In this document: positions 1-64,000 of the stretch, piece by piece
Layout of the letters: each line of letters starts with the position of its first letter
How positions within the stretch are numbered: the stretch's first letter is position 1
DNA from: Oculina patagonica
Taxonomy: Eukaryota
NCBI RefSeq assembly: GCF_052425735.1
Contig: NC_135766.1
Location: forward strand, 5,456,001 to 5,520,000
Direction of reading: 5' to 3'
Length of the DNA: 64,000 nt
Notes under the pieces: model-generated
The model's database searches: none
What the model was told of the DNA's origin: nothing
What the model saw: the letters and a program-made list of their open reading frames with translations, nothing else
Made by a program: the position numbers and the translations under genes

Positions 1-173
1 AATAGAAAATGCCTTGTATATTTACATAGATAATCAGGTGTAAACAAAAAGCAAAAAAATGCACCAATGCCTAATATCCGTGATCACTTATAGACGCATC
101 CAAAACGACTTCACGGCCAATCAAAGCCCGCGTTATATAATCACCGTTTTTTTAATTTGTTTATGTAACAAAC

Positions 174-3100
174 CTTCCGCATCAATTAAGTCCTCGTACC
201 CAGACTTCATATCCTCATCCAAAGTATAACTGACGTGGGAGGCTTCCCCTGAACGTGCAGCATCTAGGTAATAAATTAATACATTTAAAAAAAAACAATT
301 AATTAATAAGTACCATATTTCCATGATTATACGCCGGTATCCAAAACTTTCCAGAGAAAAATCTCGGCTATGGCTCGTGGTGCTACTTATGACAGTTTTT
401 GGTCTATAAGAATGAATAAGAATGTAGATAAAGACTGCCTAAAGGTAGAGCCTAGTGACCCGTCAGGTAGGCGCTTATCACAGTTTCAGTAGCATGAAGC
501 GACTAAGGGCATTTCTACACCCCCTCCCCCCTGGACGGGATGCTAGTCCATTGTAGGGTTACTTCTCAGCATTAAATTCGTCGGTACGTACCCATTTATA
601 CATCTTGGTGGAGAGAGGTACTGCCAGAGTGAAGTGTCTTGCCCTAGAACAGAACACACTGATCCCGGCCAGGGCTCGAACCCGAACCGCTCGATCAAGC
701 GCGCAAAGCATTTGGCCACCGCGCCTCCCTTTATCGGAATAGTCAGAGTAATACCATGGAAAGATGCGGTCGATTTTTTAAATACCTATCGCCAAGAGGG
801 ACACTTACTTTTACTTGCTTTCCTTCTTTCCCTCATCCTATTCACAGCTGCTTTAGCTGTTGAGCATTTTTCCTCGATTGTTTCCTTCACGACTTTCTTT
901 ATGAAAGACAGCACAGTGAAGTCACTCTCTAGATCTGTGATTAAGGTTATTGGTGAGAAAAGCAACAATACGTTAAAACCATGTACGAAACGGCTTCACA
1001 ACCAACCACATACACTAATAATACACCTCTTTTATACAGACATTTAAAGGGCAGAACTGGCTCTCTGTATTATATAAGAATGCAGAACCCAAGGAGCAGT
1101 GTCACGATATTTTAAGTCATCTTTCAGATAACTTTCAAAATAAAGGAAAGGAGTAATTAAACCCCGAAAATAAACATGGACGGTTTCCACTGACGAAGAT
1201 TAAGACGGATTACGAATGACAAACTTGAAAAAACTTGCCAGTTTTGTCAAGATGCGTGTACATGACTTAGCTGCTTTAATTTAAAAGGCTAATATTTTTT
1301 CAAACCTTACAAGAGGAAGCGCGAAGTTGCCTTGCTTTCTTGTTCATAAATTGTCATGATATACCATCTAAGGATTTTTTTTTTTTGGGGGGGGGGGGGG
1401 CGAATCTTATTAAAAAATTGTAACTTAAATCAGGAGCCCATTGCTCCTGCTTACACACAGATGGAGGTAGTATGGAGATATCTGGGAGTAGTATAGAGTA
1501 TAGAGGTATGTGCCAGTAAGAAGAGTTTCAAGTGTATCATTGTTATTGGAATTACACACCTTCGGCATCTGTGTAGTCTTCATCCCCAGGCTCTATATCT
1601 TCATCCAAAGGATAATTGACGTCTTCACTTTCCTCTGCGGTAGAAATTTTGTTCGAAGTGGCCGCATCTAGACAACAAGTAGTTATATACTTTAGCTGCA
1701 AGATCCCCAATTTTTTGCGATACATCTGTTCCATTCTTTGTAGTGGAGCCCCATACCTGAGAAACTTTGGTAAACCCATAGAGCTAAAACAAAATTGGTT
1801 GTCATGTGACTCCGTCCGTCCGTACGTGCGTTTGCTGTTGTTTCTGTGCGCGGTCAAACAACAACACGAATGAAAAATCTCTAAGGCCTAAAAACGGTAT
1901 CATCGCGTGAATTCAGAGTTGAATGAAGGCAAAATTAAAAACTTTGGAGTTTTGCGTTTAATCTTGGCTAAATCTCTATACTATCTCATTATCTATCGCG
2001 AATAGGTCGATCTTGCAAGCCAACATTGGGATGGAAGCGAATGACCACTTCTGTCTAGCTCAGCTGCTAATACTATTGTAGCTGTGTCTAATGTATAGCA
2101 AGCTTTCTTCCGAATTTTTAGTCTGGAGAATACAACGACCCAGCATTTGTCGGTGCCCAATTGTGCTCATAGGTGGAAAGAATCTCTTTATGAGTCAGGA
2201 ATCTTTTCAAGAGTACAAAAGGGAACCCACATCCCTCAATACAATAGGTATATCTTACTTTTTCTTTCTTTCCTTCTTTCTTTTACCCTATTCACTGCTG
2301 CTTTAGCTGTTGAACATTTTTCTTTTATGAAAGACAACACAGTGGCGTCACCCTCCAGATCTGCAATAAATAGCATTATTATAATAAGCGTTTCACAATA
2401 GTCTGGGAGTGTTATGTACTAATTTCTAAAACGTTCACACAAAACTCAAAACTTCGACGTAGAAGATAAGACTGATTAATTTAACATAGTTCACTACAAA
2501 AGTTCCTCCCGTACCACCGGCCCCTTCTTCTCTTTTCTGCAAACATCATTAAGCAACAATGCGACCTTACAGAAACTAAAATTTTATTAATAACTCGTAC
2601 CTGGCGAATCTAGTTCTTCCTCCATCTCTTTGTGTCTTATTTCTTTGCACACTGCGGACGATGATTTAGAAAATTAGTGATTAAGAAGGAATTAAGAATC
2701 CGTTGTACAGAAAGATACAAGTTATTTCTTTGTAAACTTAGAAAAAAACTTACGGTTGTGACAATTCTTTTAAAAAAAAGATTGAAATAAGTGGCCCAGT
2801 ATTTTCATACAGTAAGGTAAGGTGCCGGTATGTGACTGAAGTACAATTTTGCTTTCTGTAACCGATTTTTGATGTGGGGTTAAATCCGTTAAATCCGTCT
2901 GGTTAGATTCTTTTAGAAGACGGGTAGATTTTGCTGCCGACTTGATTATTCCCACACCAGCATTGCCTGAAATTCATCCGTTTTCTCAGGTTGTTTACAG
3001 TCAATTTTGGATTTTATTGATAAATAAAACGCAACCGCTAAATATTTTAGAAGAAATTTAAAGAAACGGATATCGCTTTGGGAAGCTCTTTGGTTTTCGA

Positions 3101-5404
3101 TCTGAATGAAAAATTTCTGGTATCGATAGAGAAACTTGCTCGTGTAAATTGGGTAATTTGGTTTTGGTTCTCCTTCTTTTTTTATTTTGTGGGGGGGGGG
3201 GGGGGGGTAAAATAAACTTGTCTCGCAAACATCAACGTTAGTATAATTCTGTTGTAGTGATACAATATGCGACAGATTTTTTTCAGTAGAATTTGTGATT
3301 GGCATAAACTGTTTCAGGTGTAAATTAATTCTACATGTATTTGAGTAACAAGTAATATGAACAAGCAGAGCGGTTTGTTTCGACTCGATTCGACAGGGGC
3401 ATAAACACGTCTGGCAATCATTTTTAAATTTTTGCATTCTGTTACTGTTAAAATTTAAATGGAGGTATCTTGCCGTCTCTGCAATGTGTGTGATCAAAAG
3501 GCGGGATGAATTTTAAAATTGATTTTTCACAAATGAAAGCAGATCTACAGTTAATATGAACCCAATGTTGTTTTAGACGCCAATGGGTGAGCTGTGTGTA
3601 CACGGAAGCTTCAAGAGTTTTTTTAGTCATCGATCCTTTCTTATCACACAAATTCTAGAGTAGTATCAAAATGTAGCAGTGTGTTCAAAGCAGAATCGGT
3701 GTGTTATCATTATATACCGACCAGGAAACTTCAATAAACAGAGAATATCTTCTCTTGCTGGTCAAATTCGATCTTGTTCACAAAATTTAATGAAGCAATT
3801 TATTTCCGTCAAAAAATTTAGTGAAATAAAACTGATGTATTTAAAGCTGACTGAATGCTTTTCGATTGTTTAGGAATTTTTATGGTTGGGAAATTATACA
3901 CCAAACCGCGGTACATGTTTATGCGACCTTTTCTGTCGAAACAAATCAACATAATTTAGATACCTGAAAATATTTGCGAGACATGTTTACGCGAGTGTCT
4001 CTTCGATTCTCTGTCGATACCTGAAATTTTTTATTCGGATTTCAAACCAAAGCGACTCTCTAAGCATAATTTGTTTCTCAAAAGTTCTGGTGAATCATCA
4101 GATAATTCGTTTTATTGATCAGCAAAATCCAAAGCTTCAAATTCAGGTTATGCTTAAAGGTGAATACAAAATATATTCGAGTCGACAATTAATCTTACCG
4201 CTAAGCTGTTAGAATTTCTTCTCTAGCCTGTTAGACCTTGAATGTCTTAATTTTTATACTTATAGACTGTATAAGGATTATGATTCGTGGCCAATTTGTG
4301 AAGGGAATACTTTTTTCCGACTCGTAATGCCACCCACCGCTAATAGAACGCTATATTTTTTTAGCCAGCGATGCAACTTCCGTTTTTTCCTGGGATCGGA
4401 ATTTTGAACAGAGGGGTTTTCCCGAACAACTCTTGATGTGACAATGCTTAATTTATTCTGACATCATACGTTCTAGTTTGTTTTGATCAGTACGCAATCA
4501 AGATTCCTAGTCCATTAGTTTCAGATGTACTGTCTTCGTGGCTTTTAAACATCGAATTTGTCAACGAAAACGACAACAGCCTTTATTTAAGTGATGGAAT
4601 CTGATGTAGTATTTACATGCCATGTGTGTGGGGTGAACTCATTTGCACAACTGATTTGAAACTGATTTCGCACTGATAGCGGTGCACCCGGATGAAAGTA
4701 ATTCTCGCCGTGTACTATCTCTAGAGATCGCTCCATTGCAAGAACATTCGAGGAAATCGTAGTCCAGAAACTTTTGAAGATTTATAGGGGTGCGGAATGC
4801 GGAGTCACCTTGCTACGGTACGTTAAACGGTCAAAATCAAAAAAACTACCAATGAAAAAGCATCATCGCAGTTGCAACTGCAAGTGATGAAAGCGGAAAA
4901 CTATTATTTTTTGGACAGGCGAATGCGGAACAATCAAACCTAGGCGATATAGACTTTCGGTTGAAACTATCTATCTCTAAATTAAACAATATTGGCAACG
5001 GGAATCTACGTACCGCAGCAGAGTATGGGTCCATGTAGATGTCGATACAGAGGCTCCAGTTTAGACTCAAACGAGTGCACCAGATACCAAAATGCATGCC
5101 GGTCTTTTTGCTCCACAACTGCTAGTAGCTCGGTAACCTTCCTATCTACAGTGGGCAATAAGCTGTTGTTGAAAATTCTCTCATGATCGAGCTGGTCAAA
5201 TTGGTTGTGAGCTCTCATATATCTCAGGATATAATGCAAATAATCGTCGTTTCGGATTTTGTTCGGAATAAGAACCAAAAACTCATCCAGGCCTCTATCT
5301 GAGACTCTAAGGTACGTTTCGATAATCTTTTCCGATTCTGGAGTGAGTGTATTTTCCTTTTGAAGGAACTGTTCGCAGTCTTGGAGCTTTGAGTGTTTCG
5401 GCAT
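174..5404 (-). CDS. CARD-like domain protein, paralogue 1 (last exon lies beyond the left window edge)
   Basis: Exons 5404-5014, 2651-2601, 2360-2259, 1667-1560, 934-809 and 263-174, all GT-AG and joined in phase 1. Exon 1 (ILRYMRAHNQFDQLDHERI...TVDRKVTELLAVVEQKDRHAFWYLVHSF) matches the CARD/death-fold pattern by eye. Colinear with the paralogue at 9687-16486. Confidence 0.75.
448..730 (-). mobile_element. tRNA-derived SINE
   Basis: Minus strand begins GGAGGCGCGGTGGCC...GGTTCGAGCCC (A/B-box-like). Related copies at about 10823-11073, 20069-20228, 32040-32125 and 57160-57420. Confidence 0.7.
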
Positions 5405-7399
5405 TGCTGCTCGGTCAGGTTCTCAGACACAATAACTTGGACTCGCTGTTGCACAGACATTAAGCTGTAAATAAAAGTAATATTTCATAACAGGATGTAA
5501 CATTCAGGTTAAATACCTACGTCAGCAAGTCACGCCACAAGGCACAGATTAAATTCTTATTGGAGTAAGAAAAGTGGTCCCTCGAAATATCGCTCACTGA
5601 TTGGTTGGTGAGTGACCAGGGGTTTTTACCTTGCTTCAGGGCGGGACAGGGTGATGAAACGGTGTTTATATTTGCTGCAACTTCTCCATAATACGGAATG
5701 CGTCTGGGTCTGGTTCGCTCTTCTCCTGTTTTGGGGAGAATATGGAGGAATTGATTTAAACCTAAGCTCGAATTTACTGCAATATCAATTTAAAGGTAGG
5801 TAAAATGGCAGCGAATGGCCCTTTTCTCCCAGAGGAGAGTCAGGATTAGGAAGAAGAAAATGGCAGCGATCAGATTAGTTGTAATCAAACAGTGGTAATC
5901 ATAAAGGGTTATATGTGAATAACTATCGTTTTGCACTCGTTTATATTTTTTCCACTGTAAAAAAAATAGGTCTCCTCTACTAACCTAGTAACACACACGG
6001 AAAATCGTAAATTAGACATTCCACTGAACTGTTGACCTCAAGAACTGGAGAAAAACATTGTTACGGATGAGTTGAGTTAAGGATTCCAGCGAAGGAAGGG
6101 GATTTACCGATTTCAGCGTGGATATTTTTATCTCGACTTGGTTGGGCCGGGAAATCCACACAATGCACCATTCCTTTTCCAAACTCAAGAACAAATGGAA
6201 ATGTTCAAAAGAAGTGATAGTAAGTTGTTGTCAGTAAAGGTTATCCAACAAGTAGTTGCATTTGAGAAAGGCTCAATGAATATTTTGGTAAAAGTTTCAC
6301 TCGACCGGGTAGATTAAAAATCCCTGCAGAAAGTGAAAGACAGGAGTGCTGAAGCAGAGGGGGGAAAATCGTGTCATATTAAAAAATCGTTTGTTAGAAA
6401 CAGATGATGCAAGCCGTTCAGATGATGGCACGGAAATAAAATTCTTGCTGTGAGAGAAATGTCCCAAACTGGAGAAGACCAAGAGAGCTGCAAGAGAGCT
6501 GCAAAATGACATCGATTTTCTCTAAAACATGGGACGAGGAATGGGAATGGGGGATATGTAAAAGGGGAAATCCCTTACAAGGAGAATTTATCAAAAGAGA
6601 GAATCTCTAAAAGGGAGAAACCCTTAAAAGAGAAATATCTGAAAAGGGAAATTTAAAAGGGAAAATCCCCTACGATATTTATTCGCATTTAAAATAATAA
6701 GGAAAAGCGTAGTTTTGGGTTGGAAATATTAAATATTGGTAGTTCAAAATATTATCTTGGGAAATGTATATAAGTACTCGAAACGTTAGCTGTAAATAAT
6801 GTTGCTGATTCGTTCTCTTAATTTAGTTGATCAAATGATATCTTCTCCTTTTTCGATGTTGGAATGTAAACACAGATCGATGTTGTGTTTCTTGGAAACA
6901 AGTTCTTCGGCGAAGTATGTGTAAATTACTTGGTTGTTCTATTGCACTAAAAATTCTGCTATGTATCTTGGTTATTTTAAATGTATTCCTTACTTGGAAC
7001 TTATCAACCGATTTCTTGGTGAAACTTGGGTTCATTCAAATTCCTTGAGCATCATTTCCGCCTTGACATTATTTTCAATTTCCAGCTGCGTTACCTAAGC
7101 AATTTCTTAGTGTACACACGGGTGTCGTTGGAAATAATAAGATGAAATTGAGGAATCACTTTTTGTAACCGTACGATGAAGAAACGTGCGATGACATGGA
7201 GGGCCTCTGAGGAATTCTACTCCTACATTGAAAGCGTATGCAGAAGAACCCCTTGACATGAATTACGCACACTACAATGTCATACCAATTGCTGTTAAGC
7301 AAGCTGATGAAGTGGCTTGTACATTAGACAAAATGGTTAAACAGGGTATAATTCCAAAGGATAGCATATTTTATAAGTATTTATAGGGTAATAAGATGA

Positions 7400-7592
7400 G
7401 ATGTTCAACATGACAATAGCATGGGACACAGAAAATTTCTGCGTCCCCGACGGGAATCGAAGTCGAACCCGTGGCCTCCCAGATACCGGTTGGGCGCTCT
7501 TACCAACTAAACTACGAGAGACTCGTTGTGAGCTGGGCCATTTACTAGGTTGATTTGTGACACGCGTCCTGCATACTGCTAGAATCAAATGG
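7400..7592 (-). mobile_element. tRNA-related interspersed repeat (SINE-like)
   Basis: Minus strand GTAGTTTAGTTGGTAAGAGCG...GGGTTCGA...TCCCG has A/B-box-like motifs but no clean cloverleaf. Confidence 0.5.
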
Positions 7593-7599
7593 TAACTAA

Positions 7600-7869
7600 T
7601 CTCGGTGGACCATCTGATAGGACTCTTACCGCAAACGGTGGTGGTTACTGATACGACAAAGAGTGATGTGCTCAGTGTGTTATTGAGAACCTTCCGCGAT
7701 CTTGTTAAGAAAAATGATTCTGCTGTGACGGATTGTCCGATATTCACTATTAAAAGTGATGAGTGTTCATGGAAGATCTCTTCATGCAGAAAACGATGTA
7801 ATTGTGTTGAAACCTGGTTTGACATTCGACCCAACTCAGAAAAATGTTACTGGCCTTGCAAAAGGAAAC
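7600..7869 (+). pseudogene. Degenerate coding fragment, possibly a transposase relic, interrupted by a MITE
   Basis: Frameshifted coding-like pieces TTKSDVLSVLLRTF and VIVLKPGLTFDPTQKNVTGL end exactly at the TTAA of the MITE. The family assignment is a weak resemblance only. Confidence 0.3.
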
Positions 7870-7873
7870 TTAA

Positions 7874-8204
7874 AGCTGATTTCCAGTCCGTACTGCGCAG
7901 ACTCGGGGTTTGTTTACGTTTTTGTTTTGAATTCGTTGAAACGTTACACTTCGGTGACAGCATACATGAAGTGTTTTAGTCCGCCATTACAGTTCGCTTC
8001 GTTCAAGAACTTCCGATGAGCTGAAACGTCGGTTTGAAATAGCGTCAAGGTTCTTCTACTTGTTATTATTTGTTCTGCAAGGATATCTGGCGTTAATAAT
8101 GAAGAAACAGGTAAGTTTGTCACGTAATTTTTAGTTTTGCTTTGTTTGTGAGGCTCACATAAACATTGCAGCCGAGATTGCGCAGTACGGACTGTAATTC
8201 ATCT
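7874..8204. mobile_element. MITE with TTAA TSD and AG...CT termini (Kolobok-type ends)
   Basis: TTAA at 7870-7873 and 8205-8208. Imperfect TIR of about 26 bp around CAGTCCGTACTGCGCA. A second copy lies in the opposite orientation at 58402-58743. Confidence 0.85.
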
Positions 8205-9686
8205 TTAAGTACGGATTGATGCAAACAAGGATAAAATGGCTCAACTAGCGAGATATCTAAAAAACAATACAGCCACAGAGACGTGCAGTTGTTCACTTGT
8301 AACAAATACATCATCTCTGTTTGTGGGGGGTCTCTTATCATAGTCAAAAGGGAAAACTGGAGAATATCTAAAAGAAAATCTCGTTCAAGAGCAGGTCATG
8401 CAATTTAGCAGCGGATTCAGACCTTCAGGTAAGTGGGGCCCGATCATCTAGACCATGAAATAAGAGGGGGAGGGCCCGCTCTCGAAAATATTTTTTTCTC
8501 GGCTCTTTGGGCCTCAGTTTAGCCTAAAAATAAAGTGGGGGCCCGAGCCCCACCGTTGATCCGCCACTGACTGCAATTGTAGTTTGGTGGAGTATGCCTT
8601 GAAAAATGCTCATCAGATGTTTTAGAACAAAGTGACTCTTATCTCATACAAGGAAGTTCAAACTTTATTTCAGATTAGTTAATGATGAACCTGCATCTAT
8701 TTTCCTACCACTTTGATTCTACAAATTATTAACTTCTGCTCTTAGAGCAAGCGGTTTCATTAAACTGACATAAAACTGTCAAACACAATTTTTCATTGGG
8801 CCAATTGTTGTAGCCGTAAATAGCATCAACTAAGCAATCAGAATCCGCACGAAAATATGTAATCACTTTGCAAGCACGGGAAAACATGTAACCGGTGGAA
8901 AGCGCGGGAAGACATGTAACCAGTGGCAAGCGCGGGAAGACTCACGTGACCCAAATTAAGAATAGTTTGGATTCTCACCTTATTGGCCGTGAAAACATAT
9001 CTTCGCTCTGATTGGCTAACTAACTATAGAGCTCAACTCGAAAGACTTTCGAAAAATTGCTCATTTCTATGCACTAGATCACCTGAAATACCATTCAATA
9101 AAGTATGCAAGCGTCATCAAATTAAATATGTTTTTTGTGCCACGCAATGCTACAATTTTTAATCTAGTTTTTTTAAAAAAAATATCTCGGCCCCAGAACA
9201 ACTTTCAATTTTACCGGATAACAAATCAGGTATTTGTTCGTTTTGCATATTATTTCAAATATATTTGGTGCGGGAACCAGCCTGCCTATTCATGATATAT
9301 TTCTGAATATAAGATTATATATATAAAGTGTTGTTTTCTACAACAGTGGTGACATACCGACAGATAAAAGTGTTTCTTTCGCTACTCTATTTACAAAGGT
9401 ATTATATCTACAGGCAGTTTTCTCTTCGCGCACAGTGCGAAGGCAAACAGATCTGACTAGTCTTACTCTATGAAAATTGCTTTTTTAGGCAGGTAAACAT
9501 TATAACCGCCTCTGCATGTAAAATATCAGAATTCCTTGGTTTTCTACAACTTTTCTTCCAATGTATCTACAACAGAAGATAATGGTATGATTATTTAACA
9601 GAAAAGTTGTAAGATGTTTTATTAACAGAGATCAGGATTCGAGAGACAAAAATAGGGGAAGGAAAACCCGGAAGGGGAGCTCAAAC

Positions 9687-12600
9687 TCAGAACGTGATCA
9701 AAAGGATCAAAAGGTTGCAATAGATAAACAGGAACAAAAACTCAAATACTGGAAGTGGATAAAAGGTGAACAGAGAGACCGCTGACAAGGTGGTAAAGGC
9801 AGCTTTGTAGGCTCGTTTGCGCCTCGTTACCACGCAGAGTTGCTCTTCTGACGTCTTTGACGTCACTGTAGCGTTGATGCCGTCCTTAACTCTCCTGGGT
9901 TCGTCTGTTCCATGTAGAAAGTCCCCTAAAGGTAAGCCTAAGGGTAAAAAAGCTTTAAAAATCAAAATCAACCCTTTCTTTGTTGGAGAAGCGGTTGTGC
10001 AATGGTTAGTGTGCGGTCCCCGTCCTCCCTTTAAGCAGGAGTAAAATAAGGAATGGTCAATTGATTGAACTATATCTATTAAAAAAGACGCTGCATTTGG
10101 ACAAGTTGGTTATTTTTTCACTTTATCGCTGGAATAAACACAGTCAATCATTCACTAGCAACTTTCCTTGTCCTTATGTATAATGCTACCGGCTAAGTTA
10201 ACTCTTTATCGTGGCTTAAAAACAAAAGCAAGAAGTCTGATTCGCTTTCTATCTAGAAAATAGAAAATGGCCTGTGCGTGTCAACGTGGCCTTGCGCATG
10301 ACAAGAGAAAGTTTAGGGTAGCTAGAATTGGATAATAATTAGCGTAAACCCGAGCCAAAGGATCGGTTTTACATGTGCATAAGTATACCTTCACTACTCC
10401 CTTACTTTCTCTTATTTTTGCATCAGGTGTAAACAAAAAGACAAAAACTGCAACAGTGCGTTATGACCGTGATCACATAAATTATAGACGAATCCAAAAT
10501 GACTTCACGGCCAATCAAAGCCTGCGTTATATAATAACAGTTTTATAACTTGTTTATGTTACACACCTTCCGCATCGATGTAGTCCTCGTCCCCAGACTC
10601 TATATCTCCATCCAAAGTATAACTGGCGTGTGAAGCTTCCCCTGTACAAGACTGCCTTGAACGTGCAGCATCTAGTTAATAGATTAATACATAAAAAAGA
10701 ACAATTAATAATTACCATGTTTTCTTGATTAAACGCTGGTCTCCAAAAATATAGCGTTTATAAACCTGACTATGGCTCGTGGTTCTACCTATGACATTTT
10801 TTTGGTCCATAAGGTTAAGGCCAAGCCTAGTGGTCCATCAGGCCCGAGCTTATCCCGTTTTCAGAAGCATGAAGCGACTAGGACTATTTCTATCTAGTCC
10901 CCCTTGGATAGGATGCTAGTCCATCGTAGGGTTACCCCCAGCATTACGCTCGCCAAAGCCCATTTATACACCTGGGTGGTGAGAGGCACCATGAGAGTAA
11001 AATTGACTTGCCATGGTTGCCGGACCATACGATCCGGAGTCCAGCGCAATAACCATTATGCCACCGCGCCTCCCTTTATAAGAATAAGACACGGAGAAAT
11101 GGGTCGATTTGGTAAATTGCTATCTCGCTTTACAACAGTCTAAACTGATGTAATGCTTTGCTATCCCATTTCGGAACATACCGTAGAATTCCGGTTATAA
11201 GCCCTGGGCTTATACAACTTGGTAAGGGTTTTTGGGTGGGCTTATAAGCGGAGGGGCTTATTCGGGAGGGCTTATAAGCGGAAGGAAAAAAACGTTTCGA
11301 AACAAGCCTAGAGAGTGTTGATCGAAATACGTTTTTAAGTTAAAAACGCACAAGAAAGCAACATTTAGCCCTGTTCAGTACTGTCATCGGGTAGAGGGGG
11401 GCTTATATCCGGGGGGCTTATAACCGGATGTATTTTTTTGTTTCAGGTTGATGGGTCTATAACCGGGGGGGGCTTTAAGCGGGGGGCTTATAACCGGAAT
11501 TTTACGGTAGGCCACTGACAAAACTCCTCCAGCCCCCCCCCCCCCCCCCCCCCCCCTCTTTCCCTGGCCAGGTGTTCCATCTGCGCTCCATTAGTTAAGT
11601 AACACTTACTTTTCCTTGCTCTCCTTTGCTTCATCCTATTCCATTTTTCCTCAAACGCTTCCTTCACGACTTTCTTGATGAAAGTCAGCACGGTGACATC
11701 ACTCTCCAAATCTGTCAGTGACAAATAAAAGGTTTCTGGTGAGAAAAGTTCTAACACGCCATAATGCGTATCAAACGACTTCACAGTCAACCACAACACA
11801 CGTTGTATCCTCAAAATTTTATGCACTCGAAACTCTCTGATAAAAAAACAATAAATGGGAGAACTTCGTGTGCGCATTATGGAGAAGGGGAGGGTGAAGA
11901 GAAGGGGGAACTTGCTGGAGATGGTGGGGCTTATTTTAAATTATATATATAACTTATATCAGTTGGGGTACACATAAGGAAAAAAGTGGATTTTTCTTAT
12001 GTTTTAGTGCTATTTGGTAACAAAGTTCTACCATAAAAAGTAAATTTGGTGCATGCATAACTTTAAAAGCGCAAAGTTTCCTTGTTTATACTTGTTCATG
12101 AACTGTCATGATTTACCATCTAAGGAGAGGGGGCTCTGAAAGAGAGGGAGGGAGAGAAGGAGGGGAGCTTATTAACAAATCTATGTTCTAGACGGGGGTG
12201 GGGGATTTATAGAGCTTTTACGGTGTATAAATCCTGGTCTTCCTGGGACCATGCAAGCTGTCCGATGTATAAAGGTACCAGTGTCGTAAAGGTGTCCATA
12301 AGAAGAGGTCAAGTGTATCGATCAATGTTACTAGTGTTACACACCTTTGGCATCTGTGTAGTCTTCATCCCCAGGCTCTATATCTTCATCCAAAGGATAA
12401 TTGACATTTTCAATTTCCTCGGTGGTAGATATCTTGTTCGCATCTGGATAACGTGGAAATATAAACTTTAGCATGTTTGTCCTAACACTTGCTAGCGGAG
12501 CCCCATAACTGAGAAACTTTGGTAAAACCATAGAGCTGAAAAATGTTGGTTGTCATGTGACTCCGTCCGACCGTACGTTGGTTTGCTGTTGTTTCGGGAC

Positions 12601-15600
12601 GGTCAAACAACAACAACAACAACAACAACAACATGATTAAAAAAAATTATTAGCCCTAAAAACGGTATCATCGCGAGAATTCAGCGTTGAATAAAGGGAA
12701 AAATAAATAACTGTGGATTTTCGCATTGAGGCTTGACTAAACCTCTCTTTTATCTTGGATTTCACCGCGAATAGGTCGATCTTGCAAACCAACATTGGGA
12801 TGGAAGCGAATGATCACTCCTGTCTTGATGTTTTCTACTGTAGCTGTGTCTAATGTATAGCAACCTTTTTTCAATTTTTGTTTTTCCTGGAGAAGACTAT
12901 GACCCAATATTTGTCAGTGCCCAATTATGCTCATAGGTGAAAGAATCACTGTACGAGTCAGGGACCTTTCTACGAATACAAAAGAGACCCCCCACACCTC
13001 AATACAAAAACTGTATCTTACTTTTCCTTTTTTTCCTTCTTTCCTTAAAGCTACTAACTGCTGCTTTAGCTGTTGAGAATTTTTCGTTGAAGAAGGAGAA
13101 CACAGTGACTTCACCCACAGAATCTGCGATAAAAAATATTATTGAATTAAGCGTTTCACAATAGTGTGGGAGTGTTATGTACTAATTTCGTTCACTCAAA
13201 CTCAAAACTTTATATACTGCACTATGTTTCAATTAAGAAGATCAGACTGATTAACAAAGTTCACTACAAAAATCCCTCTCGTACCACCGGCCCTTTTTCT
13301 GTTGTTTGCAAACATCATGAAGTAACAACTCGACCTTACAGAAACTAAAATTTAGTAATAACCCGTACCTGGCGAATCTAGCTCCTCCTCCATCTCTTTG
13401 TGCCTTATTTCTTTGCACACTGCGTACGAGATATTTGGAAAAGTTAGTGATTGAGCAGGAATTAAGGATCCGTTGTTCAGAAAGATATATGTTATGTCTT
13501 TGTAAACTTTGGGCATAGTTAATAAAGGGAAGGGAGGGAAGCCCGGCAAACATCAAAGGAGCAAACAAAGACGCCAAGATTTACGTTGGAAGGTCCCCGA
13601 CCCTGCACATCTTTTGTCTTGCGCTCATACACTATGTATGAATTACGTAATCGCAATGTTTCTATTGGTTAGAGTGATTTCATTTAACCCGTGAAACAAT
13701 ATCTACCAGTTTGTACGTAATAGTCAAAAGTAAACAGAAGAAAACAATGGGATTAGTGTCTAATAGTATCTAAAAGTTTAATAACTATTTCACGTGTTAA
13801 CTGAAATCACTCTAGTTGCATGAACATAAGTAATCACCAATTGTATTTTGTCAGGTTTTGAGCAGGGTCAACGCCCAAAATAGCAAACAAAACAAACAAC
13901 AATGAACTTTTCTTTTTTATATAACCGCTTCCCTCTATTAACTATGCTTTGGGCCGATTTGCACTAGCGGACAAATTTAAATGTATAAATTTTTTGAAAA
14001 AAAAAATATATTTTTGTTTTTTGATAAATTTTTTTTTTTTCTCCTTTTTTTTTTTTTTGCGGAGACCTTATTGCCCGAAAAAAAATGACATGGCTATGGG
14101 TTGAAAGCCGAATAAAGAGGCTAATAAATGTGGGCAACAAAACGTGCATTGAAATAGTTGTGTACAAACCTTGCCTGTTTGCTTAAAGGAAACGATAGTT
14201 CTTTAATTAATTTCGTGGCGTTGCCCGCGAAGGTGTCAATGCACTGAATCCTTTTCCTTCGGAAATATTTTATTTATTCACTCGAGTTCAGCAAAAGTTA
14301 AAGTATTTTGGGGGTAGCCAATTAACATTGTTTTATCCCCCACTTGAAAGTAATACAAAAGCGTGTGAAACATTCACGGATGAACGGGTTAAAACATTTC
14401 GTTGAAAGTTTTGAGCTAAGCCCTGAGAACTTTATTAGCTTCATCACATTTGTATCAGCTTTGTTTCAAGGTCTTACACTGGATCCACCGCGCGCAAGCG
14501 CTTAAGCTATGGAAAAGCTGATTGCTACTGAATCAAACGGAGGGGTCACGCAGAATTTTGCGAGAAAAATCGAACATGTTAATAGCAATTTTCGAGACGA
14601 AACGAAAGCAGATAAATGAGAACTTTGGACTTTTGAACTACAGAGTTTGGAATATTTCTAATACTTTTCCTGTTGATGTGACTCGTTTTAAACGTAATGT
14701 TGAGATTTGTCGGCTTATTTTCCATTTTCTCTCAAGGCTTATTGCCCGAATTCTAAGCATTTTGCCCGAAAAATTTCGGCACTGGGGGGGCTGCAGCCCC
14801 CCTCGACCCCCCGCCTCGTACGCCTATGCATGCAACGAGGACCAATCATAACACAACTGCTTCTTTGTTGTCATGAATTGTAAGACAAGCTTTGCGTCTA
14901 AAAAAATGTATTCGCACTTGCTCTCTGCAACAGTTGACACATTAATGATGAAATCTACCAGTTGTTACAAAACTTGTCCCAAGTGCGAATTAATTGGCGC
15001 TTAGAGAAAAGCTTACGACAGTGACAATTCCTGTTCAAAAAGATTGCCAATGAAATAAGTAACCCAGTAGTGTCCTAGAGTAGGGTACCGGATATATGTG
15101 ACTGAAGTACAATTTTGCCTCCTGTAACCGATTTTTGACGCGGTTTTTTTTTTTTTCAAGTTTTCCTCCATGACCTAGCCTGCAAATACAGCTGCCTCTC
15201 TTCGCTCTAGGCTGGTTGTTTACGACAGTTTTACGCAGGCTATCCTTGGTAAGAACCACATTCTTAAAGCATGGAACAAGCGAACGCTTTTAAAAAACAT
15301 TGTCCATGATACTAAAGAGGGTTTAACTATTTAGTATTTGTAGTTTTGGTTGAAGTGCATCGGCGTGTGAAATGAAATCGTTTTGTATTGTCAATTGAAT
15401 AAAGGGGTTTTCCCGAGCAACTCTTGATGAGAAAATGCTTAATTTATTCTGACATCACTACTTTCTATGTTAGCTTTGATCAGTACGCAATCAAGATTCC
15501 TAGTCCATTAATTTCATGAAACATAAATATATGATTTATTCAAGAAAAAAATAAAATAAAATACAATATTAAAAATACATCTTGAAAAGGGAAATACAGA

Positions 15601-16486
15601 TCCACTGTCTTTTTTAAACATTGAATTTGTCAACGAAGACGACAGCAGCGTGTCGGGTGATCACAAAGTTGATTTCGAACAGATAGCGGTGTACCCGGAA
15701 GAAAGTACTTTATTCTTGCCGGGTACTATCTCTAGGGATCGCTCCATTGCAAGAAAATTGAAAAAACGTGGTTGAAAAACTTTAGAAGATTTATATAATA
15801 CAATTGAATATTTGTCACAGGGGTGCAGAATGCAAAGTCAATCACATACGGTACGTTAAAAGGCGAAATTCATGAAAGTATACTGATATAAAAGTAAAAA
15901 GCATCACAGAAGTTGCAGTCGCGGTGAAGAAAGCGGAAAGCATTTGTTTTTTTGTTTTTTTACCGGCGAATGCGGAACAATCAAAACTCGACGATATAGC
16001 CGTTTGTTAATGTCTATCTCTAAATTGAACAATAAAAGGAAAAGAAACATTTCTTAGAGCACATTAACTCTGACATACAAAACAAACCTACGTACCGCAG
16101 CAGAGTATGGGTCCATGTAGATGTCGATACAGAGGCTCCTGTTTAGACTCAAACGAGTGCACCAGATACCAAAATGCGTGCCGGTCTTTTTGCTCCACAA
16201 CTGCAAGTAGCTCGGTAACCTTTCTATCTAAAGTGGGCAATAAGCTGTGATTGAAAATTCTCTCATGATCGAGCTGGTCAAATTGGTTGTGAGCTCTCAT
16301 ATATCTCAGGATATAATGCAAATAATCGTCATTTCGGATTTTGCTCGGAATAAGAACCAAAAACTCGTCCAGGCCTTTTTCTGAGACTCTAAGGAAAGTT
16401 TCGAGAATCTTTTCCGATTCTGGAGTGAGTGTATTTTCCTTTTGAAGGAACTGTTCGCAGTCTTGGAGCTTAGAGTGTTTCGGCAT
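9687..16486 (-). CDS. CARD-like domain protein with C-terminal hydrophobic tail, paralogue 2 (about 362 aa)
   Basis: Exons 16486-16096, 13419-13369, 13123-13022, 12443-12345, 11711-11610, 10671-10567 and 9925-9687 total 1089 nt in one open frame. An in-frame TAA lies upstream of the ATG. The protein ends RRKRAYKAAFTTLSAVSLFTFYPLPVFEFLFLFIYCNLLILLITF*. The last exon is less certain because paralogue 1 cannot confirm it. Confidence 0.72.
10823..11073 (-). mobile_element. tRNA-derived SINE (equivalent to the copy at 448-730)
   Basis: Same sequence family and same intron position in the duplicated unit. Confidence 0.7.
11181..11507. mobile_element. MITE with TA TSD (Tc1/mariner-type ends)
   Basis: TA|CCGTAGAATTCCGGTTATAAGCCC ... 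GGGCTTATAACCGGAATTTTACGG|TA, with internal GGGCTTAT repeats. Absent from paralogue 1. Confidence 0.85.
14050..14828 (-). mobile_element. Truncated hAT-family non-autonomous element
   Basis: Ends in GGGGGGCTGCAGCCCCCC...CGTACGCCTATG, the same terminus as the hAT element at 53238-54345. The other end was not found. Confidence 0.5.
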
Positions 16487-17999
16487 TGCTGCTCCGTCAG
16501 GTTCAAGATCGTAGACGCAATAACTTGGACTCGCTGTTGCACCAGATCTTTAGCTGTAAATAAAATAAATATTTCAAAACAGGAAGTCAAAAATTAAGTT
16601 TCTTACGTCAGCAAATAATAAAAGGGTCAAGTGCTAAGCGAATATTGAGCGCTCATAGATGAACTTTAATGGAATAACATTATGCTTCAGTGCCTGCCGA
16701 TGTAAACAGCTCATTTAATTTTCAGTGCAATAATTTCACAATACATAATCAAAATATAACATCTAAGTGAAACATAAAAATTAACTTCATGTAACTGCAT
16801 GTGCAAAACTGTGCTCAATCACTTTTTGCCGTTAGCTCTTGTTTACTGTGTTGCCTTTCAGTTTCAATGTGTTTATTTAGTTTCCCAGGCTTCTAAGTTA
16901 AAATCACTTATGACCATTTTTACGCAACAATAAACTTCACACTGAATTTGCATCATCATTGTTTACTCTCAAATTAGTAAATACAATTTAAAAATAACCG
17001 CCAAGAAGCTAGTGAAATGAACACCTAACTGAGATGTTAGGTTACAGCGAGTTCAGTCTTTCATGTTTTGACACCATTGGAGATCACACGTTACTTCTTA
17101 ATTGAAATATTTTCTATCAGAGCACTTCTTTAAGATAAATTTGATCAATTGTGTTTACTCTTGAAGGTACAAGTTCAAACACGATCCTTTGGAAACCTAA
17201 TTACGAAAACTTACCGTGTTCCTAAAATGGAACTGAGTTGGCGTGAGAAATGGTCCCACACAATATCGATCGCTGATTGGTTAGTTGAGTCACCAGATGT
17301 TCCTACTTTGCATTTATCACGTGACCGCTAATAATGTTTAATATTTATGACGTATTTACTGAAAAAGGGCTGTAGTGAACTTTGCACTTTATTTAGTAGA
17401 GTTAATTTTAGATTAGAAGATCGACTGCATGTCTAAAAGTCATGTAAGATACTTTAGCCAATCAGGGCGACCGTGCTGTGTTTTTTTTTCAACCAATCAG
17501 AAACAAAGCTATAAGACTAACGTTTGTTTTCACGCGCTTGGGACCAGTCACAAGTTTGGTTAATTTTTCTTGTTAAGTTTTTATTGCACTTTGTGAGTTC
17601 CGAAGTCATAACATTTCCGGGCTATTACAGGTATTCTCATCAGCCCATGTCAACACGGAAAGCTACACTTATGTCCAGGATTGAACGCAAGTATTGTTTA
17701 ATGAGTACTTCATGTTTGACTGTGTTATTTGGCATTTCCATATTACTTCATATTTGACAGAATTTGGTGTGTTTTGGTGAACTTTCATTAATGAGGACAC
17801 TTGGTGACGCCTGTCATGAGGAACGTGAATCTCATTAGCGTTCAATCCTGGACATATCTGGAAAGCTACGGAAGTAATGTCACCCTGAGATTTTGCTTCA
17901 GTTTCTAGAAGGAATTCTTCAATTTCCGGCCTAGTCCCGGCTGTAGAATGACGTATTGAAAATTTGATCTTTAGAGAAACAACAAGGTGCAAGGTAGTT

Positions 18000-18250
18000 T
18001 AAGCTTTCGAGTGTGTGGATGAAACCAGTGTGTGACCACGCGAACGAAATCTATTGAGCAGCACTTTCATAGGGTACTGTTAGTTATGTTCGTGTATAAC
18101 CAACTTTTAAGTCTGCGAGTACAACCCAAGTGTGTAACCATTCAAATGAAAGCTACTGAGCAGTACTTTCATGCGGTACTTTTATTATGCCGTATAAGGT
18201 AGTTCTAACCTGTCTGTGAATTAATCGTTGGTGTGTGACTGCCCAATGGC
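18000..18250. repeat. Minisatellite-like repeat (core CCATTCAAATGAAAGCTACTGAGCAGTACTTTC)
   Basis: Degenerate tandem units. The same core recurs at about 20300-20720 and 33790-33870. Confidence 0.7.
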
Positions 18251-18924
18251 AAGAAAAAATGTTTTAATAGGTACTAAGGCCATCCCAATAAAATGTTTCG
18301 TTTCCCACGCCCCGTTGTGATGATGGGTGGGTCGGGAAAAAAGAAAAACGAAAAAACACTTGGGTTCGAGAAGGCCGGGCGCGGAAAGCCTGAAAGTCAC
18401 TCGAAAACGTGGTCTTTTCGTCGTATTCCTCAAATGTCTAAACAGTCTTAAATAACGAGATCGATGGAAGACTCACAACCATCGTTAAAAAAGATCGTGT
18501 GCTGGTACTCCCTAGTGATCTGGATACTGAAAAAATGGGTCAGGGGCGAGGGAAACGAAACATTTTATTGGGATGGCCATAAATAATTTATTATGTCTCT
18601 CAAAGATAAAGCTGCTCAAGGTGGTTTTCAATTAAAGTATGTGGTAAAAGGGTATTATATGACCATTCCATTAAAAGCTCTTGACCTGAAGTTTTTTTGT
18701 GTTGCTGTGTTACATGCCATAAACTTTTTTGGGGGGGAGGGCGGTGGGTGGGGGTGGGGGTGGGGCTTGGGGTGAAACCCCTGATAGCGGAAGGGTGCAC
18801 ACTTATCACGACTTTCGAAAGAATGTTCATGCTACTGTTCTAAAGAAACCAATTAATTAGTTGGCTTTATAATTAGTTCCACACGAGCCCGAAAAGGAAA
18901 AGCAAGTTAAGCTGAATTAATTGA

Positions 18925-19154
18925 ATGATTGACTGACTGGCTGACTGACTGACTGACTGATTAATTGACTGACTGATTGATTGACTGACTGATTGATTGA
19001 TTGATTGATTGATTGAATGATTAATTAGTTGATTGAGGCTTCCAAATGGAAACAAGTAAGTGACCAAGGCAGCCAGAAGAAACAGTAAATGAAGTTTGAT
19101 AGATTGCAATTGCTTGCTTGGGTGCTTAATTGATGAATTGACCGACTGATATGA

Positions 19155-19246
<92 letters not shown>
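18925..19246. repeat. (GATT)n/(GACT)n microsatellite
   Basis: Directly visible. It explains the SINQ-repeat ORF at 18873-19337. Confidence 0.95.
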
Positions 19247-19247
<1 letters not shown>

Positions 19248-19796
19248 GAAACCTATGAAGGACAAACAATCACGCTTCGGGTGTGTAACTAAGTACGCCA
19301 GATGACTGAACAAGCGAGCTAATAGAGGCAACAACAATAAAAAAATAAAAAAATTGGGTCAATTTTATTAATTTTACATGGTTCTGTTCAGCCTTAGTAC
19401 AAACATGGTGATGCTCAGCCGCCTTGTTACCAACAAAAAACAACTATCTACGGCAAATAATAGAGCTTAGAGAATAGTTACAGTAACTTCTGCAACATTC
19501 CTTAGCCAGTCTCATGGTTAAGGATATTGTGTTCTTAGCCTATGCGCAAAAGATATTTTGAGGCTAGTTCGTGCCATTACCACTGATTTCCTGTAAAAGC
19601 GAGTTGGTTTAGATCCTGTACCATGATCTTGGGGTTATATAAAATTGTGACACAATCATCAGAAATCTTGGAAAGTCCATAGCCACAAAGATAAAAGGAA
19701 AAACTGAAATGGTCAAAATGTACAAATGATTTGACTCTTTGTTATGGCGCTTGAATTTGTTCATGCGCGCTGCTCTGAGTAACCTTTGTTTGTTTG

Positions 19797-22700
19797 TCAA
19801 ACAAAGTCGCTCACAAGTTCAGCCGCAGGCGAGTGCCTTTGATGTCGCTTTTCTTTTCCAGGGTTAACCAAACAAGCCAAGCTTCCGTTGTTATTGGGGG
19901 TAGAGTTTAAGAGTGAGGGAGTAGAGCCACCAAACAGAACAGAAGCAGAACGCCCCAGATGTCTATTTCCCGCCTCCATGTTCGCGGTTTTCATTTGCTG
20001 TAGCTGACCGTATAGTTTACGTATCTCTTCCTGGAAGCAAAACAAGACAAACAGAATTAAGATTATGTAAGCCTAGTGGTCCATCAGGCCGAAACTTATC
20101 CCGGTTTCCTTAGCATGAAGCGACTATAGTATTTCTACTCCCCCTGGATTGGATGCTAGTCCATCGAAGGCTCGAACCCGGACCGCTCGATCCGGAGTCC
20201 AGCGCACAAACCATTAGGCTACTGCACCAACTGAACAGAATTAAACCTGGAGCCAATAATTTTACTTTTAGTCTAATCTATAATCTGTGAACTAGTGTGT
20301 GCAATTGGGTACTGAAACAACAGCTACTGAGCCGTACTCCCTAGTGGTACTGTTGTCTATCGATCAACCCTGCTATGAGGACATTCAAAATGAAAGCTAT
20401 CAGGAGCTGATTTGATATCGCACTGCTTATGATGCAGTACAACGTGGTCTTAAGATTTATTTTTAAGCCCGTGGATAAAAGGCTTACTATTCAAACCAAA
20501 GCTCTTGAGCCCTAGTGCAGTATCAGTGGCAAAAAGGTGGCTCCCATTTTCCAAGTCTGTTGATGAAACCCTAGTGTGGGACCATTCAAATGAAAGATAC
20601 CGAGCAGTACTTTCATGCGGTACTGTTTATCATGCTGTACAAGGTGGTTCTAACGTTCAAGTCAGTGGATGAAACCGCCTATTTTGTGGCCATTCAAATG
20701 GAAGTACTAAGCAGTACTTTGAAGTGGCAACAGGAGAAGCATAAGATGCCACTATAATATATGCATAATGTGTTTGGCACATTCACCTTAAGATCCTCGT
20801 TTTCAGCACTCAAGTTCACCGTGCCTTCTGAGGAGGCCACTGGCATATTAAGAGCAGCTCCTTTTACAGACGCAATCCGACCACTTGTATCAAAGACGTC
20901 CCCACGCCCCTTGATCACACGAACGATCTGTAAAAGAAGATGACATCATGTTTAAACAAGTGAATGGACTGAAATTGCATATGCTACTTAGAGACAGTCC
21001 CAACACTGCAACAGGAAATATGTAATTTTTAACTGACCATGTCTTGGGAACGAATAGGAGGCCTAGAAGAACTCTAACAAGTAAATTACATCGGGTTCTC
21101 TTTGAAGAGCGGACCATACCTTGGGGACGAATACAAGCCCCAGAAGAACAGAGACGCTGAGCTGCACTCTAAAGAACTCCAGCAGGTAAATCATATCAGG
21201 TCCTGCAAGATCCCCAATGAAAAGTCTGCAAATGAATTATAATGAGAAGAGAAGTTACTCGTCAGAAAACTCAAATGCTGTAAGATAGATAGGAGAATTT
21301 GTGCATTGTATCAGAGTTGTGACACACCCTTGATTTCATACCGAATTCACAAACTAAGAAAACAGGCCCCGGTTGTTCAAAAGGTGCATAACACTATCCA
21401 CTGGATAAATCGCTGAAAAAAACACACAAATCGTTGACACACGACGCTATCCAGCGGATATAGTGATTTATCCGGTGGGTAGCGTTATCCACCCTTCGAA
21501 CAACTGTGGCATAACTGGTGTATATTAGCAACCCACTCCAAAATGTGAAAAACGCTGTTATTTCTAATTCCGGCCATGGCCTTGCTGAATAAGTAAACGG
21601 CGATTTCGAATACTCCGAGAGCAAACGTTTTTCATGAAACAATAAACAGGAACTACTAGGCGACTTGCGTGGCGAGAGGAAACTGACGCGAGCGAAAACT
21701 CCTAAAACTTTAGTGGCCTTAGTGTTGCTGCTCGGCGATTGAATGGGGTTAGATAGAAGGCCTGGAACTTGTCGGGAGAAAGTGTTCTCTTCCCGCTGAC
21801 ATTCTGTGCATAATTTTCCCTCGACGCTTAAAAGTCATGACCAGCGAAGTCGTTCCCGTCGTCTTTTGAATTCTGTCAACAGTATTTCGTCAAAGTTTGT
21901 AAATAAAAAAAGCTTTTATTACGGAGCTAAAGTAAATTTAATTAAACTAATTTCCGTGGACACGGTTTTCAAACTTGGTTTTCCAAAATGGTCCTAAGCT
22001 ATCACAAGACGATTTACATTTTTTGTTAACACTGTTTGATTGCTTTTCTCGTCTTTGAAAAGCCGTTTTGTTTGAAAAGACCAAGCGAACAATATACTAG
22101 TCAATTTTGGACTAGTACTAGGACTGGATCCCCAAGTTGGGGCACGTGATACGTTTTGTCCAATCACACAAGAGTATTTAAATGAAAGATAGCACGACAT
22201 TAGCCTGCGAATACAGCCGCCTCTCATCGCGTCCCGCAACGAAAAGCGAAACACGAAGAAAGACGTCTGCGATTCACGGCCAGAAATTCCATACCGATGA
22301 CGTTAACCACTAATAGATTTCCCACACCACACGCAGTTGGTCTTGCTTTATATTTTTTGCTTTCAGCCGCACTACTTGCTTGATCACAAACACTTTCAAG
22401 GCAGTCAAGGACACATTTAAGGGTCATTTACACCGGACAACTTCACGCGAAAATTAGAAATCCCTATACGAGTTGCACATTAGTAAAATTTGGAAAAATA
22501 GCTGCGAAATCACTAGATGACATTGTTTTGGAACTTGAGCGCAACTCTCGGAGGTGTTGGGCCGTAAATACCGATACCGCAACGATCATAACAATTCTTC
22601 TGAGTTCGTTTCTTCTTCCCCGCTGTTTTCAACTTAAATTCTGTTTTTCTATAGCATTTTTTTTGGTTGTGGATGGTTCAGTCGTTCAGGTTTCTGTTCA

Positions 22701-24005
22701 CTTTTGATGCTTGTTTGTTTTGCCGGCTGCCATGTCAACATTAAAAGTTAGGTGACAAAATTGATCTTTTTTAACGGCCGCTGTGGCGCGTCCTCTGTAC
22801 ATCTTTGAGGTCGTTCATCTTATTATAAAGCAGTTTCTTTTTGTTTCCCAATTACATATGAATATAGATATTATAGAAATTCTAAGGTATAGCTTTGGTG
22901 TAGTTTTACGATCCTCCCCCGGCAACTTTTAGTCCGCAATAACATCCGGTTTTTACCGTCGTGTCATGAAGTGTTATATTTCGCATACATATAAAACAGC
23001 GACCAATCAGCGCCCTGTCGGACGGACAGATTTACGTCATCAGTATGGATTCGGCCGTGAACGCAGACGTCTTCTTCGTGTTTCGCTTTTCGTTGCGGGA
23101 CGCGATGAGAGGCGGCTGTATTCGCAGGCTAGCACGACATTGACCTTTCATGTTCTACAGTATCAATTTGAGGACAGTTATCCTAAATGTGAAAATGAAT
23201 GCACTCAGTGGAATATAGCTTTAATATTATTATATACTGTGGACATTGGCAATGATTCAATAAGGTTGCCTTGGAAACAGGTCAAAATAGTACCAGATGG
23301 AGACGATATGTCTAATAGATAACGTCTTTGAGATTTACAATTGTGGAAAATACTCCTTATTAAAAATATTTTCAAGTTTACACCATTCAAGATCACTAAT
23401 TAGAGTTGCAAAGAACTTTCAGTCGCTCAAAAAATTACCGTTTAATAGGTTTTTGACAGTGGGCGCGAAAGAGGCAGGAAGTTTTAATTCATGAATGAAA
23501 AAAGGAATTTTCGCTTTAGATGAAAGCATAATTATAGCAATAACGCAAATACTGACGTCAATTGTTGTTTCTCAGGCAATGATTTACGTAAGTAATGTTG
23601 CACAACTAATAAAATTTCGCTTTGGAGAGGTTATGTTTTATCGAAGGAACGTAGTGTTTTCCTCGTTGAAAAAACCCTTGCAAGACCATAAAAACCTGTC
23701 AAAAAAAGAAAACAAAACAAAATACAAAAGCTGAATCAAACAGCTACCATCTTTATTATTTACTACACAGTATTTTTTCATTTCTCAAATTTTCCCAGTT
23801 TTTCATTAAAAATAAGAAGGATTAGTGGAAACTCAGCTGTGTTCTATTGGAAATCCGCGAATCTGATTGGTTCTCCCACTGATTTCTATTCGCCGATAGA
23901 AAACAGTCGCGCGCTCGCGTAGCTCTTTAAGCGGTAAATTTTCCTGATTTTTGTCTTCAAAGTGCACAATATTGTAGGTCTTGGACTGCAATCCTTTAGA
24001 GTTTC

Positions 24006-24041
<36 letters not shown>

Positions 24042-24042
24042 T

Positions 24043-24078
<36 letters not shown>

Positions 24079-27000
24079 TTGCTCATAGAAAACTCGGGCT
24101 CGTATTCTAATTGTTAAATAGAAATTATATGTGTGGCACATGACAACGCGACGCAATGGGGACCAATCCGTTGGTATGTCCTATTGCGTTCGTTAGCATG
24201 TCTGGTTTGGATTCCAAATATAGGTTCGCTGCTTCTGGTTTTAACGCTAATTTTGTGGCCTTTATTCATTGGAATAATCAACGGACACAGTAGGAGACTC
24301 AAAAATAAAGAAACGACCGCAATGATAGCGAAATATGTCCTGCTGGCGCCATTGTTAAAACTTGGAAATCAGTCAACTGGCGCATGGCATAATGCGAACT
24401 GCGAACTGTTATCGACCCGCTAAAAAGGAGAAACAAAAAACAAACAAACTGGTTTTGATATGTGGAAAACGCGCGCTTTCGCGTTTACGTCAATGCAGTA
24501 GATTGTATGCATTCTCAGAACATATGGCCTGTCAGAAATCGACAAGCCACCTGGCGCATTCTGGTTGATAACTGGCCAACGAAGGAAACCCATACAATGC
24601 TCCAAGTGCTAATGGCTTGAGCGATTTAGTTTGCGACAATTAAACCGTCAACTGTTTTCTATCTTTCATTATTCATGCAAACAACAAGAAGTTGGCAACT
24701 AGGTGCGGAGAAGACTGTTTACCAGAAATAAAATTGTGCAATTAAACCTGTGGAAGCAGGTGAATGTTAATCCGGAGAAAATTTTTTTTTCTCTTGTTGA
24801 TTACGCCCAAATAAACAGAACATCGTTTCAGCTTTCTGATAAATCTGTGAACTTGATATATACAATAGTAGATTGTAAAGTACAGTTATGTGCGTAACAA
24901 AAACCCCATTTACTCGGTTCGATATCCGATATTAAAACGCAGCTCAGAATGTAATGTATTTTCTGTTCAATATATTCAATTTGTTTTCTTTTAGACATTG
25001 TAAACACTGCGTCAGTTTCAGTTATTGGTAACAATTTAATAATTTTTTTGACTTCGAAAGATATTTTTTAAAAAAACTATCCCAAAATAACACTTGGAAC
25101 TTTGGACTAAATTTTAATGCTGCATACATTAGGTAAATTCATAACAGTTATATCCATGGGGCGGCAAACTTTGGGTGAGTTCTTAATCTTTTCAGGCGAT
25201 AAAGTCGAGTCCGTGCTTTTAAAAGTTGCCCGAGTTTTATGGAATGGACGCATGTATTCGTTTTACTTGGAGGTCCGTTGGGGGAGGGGGTACCCTTACC
25301 CTTTCATATATCATTTTCGACAGAGAAGGTACCCCTTTCGTTTTCCCGCAATAGGAAGAAAGTACCCCTTTCACACACCTAAACAAGGGATACTGCTTCT
25401 TTTTTCTTCTTTTTTTCACTTGAATAATTCCTTTAAATACTTAAATAAATCGATCGTTCGTCCGGTGAGTCTGCTCGAAATATTTTGAAAGGTCCCCTAA
25501 ATAATGTAAATGGAAGTTTTCCTACAGCCTGTACAAAGTACTCCTTTCCCGGGGGGGGGGGGGGGGGCTCCTAGTCTAGTTTAGTATAGGGAGTATCCCG
25601 AAGGGGGGGCTTGGAAGTTCATTAAATCAGGGTTGCATTAAAGCAATCAAATAGAACTCAAAACAAAAATCCCCGTTGACTCTCCACCACTCTGAACACT
25701 GACACCAGATATTACCCATCATAATTTGAACTCCTGTTGAATTATGAAGATTTCGTACCAAAGTTATAAATATTTTCTTGCAGTTTCTACAAGCAGGGAA
25801 GACAAGTACAATCATACAAATACAATCATACAAATGCATCATACAAAGACAGTTAGTTGACAGACATTTCGTCTGGTCAACCTCAAAAGCAAATTTAAAA
25901 ATTCTCTTTATTAATACCGGATGTTTCTTCTCATATTAGTATAGTTGAGAGAATTTAATAGTGATCAACGATTTTACTTTCCTTTCTTTTCTCGTCACCT
26001 GCCTCGGCTGCCTGGTTCCTTCAAAATGTTAGATGCTATCCATTTATAGTCAAAATTCTGTTGTAAACAATCTTCATAATTTGAAGCACTTTATGCCGAG
26101 TAGTTTGCAGCGCCGAAGGATTTCAGCCTGTTGTATCGCGTCACCGCAAAAAAAAATGTTGGCAAATACTTTGATAACTTCCAATTTGTTGGGCTTCGAA
26201 CACTTCTTAAAATCACTAGCTGGTAGAATTACGTTTCATGCAATGACATGTTGTGGAAAATTCAGAAGCGCTGTAGAAGAGCGTGACAAAAACTCCCACG
26301 AGAGTGCGTGACGAAAACCAAGTGAGCGATCAAATGTATTAGTGAGCGATCAAATTCTTTTTCTTATGGCCTGAAAGATTGACTTTGTATTATTTGTGGA
26401 ACAAATTAGATGTTGATTTCTGTTACTGGAACAAACTCAATTCATTGAAATTCAGTTCCAATTCTCCCAAAAGTTTACAATGCATGATCAAAGTAACGTT
26501 AAAGGCGCACAACACCAAACAAACTCGTCCTTTCTGATTTTGTTTTCCCGTCCCCACCAGCAACACCAGGCAGAACTGGGGCACCAACCAACTTGTCAGG
26601 AGTGGGGAGGGGGTCATTACTCGCACTATATATGTTCTGTTTGTTAAGGGTGTGAGTGATAAATGAACACGCGTCTTTGAAGACGAAAACAGAAATGCCT
26701 TGTTTGCGGCTTAGTTTAAAAAAAAAATCAAGAATATTACGCAATAATTCCCTTGAGCTTCCTCCTGACAAATTTTATTCAAAACAATTCCATTCAAAGC
26801 AAAAGCTGTCAAAATCGAGAAAAAATATTAAAAGCTGTCGAATCGTTTTTCTTTTTAAGAAAACCATCAGCTTTGTCAATTGCATAATGCCATTAGAAAG
26901 GCGCTGAATAACTTAAAAATAAAGTCAGTTGTTCGATCAATAACAAGACATGATACTCATCTCGCAAACGTAGTTTTATTGCTATCCACAATCTGTACAT

Positions 27001-30000
27001 TGAAGTCTTTTCATTGCCACGAATAAATAGATAAAAAGAAATATTGCAGCAAAACCATCAAATATATTTTCATGTTTTTTTGTCAATTTTTTTAATCAAC
27101 GTTGTGACTTGTATGCAAATTCAATGGATTTTTTTCTCCTTAATTTTCACCGTTCTGTTTATTTCGCTCAGTGACAAATATTGTTAGTCGTGAAGGGGCG
27201 ATTTTACCCGGCGTGCGGTAAATTGGTGTCCCGCAATTTTTACTACACGTATTTTTATTACTTATAATTCTTTTCGCGCGAAAGGCGGCTGTGATGCTTT
27301 ATGGCGAGAGTTTCTTTCAATGCTACAATTGTAAAACTCGAAAATAACATCTTCGATTAAAACAATGCGCCTTTTAAAGACTGGTTGATGGAAAAAATTC
27401 TATTTTCCCCAGCAACAGTAACAGAAAAAAAAAACGTGTGCATTTCAGCCATGTAATAAGTGTCCAAAAAAGCCTTTGATAAAAAGTGTGATTTTGCGAA
27501 CGAAATTTCGCGAATTCTAAAACGAATGGATGAACATATGCTGTCTGTTTGTTTAAAAGAAAATAGAATTCTACATTACACTGTATGAATATTAATGAAA
27601 CAAAGGTATATTTACATCGCCTTCGTTGTGCAAAGGCACATTTGTTGAAAATTCAATGGGTTTTTTCGAGAAGACGCATAATAAATTCATTCTTAAATTG
27701 AACATTGTTAATAGCTCGTCTTGACAGCAAGCGTTGAACCATCAGCTTAATATTCACTTAGCTTGTAGACTGCCCATGTATTGTTATTATATTTCAGCTT
27801 GAATCCAGTCCAATCGAACGTAGTTCTTTTGTTGTGTGATATCCGTCCGTGAAAATTTCTCCTTTAGCAGCGAGTTGCTTACTTATTTTTTGACCATTTT
27901 CCACTTTTTCGCTATAAAGAAAAAATCTTGGTTCTTTTCCATGTTCGACTATTCTGCACAAATAGTTCTTCAGTGAAAATCGCCAGCAATTATAAAAGCC
28001 ACAAAAGCACATCTCTCCGACCGGATAAATATCCACAATCTTGGAACACAGGATTGAAAAAGTCGCTCCGCGTTCGCAGTTCACCTCTGTCACAATTTAT
28101 TTTTGCCAAGCGCTGAAGCGAATCCAAGCGGACATGAACGAATTTTACGCGTCAACTCTCCAAATGTCGAATTTTTTTTTCCTACCGGTTTAGTTACACT
28201 GGCAGATTTTGAATGGTTTCCAAACCGGTTTATATCACATTGCTTGATGCCTCGCTTGACAGTGACGTGACGGCGTTGTTCGCTTTTGTTGGGTTCTCTA
28301 AAGCTAGAATAATATCGTGATGCATGTCTATATGTTTCTTGTGATCGGCGTTGCTCGCCGTCTGAAACACTTTGAGCTCGCCGATTTCCTGTAAAAGTTT
28401 CAAAGTCTCTTCGTTGACCATTTGTATCGTCGGCGCGAGGCTCGATTTGTCCTGCTTTATCGTTTCCTCAGTGTTATTCGAACGCCTTCCAGATGCTGAC
28501 TTCTTTGCCGGCGCGTTTTCTTTCGGGGAGCTTTCTTCGTCCCGTCTTCGAGATGGCAAGCATCCCATTATACTGAGCTTAAAACACTCTCGCATCTAGA
28601 GGAGAAAACATCATGATAACACAGCATTAATATTCAGTTTTGCCGCCGTCAACTGGCATCCCAACAAGGTATCAGCTCTACCTCCAGTTGCTCGGCTGAT
28701 CAGCCTGTATTATATTTAGCATTGGATAACATTTAATTATTAACTAACACAGACAAACGTGTTTGATGACATATGACGTCATTTTGGGCTGTCAGAGATG
28801 AATTTGCGAAAGGTTTCGATTCCATGTCGCAAAATAGATCGAAAGCGCTAGTTTATTTTTCAGTCACATTCAATTATATCAAGCCTGGCTTGATAGAAAA
28901 ACGAAAGCAGCGAGCGTCATTGGGCGGAAAGGTCAAGAAAAATAACAAAATATTATATTCTTCTATCACAACAGCAGCCGATATTCAAATTGCATTCAAA
29001 GTTTTTTGAAGCTAATATGATCACTGAATTTTAATCGAGTGTAAGCCATGTACACTCCGCCATAAAAGAAAAGAAATAAGTGAAAATCCATTGACAACCA
29101 AATTTGTTTGAGTTGAATTAAACACATCAATTGGTAGCTTGGCATTATTCATCAAGCCTGTCGCACACAGAGACATGTGTAATCAAACACAAATGAAAAC
29201 CACAAATAAAATTAACGCACATCTGATTCGGACGGAGTTTTATGTTCTATGCAGAGTTGAAACGCCTTTCTTGCGCTAATAAAGCTAACAGCGAAACGCA
29301 AGTTTGTCGTGGCAGCAGTTGCATCAATTCACTGACATAATAACATCTTACAATTAAAGTATTTCATTTCATTTCAAATTATAAAAGCAGAAAGCACCTA
29401 CCTTTCCCATTGTGTAGCTTTATACACTTCTCTTGGTTAAAATCACACAAAAGAGCAGCTAATATGTGCGAAATGAACGGCGCAGGGTTTGTTAATGCGA
29501 ATGCGATGGAACCTAGAAGAGTACACACACGCGACGTGAATTGTGAAATAAGAATGAGTCAGTCTCGCTGGAGTGAGTGGGCTTTAAAAGGAAAAGCATG
29601 ACGTCATCAAATGCTCACAGCTTGATCAATAAACACTTATATCAGACTACCATCACGCATTGAATAAAGCTCACGCCTTTCTTTAGCTTTTCGCCTAAAA
29701 ATAAATCACGTTGAAAACACGTTGAGCACGGAAGTAAAAACAAGATCGATAATTTTACCCCCAGCAACAAGCAAGCAGAGCGTTGCGTTGGGTGACAGTT
29801 TCTGCTCTCAGCCACCGAGCGCGCGCTGTCTGTATGAATTATTCATATTAGAACCTTTCGACCCTATCAAAGAAGATTATGTTTATTTTTAGTTGAAATA
29901 TAGAAGGATACGCTTATCTAGCCGCTATAAGCCCCCGATTGAAAGCATCTCTCGTAAATAATATAAATTCGTGAGTCGGAATTTAACCTGTGATTTTTTT

Positions 30001-33000
30001 GAAAGTGGTTGCATGCTTTCAAAGAGGTGATTTTGGTAATTTCGCGTTCGCGTGTAGTCGCGAACGTTCGGTCCGGCCATGACGTCCTTAAAGCAATTAA
30101 CTTCGTCAATGGTAGATTAATGCAACATTAAGCTCTAAATCTGCCTCGCTGTTGAAATACCTTCAGGGCAAGTGCGCTGAAAGAGCGAGGCATGTAATCG
30201 ATATAAGTTTAGTGACGCACATTAAAAATGTTGCGTGAACCGAAGAGCTTACAGAAATAACCTCGGTTCAAGAGATTTCGTGGTCGTGAGATCGGAAAAA
30301 TCTCCTTTGCCTTCTCGAAAGAATATGGGGAATTTGTGACCTGCTCAGTGGGAGGAAAATTGTATATGAAAAAAAATAATTACAATGCATTCGAAAGTGA
30401 TACTGGGCTTATATAAGGCGAGGGAAACCCCTTTTTAGAAACTCGAAAATTCTTGAAATATTGAGCATAAACGCAAGTTAATATTTGCTTTGTGGTCTTC
30501 GTGATATCGCTATCGAATCTACTTGATCAAATAAACTATCAACAATTAACGAAAGTGTTAGCATTAAATCTAATTTCAAACAAAACAAAATGAAGTCGTA
30601 AAACGAACTCGGAAACCCGTGTAATGAGTGATAATGAAACATCACGGACAATGAAACGACAGCTCGCCCACGTAAGTAAACATTGTGCTTTCTCATCGTG
30701 ATATAACCGTGATGATACGCAAACGCTGATGAATCACAGCTGCTAACTGACGTGGGTTCGTTTTCCGTTCGAGAAATCAATGACTTGATGAAACCTACTC
30801 ACACGACATGCAAGAGGTCACATCAGGAAATATGTCATATTTACGTGGTGGAAAAACAAATTGAAGGAAAAAGGGAATGAGGGTGAAACTGGAAGGAAAC
30901 TTATGAAATAAACAGGCTTGATGCTTTGTTCCACCCAGTACGTTCCGGTAATGTGGCGATCAGATAAAAAATGTGCGTGCAGCTTAAAATTTTCGAGTCT
31001 CATTGTTGTATCTCTAATGATTGTGTTCAAATTTTGGGATTAGCAATGTCCATTATTACATTTTTACAGCCTATATTTTAAGTTCGTTAAAACGTTTTAG
31101 CCCTTCAGTTCCTAGTCTCCTTCGCTTTTGGGACGTCACGCAACGCTCCGCTGCGAAGGAGATATTCAGTTCCTTGCGATCAAACCGATCCTTCTTTCAC
31201 TTGATTTGGGTGAAAAATGAAGAGTTTTCTTTTCTTTGCCTTCTCTCGCTACAAAGGAGAGGAAAACTTGATTTGTAGGTTAATAGTGACTAAAGAACCC
31301 ATTCGCAGTCACCCACTGTCACTTTCTGTCATTCAAGGGGTTTAGTGACAAACAGACAACAGCTCTTTCCGAAACTGAATTAAGTGGCTTCTTCATTCGA
31401 ACAAAAAGTAAAACCAGAAAATATAAAGGTACGTACATTACGGCAAACAACTTGATTTATGATTCAATTCGCCAAGCCCAGGAATCATGTGACAACGCGA
31501 AACGAGGTTCAGAAATATAACAAATGATTCTTTATTGAATCAAACAAACCACACTTCCTTTTTGACAACCACAAATAAACACTCCCCTTCATACTCTATT
31601 GAGATACCTTTCCAAACTGGAACGGATGACATATATATCACAATGTCTCCGATGGGCGCTTTCCTGTTTTAGACTTTAAGAGCAATTGCGTGCAAAAAGC
31701 TTCAATTAACAAAAACAATACACGGCAACAAAAAAGGATACTACAATAGTCAGTGAATTTTGTAAATGGTTATATCAATTCAGTCCAAAAGATAACTAGC
31801 ATTAAAATTCTAAAACAAGGCTATAAATTACTGTTCTTAGCCTTATAACTCATCAAATGACTCGCGCGCTGGACTCCAAATCGAGATGCTATGGTTGCTG
31901 TAGACTTGCACCAAGTCGCCCTCTATTGGCGAGCGAAGCGAGGAAGCGTCGCGAAGCGACGACCGCGAGTGACGAAGTCGCGAGAGGGCCGTACGTGACA
32001 TACCTAAACCGCGCGTCGAAGGACTTTGAGAAAGTCTAGGGTTGCTGCGATGTTTGGCCAGGGACATCCCATTGTTCTCTTGAGCAAAAAAAACTTTACT
32101 CTCACAGTGCCTCGCTCCACCCAAGACCAGAGTATCCAGAGGATGAGCAACGCCATTCACTGGATAAATCAGTATCCACTTGATACAGTTTTTTTGTTTC
32201 TTTTTCTATTTATTTTTTGCAACATTTATCCACTAGATATTCTTTTTGCAACATTTATCCACTAGATAGCGATTTGTCAGGTATTGAACCCAATCTCAGT
32301 GACACTTCAATATAAGCAAATGATGTATTCTCAACCTGAACTAATATTAACAATTTATTTTTCTGAAGAGTTATATTTGAACCTTGACTCAGTGAAAAGG
32401 TTTAAAAACAGATAATGAGCAGATTCCAACCGCAGTTACTATATCAAAATAGTACTAATGACCTGTTACAATAAAAGAAGTTTGTATTGAGTCTAACACA
32501 TGGCGTGCACGTGAAACTGAGAACGAACTGAGAAATTTACTACGAAAACAACGGAATATTTAGCACAAAATATTGAAACTAAATATCATGATAAATACTT
32601 CACCATTAGAACTACAGAAACTGGGGTGAACGTGCATCCCGAGTTGCTTTTCGTTTCTTTTTTTTCTCTCTCTCTCGTTGTTTGTCTTGCACTACTTAGT
32701 GTGAAAATTGTGATTCATTAGAATCGATGCATTCATGCAGTGTTATAATATGTAATACAAAGTGCAAGTAGAAAGAAGTGACAGAGCAAGCTAAAAGACC
32801 ATGGCTTTTTCAAGTAACACATGAATCGATAGTCGCTTTTCAATTTATGAGTATTGTTGTTAGAAATTTAGCGGCATATTGACATGAGAATTTTTGATGT
32901 TCAAGCTTATTTGACATGTAGCTAATGCCAGACTAACCCAACGGCTATCACACCCTGACAGATCTTAAAATATACCAGCTGTGTGCTATTTTAGTCAAAG

Positions 33001-36000
33001 GACTTTATATCGAATACTGCATCTACCACTGAGACACCCATCTGTCGATATATATTGTATTAATGAATCAAACAAAAGACCCGTTAGAGACCTACAGATA
33101 GATTGTTCCCATGGTAACACTGGCAAACAAAAATACACTGAACAACAGACAGACATAGCAAAAATAGATTTTCATTTCCTGCAGAGAAGATAAAACCCAT
33201 TGTATAGCTGATAAAACCAGTCAAAGTTCAAAAGCGAAAGTCTGCTTTTAAAAAAAATACAATGCACAACAGACAGCAAAAATAGATTTTCATTTCCTGC
33301 AGAGAAGATAAAATGCATTGTTAAGCTCAGTCAAAGTTCAAAAGGGAAAGTCTGCTCGAGTGGGAATGAAAGTCTGTAGATGAGATGAAAGTCTAGTACA
33401 TGTGTGATCATTATTCAAATTGCAAATGAAGGCTAACGAACAGTATTTTTGTTAGTAATGCTGTTTATTATAGGTCGTATAGTGTGATCGTCCGGGTGAG
33501 AGTAGTTCTGTACATAGACTGTCCACAGCTCTCTATTTTTTCGTGTTTCTTCGATCGATGAGCGCACGGTGAGAAAGGCGAAAGAACTGGACGTCAGCGC
33601 AAAACGGAAGAAGCAAGGGCGTGGGGGACGGGGAGCGAAAAAAATAATTTTTCCTTCGCTCGCTTCCCGTCCCCTTCCTTCCACGCGCTCGCTTCGTTTG
33701 CTTTTTAGCGTTGAAAAATCGAGAGGCTGTGGAGAGTCTAGTTCTGTACATGTTTGTGATTCTAACTTTCTAATTTGTAAATAAAAACCTAGTGTGTGAC
33801 CATTCATATGAACACTATTGACCAGTACTTTCATAAGGTACTTTTTTTTTATAGTATACAAGGCAGTTCTAATTTTTGTGCAGTTTAAAGTTGCTAATCA
33901 AACCCTACAGTGAGTTACTATGAAAGTGAAAATTGACTTATTTAATTTCTTATCTTTTTTTATTTTTATTCTAATTTTTAATGTTATATTATAATATATT
34001 GTGGCTGAATAGCCCTGTAAAGGGATCTTCAATAAAATGTATAAATGTATGCATTTATGTAAAACTAAATGAAAGCTATTGAGCGGAACTTTCAGTGTGT
34101 AAAAGTGGTGCTTTTGATTTTGCAACTTATACATGCAAAAAGTTTTAGAAAATGTTTCATATTCTGCACCTGCAACACTCTAAAATTGTACATAGTTGTT
34201 CGTGGAAACAAAAAACTCGAGTACATACCGAAATGTTATTTTTAATCAGCATGTCGTAAGTCAGTAAGTATCCACAAACCGCATCGATATCGTCATTTTT
34301 TTTTTCATTCCACTGTTTTTCTTCTTGTTCAGGCATGAAGTCACTTTGTGGCCGGAACTCCATTGACGTATAAAACAGACGTTATTTGCTCGGGTCGCTC
34401 AGGGTCACACAGCATATAAAGACGGTTCTATAAACCAGCACGGCCGGCTTGAACTTCTCATGAACTGCATTCAATATAAGCAGAACTAAACAAGTGTCTG
34501 TAAAGTTGATTGAAATGACTGACGGAATGGACACTATTTTTAACATCGTCTATTAATAAATCAGAACTGAACCGCACCAACTCGCTTGGAATCGAAAAGC
34601 CTTTTAAAACCACAATTATTATAACTGATTAAACTTTTGATCTTTCAAGCTCGCAGCCTCCACTACGGCGTTTTCTTTGGAATGAAGATCTCTTTGATCA
34701 CGAAAAAAGATACTGTTGCCAAAATGGAAAGGAAACAACTTCAAAAGTGATGTAAATTTCGAGAGGTGAAACACCTACCATCTTTATTATAGGTTGAAAC
34801 ACGTTCACAAACAACACCGAGTTTTGAACAAGAATAACCTATTCAAATTATCCTAAATAAAGAACTGATCTTGCAAAAATTCGGCGGCGCACTTGAGCCT
34901 GCGTGCTTCTAATCAACGACCCACTTGACCAACATTTGACCCCCTTGACAGCACTCAATCAAAAATAATCACAAACGAGACTCGGAATGGTTTTCTTGAC
35001 GCACATTGTGGGTTCCAATTTCGAAACAACTCGCACGAGTTGGCTTGGCTGAAATAGAACATCCAAGCACACGTACTGAATTTGCGTGTTTATACTGAGT
35101 TCATAGCTAAAAAAAATAGACCGTTTGAGATTTACGTCATACAAAATTGGCGCCTTTGTATTAATTATGTTTGCTTAGATTGTGTTTATGGAGAATTTAA
35201 TATCAACAGCATCAGCATATTGATTGATTTTGAATTATTTTTAGAACATTTCACCCCTCTTTCCCATTCGAATTTACGTCTTTAAAAACTCTCCCAATCT
35301 AAAGAATTTTTTTCCATCCTTAGGCATTTTAGTTCATTTAAGCCGATGAAAAACATTTTAAACACTGGCTGAAAATGAAAGTAAAATTGTAACTGTTCGC
35401 ATTGTAGCAAGTCATTTTACTTAAAATTAACGTTCCTAGAAAACCCGAATATCGACGGAATATTAAGTTTTATTAAAAAGATGTGTACTTTGATCCAACA
35501 TAACACGAAATGATAAAGGGGGAATTATAGCTGAATGAAACGGCATTGAAGTCAAAAGGAGAGAAAAAAAAATGTCAAAATACCCACCACGCAATAGACT
35601 ATGAAATAGATTACCCATCCCCCTTCGAATAATTAACGCTCTCTGTAAAAGCCGCAAACCGTCAATCATGCTGTAGCTTCATCCTCGTACCCAGGGTCTT
35701 CGTTCCCTGCGCAGAAAGGACGGAGACTCGAGGTACGAAAATGGCTGAAGCTTTTACAGCGGTCACACACACTGCGTACGCGCGCGATGTCCGTCACGAC
35801 AACCTGGTGCTGACCAGAAGGATCGCGGCCTCTGGGGACGAGAATGTCACGACTATCGCTGCCAATGTCTCAAATTGTAAAATCTTCTACTTAAAGGCCA
35901 AGATTTAAAAAATGTACTGAAAATCTTAAGCTTCGTAAGAAGAATATCTGCAGAAAATAAAATAACTGTTATCCGCTCACGTATTATCGTTTGGAAATTT

Positions 36001-39000
36001 CTTAGGTCTTGGTCATCGAAGAGAACTGTTTTGACATGAAATTCAATTCTTTCAGCTTCTACCACAAGAAATTATGAAGCCGGTAAAAGAGAGAACTTGC
36101 ATGTAGACATCACGATGTTTGAATGAAAAGAGACTAAAATGTATCTCAAAAATGGAAGTCCAACTGAAACGGGGCCAGTGGCCGATCTAGGGGAGGGGCC
36201 CAGGCAAACTTTTTTTGGATGTACACATAAAAAAGCCCCCCCCCCGCCCCAACCCTTGTTAGTTCAAGGTCTGGATCGGGGGTGATCCTTTTCGATGCCA
36301 TTTACAACCTCGTTCCCAGGGCTTTTCCCATGGTAAATAGAAGAGAGTTATCAAATGCACTGCTGGACAAAGAGTACCTTGTGATCTTGAGGAAAAACGT
36401 CACCACTGTCAAATTGTAGATAGACCAGCTGATGAACTTGCTCTCGTTGAAGGCCGACGGTGCTTTCCTGACGTTATAACACAAGTGAATTCCCCAGAAC
36501 AGGAATAATATTTCAACTACAAACAGGCAAAACATGAACATCAGTGCAAGTGAATGTAGTCTTCCTAGTTGTTAAAACAGCTTACTTAAGGCAGTTACAG
36601 TTGTAAAAAAAAAAAACTAGAAAAAAAGGTAGGGGCAGGAGCCGGGAGTAAAAGGTACGAGAAGTTGAAAGTTCATACCCCCATGGCGTCGCCCCAGCTC
36701 CTCAGGTGAATTAAGGCCTGGGTCAAGGGAGAGTTTCACGTCCCCAGCAGAGTTCAAGGAATTCGTGGAATTCGCGTGGATCTTGCGAGGATCTTGCGAG
36801 TTGCCATAGTGACTTTCGGGAACCCGCGGAGAACGCGCGTACGTTCGCGAAATAATTCCGCCATCTTGAATTATCGTTTGTCGTTGTTGACTTTGACGAT
36901 TCCAGCAATTTAAGGACTCAGAAGAAGAAGATCTTGTAGGAAGGTAAGAAAAGCTTTCTTTTGTCTCTTAATCCCATCGAAAGCATGGCAGAATATCGCT
37001 ATTTTATGCAATACAAATAGCTGGAATGTTGATCGTTTGCTATAAGCTTAAACTGTAAACTCTATCCGGGAATTGAAAACAGAGTGGAGCCATGGATTCA
37101 TAAAGCTTACACAGAATAATTTTCGTGTAATATTCTCCAAGATTTACAGTGCTTGAAATATTTCGGTTGTCTTTCTTTTAGTTTCGCTGGCGAAGGATGC
37201 CAAAGCGCGTGGAGACTCGCACAGTTGGCTATATAAGGTCAACTGAAACGTACAATGGTCATATTTTACATACTGCAAATAAGCTAATTTGCCAAACACA
37301 CTCACTGGCAATTTAGGCTAACTAGGTTCTTAATTTTTATGAAGGAAATATAGTTTTTGATTACCAGAAAAATAAACTTGATTGGTTTGGTCTTAAAAAA
37401 CAGTATTCAATCTGATTTATCAGCAACAAAACTGATTACAGAAATTATGTATATTTGGTGTCATCTCTTCAAAGTCAAACTCCTAGGTTATAAAATGTTT
37501 ATCGTAATTTAACTGTGACCCACATACCTGCTCGATCTTGCTTGACTAAACAGGCTCACTAACAGGTTCTTATATTTGGATCATATGTACATGTATTAAA
37601 GGCACCCATCGACTGATTCTCGACTTATACTGTTGTCCAACATGTTGAACAAGAATTGGTCGATACATCAGCTAACATAAACAAATAGATAAACAGAATA
37701 TATCTGAACACAACAATAATTTTGTAGAGCCACATCTTGCATTTGAAATTTTGATGTTTAAAATTTAGAGACACTGTCATTTATGACAGTCTTTACTGAC
37801 CAAATGAACACAGGCACACGCTCAGGTTTCTTGCCCAGGTACCGGCACTATACAAGCCTGACTTCTGGCCGTCATTCTGGCACTGGCTCTGTGTTAAGTG
37901 GCCAGTTCACCGAAATAAAACTCGCAAAAAATGTTTTCTCTTTTTATTTTCAAAAAGTGGCACAAAATAGATATTAACAGCAGCAATGTGTCCTATGAAG
38001 TAGTTTTTGAACATTTTGTCAATGGACTAATGAAACACAGTAAAAGCATAAACATTTCTGATGGTAACCTTATACCAGAATCACTCTTTCATAAAAGCAA
38101 TACAATAAACTTCAAAATATGTGCCATCAAAGCCATGAGTTATTGTATACTGGTCAGTAAGATATTATTGGAGCCAGCATTGCGATAATGCCTGTTGTTG
38201 TTGGTCTTCTTTCAGGGCAGCTGGTATCTAAACATTTTCCGCAATGGAAATCAGAAACTATGGAATGGCATGCTTAACACCTACGTTCAGCACAATTGTA
38301 CCAAGAGAAAAAATATCTCTGGCTTTGCTACAAGGAGAACCATAAAGTACTTCAGAAGCAATGTGAGGATAACAAATGGTGTGCTTCTTTGCAGGAGAAA
38401 TGGAGCTGTCACATGCTTTTCCAAAATCAATGATGTAGCCATTTTTGTTACTCACTTTTCACAAGAACATTATTGGACTTAAAATCACAGTGAAGAAAGC
38501 CTTTTGCATTAAATAAATATATGTGAAAGGACATCTGTCAGGTCATGTGAAATAATTAACCAGTCATTTCTTGTCAGGGAGTTTTGCACATTTTTCAGCA
38601 ATACACTGTTTTTATCACAAGATAATAGTTTTCTTATTGTTACAGAAGTGTCGTGTTCCCATTGAAAGTCCATAATAAAGGATATGGGTTCCTTTTTAAG
38701 CTGTACACCTATAATGGTAGGGATATTTTGATGTGTAAGGGACTGCATAATTTGAGCCTCCTTTGTTGTCTCCTTGGTATCATGCACAAGGGACTGTTTT
38801 TCTACAACCTGTACATTTAACTACATGTTCTGTCTAAAAAGGCAGTGACCATAGCATCCTTCACCTCGTATTATGTTGTTTCCATTGGTTGGAAGAAGTT
38901 CAGTGGGATCAATTAAATTTACATCATACTATTTGGTATGGGATGAGACTGATTTTACATTCCTGTTTTTAAGCTGGAAAATAAAGTTAAATAAATTATC

Positions 39001-42000
39001 TAATAAGAATAGTGAGAAAATATTACTAACTCCCCTGGATGGAATGTTTATCCATTAACACATTGCGGATGACGGTTTTCAGTCATAATTACAAAGTGTG
39101 CATTATGTATCTGGGTAATAAATAATTCTGACCAGAAAGCCCAAGTGCTGTGCGACAAACTCTGCTCCTGATGCTCATTCAATCCATTCATGGGTTTACT
39201 ATTTAAATGCTGCTGTTGCCAGATCTTCATCAGAAAAATCTGATATCTAGAGGGTCAGAAAAATGACAGGGACGGTCCAACATACATGTATTTTTTTTTT
39301 TAGTTGAAAATTTACACCCTCGGTATTTTTTGGGTTAAGCGATCTGTCACATATTATTTTTTTTAGGTTTGATTGAAAAATCAGTTCCGAGGTATTTAAG
39401 TCTTCTATTTTTTTGGCTAGAAACTTTTGATGCCAAGTCTTTTGGGGTGTAAAATTTCAGGCTCATGTATTTTGGGGGGGGGGGGGGTTGCAACATAAAG
39501 CTCTGTTGGACCCCCTCCCCCATCATGTATACTGCGAGTAACCCCCTGGGGCTTTGAAGAGAATAATATTATTACTTCTTGGCCCATTCCTTCAGAGTTT
39601 TTGTCACTTCCTCATTTTTTTTTTCATTGCAAATGTTGTAATTTGCCCATGTTTAGTTTCTGGGCTGTTGCTGCGGATTTGAAACCTCACCCTGTTTAGT
39701 TCCCTGTGTAGGGGAGTACCCTCTATCTAGTGCTAGTCCTGAAAATGATGAAGTGCTAACTGATGGTCTGCTAAGTTATACAGACAGGGGACAGTCTTGC
39801 AGCTATTCCATCTAAATTTGTGTCTAGAATGGGTACAGATATAATTTATAATTTATAGACCAGTGCTTATAGCTATTCAATGTGGATGTGAGGCCATGAT
39901 ACCCCAATTCATAGTCACAAAAAAATAATTCGGTTGGTCAGCGAACCGCTTTTCTATGATCCAATATTTCTTAAAGTTTTCACTTAAAACAATCTTACTT
40001 TTTTGTCCACAGCTCTGCTTTTGTTTTGCTCTGCCAATTGCTTCATTTACCATATAAAATAAAAGCGCGCCAACTCTCTCGCTCGAGAGTGTGCAGCTTT
40101 TTTCCTTTGTGCAATAATTCCTTTGGCCAACCTTTGCTTTTCAGCCCTTGATAACAGTTTTCTTTTGTTTTTCTCGCTTCTCATCCTCCGTTTTTCCTCC
40201 TACGGATCTTCACGACTAAATCGTGGCATGCATTCCTAATATTAATCGAGAGCTTTGCATTCGGATAGCGCGGGAAATTTTGGTGTTTTGGTTTGGGTAA
40301 CCGCTGTGCTCACGTTGTGCTCTTTCGGCAAAGATGCCAAATAAGGGCACGCTTTGGAGAGCCCACGGTCAAATTTCGGCGGTTTCATCTTGGTTGCTAC
40401 GAAAAAATATGGAATTGAATACGGTTTCTGATAAAGTATTACGCGGTTTTTACGGTTGAGATGCGTTTATTTCGCTTCAGAAACTATGGTATTTGATCTC
40501 ATGTAAAGAGGTAAGTTTTTATTCAATGTTTTTTTGTAGAAACCTTTTAATAATGACGCGATAAAACTTCAATACTAATGTTTTGCTTTTTACAAACGAC
40601 CTATGTAACCTCTCTCTGTTGAAACCATAAAACAAACAACTAGACTTGATTTCATTAAAGGCAGCAGTTTGAGATGGACTTATGTACAAATAACAAATTA
40701 GAAATACAATGACAAAAATCAAAAATATATAAAGTTATTTTTTAAGTTTAACACAGTCAGAACTCAGAAGTAAATAAAATATAAGCTTAACAATGGGAAA
40801 CAGAATAAATATACACAGTTCTCTTTCATCTTATATCAAAGCATCCATTTTCCATTCTTTTAACAGAGCTTTTGCATGCTTAATTTGCTTCATCAGCTCT
40901 GTTGCTTCTGGATCACTTTTTATATCTTCAGGCAATGCTAAGGTGCAATTGTGAGCCACAAAGAATTCCCTTTCCCACTCATCAAATCTTTTCTTTAATT
41001 TTCTGTGTTCACCTAAAACTTTTGATTGCACTAAAGCAAGTTTATCGCGGTAGTCATTGGCTGCCTCTTTGTCGTTTGGTTTGCTTTTGTGGCGTCTTCT
41101 GGCTTGATCTACGTTCTTAACCTCTTGCGTGGTCCCAAGTACAACTGCCACCGCTTTACAAAGTTTTGTCTGAAGTGGTGCAGCTTCTTTCTGTTGATTC
41201 TCCTGTGTTACAAAAGAAAAAAACACATAGTCACTTGCATAGCCCGTAAATCATAATTTGTTTATGTTTAAGTTCACAGATCAACAGTGATCATTACAGT
41301 TTATGGCATTATTTTCGGAGATGCTTTCTTGCTCTCTCGTCATTTTCAGCTACACAAAATTTTATAAAATATTATTTTGTAAAACATTGTAGCCAACAGT
41401 TTAAAACTATTGTTACTGGGATTTTCTTGTTGCATGACTGTTTTTGCTGTTGGTTTCACATTTGATTCTGAAAATGTATTGTCTTACATTTATTAATTGT
41501 TCTTGTTGCTTTGGAGTTGAATCGTCCCTTTTCTTTGGACAATCAGATGAACCACCTGATATGACATTGGTGTCAATTGTTCGAAGAGCTCTGTATTCCT
41601 TCCCTGCAAAAATAAGGAGTTCAATGTGTTTTAGTAAGGAAAAGTTAAAAAGTCATTCTATAGCCAAACATAAGTTTAGTAATAACAGTGCAACTCTCTA
41701 AAGTAGATGTTATTTTCAAGTTAATATGTGAGTTATCATTCCCAGGCTCTAATTTCAAGTAAGCACCCTTCATACCCATTGTTTCTGTAACAGAACAGTT
41801 AATTCCAATCATGATGTTTTTGTTTTACATGTAGTTCTAAAAGTGGCCCTACTAATGTTTAAAACATTAGAGGGGAGGGTACATCTGTAAGTTGACAACT
41901 TTAAAATTACTAATTAAGAATATAATTTAGCAAGAGTCTTTGACTTAAGGCCACAAAAAAATAGCTTACATGTACCTAAGGTTATGGCTTCATCCAGATG

Positions 42001-45000
42001 ATTTGTGGCTAAGCTTGCTTCTGGTAAGGCATCGTCTTCAAAGTCAATGGTCTGATCTCCTCCAATTAGCCTCAAGTCCACCACTAAGCCCACAGGGTTG
42101 TCTTCTTCCATGTCATCTTCCACTGCATCGCAAGGGCCTATCAGTGTTGATTGCTCGCCATTATCTTCCAATAACATGTCTTCAGCTTCAGCTTGATCTG
42201 GAGGTTTATGCAAAGCAATTAATTCATCGAACAATGGACCAGTCAAATAGTCCGTGTAGATTCGCCTTACATTGCCCTCTTCATCTTCGTCACGAACCAG
42301 GTATGTTGGAATTATCACTTCCTCCTGTAGGCATTGTTGCCAACATCCCATCAAGTGCTGCTCCTCATTCTTAAAGTTACTTGACCTGAAGTGGTGCAGT
42401 GTGGGGCCCTCACCACGGAACTCGTCTTCACCACAGGCATCAAAGAATTCAACAAAGTCCTCATCTTGAGTCCACCACACACCCTCTCCTGGCAACAAAA
42501 AATCACTTATCCTTTCCAAATGTGCCTGCCATGAACTTGAATATTTCTTGATGATGGCCTTTGGAATTTTTGTGTTTCTCTGTGGTGGAAGTGAATGCGC
42601 CAAACGTGAAACTTGTGACTGCTGCTTTTCAACACAGTTCATTGACCTTCCTAACTTTTCTTCAGCTTGCAAACGAATGAATATGTTGCTTATGATGTGG
42701 GCAGGGCGATAGCAGGATGTTGTGTTAGTGATTGACTTGACTGTGTTGAATGTTCTCTCTTCTTCCTCTGCATTTGAAGTGCGTCCTGATACAAGTCGTA
42801 ATTGAAGTGGTGCATGGGCTGTTAAGTCATGTAAGTACGTGCCATAAAACTTCCGTACAGTCTTTTTCTTAAGCTTAAAGCCAACAATCTCTCGGCACAG
42901 TGTGTGGTGATACCAGCTGGAATTGTGGTAGCGGAGTATCAGTCTTGGAGATCTGCATTTATCTTCCTTGTAAAGGATGTCTTGCATATCAACCAGTGTG
43001 TCAAGCAGGCTTTGTACCCTCTGGCTAGCTGTTCCCCGTACATACAAAGATGTTGTTATCAGAGAGCAGCGGAAATCAACAGCTCTTTTTGTTTCTTTTT
43101 TGCCAGTTGTTAGGCTTACTGCTTCCTCTAGCTTCTGTTTACATTTTTCATCCTGGATGTGTGATGGTAGCTCCGTGAGTAAGTTGTCGATGTGATGTGC
43201 AATGTCATGCATTGGTTCACATGAGAGTATTTCATAACTTCCCAGATTTAAAGATTCTAGTGAACTACTTGGGCTGTTGAAGAGGAGAGCTGGCACTCGG
43301 CTTACACCATGGAGATTTTCATCCAAGAGATCTTGTAATTCCTTTTTGTTGTTTCCCTCAAATATTCCCCTCCCTCCTAGTTCTAATTCTAGCTCTTCTC
43401 TTGCTAATGCATTGAATGGTTTAGGCTTTTGAAGGAGAGAGTTTCTCTTTCCTATAGCTCCTTGCATTACTATCTTTTGCCGGTCTTCTAAAGAAACTGC
43501 TTCGCAGCGGAAGCAGTAGTCAAGCTCACACACTCTGAGTGCATGTGCTCCACATCCAGAACAGTAGTAGTGGCCTCCTTTTTGTTGTCCACTCTCAAAT
43601 TCACGTGAGGGAGAGTCCCCATGAAAGAATCTCATGATGTCCTTAATTTCAACCCCATCTTTGGTTTTTAGATTTCTTTGAAGGTGCTGGAGACAACAAA
43701 GGCGTGTTTCCACATACGCAAGCTGCTCAACATCACAGCTCCTACACCTTGCAACGATGTAAACATGGGGCTTTTCTACTTCTGTCTGGATGTTCAGTAC
43801 CTTTCCTGAAGCTGCTTTGTACTCATCATCTGACATGTAGATGGCAGGGTCATAGAGGCAGTTGACTGTGAATATGATGTGGCCAGTATTTGCAAGTGTT
43901 GAGTGGTCATGCCATATTTGGAGGTGTCTTGTGGTGGATATTTTCTGCAATTTCTTCCTCATTTTCGTGAGTCCATCATCTGGGTTGTATTCATTTAGTC
44001 TCGTTAGTTGGGTAATGACATCCTCTCTAGACATTTCTGAGTAGTACTCATCAGGCTTAACTTTCATGAACTTTTCATGCACTTCCAGTGTTTTCCTTCT
44101 TATTTCTTCAAGAGGCTGTTTTCTTCCTTGAACAGTGAAAGTTGTTGTGTGAATCTTGCCATCTGCATCAATGATCAGCTTTTCATACTAAAATAAGAAA
44201 AATAGTAGTATCCGTATGGTTAATAAAGCAGAACACCACAACAACTCAACCATAGTGCTAACATAACACCTTATTGCATTGCATGACTGCCTTGTTCTTT
44301 ATTTACACAAATTATGCACTCTATCAGAATATTTGTTTTTACTAAAGCCAATCTCATTTTATTTTAAGAAGTACTACAAGAAACTCCATTGATTGTCGGA
44401 CATTTTTTTGCAGAGTATTATTGTGAAGTTCTACTTGACAAGACTTCAATCACTGTAGACCTTGAGCCAGATTTGAGAGCTTATCCCTCTCAAAGGTAAT
44501 GACATATGTATTTGCATTTATTTTTGTCCACGAGTGGAATTTATTATTTTATTTATTCCTTCATTCCACTGTGTGGTCATTACTAGGGACAGTAATGTGA
44601 TGATTTATTTATCAATGACTTATCTTTTCGAAGAAATGAAATGAATTTAATCTTATTCATTCACATGCTCACCTCTCTAGGAACTATGAGCTCTCCAACT
44701 GTGAATTCCCCTTGTTGAATTTTGAGCTTGAGCTTTTGCTTTAAGCTGTCATTGGTTTCTGGTGTGGGGAGGGAAATTTCACCACCAAGTCCTTTCAGCT
44801 TCTTTCTTCGTGGTTGTCGCTCATTTTCTGAGGGACGGTTAAACCGGTGCAGGTTGACACCCTGAGAAATGAGCCATTCCTGAGCGATTTGGCCACCATT
44901 TTTAGCAATCTGCCCCTTCTTGTTTTTGATTTGATATCTTCTTGCTAGCTCAGACCAGTTGACCTTCGTTTCATCTCCATATCCTTCCACTTCATTCTTT

Positions 45001-48000
45001 AAGCCATCCTTGTCCCATGTCATTGCCTCAAAATTACCAGCATGACGTTTCCTTTTAACGACAGGTGTTTCATCAAGCTCTGAACTTGTCTCCTTTCTTT
45101 TCATTGCAGCGTGCTTTCCTTCAAATGACGAATCAAGACGCTCTCGTTGCCTTGCAGCATATGATTGTCGCCCACCAAGACACCTGAAAGATCAATGACA
45201 GATTTTACTTTTAACTTTAGAATTATGTTCATGTGCATTTCCCTGTTCTTGTTGAAGTCAGTGCCCATTCAGGGCACGTATCATATTCATGTCGCAATTT
45301 GCATATAGTGTGAGTGTTAATAACTATTCTTTTGTAATTCAAGAAAGGCGCACAGAAGCATACAGTGATAGTGATTGACAGGTGATACACGTAGACCTAA
45401 GAATGATGGCAAAAATAAAGATTTTTTCTCCATGTTAGAATGCTAATTATTGGCTTCATATATTTATCAATTTTACTTCCCCCTCCCCTCGCCTAAACCT
45501 GATAATTACCTCAAGAGGGAAGTCTTCTCCCATTCGTCTTCCACTTTCTGTTTGAAACTTCTGTAAGAAGCTCTCCTTTCTCTCTTGGCTTCTGTTGGAC
45601 TCTTCCTCTTTTGAAGCTGGAGCTCTGGGATTTTGGTTAACACCTCGCCAAATGATGTACTACACGCTTTCTGGAAGGTAGCATCTATTTTATCATACAG
45701 AGCCCTCGCAATTTGTTTGGCTTCCCCTGCCTTGCATGGCTTGATCTTAGCCTCTTTGCCAGCAATAAAAAATGGATTCTTCTTTGCCATTCCCACAAAC
45801 TGATTTGACTTCACGGGGAGTAATGCCTGAATTTGAGGATAGCGATGATAGCACCCTTTGCAGTTTGCAAACGAATGCTCAGATTTTAACGTGGGCGCCA
45901 TTTTTTCCCAGTTTTGAATAGTGAATGTTTCTAAGTACTTTTCCTTCTCGTCCTTTTTTCTTGGGTTCCAGCTGCTAAACAAATCTCGGAGAGCTGGTAT
46001 TTTCTTCTGAAATTTCAAAAAGTCAATGGCAAATGCCTCTGATCTCTCCTTGAAAACTTCGTTGTACCTCTTGAAGCACTCCTGCATTGACCGCGCTCTG
46101 AATTTCGCTGTTCCCTCTCCATTTTCCCGGCGAAATGTTTTCGATGCCTCTCTCGCTATTTCTAAAGCAGCCACTCGGGCAAAGCCGCAACTTGTTGGGC
46201 AAATAAGGGTAGCAACCATTTTGACTTTGAAGGAAAATCGTTTGCTAAGCCAATTCGTACTAAGTACTGCGTTTGAAGTTGGCGCTCTTTTAACTGAGCG
46301 GTACATTATATGCCCACATAAATTATGAAAAGATCCTAGATCAGATTTCGATGGTTTATTATTTCACCATTAGAGAGGTTTAGAGAAAAAATACATTTGA
46401 CATCGGCAAACTGAATGCAGCTTAATGTCATTATACCTTTATTTGACTCCGAGCAATGTCTGAAACAGCCACAAATACTGTTAGTTGTTCACGTTACTTA
46501 AAGAAATTGTTTTTAAAATACCCCAAAAACTACACCTCGTAAATTTAGACCCTACTTTGGTAAAAATAGTACGTTTCTTCCGTTGATTTCTTCAAAAGAA
46601 GTAGCATCTCTCCTTCGTCCGCCATCTTGCTTGCCTTCCAAATTGCCATAGCAACAGAGACATCCGCTGTTTCTAAAACCCGTAGGTTCACAAAAAAAAT
46701 GGCGCCCAAAAACAAACCGAAGTACGACTCGCGAACCTCTGCTGCAGGAGCATTTTATTCGCACCTTAGCTGCGTGTTTGTCACAGAATATTTACATGGA
46801 ACCTCAGTCAACATGTTGTTGACTGGAAAGGCTGCATTGAAGCACTAGATAAAAATCAGTTAGGAAGAGATTTTCCACCTTCTATCAGAAAGTGCCTAAA
46901 TTTCTTGTAGCACACTAAACCGAAAGCTTAGACTTCCTTGCCAGTAAGTTTAAGACTTCTCATCCCATCAACTACTCTCCTCAAGCGTTTGGCATCTTGA
47001 GGCAAGCACAAAGTGCTCTTGCAAGGCAAGCATATTAAATTGGCGGGAAAATATACGTTAAAGTGTCACGTGACAGTTCTCTACTGACAGTTTGTGTTGG
47101 AAAAAAAAGGAAAAAAAATATCTAAGTATTTAAGCCCACCATGAGCCATATACACCCATTTTTAATTTTTAAATAATTTTTTTTATTATTTTATCCATTT
47201 TCAACCCTGACCCAGGCCTTAACGTAGCTGAGCTCCCTTCCCTATCCTCGTTCCCTTGATGAGAGTGGACTATACATAAAAGGGACTGGTTGGATTTGTC
47301 GGCTCTTGTTCTCACATAATTCGGACTTAACGTTCTTCTCTTAACGTACTGTAGCTGCAGTCAGTAACATCAAGACTGACAGACTTACAAATCAAGATTG
47401 CGTGATCCCACCAGTCGATAGAACACTCATCAAACTTGAGATCTCCTGGCATCTTCAACTCTATCACGTGACTGGGTCCCGCTAGTGACCAGGCCAACAA
47501 GTAGACTATGTACAGCGCCATAATGGGAGCAAGGCGCTGGAGAAGATGGCGGTCAGTGAGTTTGATCTTCTGAGCAGATTTCACGCGGAAAATCACGGAA
47601 ATCCTACAAAAGAAAATCAGTGATTATTCAGTTAGCTTACGTTTTAACAAAACAATATTGCAGGATACACCTTCTTGCGACAATAAGTTTCTTGACTCTT
47701 TGAGCCTGTGCTTGACAAATGACAGGAGTCCATTAGGAAATGAGGATGACTAACAATGGCAAAGATGGAAATAGATTCAAATAAACGAAAAAAAGTAAAC
47801 GTTACTTTTAAGACTTCAGCCCAGACTTGCAAAAAGGAAACAATAAACTTAAAGTTATTATAACACGGGACTCCGTTAAAACATTGAGTTAACGAGCCCT
47901 GTACTTGTCATAGCTTTTTATAAATAGCAGTCATGCAACCTCTGACGGAAAGCCCCCCAAAAGAAACTAAGCTTGACTTCCATGTCTCGCTACCCATGTT

Positions 48001-51000
48001 TTCGCCTGTCACGCAATCTCAAAGAAACTCACCTCCACGTTTTTAGGAGAAGAGAGGTGAAACCAAGCCCAAATCCAATATGGCGAAACCACAGCCGAAC
48101 GATACATAATGAGTTCTGCGGCTCGGGGTACTCCACAAGAATCTACATTGAAAAAAATAGTAAGGTTATTCTAATTAAGGAGAATTTCTACTGTAGTTAA
48201 ACCTCAGGGATGAAAATCAACAAGACTGGCGAATGCAAAATACCTGACAGTCAACTCAACCCACATTTTACGGTAAACGTTAACCGAGGAACTATAACCA
48301 TACGCATCTGTATTAGTGTTTCTGTTTAAAAAAACACGTGACTGAACTTACCTCACAGTACTGCAAGATACATCCCGCTAATATGATGATAAGAAAATGA
48401 GGACTTGCTGTCTTCACCACCTGTTAGCACGAGGAAAACACGTGGTCTTATCACTCGGTTGTTACGCAGTGTTAACTACTAAGTAGGGGATCTGGCCACC
48501 GAACCACCGTACGTATGATAGTATAGGTTATTGAAATATTCAAGTCTGCATATATTCAGTCAAACCACACACGGTAAAGTTTTTACATGTAACAGAATGG
48601 GTGCACTGGATTCCCTATGTGTTCTTCAAACTCGTCGCCAAAGCCCGCAAGATCATGAGCTCTGGCCATACCCAATTTTTCCACAAATCTGATTGGCTGG
48701 TAAGGCAAAATAAAAGGCGTAAGTTCAGAAAATTCGTGACTTGCTGGAAGTCGTGAACTTGGTGCTGAGCAAATAGATTGGGGAGTAGCTCTCGCAAGAT
48801 CTCACATGAATGGCTCGCTGCCATTCGAGAGAACAATAGAACAAACAACAGGAACAATGTCTTTAGCCCCCAAAACAATAGCAACTGCTACACTAGAGGA
48901 CCTGTGGGATTACAAGCCTACGAGGGCTGCTACACTACTGACCAAAGAATAGCAGGCAGTGGGGTCGAGATTGTCTTATGAAGCCTGACTCTCTCACCTT
49001 CAAATCTCGAAAGTAGACAATAAATACAATTATCCCAATGGCAGCTAGAATGGTGACAACAGTCAACCCCATCAGCGCTTTCCTTAGCGGCCAGCTCAAC
49101 GTCACAATACACGGCGAATCATCCACGCACTTGTCACAACCAGGCTGGCACTGGATGCATTGATAGGAATCTGGGTTCGAGTGATAGCTGTTACTCTGGT
49201 CAGCGGCCGCCGCCTCGATGACGGAGCCGTTGAAATATTTATCATGAGTTGTGACGTTGGGAAAGAAGTAGCCAGGCTTACAGGCGCACCTGTACGAACC
49301 TGCTCTAAAACCCAGTCCACTCACAAACTCGCACTGCAATAAAATAAAACAATATCCCGTTGATAAGACATACCAGTTAAAGCGTAAGTTTATTTCGTTT
49401 TAGCATGACTTACAAAGCACAGAAAAAATTCTTGCACAAAAAAAGGTGAAGGAAAAAATAACACGTACAACAAGCCCAAGAAACAAAAAAAACTAAAAGT
49501 AAATAAAAAACCTTGCACACAACTAAAAGACAGAAAAAAGTTCGAGCTCAGAAAATTTGCCAAATTTCCCGTCCCTAAGTAAACCATGCACTTATCTGGT
49601 CAAAACGTTGACAAAACGAAACTGGCTGTCGTTTAAGGGATTTGTAACCCTGTCCGTTTCTTCCCCATCCTGGATCTTACCTGCGTGGTTTCATTTTTAC
49701 AGCGATGAGTGCCGGCGAAAATTTCGAACTGGAACTGGCCCCCAGATTCCTTGTCACATTGGTTTATGTCCACATTCGTGAGTGCAATGTCAATTGTGGT
49801 CATGCCCCTGAAAAAAGAAAATAAAAAAGACAAACGAACTCGTAAGAATGTCTGCAAACGAATGCAGTGTTTTTTCTCAGTGTTTGCGTGACGGTCACAC
49901 ACCGCCTTGTCGTTCGTAACACGTGTTAGTATTTTCCAATCTGAACTATCCTTGTTCCTATTCGGTTTATTACCTTTGAAGTTTGTCTACCTCAGTTAAC
50001 TTTATTCGAGTTTCGAGTAAAGATATCTTAGTCCGGGTGGGGGGGGGGGGGGGGGCGGGAGTGGTGGGGTCTCTTATACGAGAGGGGCGGGGATGCTCGT
50101 CGTCTCGCTTAGGGGTGTAAATGTCGGATTTTTGGTCTCACTTAGGGTGTTCTGGGCAAAACGCCATTATTTTTTGCCGTCAAAGACTCGTTTAGGGTTG
50201 CACAAGAAAAATCTACAGAAAACAAATCCTATTTTTTTAGTATTTTGAAGCAGCTTGAGTCAAGCCCAGATTGTTCTCTTTCAGGGGTTCTTTTTAAAAC
50301 GTGGGACGAGCATCCCAGCCCCTTCAAATTGGAGTCTCCCCGGGATTTAAGTACATTTCGAAAAATGCTTTAATGAAACGCAGCTAGCTAGACGCAGACC
50401 TGTGTGTCTATTCATTAACAAATCAAATTCTTATAACTGGTTCAATATGGAATGTGTAAAAACCAGTTTGGAGAATTCATGTTAAAACCAGGATGAAATA
50501 CATATCATATAGCTTCTTTTCTTGTTCTAATAATTCCTTTTCTGAGTAGGTTGAGGGCCCCAACAGGTTTTTCGGGATCTGGGATTTTCAGTGTGCTTAT
50601 TTAAAGGCCGGGATCTAGGATTTTGGAGGAAAACGGAAGCGAGATTCGGGATGCTCTAGTATGAAGTAAAAAGGGTTAGATTATTACTGGCAAAAACCAA
50701 CAACAGTATTTTAGACGTGCATAATTAATCCAGGAAATCTCTAAATAAAGCAAATTTTGGAAACGTCCCAATTACAATTTCAATTAATAATTTGATAATT
50801 TTAAACAGCCGCAAAGCTGCGGAATTTCGTGTCAACTTACATGAAGGAGATTGGTCCATTCTTGTCCCAGTTGCCCAGTATAGGAGAGGTGTAAGTGATG
50901 ACCCATGCTCTGACCGCGGTACATTCATAATAGGGCCGACTCCACAAGCCGTCAATGGACTCCACAAACTCATGCGTCAGTTTCAGTGGCTGTGGTGCAT

Positions 51001-51658
51001 AAGAGCCATTTCTCCGTGGATAAAAGTAAGTTGTCCGTATCGGGAAAGGTCGGTCGTGAGATTTATTCCGCATCAGTCTAACAAACGCCTCGTGAAGATA
51101 GCTCCAGGACGCAGACAAATCTGTTACTTTAATAAACGAGTCGTTTGAGTTCCGGTACGCATACGGCGCATAAAATGAATTGTTTACAAAGCTGTTGTTG
51201 TCGAAAATGATCGCTGATCCCACTATAAGTGGGTCGTTTTCTAGATTGTTTCTGACGATAGCGTAAAGGACTTCTTCGTGCGACTTCAACACCGGTTCCC
51301 CGGAAATATTCCACGCCTTCGCGGAGCCGGTCGGAAGCAAATCGGAGATTAAATTAGCTGTTCGGATGGCGAGGTTTGCTTGGGCTGTGTAAACGCTGTT
51401 TTCGTATTTAAAGAACAGAAGTTTCAAGCTTCTCTCCGCCAGCATGGTTTTGCAGTCCACAGTGCCATTGTGTACTTCTTCGATAGCTTTCAATGCCTGT
51501 CGCGCCGTCATCGTGAAAACCCCTGCACGATCGTCTACCACAGGTGGACGGTCCGGATTCTTGACAGATGGATCGCTTGTAAAATGCAACTCATTCCCTA
51601 CCGCACTTCCATGAACACGCGGAAATACGACAAGCGTACAAACCAAAACGAAGAGCAT
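19797..51658 (-). CDS. GPR158/GPR179-like class C GPCR (764 aa)
   Basis: Ten phase-consistent exons total 2295 nt: 51658-50841, 49807-49681, 49333-48998, 48420-48352, 48142-48033, 47603-47389, 36516-36378, 21225-21120, 20927-20787, 20030-19797. It has a signal peptide, a Cache-like region (WSRPYYEC...W.ITYTSP), a Cys-rich region (VDINQCD, FAGTHRC, GLGFRAGSYRCACKPGYFFP), 7TM motifs (LLKTWRI, VRKAPSAFNESKFI, FVPK) and a coiled-coil tail (ENEDLKEEIRKLY). Confidence 0.93.
21363..21510. mobile_element. Short palindromic MITE-like repeat
   Basis: GGTTGTTCAAAAGGTGCATAAC ... GTTATCCACCCTTCGAACAAC form inverted ends. A partial copy lies near 32130-32290. Confidence 0.6.
28230..28568 (-). CDS. Small nested ORF (112 aa) with N-terminal MGC myristoylation/palmitoylation-type motif, inside GPCR intron 7
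   Basis: Starts MGCLPSRRR in ataATGG context. Good acceptor at 28596-28597 and upstream donor at 29401. Contains a helical segment (EETLKLLQEIGELK). No family recognised. Confidence 0.6.
   Translation of the reverse strand: MGCLPSRRRDEESSPKENAPAKKSASGRRSNNTEETIKQDKSSLAPTIQMVNEETLKLLQEIGELKVFQTASNADHKKHIDMHHDIILALENPTKANNAVTSLSSEASSNVI
33143..33356. repeat. Local tandem duplication (about 118 bp period)
   Basis: GCAAAAATAGATTTTCATTTCCTGCAGAGAAGATAAAA...CAGTCAAAGTTCAAAAG occurs twice. Confidence 0.8.
38154..40229 (-). pseudogene. Decayed protein kinase gene carried by the transposon
   Basis: Exon 40229-39999 (MPRFSREDP*EEKRR..., ends at gtaag). Kinase exon 38973-38154 has GEGCYGHC, VVEK, KEAQIM, HCDFKSNNVLV, IIDFGKA, HIASE, DIFSLG and CLDTSCPERRP in order, broken by several stops and frameshifts. 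Confidence 0.85.
40831..46219 (-). CDS. Intact 5-exon transposase (1306 aa) with a RAG1/Transib/CMC-type catalytic core
   Basis: Exons 46219-45510, 45183-44673, 44187-41976, 41603-41488 and 41202-40831 total 3921 nt with no internal stop. Motifs: IWHDH, FFHGD, YYCSGC, CEPMHD, YLHDLTAHAP, SNAEEEER. Lies inside the TIR-bounded element. Confidence 0.8.
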
Positions 51659-53237
51659 GGTTATGCAGTGATATATGCTGCGTTTAGCGTGAGGAAGTGT
51701 TTTGTTTCTGTATACTAAAGCACATACGCCTCTAGGCAAAATGCTAATCTACTGTGCGAACTTAAACAGTACGTCGAGGTGCTAATGGAATTTACACTGG
51801 AAAAATAATACCTTTTCAATGCGAGCGACGGAACAGAAGGAGTCCAAAACAAACAGCGAGCCCGAATGTACACGGCGGTTGACAGATTAACCCAGGATAC
51901 TTGTGTAGTTAATTACAAATCGCATTGTCATCAAATAAAATTAATCCAAGCGCATGATGCACGCCATTGTACCCTGGACGGGTTAAAATTTGTCTTGGGC
52001 GTAAGCAATAAACCAGAGTAAACAAACGGGAGAAGGTTTTGCAAAAAGTCTTTTGAAATTTATATGGTTGTTTTTAATAACAAAATAAGCGCATTGCAAA
52101 CTGTTCTAATTAGAAACAGTCATAAATGTGTCAACTTTGGTTAAAAGCGGGTTACTTTTTGACCAGGTCATTTGATGTGAGGACGACAATCCTGTAATAC
52201 TATGCCCGTTTACAAAGCCAACGCACTGTATCTGTTTGACAGCGTATGTTACAAAATCTGAATGTCATTGTGACGGGAAAATAGAGAAGTATATCATAAT
52301 GAAACAGACAAAATTAAAAACAGAAATTGACACTTGCAGTCAAACCTGATTGTTTGATCAGGATTAACTCACTTCCCACTGTTAAATTTAAAACTGAATT
52401 ATTGAAAATGCTTTTATTCTAGCACGGAATCAATAAAACGAACTAAATGAATTGTGGCAGATTCTAATAAGAGGCCTATGGAAATTTAAACATCGAGATA
52501 TAAGAGGAGATTGCATGTGCTTTTGGTTGACAGCATTGCAATAAAAGGCGAATAAAAAAAAACGTATTTATGCAAATAGTGGAGGCATATGCCAATTTGT
52601 TTCAGGCACGGGCGTAGATGCAGTTTATTATATCTAAACGTTATTCAAGACAGTTCAATGAAAAAAAAAGGAAAAGAGTTACTTAGTACTTGACTCTTCC
52701 ACAGGGTAGTACACTCCCCACGGAAACATTTCATTGTGGGGTGTTTGGTGCAGGGGGAAAAGGAGGGGGGGAAGTATTGCCAATATTTTGTACCTAAACA
52801 AGTACAGTCGACTCCCGATAACTCAAACCTTCAAGGGAAATCGAAAAAGGTTCGTGTTATCGGGAGTTCGAGTTATCGGAAGTTGAGAACAAATGACAGA
52901 GAATAAGGAATGCGCACTAACGCTTCTCAACTAACCTCATACTATTGATTATCCTTGAAAGTTTTCTAAGGTTGGAAAGAATCGGTATCAACCGCCACTA
53001 CCGTGTTTCACTCCTCCTTTGCGGGGAGGAGTGAACCATAATTGCCCTTAAAAACGACTGCGCGGGAGGGCACGAATTCCCCAGAAGATACTGGCGAAAA
53101 TTTGTGACCCCCACCTGACAAAATTCATTCGTAAGCCCCCTTCCTTCCCTCCTCTCCCCTACTCTGACACAGACGCTTTCACTACTAAGTATCATCTCTC
53201 CCTAGAGAACAGGGTTTCGTCGTCCGCCTCGCATTTA

Positions 53238-54345
53238 CATAGGCGTACGCGGGCCGGGGGGCTGGGGGGGCTGCAGCCCCCCCCAAATTTTGGGCAACTC
53301 AGTTTTTTTGGGCAGCAAGAGAAATTTGGACAAAGCCAGTTTTTAAAGTAGTTTTCTTTTTTTTCTCGAAAAGATAGATATGTTCTATTTTAACCTGAAG
53401 TCGGCGTGGTTATTATTTTCTTCACAATGTGAGACCAGATTCACTAACAAGATTTACCCAAGATTCCTTATTTCGAGAGGCGCTGATATCTTCGTAACTG
53501 AAGGACGTAAATTTCCGGCGGCCACCATTTCAAGTAGAGACGTCAGTGAGAATCGATACGTCCAGAAAGAACGTGGAATCTAGTGAGATGTTAAATTTTA
53601 AGAACCAGTGAATGGACAGTTTGATGAATGCACCAAAGAAGCGTTGCTTGTACGTGGAAGCCAGCAGTTATTATGAACTTCCTTTTCTAAACGTTATAAC
53701 AATTTGGGAAACTTATGTCACGGTTAAAACACGACCCTTTACAAAATCGACGGCGAGATTCTGAAAGCCGAGCAGAAAATGTACGCGAGTTTTCGTCGTT
53801 TGCGCGGATTAGGCTACATGACTGTTTCAGAAATGCTGGAGACAATGCACGAGAATGTTCTATTTGATATGTCTCCAAAGTTTTCTTATGTGGTACATAT
53901 CCTCGCAGTGCATGATACTTGCTACATCGTGTTCTGCAGAAAGATCATTGTGTGCATTGCGCAGATTGAAAACTTACCTCAACAGCACCATGGGGCAACG
54001 TGTCAGTAACATCGCACTTATTAACATTAAAAGGGCATATGCCAAATCTGTAGTCAACAATGAAAACATCGTATCATTGAAATCTTCGGCCATCGAAATG
54101 GCAGATAGCTATTTCTTTTAAGGTGATTTATGAGCGCATATGATAAATTCATATGCAAGAACTGCACGAGAATATTTTCTCTTCATATGCAGGCCTATGG
54201 TAGCTTATATTAGTGCATCGCAGTACCCTCGTTTCTTCTCGACTTTTTCGTAAAAATTTGGGCAACTTGCGATAATTTTTTGGGCAAATGGTTCACCGCC
54301 CCCCCCCCCCCCCCAACCTGGCAAAAAATTGCCCGTACGCCTATG
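53238..54345 (+). mobile_element. Internally deleted hAT element with 8-bp TSD
   Basis: CGCATTTA|CATAGGCGTACG ... CGTACGCCTATG|CGCATTTA. Retains a remnant of the hAT C-terminal dimerisation domain (ATSCSAERSLCALRRLKTYLNSTMGQ) at about 53920-54040. Confidence 0.92.
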
Positions 54346-55453
54346 CGCATTTAGTACATATAAGACATTGAAACGTTAACGTTGACAAATATGTTTGTAT
54401 AGGCCGGGGTCAATTAAAAATGAGGATATAACCTTTTAAAACATGGCCACAAACGGGGTAACGGGGTGTCCATTATAGCGAGATGTCCGCAAGGCAACAG
54501 TTGACTGTACACCCCCTCTCCGAAAAAAATGCAGTTTCTCGCAGTACATTATCAACACACTGTCGAAGAGATACGCGATGAAAATATATTACTATCGAAT
54601 TCTTATAACTGGCATAGCAATTAAAAAAGAAAGGAGTTTCGGTGAGGAGAGTGTGGTAAAGTCTTCCGTACCCGTTGTTTGAGGCGATTTTTAAAAAATC
54701 CCCAGCGGAGCAAAAGACAACATGACTGCAATCCCGCTGCGCAAAACGAGGGACTACCATAGTCTCTTTCTTCCCCAACCACCCACTTAAAAAAAAATAT
54801 CTTAAAATTTATTTTTATCATTTCAATTTCAAAATAAATAGATTTTCAGTTTTTACTATCCTAACATCCTTACTTTCTTTCTACGACTGGTTGTACTTTT
54901 TGAGCATATGGTTTTTCAACTATCCCCTATTTGCTATCGATAGTAATTTTGTCGGCATGTCCGCCTTGGGAATTTACAACAATGGGAGATTCAAAACACG
55001 TTTGTCATGTGGAAGAATCCTGCTTGATATGTAAAATAATGGAAATGCGATTTTATTAACCCAACTAACACGGAAAAGCTCTCTGGAGCTCGTTATATAG
55101 TGTACTTGCATCGAGATCGAATTTAAAAAAAAAATGGAGTGTCAAGGAATGAACATTAGACTAAATTCAGGCTGAGCCCTGGTCAGAAGTCGTAAAACGC
55201 AACGTCTGAAAAACTTGAATTTGCAACTCAATTCATTATACTAGGATCACACAGTTTTTATATATAGGTCCTGAAAAAAAAAAAAACGCAGATGCGACAG
55301 GTATGAAACAGACATCGACCATATAGAATGTTTTTAAGAACTTAATCTTGCCTTTCAGATTCCATAATAGCCGGGAAGAGAAAGTTTGCTGATAGTGCAG
55401 TGTATAAATTGCTTTTCGTCTATTTTCTGAAGACAATAAAATTCTAGTCATGT

Positions 55454-58400
55454 CTAGTCTAGGCATCCCTTGAGCGTGAGCAGAAAAACACTGTAGTCCG
55501 GCATGCTCGTAGCAAAAACAAGGCTCTCTCGGGGCCTGGTATGTAGTCCGTCCAGCCATGTGATCTCACCCGGAGTAAAATTTGAGCCGCGTACAGACCT
55601 TCTAAAAGGCGGAAGAGAAAAGTCCGCCACGATGTCCTCACTTCTAGTGCTTACCAAATACAGAGAATTCATGTCCATTAACAGGCTATACACGTGTCCA
55701 TAGGCTACCAGCCATTTGGCAGGGGATTCAGTGAAGACCCTGTGAGGGGAGGTCAAGGGAAAATGAAGTAGGAAACAATTACGTAATAATTTTCGTCAGT
55801 TTTAGGCACAAAAAAGAAGCCTGACCATGCATTCTCATGCTCAGATTTCAGTCAAGAGAGGAGGAAAAAATGGAGGTCGAAAAGAGGGGTGGAACGCCTT
55901 CTTTTAAAGCCCTACTTACTTTATTTATGCAGTCGCCAGCCGTCATATAATTCTAATTGATTTATCTGGACACTAATACATGAATTATGCTGTCAGCATG
56001 GCGGCTGATGGGAGCCTTTGCTGATCTGAACTTGGTCACAACTTTTGCATCCAACTTGAACATGAAAAAGATGTTTTGGCGGTTTAATTTTTTCATGCAA
56101 TATTTAACCCAATAACGATAATAATAAAAGAAAAGAAAATTCCTACTTAGCACAAGCACGGTGTTTTGTTGACAGGTTAGGGTAAAGGCCTTATTATCAA
56201 ATTGTTATTCGTGTCATGGGACTGTAATAAAACAGCGATCTTCTGTTTGAGCTAAAAGACAGGGACTGCTTCACAGTTTCTCTTACTTACCTAGTCATTT
56301 GCAGAGTTTTGAAATCCCAAAGCAGAATTGCTGTTTCTGAAGCACATGCTATGGTCTGTCCATCAAACTGAAGACGAGGCTGAAGGTTAACATTCGATTC
56401 CAAAGGACTCAGCGTCCCCAGACATTTTTCACAGTCTTGGCTGAGAGACCAGATCTTAACAAAACAATAAAGAAAAAAAAATAATTTGGTCGAGTGGATT
56501 CCTTGTTTTAGAATTGAAAGAGGACTTGCCTCTTCCTCGCATTTTGTCAATATTGACAGTCAAACTTGTGTTGTTAAGCTAACCTTGATAGCACTTTTGT
56601 CCATACTGAGTATTACAAACTGGTTCTTAGTATGAGTCTGTGATTCCACTTCAGCTCGTCTGAGGATTACCTTGGTGTAGAAACATCACAGCATCATGCG
56701 ACAATCACAATCTTAGCTCTTATTACACCTTAAAGACTGTAAATACAGTCGAATCCCTTGGAAGCAAACCGCCTCAATAATCCAAGCTGGTTGCCATCAG
56801 GAAAATGCCGGGCCTCTCATAAGCAACCAAACACTGAAACCATTGAGCCTGGCTTTCTACCTCGTGTAACAGTCTTTTGTAAGCCATATATCATTTTGAA
56901 CTTTCATTGTCAGATCTTTAGCAATGAACGTTATTAGGCAATGTAGTAAATGTACAATAAATGTACATATATGGCTAGTTGATGACACAGAGGTTATTCC
57001 AATAAAATTTGCTATTTCAGAAAATATCCATGCCACTCCCTCATTTTATTTTTGGATTGAACCTCCTGCCCCTCCTAGTTTCAATTAGTATAAGATTTGG
57101 CTTTTGTGACTGTCTCCTCGAATTTCCTACGACTTTCCATTGGTTAACAGGTGGCGCAGTGATGGGAGGCACAGGAGTCTTATGGTAAATGTGCCAGGCT
57201 TCAGATCAAGCAGTCCAGATTCAAGCCCTGGCCAGGTCACTGTGTTGTGTTCTTGGACAAGACACTTAACTATCATAATGCCCCTCTTCACCCAGGTGTC
57301 AAGTGGGTATACCAGCAAACCTAATGCTGAGGGGACAAGCATCGTCCAGGAGGAGTAAAAACAACCCTTCATGCTTCAGAAACTGGGATAAGCTCTGGCC
57401 TAATGGACCACTAGGCTCATATGCAGATGTAACCTTCTTTTCCATTGGGCGGGTACGAATATTTTCTGGAAATGACACATCAAAATGCACATATTAAGTA
57501 CCTACAGTACCTACCTTTATCACCCAGTCTGAGTGCCCATATCTTGTCTGCAAGCACTGTCCAGATGACATTTTCCATATTCTGAGAGTGGAGTCAGCAG
57601 AACCACTTACAATTGTGTCCAGTTCATCACAGTAATCTACTGTGAAGACTTCAAACAAAAAATGTGAAATGAAAGTTTTTCAGAGATCCAATAGCTACAT
57701 GTACCCTGCATGACATGTGTTCAAGTGGGGCTCTTAACAGTCATGCGCAGAGTGAAATACGTTCGATTGAGCATGAGTGCTCTAGGAGCATCACTGTATT
57801 AGGCCCTGTGTTTAAGTCCCTAAAGAAAGCCCTGCTAAGCCACCTGCAGCTTTTATTAAGGCCATCCATTTAAAACAAATATGAAAATAGTTAGAAGAGA
57901 ACTGTAATATATTAATTTATGACGTTTGCGCGTAAGATGGAATCACAACCCCCATCCCGTAGTTGCTACCCTAAATGTTAACCAGGTCACATGAAAGAAA
58001 ATGTCAACTTTGTTTGTCCCAGTTACCAATCAGAGATTGGAAAATACAAACACATGTCCTGTACATAATTATAGACAGGTGTGCATTTGTGTTAAGACAT
58101 TTCTGCACTTTGGCATCGTGAAAATCTAAACAATCTAAACCAGCAACCAAGGACTTTACAAACCTTGTTAAGAATCCACTACAGGGTTCCGCACCACGCC
58201 ACTTCCACCTGTAAACTCAGTGCCGTAGCAAGGGGAGGGGCCGGGGGGCCCGTGCCCCCCCAGTTTTTTTACCCAAAAAGTAAAAACAGACCTGTATAAA
58301 ATGTTGAAAATAAAATTTTATCTCCCGAGAGGTTTAAAACAATAACATTTGTACTTCTTTTCATTTTTTAACGCACGTAGGGTGATGCACAACAATATTA

Positions 58401-60893
58401 AAGATGAATTCCAGTCCGTACTGCGCAATCTCGGCTGCATTGTTTATGTGAGCCCACACGAAGGGAATGTTTACAAGCAAAACTAAAAATTCCGCGACAA
58501 ACTTATTTTTTTCTTCATCATTAACGCCAGATATCCTTGCAGAACAAATAATAACGAGTAGAAGAACCTTGACGCTATTTCAAACCGACGTTTTAGCTCA
58601 TCGGAACTTCTTGAACGAAACGAACTGTAATGGCGGACTAAAAAACGTCATGTATGCTGTCACCGAAGTGTAACGTTTCAACGAATTCAAAACAAAAACG
58701 TAAACAAAGCCCGAGTCTGCGCAGTAGGGACTGGAAATCATCTTTAAACAGCCAAAAACTAAAACAAACCAGAAATCGTGACAACAATGTGAAAAAATGT
58801 CTCAAATGTCTAGACGTGTCTACTTCTAGACGCCTCTTTCTCTCCTCATTCTCGGATTTCTGTCTGTTTATTCCATATTGCTGTTTGTTCTTTGAAGGTC
58901 AACAATGTCTTCTCAAAAACCCGGAAAATCCAAGCAGAAGTCCCTTTTATTTTGGGTAAAGCCCCAGAATACTAAGGCGAGTGTCGAGGATGAGAATGTA
59001 GAAGAGTCTTGCGCTGCAGAATTACCTGAGGGGAGTTCTGAAAGCGGCGAGGATTATGCTGCTGTTGAGTCTGTTGAAGCAGTTGGTTCCCAGTTACCTC
59101 TAGATCTACTACGGAAATTTTCAAAAAACGACCTGCCGATAAGTCTACCTTTGCATCTAAGGCAACTCAGACAGTTCAATAACTACGAACTCACTATGAT
59201 GACTCTGAAAGGTGAAACATTTTCTGGTTTCAAGATACAGAGACAGTCGGTTTTCTGTTTTGTAATTGACCTTGCAAGTGTTATACTCTCTTCAATGTGC
59301 ATTGGTTTGCTGAGACAGTGAAGGAAGTAAATAATTCGCGATATGCGTAAATCACAAATAGCTCTTGGAGAACGCTGGAAATAGCATTTCCAAGCCTCTA
59401 GATTTCAAAATTTTCTGGGGGTGAGGGGGGGGGCATCCCCCAGACCCCCCTAGCGGCTCGCACCTCCGGTGCTTGCATGCCCCTTCCCCACTTATTTTAC
59501 CCTTGCTACGGCACTGAAACTACAACCACTACTACAGGACATCACCCTTTATGCTTATATTTAGCTCCAATAGCTGTTATGCAGACTAGATAGTTATTCC
59601 TTATTTTTTTAACAACCTCATTTTCCCTACCTGCTGCAGTGTGTCCCCTGAAGTACTGTAGGTTCTCTCCTGTGTTCCAATCCCACATACCAACAGTATT
59701 GTCAAAAGATGCCGTAATGACCTTGTGGTCGTCAAAACAAATGTCTGCACAAGTATGAGCTTTTAGGACATATTTACACTGGCCTGTTGTTAAGTCCCAC
59801 AGTCGAACAGATCTGTCATCTGATCCTGGATTCATAACAAAATTTTACTGAATTTTAGTGTTAACGCATTGGCATCTGGAGATTTTTGAAAAAAAGCACA
59901 ACTACACTTGTTTTACTTGGGGCCATTCCACTGCTATCACGCATAGATGAGATTTCTGAAGGAATTAAAAAGTTTGCTTTTTCTAATAACAGTAACAAAA
60001 CATATAAACTTAACCGCTTTATTACGACCCTCCGATGATCAGACGATGATAATTTTGTGTTCATAATGCAATTTCCTGTTTGTGGTTACAAAAACATAGA
60101 CATTTCCGGATTTGTGCTTAGTTTTAATTTTTTACCTGCAGCATTGCGTTGCAGAACATTTCGAGTTACTAAATACTAAAAGCTGTCAATGAAGTCAAAA
60201 GTGGCGTCATAGTGGTGACCTCTATAATACAGCCACCTCTGTTATACAGACACTTTGGTCTGTCCCTTCGATGTCCGTACTTGAGAGGTTCAACTGTACT
60301 TCATCTAGGAGGGGGGAGGTAGGTTGTGGGTGGTGGGGTGGTTGGTGGATATAATAAGTTATGTCAACAAGCAAACTTATCTAACCAGTTGCAAGGTGAT
60401 TTCCATAGTAATATAGCGCAAACACTCTTGCTGTGTGACCATACAATTGTTTCTTCTCCACAGCATCTTCACATTTTAACTTTTTCATATCCTTTACATG
60501 TGACATGTACATTTGCTTCCATGTGGTAGCTGCAGTTCTTTCCAAATCATCATTTACTTGCATGCCTAGCTGTCTGCAAGCACTTTGCCAAACATTGTCG
60601 CAACTCAGAATAACTTTGTTCCATTTCTTACTCACACGGCAACATGTGCACAATGAGACAGGGTCCAGCCACTTTAAAACGTGAAAACTCAGCTCCAATG
60701 GAAGGCATCTGAGGTAATCTCTTTTGACTAGTGTTTCGAGTTTAGTGGACAAGAAACACAGCTGTTCGGGTCCACAAATGTCTATAATACCTTCAATTGT
60801 CGAAATTTTCTGACTATCTGACAGAGTTCTGAAAGTATCACAGACATTTTTCAGCCAATGTGCAAACCCTCTTTCGATCAAACCTTCCGACAT
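55454..60893 (-). CDS. FBXW2: F-box/WD repeat protein 2 (457 aa)
   Basis: Exons 60893-60386, 59825-59631, 57648-57515, 56670-56584, 56454-56291 and 55739-55454 total 1374 nt. F-box [24 protein letters not shown]40 repeats, LQPRLQFDG and C-terminal LVFATSMPD are colinear with vertebrate FBXW2. Confidence 0.95.
57160..57420 (+). mobile_element. tRNA-derived SINE in an FBXW2 intron
   Basis: Reverse-complement match to the family at 448-730. Confidence 0.65.
58218..59516 (+). mobile_element. Non-autonomous hAT-like element with 5-bp TSD (hAT5-like), containing a nested MITE
   Basis: AAACT|CAGTGCCGTAGCAAGGG ... CCCTTGCTACGGCACTG|AAACT. Truncated ORF at 58905 ([19 protein letters not shown]) resembles a transposase N-terminus. 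Confidence 0.8.
58402..58743. mobile_element. TTAA-flanked MITE, same family as 7874-8204
   Basis: TTAA|AGATGAATTCCAGTCCGTACTGCGCA ... TGCGCAGTAGGGACTGGAAATCATCT|TTAA. Confidence 0.85.
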
Positions 60894-60986
60894 GATTGTT
60901 TTGATTCGAACTATGCCCAGTCTCCCTCGGTCGCTTTTAGTGTGCAACCGCTGGACACGGAGAGAGTTCGAAAGTCGATTTCAATC
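60894..60986. promoter_or_regulatory. Very short bidirectional promoter/5' UTR region between FBXW2 and ELP6
   Basis: Only 93 bp separate the divergent ATGs. Confidence 0.65.
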
Positions 60987-63317
60987 ATGTTTCCAGACTT
61001 GAATTCTTTGACAAATTTCAGCGAGAAGAGACCGCCCAAGGTACGTGAAGAAACAACAAATGTTATGTAGAAAAGTTGATTTATTTGTGTGTTGTTACAA
61101 ACTGATCCTGGCCAGAAAGATTCATAATTTATTATTATAATCTTTTATAGCTGTGTTATTCTCAATCATTATTTTATGCACAAGTTTCTTCAGCCGGGTT
61201 GTCAAGTGAACTCTTGATTGTCCATTACAGTCCCAACCTAAAGTTATGAATTTTCGACTTATGGAAACCCCATTACCCCCACCCCACCCCACCCCAACAC
61301 CATGCAACCTCTGGACCCTTACTGCTGTCAATCATTATGGTGACAGCCACCAAACCTTGAAAAACAGAACAAAGAACAAAGAAAATGGATTGCAATCTAC
61401 TAATCCAGTCACAGCTGACAGATGTGATCTTTTGAACTTATTGTTGAATTTAAACTGTGTCCTGAGAGGTCTGCTTAAAAATTAATTTAGTTGGTCTATA
61501 GAAGTGTAAGAGTCTTGACCTCATGGTCAAGCTGCCCCATATACAACTTTTTAGGCATGCCCCAGGCTCATAACACCCCACATTTAATTTCCTGGGGTGT
61601 TAAGTAGTAGGTAATTAATATTTTTCTTAGTAGTACATTGTCCAGTATGTTGATTTTTTTATCTCTTTGATCATAATTATACCTTAATCTGGTTGATTGC
61701 TATTATAAAGTCAACAAAAGAAAGTAATATTGTGCTGATCCTGGCCTGGTGAATGTTTTACCTACAGAGGAAGTTTCTGTTAATATCAGATTCCCAGAAT
61801 GATGGCAGCTTCCTTATTCATCACTTCCTGGCCATGTATATGAAAGGTAATTAAAGGATTCACATAAAAAAAAATGACAACGTTGTCAGAAAAATGCATC
61901 AGTGCTTGTGAATGAAAGGTTTATGGCATATTTGTGTGCAACATACACATATAGCTGTCGCATCTGCTTGTTGGAATTTTTCATAATTGTTTCTTTGCTG
62001 GAAAACAATAAAAAGTTCCAACAAGCAAATGTGATTTATTATGCATACCGTATTTACTCGAATAAGCGGCGCTTATTAAATTTTTCGCTCCCCAAGTGCG
62101 GCGCTTATTTGAGGGCGGCGCTTATTTAAAATTTGAACGCCACAAAGAAATTAATATTTTACAGTAATTGAAAATTGCATCTTTTGACACTCAGTAGTTG
62201 TCTCTTGTTGAAGAGAGAAGTGGTGCTAGCTGTCCAGGCAAAGTTCGCTGCCTTCAAAACATTTACAGACCTATGTATTGTAAGAATGTTGGATAGAAAA
62301 CTTATGTGCGAACGGTAAAACAATCACCTTGAACTGCAAAACATCGCTTTTGATGGAAAGAGATGTCCAAGTTTGTTTTAGAGTTGCTCTGTAGTGCTGT
62401 TTTTAGTTGAACGGAATTCCTTGAATAAGCACCGCATCGGCACTGCGGCGCTTATTCGGGGGCGGCGCTTATTAACTCTTTTTGTCCCAAATGCGGCGCT
62501 TATTCAAGGGCGGCGCTTATTCGGGGGCGGCGCTTATTCGATTAAATACGGTATATAAATATGGCCTTTAATTGCACAAGGACTCACTTTGAAAATGAGA
62601 CTCACAAGAAAAATATTTGTACCAGCACGTAAAAATCTACTGGCTTTGTTCTTCAATTTTTTTCAGGAGGTTTTAGAGTACTTTTTGTTGCATTAGTGCA
62701 GTCATTCTCCCATTACAACAATGTTGCTCAGAAACTAGTAAGTTTAAAAATAAATTTATAATTATTTTTTTAAAAAAATAAGTTTTAAGTTTATATTCAT
62801 TTCAATCTTTATTTATAGAGCTACTGGTACTTATTACAGTAAAGTACTCAGCAAAGTATAACTTTTAAAATTATTATAAAATTAATGTGACTCACAGTCT
62901 AAAGGTACCAGTACTAAACATGAGTGGTTTAATGGGCAGCGTCCCCTCCCTCCCATTTCCTTGGATTTGTTTTAAAAAAATGTACCCAACCGTCTTTCTA
63001 GAGTTTGTTGTGGATATGTAAAGTAGTAATTTCCTTCTGTTCCCTTGTTCCCAATTATTTTATGGCCATAATTCCCTCGTTCCTTGAAACCCATGGGAGG
63101 GGCTTAAAAATAATTTTGTGTCATATTTTGCAATTCAAATGGCAAAACAATGGCAAAATAAATTTGATTATTTTGTTCAGGGTGCAAATCTCAGCAGTGC
63201 TTGTGAGAGTGGTCAAGTGACTTTTCTGGATGGTTTAAAACTTGTATCAGACAGTTTAGATGATGACAGCAGGGAAGGCAATGATGCAGATGACACCAAT
63301 CCTTTTAGAAATCTCAG
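60987..63317 (+). CDS. ELP6: Elongator complex protein 6, first four exons (continues beyond the window)
   Basis: Exons 60987-61040, 61768-61846, 62667-62737 and 63181-63317 give MFPDLNSL...DGSFLIHHFLAMYMKG...VLFVALVQSFSHYNNVAQKLGANL...GQVTFLDGLK, colinear with the vertebrate ELP6 N-terminus. Confidence 0.92.
62048..62551. mobile_element. MITE with TA TSD (Tc1/mariner-type ends)
   Basis: TA|CCGTATTTACTCGAATAAGCG ... CGCTTATTCGATTAAATACGG|TA, with internal GCGGCGCTTATT repeats. Confidence 0.85.
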
Positions 63318-64000
63318 GTACAGTTGTCCATCTTTCAATCCTGTCTCTTGCCAGTTTCTTGTTGTGGATATTGGATCATTGTTGGTGCAACATCCACCAA
63401 ATGACATTACATGTAAAACCAAACGATTCAAAAGACAATAAACAAGTCATCTGCAATGAAACAGCACCTTATCTAACTGACAGTAGTTATTCTGCAACAC
63501 TAAGATATACCCATAAATCTCTTTCAATCCAACCTTTTACAATCCAGATGCAGAGGAATAAAATTGAGTCTCTATTGATAACCAAACCTAATTTTCACCT
63601 CCAGCAGGCCAATAATTTATGTCGTTTCTTAAATTTGTTTTCAAATTAAATACCTTGAGAGGTAGGGATGGCGCAGTTGGGTAAGTGCTCACATCTCCCC
63701 TCCCCCCCCCCCCCCCTCTCCAAGGCCTGAGTTTCATTCTTTCTGGGAGTCAAGCAGGTTAAAGTGTTTACCTTCTTCTTCTCTCTAATCTCTCCCAGTC
63801 CAAGTAATTAACATGCGACACAGAGACTCCCCCAATTGTCTTCTCAAGGAGAAACAGATCATAAGGAAAATCTCTCTCTCTCACAGGTTGCAAAGTTTAC
63901 CTGTGTAGTCAAAAGTCAACACTTTTAATTAAATATATTATGCTTAACAATTTCTGGAGGGCCACATGTTTGCGCCTCAGGAACAGTATAAGTGATTTAC

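Follow-up and report, generated by a model that had tools for sequence, protein, structure and literature searches.

The locus studied here raises the question of whether a RAG1-like transposase can be paired with TTAA targeting. It lies in the window, the whole 64,000-nucleotide stretch of the genome of the coral Oculina patagonica that was analysed. A preliminary description had read it as a transposon with a RAG1/Transib/CMC-type DDE transposase, TTAA targets and GG termini, possibly a relative of the RAG ancestor that had switched its end and target recognition. Positions 36701-47232 of the window are indeed a real cut-and-paste DNA transposon with a RAG1-fold enzyme. The assignment of the transposase was borne out, whereas both the TTAA targets and the proposed switch were contradicted by the other copies of the element and its relatives. 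A receptor-like gene on the minus strand holds the insertion in one of its introns.

The letters on which the TTAA reading was based are present as described, with TTAA followed by GGCCTGGGTCAAGG at 36711-36728 and CCCTGACCCAGGCC followed by TTAA at 47205-47222. However, every other copy carries 10 bp more homology outside each TTAA and then stops (left CTCAGGTGAA-TTAA; right TTAA-CGTAGCTGAG), so that the TTAA is part of the inverted repeat and not the element boundary. In the copies C1, C4 and C5, the shared sequence stops at 36698-36701 and at 47232-47243, beyond which the flanks differ. The genome-wide comparison of copies that had been suggested as a check thus revealed other boundaries and no TTAA duplication. 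The terminal inverted repeats are 23-25 bp long, start with 5'-CTCAG and contain TTAAGG at repeat positions 11-16 (Table 1). TTAA was also found at repeat positions 11-14 in the related families L066, L076, L077 and L085 and at the single L084 end seen, and all families examined have CTCA..TGAG termini. A search with the terminal pattern matched twice in the window, where 0 matches were expected, and 66 times in the genome, where the control gave 0.

The target duplication was 2 bp in eight of nine insertions, over five families, and its sequence varied (CA, CT, AA, AA, CA, TT, GG and TT). The ninth is the 36701-47232 copy itself, whose flanks read TC and CT under a strict 2-bp rule and match only as 3-bp CTC, so that its duplication is either 3 bp or irregular. 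A paralogous empty site was sought through the left flank, where a 55-bp dispersed repeat ends 15 bp before the insertion; it therefore did not resolve the duplication of this copy.

Table 1. Features of the transposon (window positions)
Feature	Position	Strand	Remarks
Whole transposon	36701..47232	-	10,532 bp; genes on minus strand
Left terminal inverted repeat, CTCAGGTGAATTAAGGCCTGGGTCA	36701..36725	+	3' end relative to the genes
Right terminal inverted repeat, reverse complement CTCAGCTACGTTAAGGCCTGGGTCA	47208..47232	-	20/25 match left repeat
TTAA inside left repeat, repeat positions 11-14	36711..36714	.	Taken for target duplication in the first reading
TTAA inside right repeat, repeat positions 11-14	47219..47222	.	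Copy and repeat comparison
Flanking CTC, possibly left copy of 3-bp target duplication	36698..36700	.	Flank reading
Flanking CTC, right copy	47233..47235	.	Flank reading
Transposase exon A, N-terminal helical region	45510..46306	-	Donor AG/GTAATT
Transposase exon B	44673..45183	-	Acceptor TTTCAG/G, donor GAG/GTGAGC; in phase with A and C
Transposase exon C, RAG1-like catalytic core	42271..44187	-	Donor AAT/GTAAGG at 42271
Transposase exon D, helical tail at the C-terminus (conserved)	40834..41202	-	Acceptor CACAG/GAG, phase 0 with 42271 donor
Basic first exon of kinase gene, remnant	39987..40229	-	53% identical to L066:14292-14537
Protein kinase domain remnant, at least 4 frame pieces	38160..38787	-	Pfam Pkinase on two ORFs; piecewise tblastn to intact L066 kinase

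The transposase is encoded by four exons. An uninterrupted spliced frame, as proposed in the preliminary description, does exist because exon C can also be read further without meeting a stop codon; its length of 1306 codons was not reproduced, and our model has 1,198 codons with every donor and acceptor in phase. Three exon borders of the model are RNA contig ends. One of them closes exon B exactly at 44673, and another coincides with the donor at 42271, where homology ends as well. A strong-looking donor at about 41976 (TTAG/GTACAT) was rejected in favor of the 42271 donor, since it pairs with no good exon D acceptor. The stop codon lies at 40831-40833. In the intronless paralogue L005, exon B runs on into the core without a break. 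The C-termini of L004, L005 and P0025 show homology to exon D. Exon A has homologues in ORFs located upstream in L066, L076, L077, L004 and L005 and in residues 6-216 of P0065. Its conserved residues C40, H144, C149 and C152 may form a zinc site. The structure model of this domain is helical (pLDDT 75) and found no match among solved structures at E<=0.001, and DNA binding is a candidate role.

The catalytic motifs lie in a 722-aa ORF at 41914-44082 on the minus strand. In the numbering of this ORF they are D59 (IWHD), D156 (FFHGD), C174/C177, H292 (EPMH), H418/H423 (YLHDLTAHAP) and E439-E442, exactly as first described. Of 45 homologues, 43-45 retain each of these residues, with C174xxC177, M291-H292 and H418x4H423 conserved in at least 44. 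The structure model of the core (pLDDT 85, pTM 0.84) contains an RNase H-like DDE domain, in which D59 lies on strand 1 (residues 51-63), D156 follows strand 4 (145-155) and E439/E442 start a helix (439-455). Together with the conservation among the 45 homologues, the model indicates that the fold is RNase H-like and bears a DDE triad. A long insertion domain within the core holds the C174xxC177 and H418x4H423 pairs and H292, and a SAP-like insert is found at about residues 226-260 of the exon C core. The C(2)C pair stands 18 residues past the second D and the H(4)H pair 16-19 residues ahead of the E. The corresponding spacings in RAG1 are 19 and 20 residues, and the counterparts of both pairs are zinc ligands in RAG1. 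The equivalence of the D/D/E and zinc-ligand residues with those of RAG1 is a prediction from spacing, secondary structure and the overall match of the model.

The check by structure prediction and Foldseek that had been proposed matched both RAG1 and HzTransib, with RAG1 the better. RAG1 filled ranks 1-41 of the Foldseek search against solved structures (E 8e-8 to 1e-4), and HzTransib came after these rows with a probability of 0.99. In VIA-align, model residues 1-482 aligned with RAG1 residues 588-1024 (Z 13.8 over 382 residues), followed by the amphioxus RAG-like transposase (Z 12.1), the P element (9.8), Transib (8.6) and Hermes (4.7). Integrase and RNase H-fold structures were also among the structural matches, and no piggyBac structure was. 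The core sequence itself gave no match when searched directly against Pfam and PDB. A profile of the 45 homologues found only a SAP motif in PDB, and Pfam searches of all 45 likewise brought out SAP alone, the other rows being weak and mostly confined to single members.

These features suggest the following mechanism. The product of the four-exon gene would be a transposase roughly 1,200 aa long, with an RNase H-like DDE core built like that of RAG1. The protein would bind the inverted repeats, in which TTAAGG is a putative protein-binding site, cleave at the CTCAG ends and join the ends to target DNA, with a stagger of 2 bp. Hairpins would presumably be formed on the flanking DNA, as they are by RAG1 and Transib.

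Two other assignments start from the TTAA. The element might end in GGCC...GGCC and duplicate TTAA, so that a RAG1-like transposase would work with piggyBac/Kolobok-type targeting; at each end, a 13/14-bp inverted repeat does directly adjoin the TTAA, and GG..CC termini would suit the RR..YY rule of Kolobok (PMC9587614). However, copies at unrelated loci agree in the 10 bp beyond each TTAA, which belong to the longer inverted repeat, and the varied 2-bp duplications flank CTCAG in five families with TTAA at positions 11-14. It is also implausible that a specific target of 24 bases (CTCAGGTGAA-TTAA-CGTAGCTGAG) would recur in unrelated contexts. Because the TTAA is internal and the duplications vary, we conclude that TTAA is not targeted; this reading is extremely improbable, and the claim of a RAG1 relative switched to TTAA targeting is wrong and should not be carried forward. 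It is nearly as improbable that the element belongs to Kolobok or to another member of the hAT/P/Kolobok group, with only a superficial likeness to RAG1. Kolobok elements have RR..YY termini, a TTAA target, a C/DxxH motif with a downstream zinc finger and, in some lineages, extra genes (PMC9587614). The present element shares with them an extra gene and a TTAA that adjoins purine-purine/pyrimidine-pyrimidine bases, and in structure the P element transposase matches fairly well. In addition, D293-x3-H297, the only such motif seen, loosely resembles the C/DxxH signature. On the other hand, the TTAA is internal to the repeat and is not the duplication, the true termini are CT..AG, and the CxxC lies upstream, beside the second D. 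The spacing of C(2)C and H(4)H is the CMC/Transib layout, and RAG1 scores far above the P element and Hermes; motif layout and fold thus point to RAG1/CMC. The likeness to piggyBac is limited to a TTAA near the ends, as neither a TTAA duplication nor the piggyBac-type DDD fold was found.

The reading that we prefer places the transposon with CACTA, Mirage, Chapaev and Transib. Kojima (2025) defined this clade (CMCT) by adding Plavaka, ESTA and Lanisha to EnSpm/CACTA, Mirage, Chapaev and Transib; its members share the C(2)C and H(3-4)H motifs and 2-5 bp duplications, HHpred finds RAG1 for them, and their termini are 5'-CA..TG-3' in most cases (PMC12730594). PlavakaA has 2-bp duplications and those of PlavakaB vary from 2 to 3 bp (PMC12730594). 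Animal CACTA elements with 2-bp duplications are also known (PMC6004678). Since this clade accommodates the 2-bp target duplication as well as the RAG1-like fold and the motifs C(2)C, [M/L]H and H(4)H, the 36701-47232 element is very probably a CMCT cut-and-paste transposon with a RAG1-like DDE transposase, CTCAG ends and 2-bp duplications. It fits as an unusual branch of a known group. A sequence-level link to any named CMCT member was not found by Pfam, PDB or profile-profile comparison. No Pfam match to Transposase_21 or DUF1258 was obtained in the 45 homologues at E<=1, and hhalign against 40 bona fide animal Transposase_21 proteins gave a probability of 0.2%, a smaller run with 4 being non-significant as well. 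The top hhalign alignment with Transposase_21 proteins paired both [M/L]H motifs. The language-model neighbours of the transposase bear Transposase_21, Plavaka or DUF1258, the Mirage-related lead being limited to one DUF1258-bearing nematode cluster (feature score 0.89).

Besides its own family, the element has four related families, with transposase identities of 35-60% where measured. The closest is L066-L069 (60%), whose identical transposase occurs on at least nine contigs; four copies compared, 12,246 bp in length, were 99.95% alike and had duplications of CA, CT, AA and AA; their 23-bp repeat is perfect and starts CTCAGGTACATTAAGG. From these near-identical copies and perfect repeats, this sister family looks recently active. 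L076 (48% identity) has the duplication CA, L077 (35%) TT and L085 GG, and the C1 copy of the element's own family has TT. A 687-bp MITE-like pair is also present in this genome.

A second gene, for a protein kinase, lies downstream of the transposase gene. It is found in three related families, is intact in two of them and has decayed in the 36701-47232 copy. In L076, the counterpart of the basic first exon sits directly upstream of the kinase exon. With its Gly loop and the HCDLKxNN, DFG and APE motifs, the product belongs to the canonical eukaryotic protein kinases, and judged by these sequences the intact forms are apparently active enzymes. The elements of L077 and L085 were found to contain no kinase, and the gene is therefore not distributed throughout the lineage. 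The kinase raises the question of why a transposon should keep such a gene; our guess is that it might modulate the host response or the transposase itself.

It is possible, though less likely than not, that these elements make up an undescribed RAG1-fold lineage in several animal phyla, separate from EnSpm and Transib and with its own CTCAG-N5-TTAAGG ends and 2-bp duplications. A cnidarian subclade would then have retained a catalytically competent eukaryotic protein kinase as second gene, the first such combination in a DDE transposon. A serious possibility, which we rate a little below even, is that the mechanism is the same and nothing is new, Repbase or Dfam already listing the family as EnSpm/CACTA, Mirage or Chapaev, kinase forms included. 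The transposase family comprises 6,319 clusters at E<=0.001, a very large number, and extends to the well-studied Nematostella, Branchiostoma, Crassostrea and Mytilus. Mirage-type and animal CACTA duplications are also 2 bp, and the language-model neighbours point in the same direction. However, the named relatives are all annotated as 'hypothetical' or 'uncharacterized', no Pfam transposase model gives a match, our literature search found no such pairing of transposon and protein kinase, and the termini depart from the CAC..GTG hallmark (PMC4079192). It is also possible, although we lean against it, that the 36701-47232 copy is a dead relic whose open frame survived by chance. Only two copies of its family have both ends, its repeats differ at 5 of 25 positions, its kinase is broken, and the remaining copies either are truncated or consist of one end repeated in tandem. 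On the other hand, the two both-ended copies occupy different loci and share 99% identity; one of them is a derivative with an internal deletion such as recent gap repair typically leaves. The four exons all have open frames with splice sites in phase, and RNA contigs follow the exons. As far as sequence can tell, it is therefore plausible that the 36701-47232 element is still mobile.

These results add a well-resolved branch to the group that gave rise to RAG1, a very large RAG1-fold transposase family that no Pfam transposase model recognizes, and the CTCAG/TTAAGG terminal signature gives annotators a handle for searching. Transib and RAG1 are characterized by a 5-bp duplication and CAC-heptamer-like ends. 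Mouse RAG1, BbRAGL of amphioxus and HzTransib of Helicoverpa are the best structural matches to our transposase and share its three-dimensional core and the order and spacing of its motifs. They differ from it in duplication length (2 bp here) and in ends (CTCAG here), and our element has a SAP-like insert, a different N-terminal region and no RAG2-like partner. The preliminary description had likewise seen no RAG2-like ORF and no RSS-like heptamer. PF12940 (RAG1 core) matched neither the transposase nor its 45 homologues in Pfam; in a scan of the coral genome neither PF12940 nor the control gave a match, which makes that scan uninformative. Mirage elements have 2-bp duplications, as found here. 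CMC and CMCT elements in general resemble ours in the five signature residues (2 C and 3 H, situated after the second D and before the E), in 2-5 bp duplications and in RAG1 as the structural or HHpred match. The termini are different, being CTCA..TGAG with internal TTAAGG instead of CA..TG, or of the invariable CAC..GTG that accompanies duplications of 3 bp in EnSpm/CACTA and 3-4 bp in Chapaev (PMC4079192). Our element also has no HMM or profile-profile link to the Transposase_21/DUF1258 proteins of its own genome, and it carries a eukaryotic protein kinase gene. The sole pairing of a transposon with a kinase found in our literature search is that of fungal IS3EU, which is likewise a DDE transposon with a kinase gene, but whose transposase belongs to another superfamily and whose enzyme is an alpha-kinase (PMC12730594), in contrast to the canonical eukaryotic kinase described here.

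The element in the window is a genuine transposon, and it extends further than the preliminary description proposed. That description took TTAA for the duplicated target and GG for the termini. The letters that it read are present (TTAA/GGCCTGGGTCAAGG at 36711 and CCCTGACCCAGGCC/TTAA at 47222; the slash marks the proposed boundary). However, a search of the 529-Mb genome for further copies moved both boundaries outward and revealed no TTAA duplication. This search recovered a second copy of the transposon on contig C1, 99% identical and with a 3.1-kb internal deletion, truncated copies on contigs C4 and C5, and the left end in tandem arrays. In every genome copy of the window family, the shared sequence runs 10 bp past each TTAA and then ends. 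Since the homology extends over these outer 10 bp, which are partly inverted repeats of each other at the two ends, the terminal repeat is 25 bp long (20/25 matching; left and right differ at 5/25 positions in the window copy) and the element spans 36701-47232. CTC flanks the window copy on either side, as a 3-bp duplication or through an irregularity of one base, and the C1 copy carries the duplication TT. The empty site would read ...CCCAGCTC-CCTTCC... (or one base more), without TTAA. A 55-bp dispersed repeat at 36631-36685, 82-85% identical at no fewer than 17 places in the genome, stops 15 bp from the insertion site.

Related elements bear on the same question. TTAA occupies repeat positions 11-14 in the window family, at loci L066-L069, L076, L077 and L085 (the last from a named assembly), and at the one end read at L084. 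A 2-bp duplication of varied sequence accompanies 8 of the 9 insertions, the exception being the window copy. Because independent families agree on the internal TTAA and on 2-bp duplications, the reading of TTAA as a target and of GG as the termini is refuted. The pattern CTCARG-N4-TTAAKG-N2-TGGSTC occurs at 66 places in the genome and its reversed control at 0. Among the matches are about 22 copies of a dispersed CTCAAGTGAATTAAGGAATGGGTC family and an inverted pair on contig C9. In this pair (C9:21277219-21277905), two terminal motifs of the lineage stand inverted, 687 bp apart, and probably belong to a miniature, non-autonomous derivative. At C1350:1-38,900 and C4:39,031,000-39,053,000 (loci L033-L060), units of about 1,720-1,750 bp repeat head to tail. 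Each unit joins the left ~500 bp of the window transposon (from CTCAGG inward) to about 1.2 kb of unrelated flank. The amplification is satellite-like and concerns a single transposon/flank junction rather than successive whole elements.

Transposase gene and ends of the window family, and elements at related loci (window positions; a slash marks the element boundary)
Feature	Position or length	Strand	Identity to window transposase	Terminal sequence	Duplication	Basis or remark
Left end, window family				/CTCAGGTGAA-TTAA-GGCC, inward		alignment of genome copies
Right end, window family				GGCC-TTAA-CGTAGCTGAG/, outward		alignment of genome copies
722-aa ORF	41914-44082	-				
Exon A	46306-45510	-				in-phase splice sites; predicted junction 45510/45183
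Exon B	45183-44673	-				in-phase splice sites; predicted junction 44673/44187
Exon C	44187-42271	-				in-phase splice sites; predicted junction 42271/41202
Exon D	41202-40834	-				in-phase splice sites
L066-L069	12,246 bp		60%	starts CTCAGGTACATTAAGG, perfect 23 bp	CA, CT, AA, AA	
L076	8,797 bp		48%	starts CTCAGGTGTATTAATG	CA	
L077	6,707 bp		35%	starts CTCAAGCATGTTAAGG	TT	
L085	12,036 bp			starts CTCAGATCCGTTAAGT	GG	
L084				starts CTCAGCATAGTTAAGG		marine contig, single end

Besides the 722-aa ORF, open blocks lie upstream (45506-46306 and 44661-45104) and downstream (40831-41226). Intronless paralogues and long homologues join the four blocks, A to D, which are therefore parts of one protein. 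The four-exon model totals 1,198 codons and places the acidic end of the 722-aa ORF (residue 605 onward) in an intron. Contigs from the polyA metatranscriptome of a related organism cover 42271-44189, 44673-45137 and 45588-46240; their ends coincide with three predicted exon borders and the introns are almost uncovered. We regard this evidence as supportive only, since contigs cannot prove joints. Contigs from two other runs cross the introns and are DNA or unspliced RNA. Plus-strand GT..AG joints, antisense to the transposase, also occur within the element in RNA-library contigs (42298-42778, 42830-44416 and 44493-45108). Two short plus-strand "exons" (42778-42830 and 44412-44493), likewise antisense, share the acceptor 44412. 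The sides of these joints are just 28-82 letters long, which makes them weak evidence; antisense or read-through transcripts could explain them, as could deletion derivatives.

The motif numbering in the 722-aa ORF (D59, D156, C174/C177, H292, H418/H423 and E439-E442) is exact, and these residues are kept in 43-45 of 45 aligned homologues. Sequence searches with the catalytic core gave no Pfam or PDB match. The core has many "hypothetical" relatives, and wherever one has a named source it is cnidarian (Actinostola, Paramuricea and Oculina patagonica, the last a fragment 99% identical to the core). Searched with a profile, 1.84 billion cluster representatives yielded 6,319 clusters at E<=0.001, with 1,429 at E<=1e-30, and AlphaFold DB clusters hold uncharacterised relatives in Nematostella, Branchiostoma, Crassostrea and Mytilus and, distantly, Naegleria. 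None of the 45 homologues matches a Pfam transposase model. The sole recurrent match is SAP, passed by 11 of the 45; the SAP-like, DNA-binding type of motif lies at about residues 226-260 of the core (43300-43410), within the insertion domain.

The alignment-based AlphaFold2 model is of high confidence across residues 1-625 (pLDDT 85, pTM 0.84) and has the topology of an RNase H-like DDE enzyme. In this model, strand 1 carries D59, D156 comes directly after strand 4 and E439/E442 begin a helix, with about 280 mainly helical residues inserted between the DDE parts. In a Foldseek comparison with solved structures, RAG1 filled rows 1-41, with E 8e-8 to 1e-4 over about 510-530 aligned columns, and HzTransib came next (probability 0.99). 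An independent aligner placed model residues 1-482 on RAG1 588-1024 (Z 13.8, 382 residues), ahead of the amphioxus RAG-like transposase (12.1), the P element (9.8), HzTransib (8.6), ISCth4 (7.2) and Hermes (4.7). By its predicted fold the transposase is thus RAG1-like, and both comparisons support its original assignment to the RAG1/Transib/CMC type.

A second gene accompanies part of the lineage. In the window, two minus-strand ORFs at 38258-38787 match Pkinase, and this kinase is broken into at least four frame pieces. The kinase exon is open in families L066 and L076 (Pkinase E 1e-26 and 6e-28), where it lies between the repeats, downstream of the transposase, and follows a basic exon. The two kinases are 44% identical and carry HCDLKxNN, DFG and APE motifs, with a GxGxFG loop in L076; among solved structures, FAK1, RIPK1 and CTR1 are closest to them. 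No kinase was found in the L077 and L085 elements searched; the gene therefore characterises a subclade rather than the entire lineage. Protein kinase fragments at L077:537-1223 lie outside the kinase-less 6.7-kb element (the 35% family), some 6 kb upstream, and may be what is left of a neighbouring element.

Judged from sequence, recent movement of the window family is indicated by its two copies at different loci, which are 99% identical and of which one is an internal-deletion derivative. The open transposase frame agrees with this, as does the sister family L066-L069, with perfect repeats, an identical transposase on at least nine contigs and four copies read that are 99.95% alike. The transposon sits in an intron between exon-like minus-strand ORFs at 36302-36541 and 47327-47596, in the same orientation as the host gene. 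These ORFs, with those at 48935-49339 and 50837-51739, contain transmembrane stretches and a cysteine-rich module, and by eye the gene resembles a family C (GPR158-like) receptor.

TTAA duplications, together with RR..YY termini and a C/DxxH signature, are hallmarks of Kolobok (PMC9587614); the 2-bp duplications do not fit this superfamily, nor do they fit piggyBac. Members of the CACTA/Mirage/Chapaev/Transib (CMCT) clade have C(2)C and H(3-4)H, with five conserved residues (two C, three H), 2-5 bp duplications and termini that are mostly CA..TG, and HHpred gives RAG1 for divergent members (PMC12730594). Within the clade, CAC..GTG termini together with duplications of 3-4 bp characterise Chapaev (PMC4079192), and 2-bp duplications are known for animal CACTA elements (PMC6004678). 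The 529-Mb genome also holds many bona fide transposases of the Transposase_21/DUF1258 type. At least 29 Transposase_21 (EnSpm/CACTA-type) matches, e.g. at loci L070-L075 and several of them open over about 930 aa, indicate that a second, conventional CMC family is abundant there. A profile of 40 such Transposase_21/DUF1258 sequences gave no significant alignment to the window family (probability 0.2%); the best local alignment, itself non-significant, pairs both [M/L]H motifs. Language-model neighbours of the transposase carry Transposase_21, Plavaka or DUF1258, and are leads only. The window element shares the motif, fold and duplication features of CMCT but departs from the CA..TG rule, and Pfam and profile-profile comparison found no sequence-level tie to any named member. 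We accordingly place it with the known CMCT kind, as a divergent lineage; within this known transposon clade the branch is unusual and possibly undescribed, and it has a kinase as a conserved passenger.
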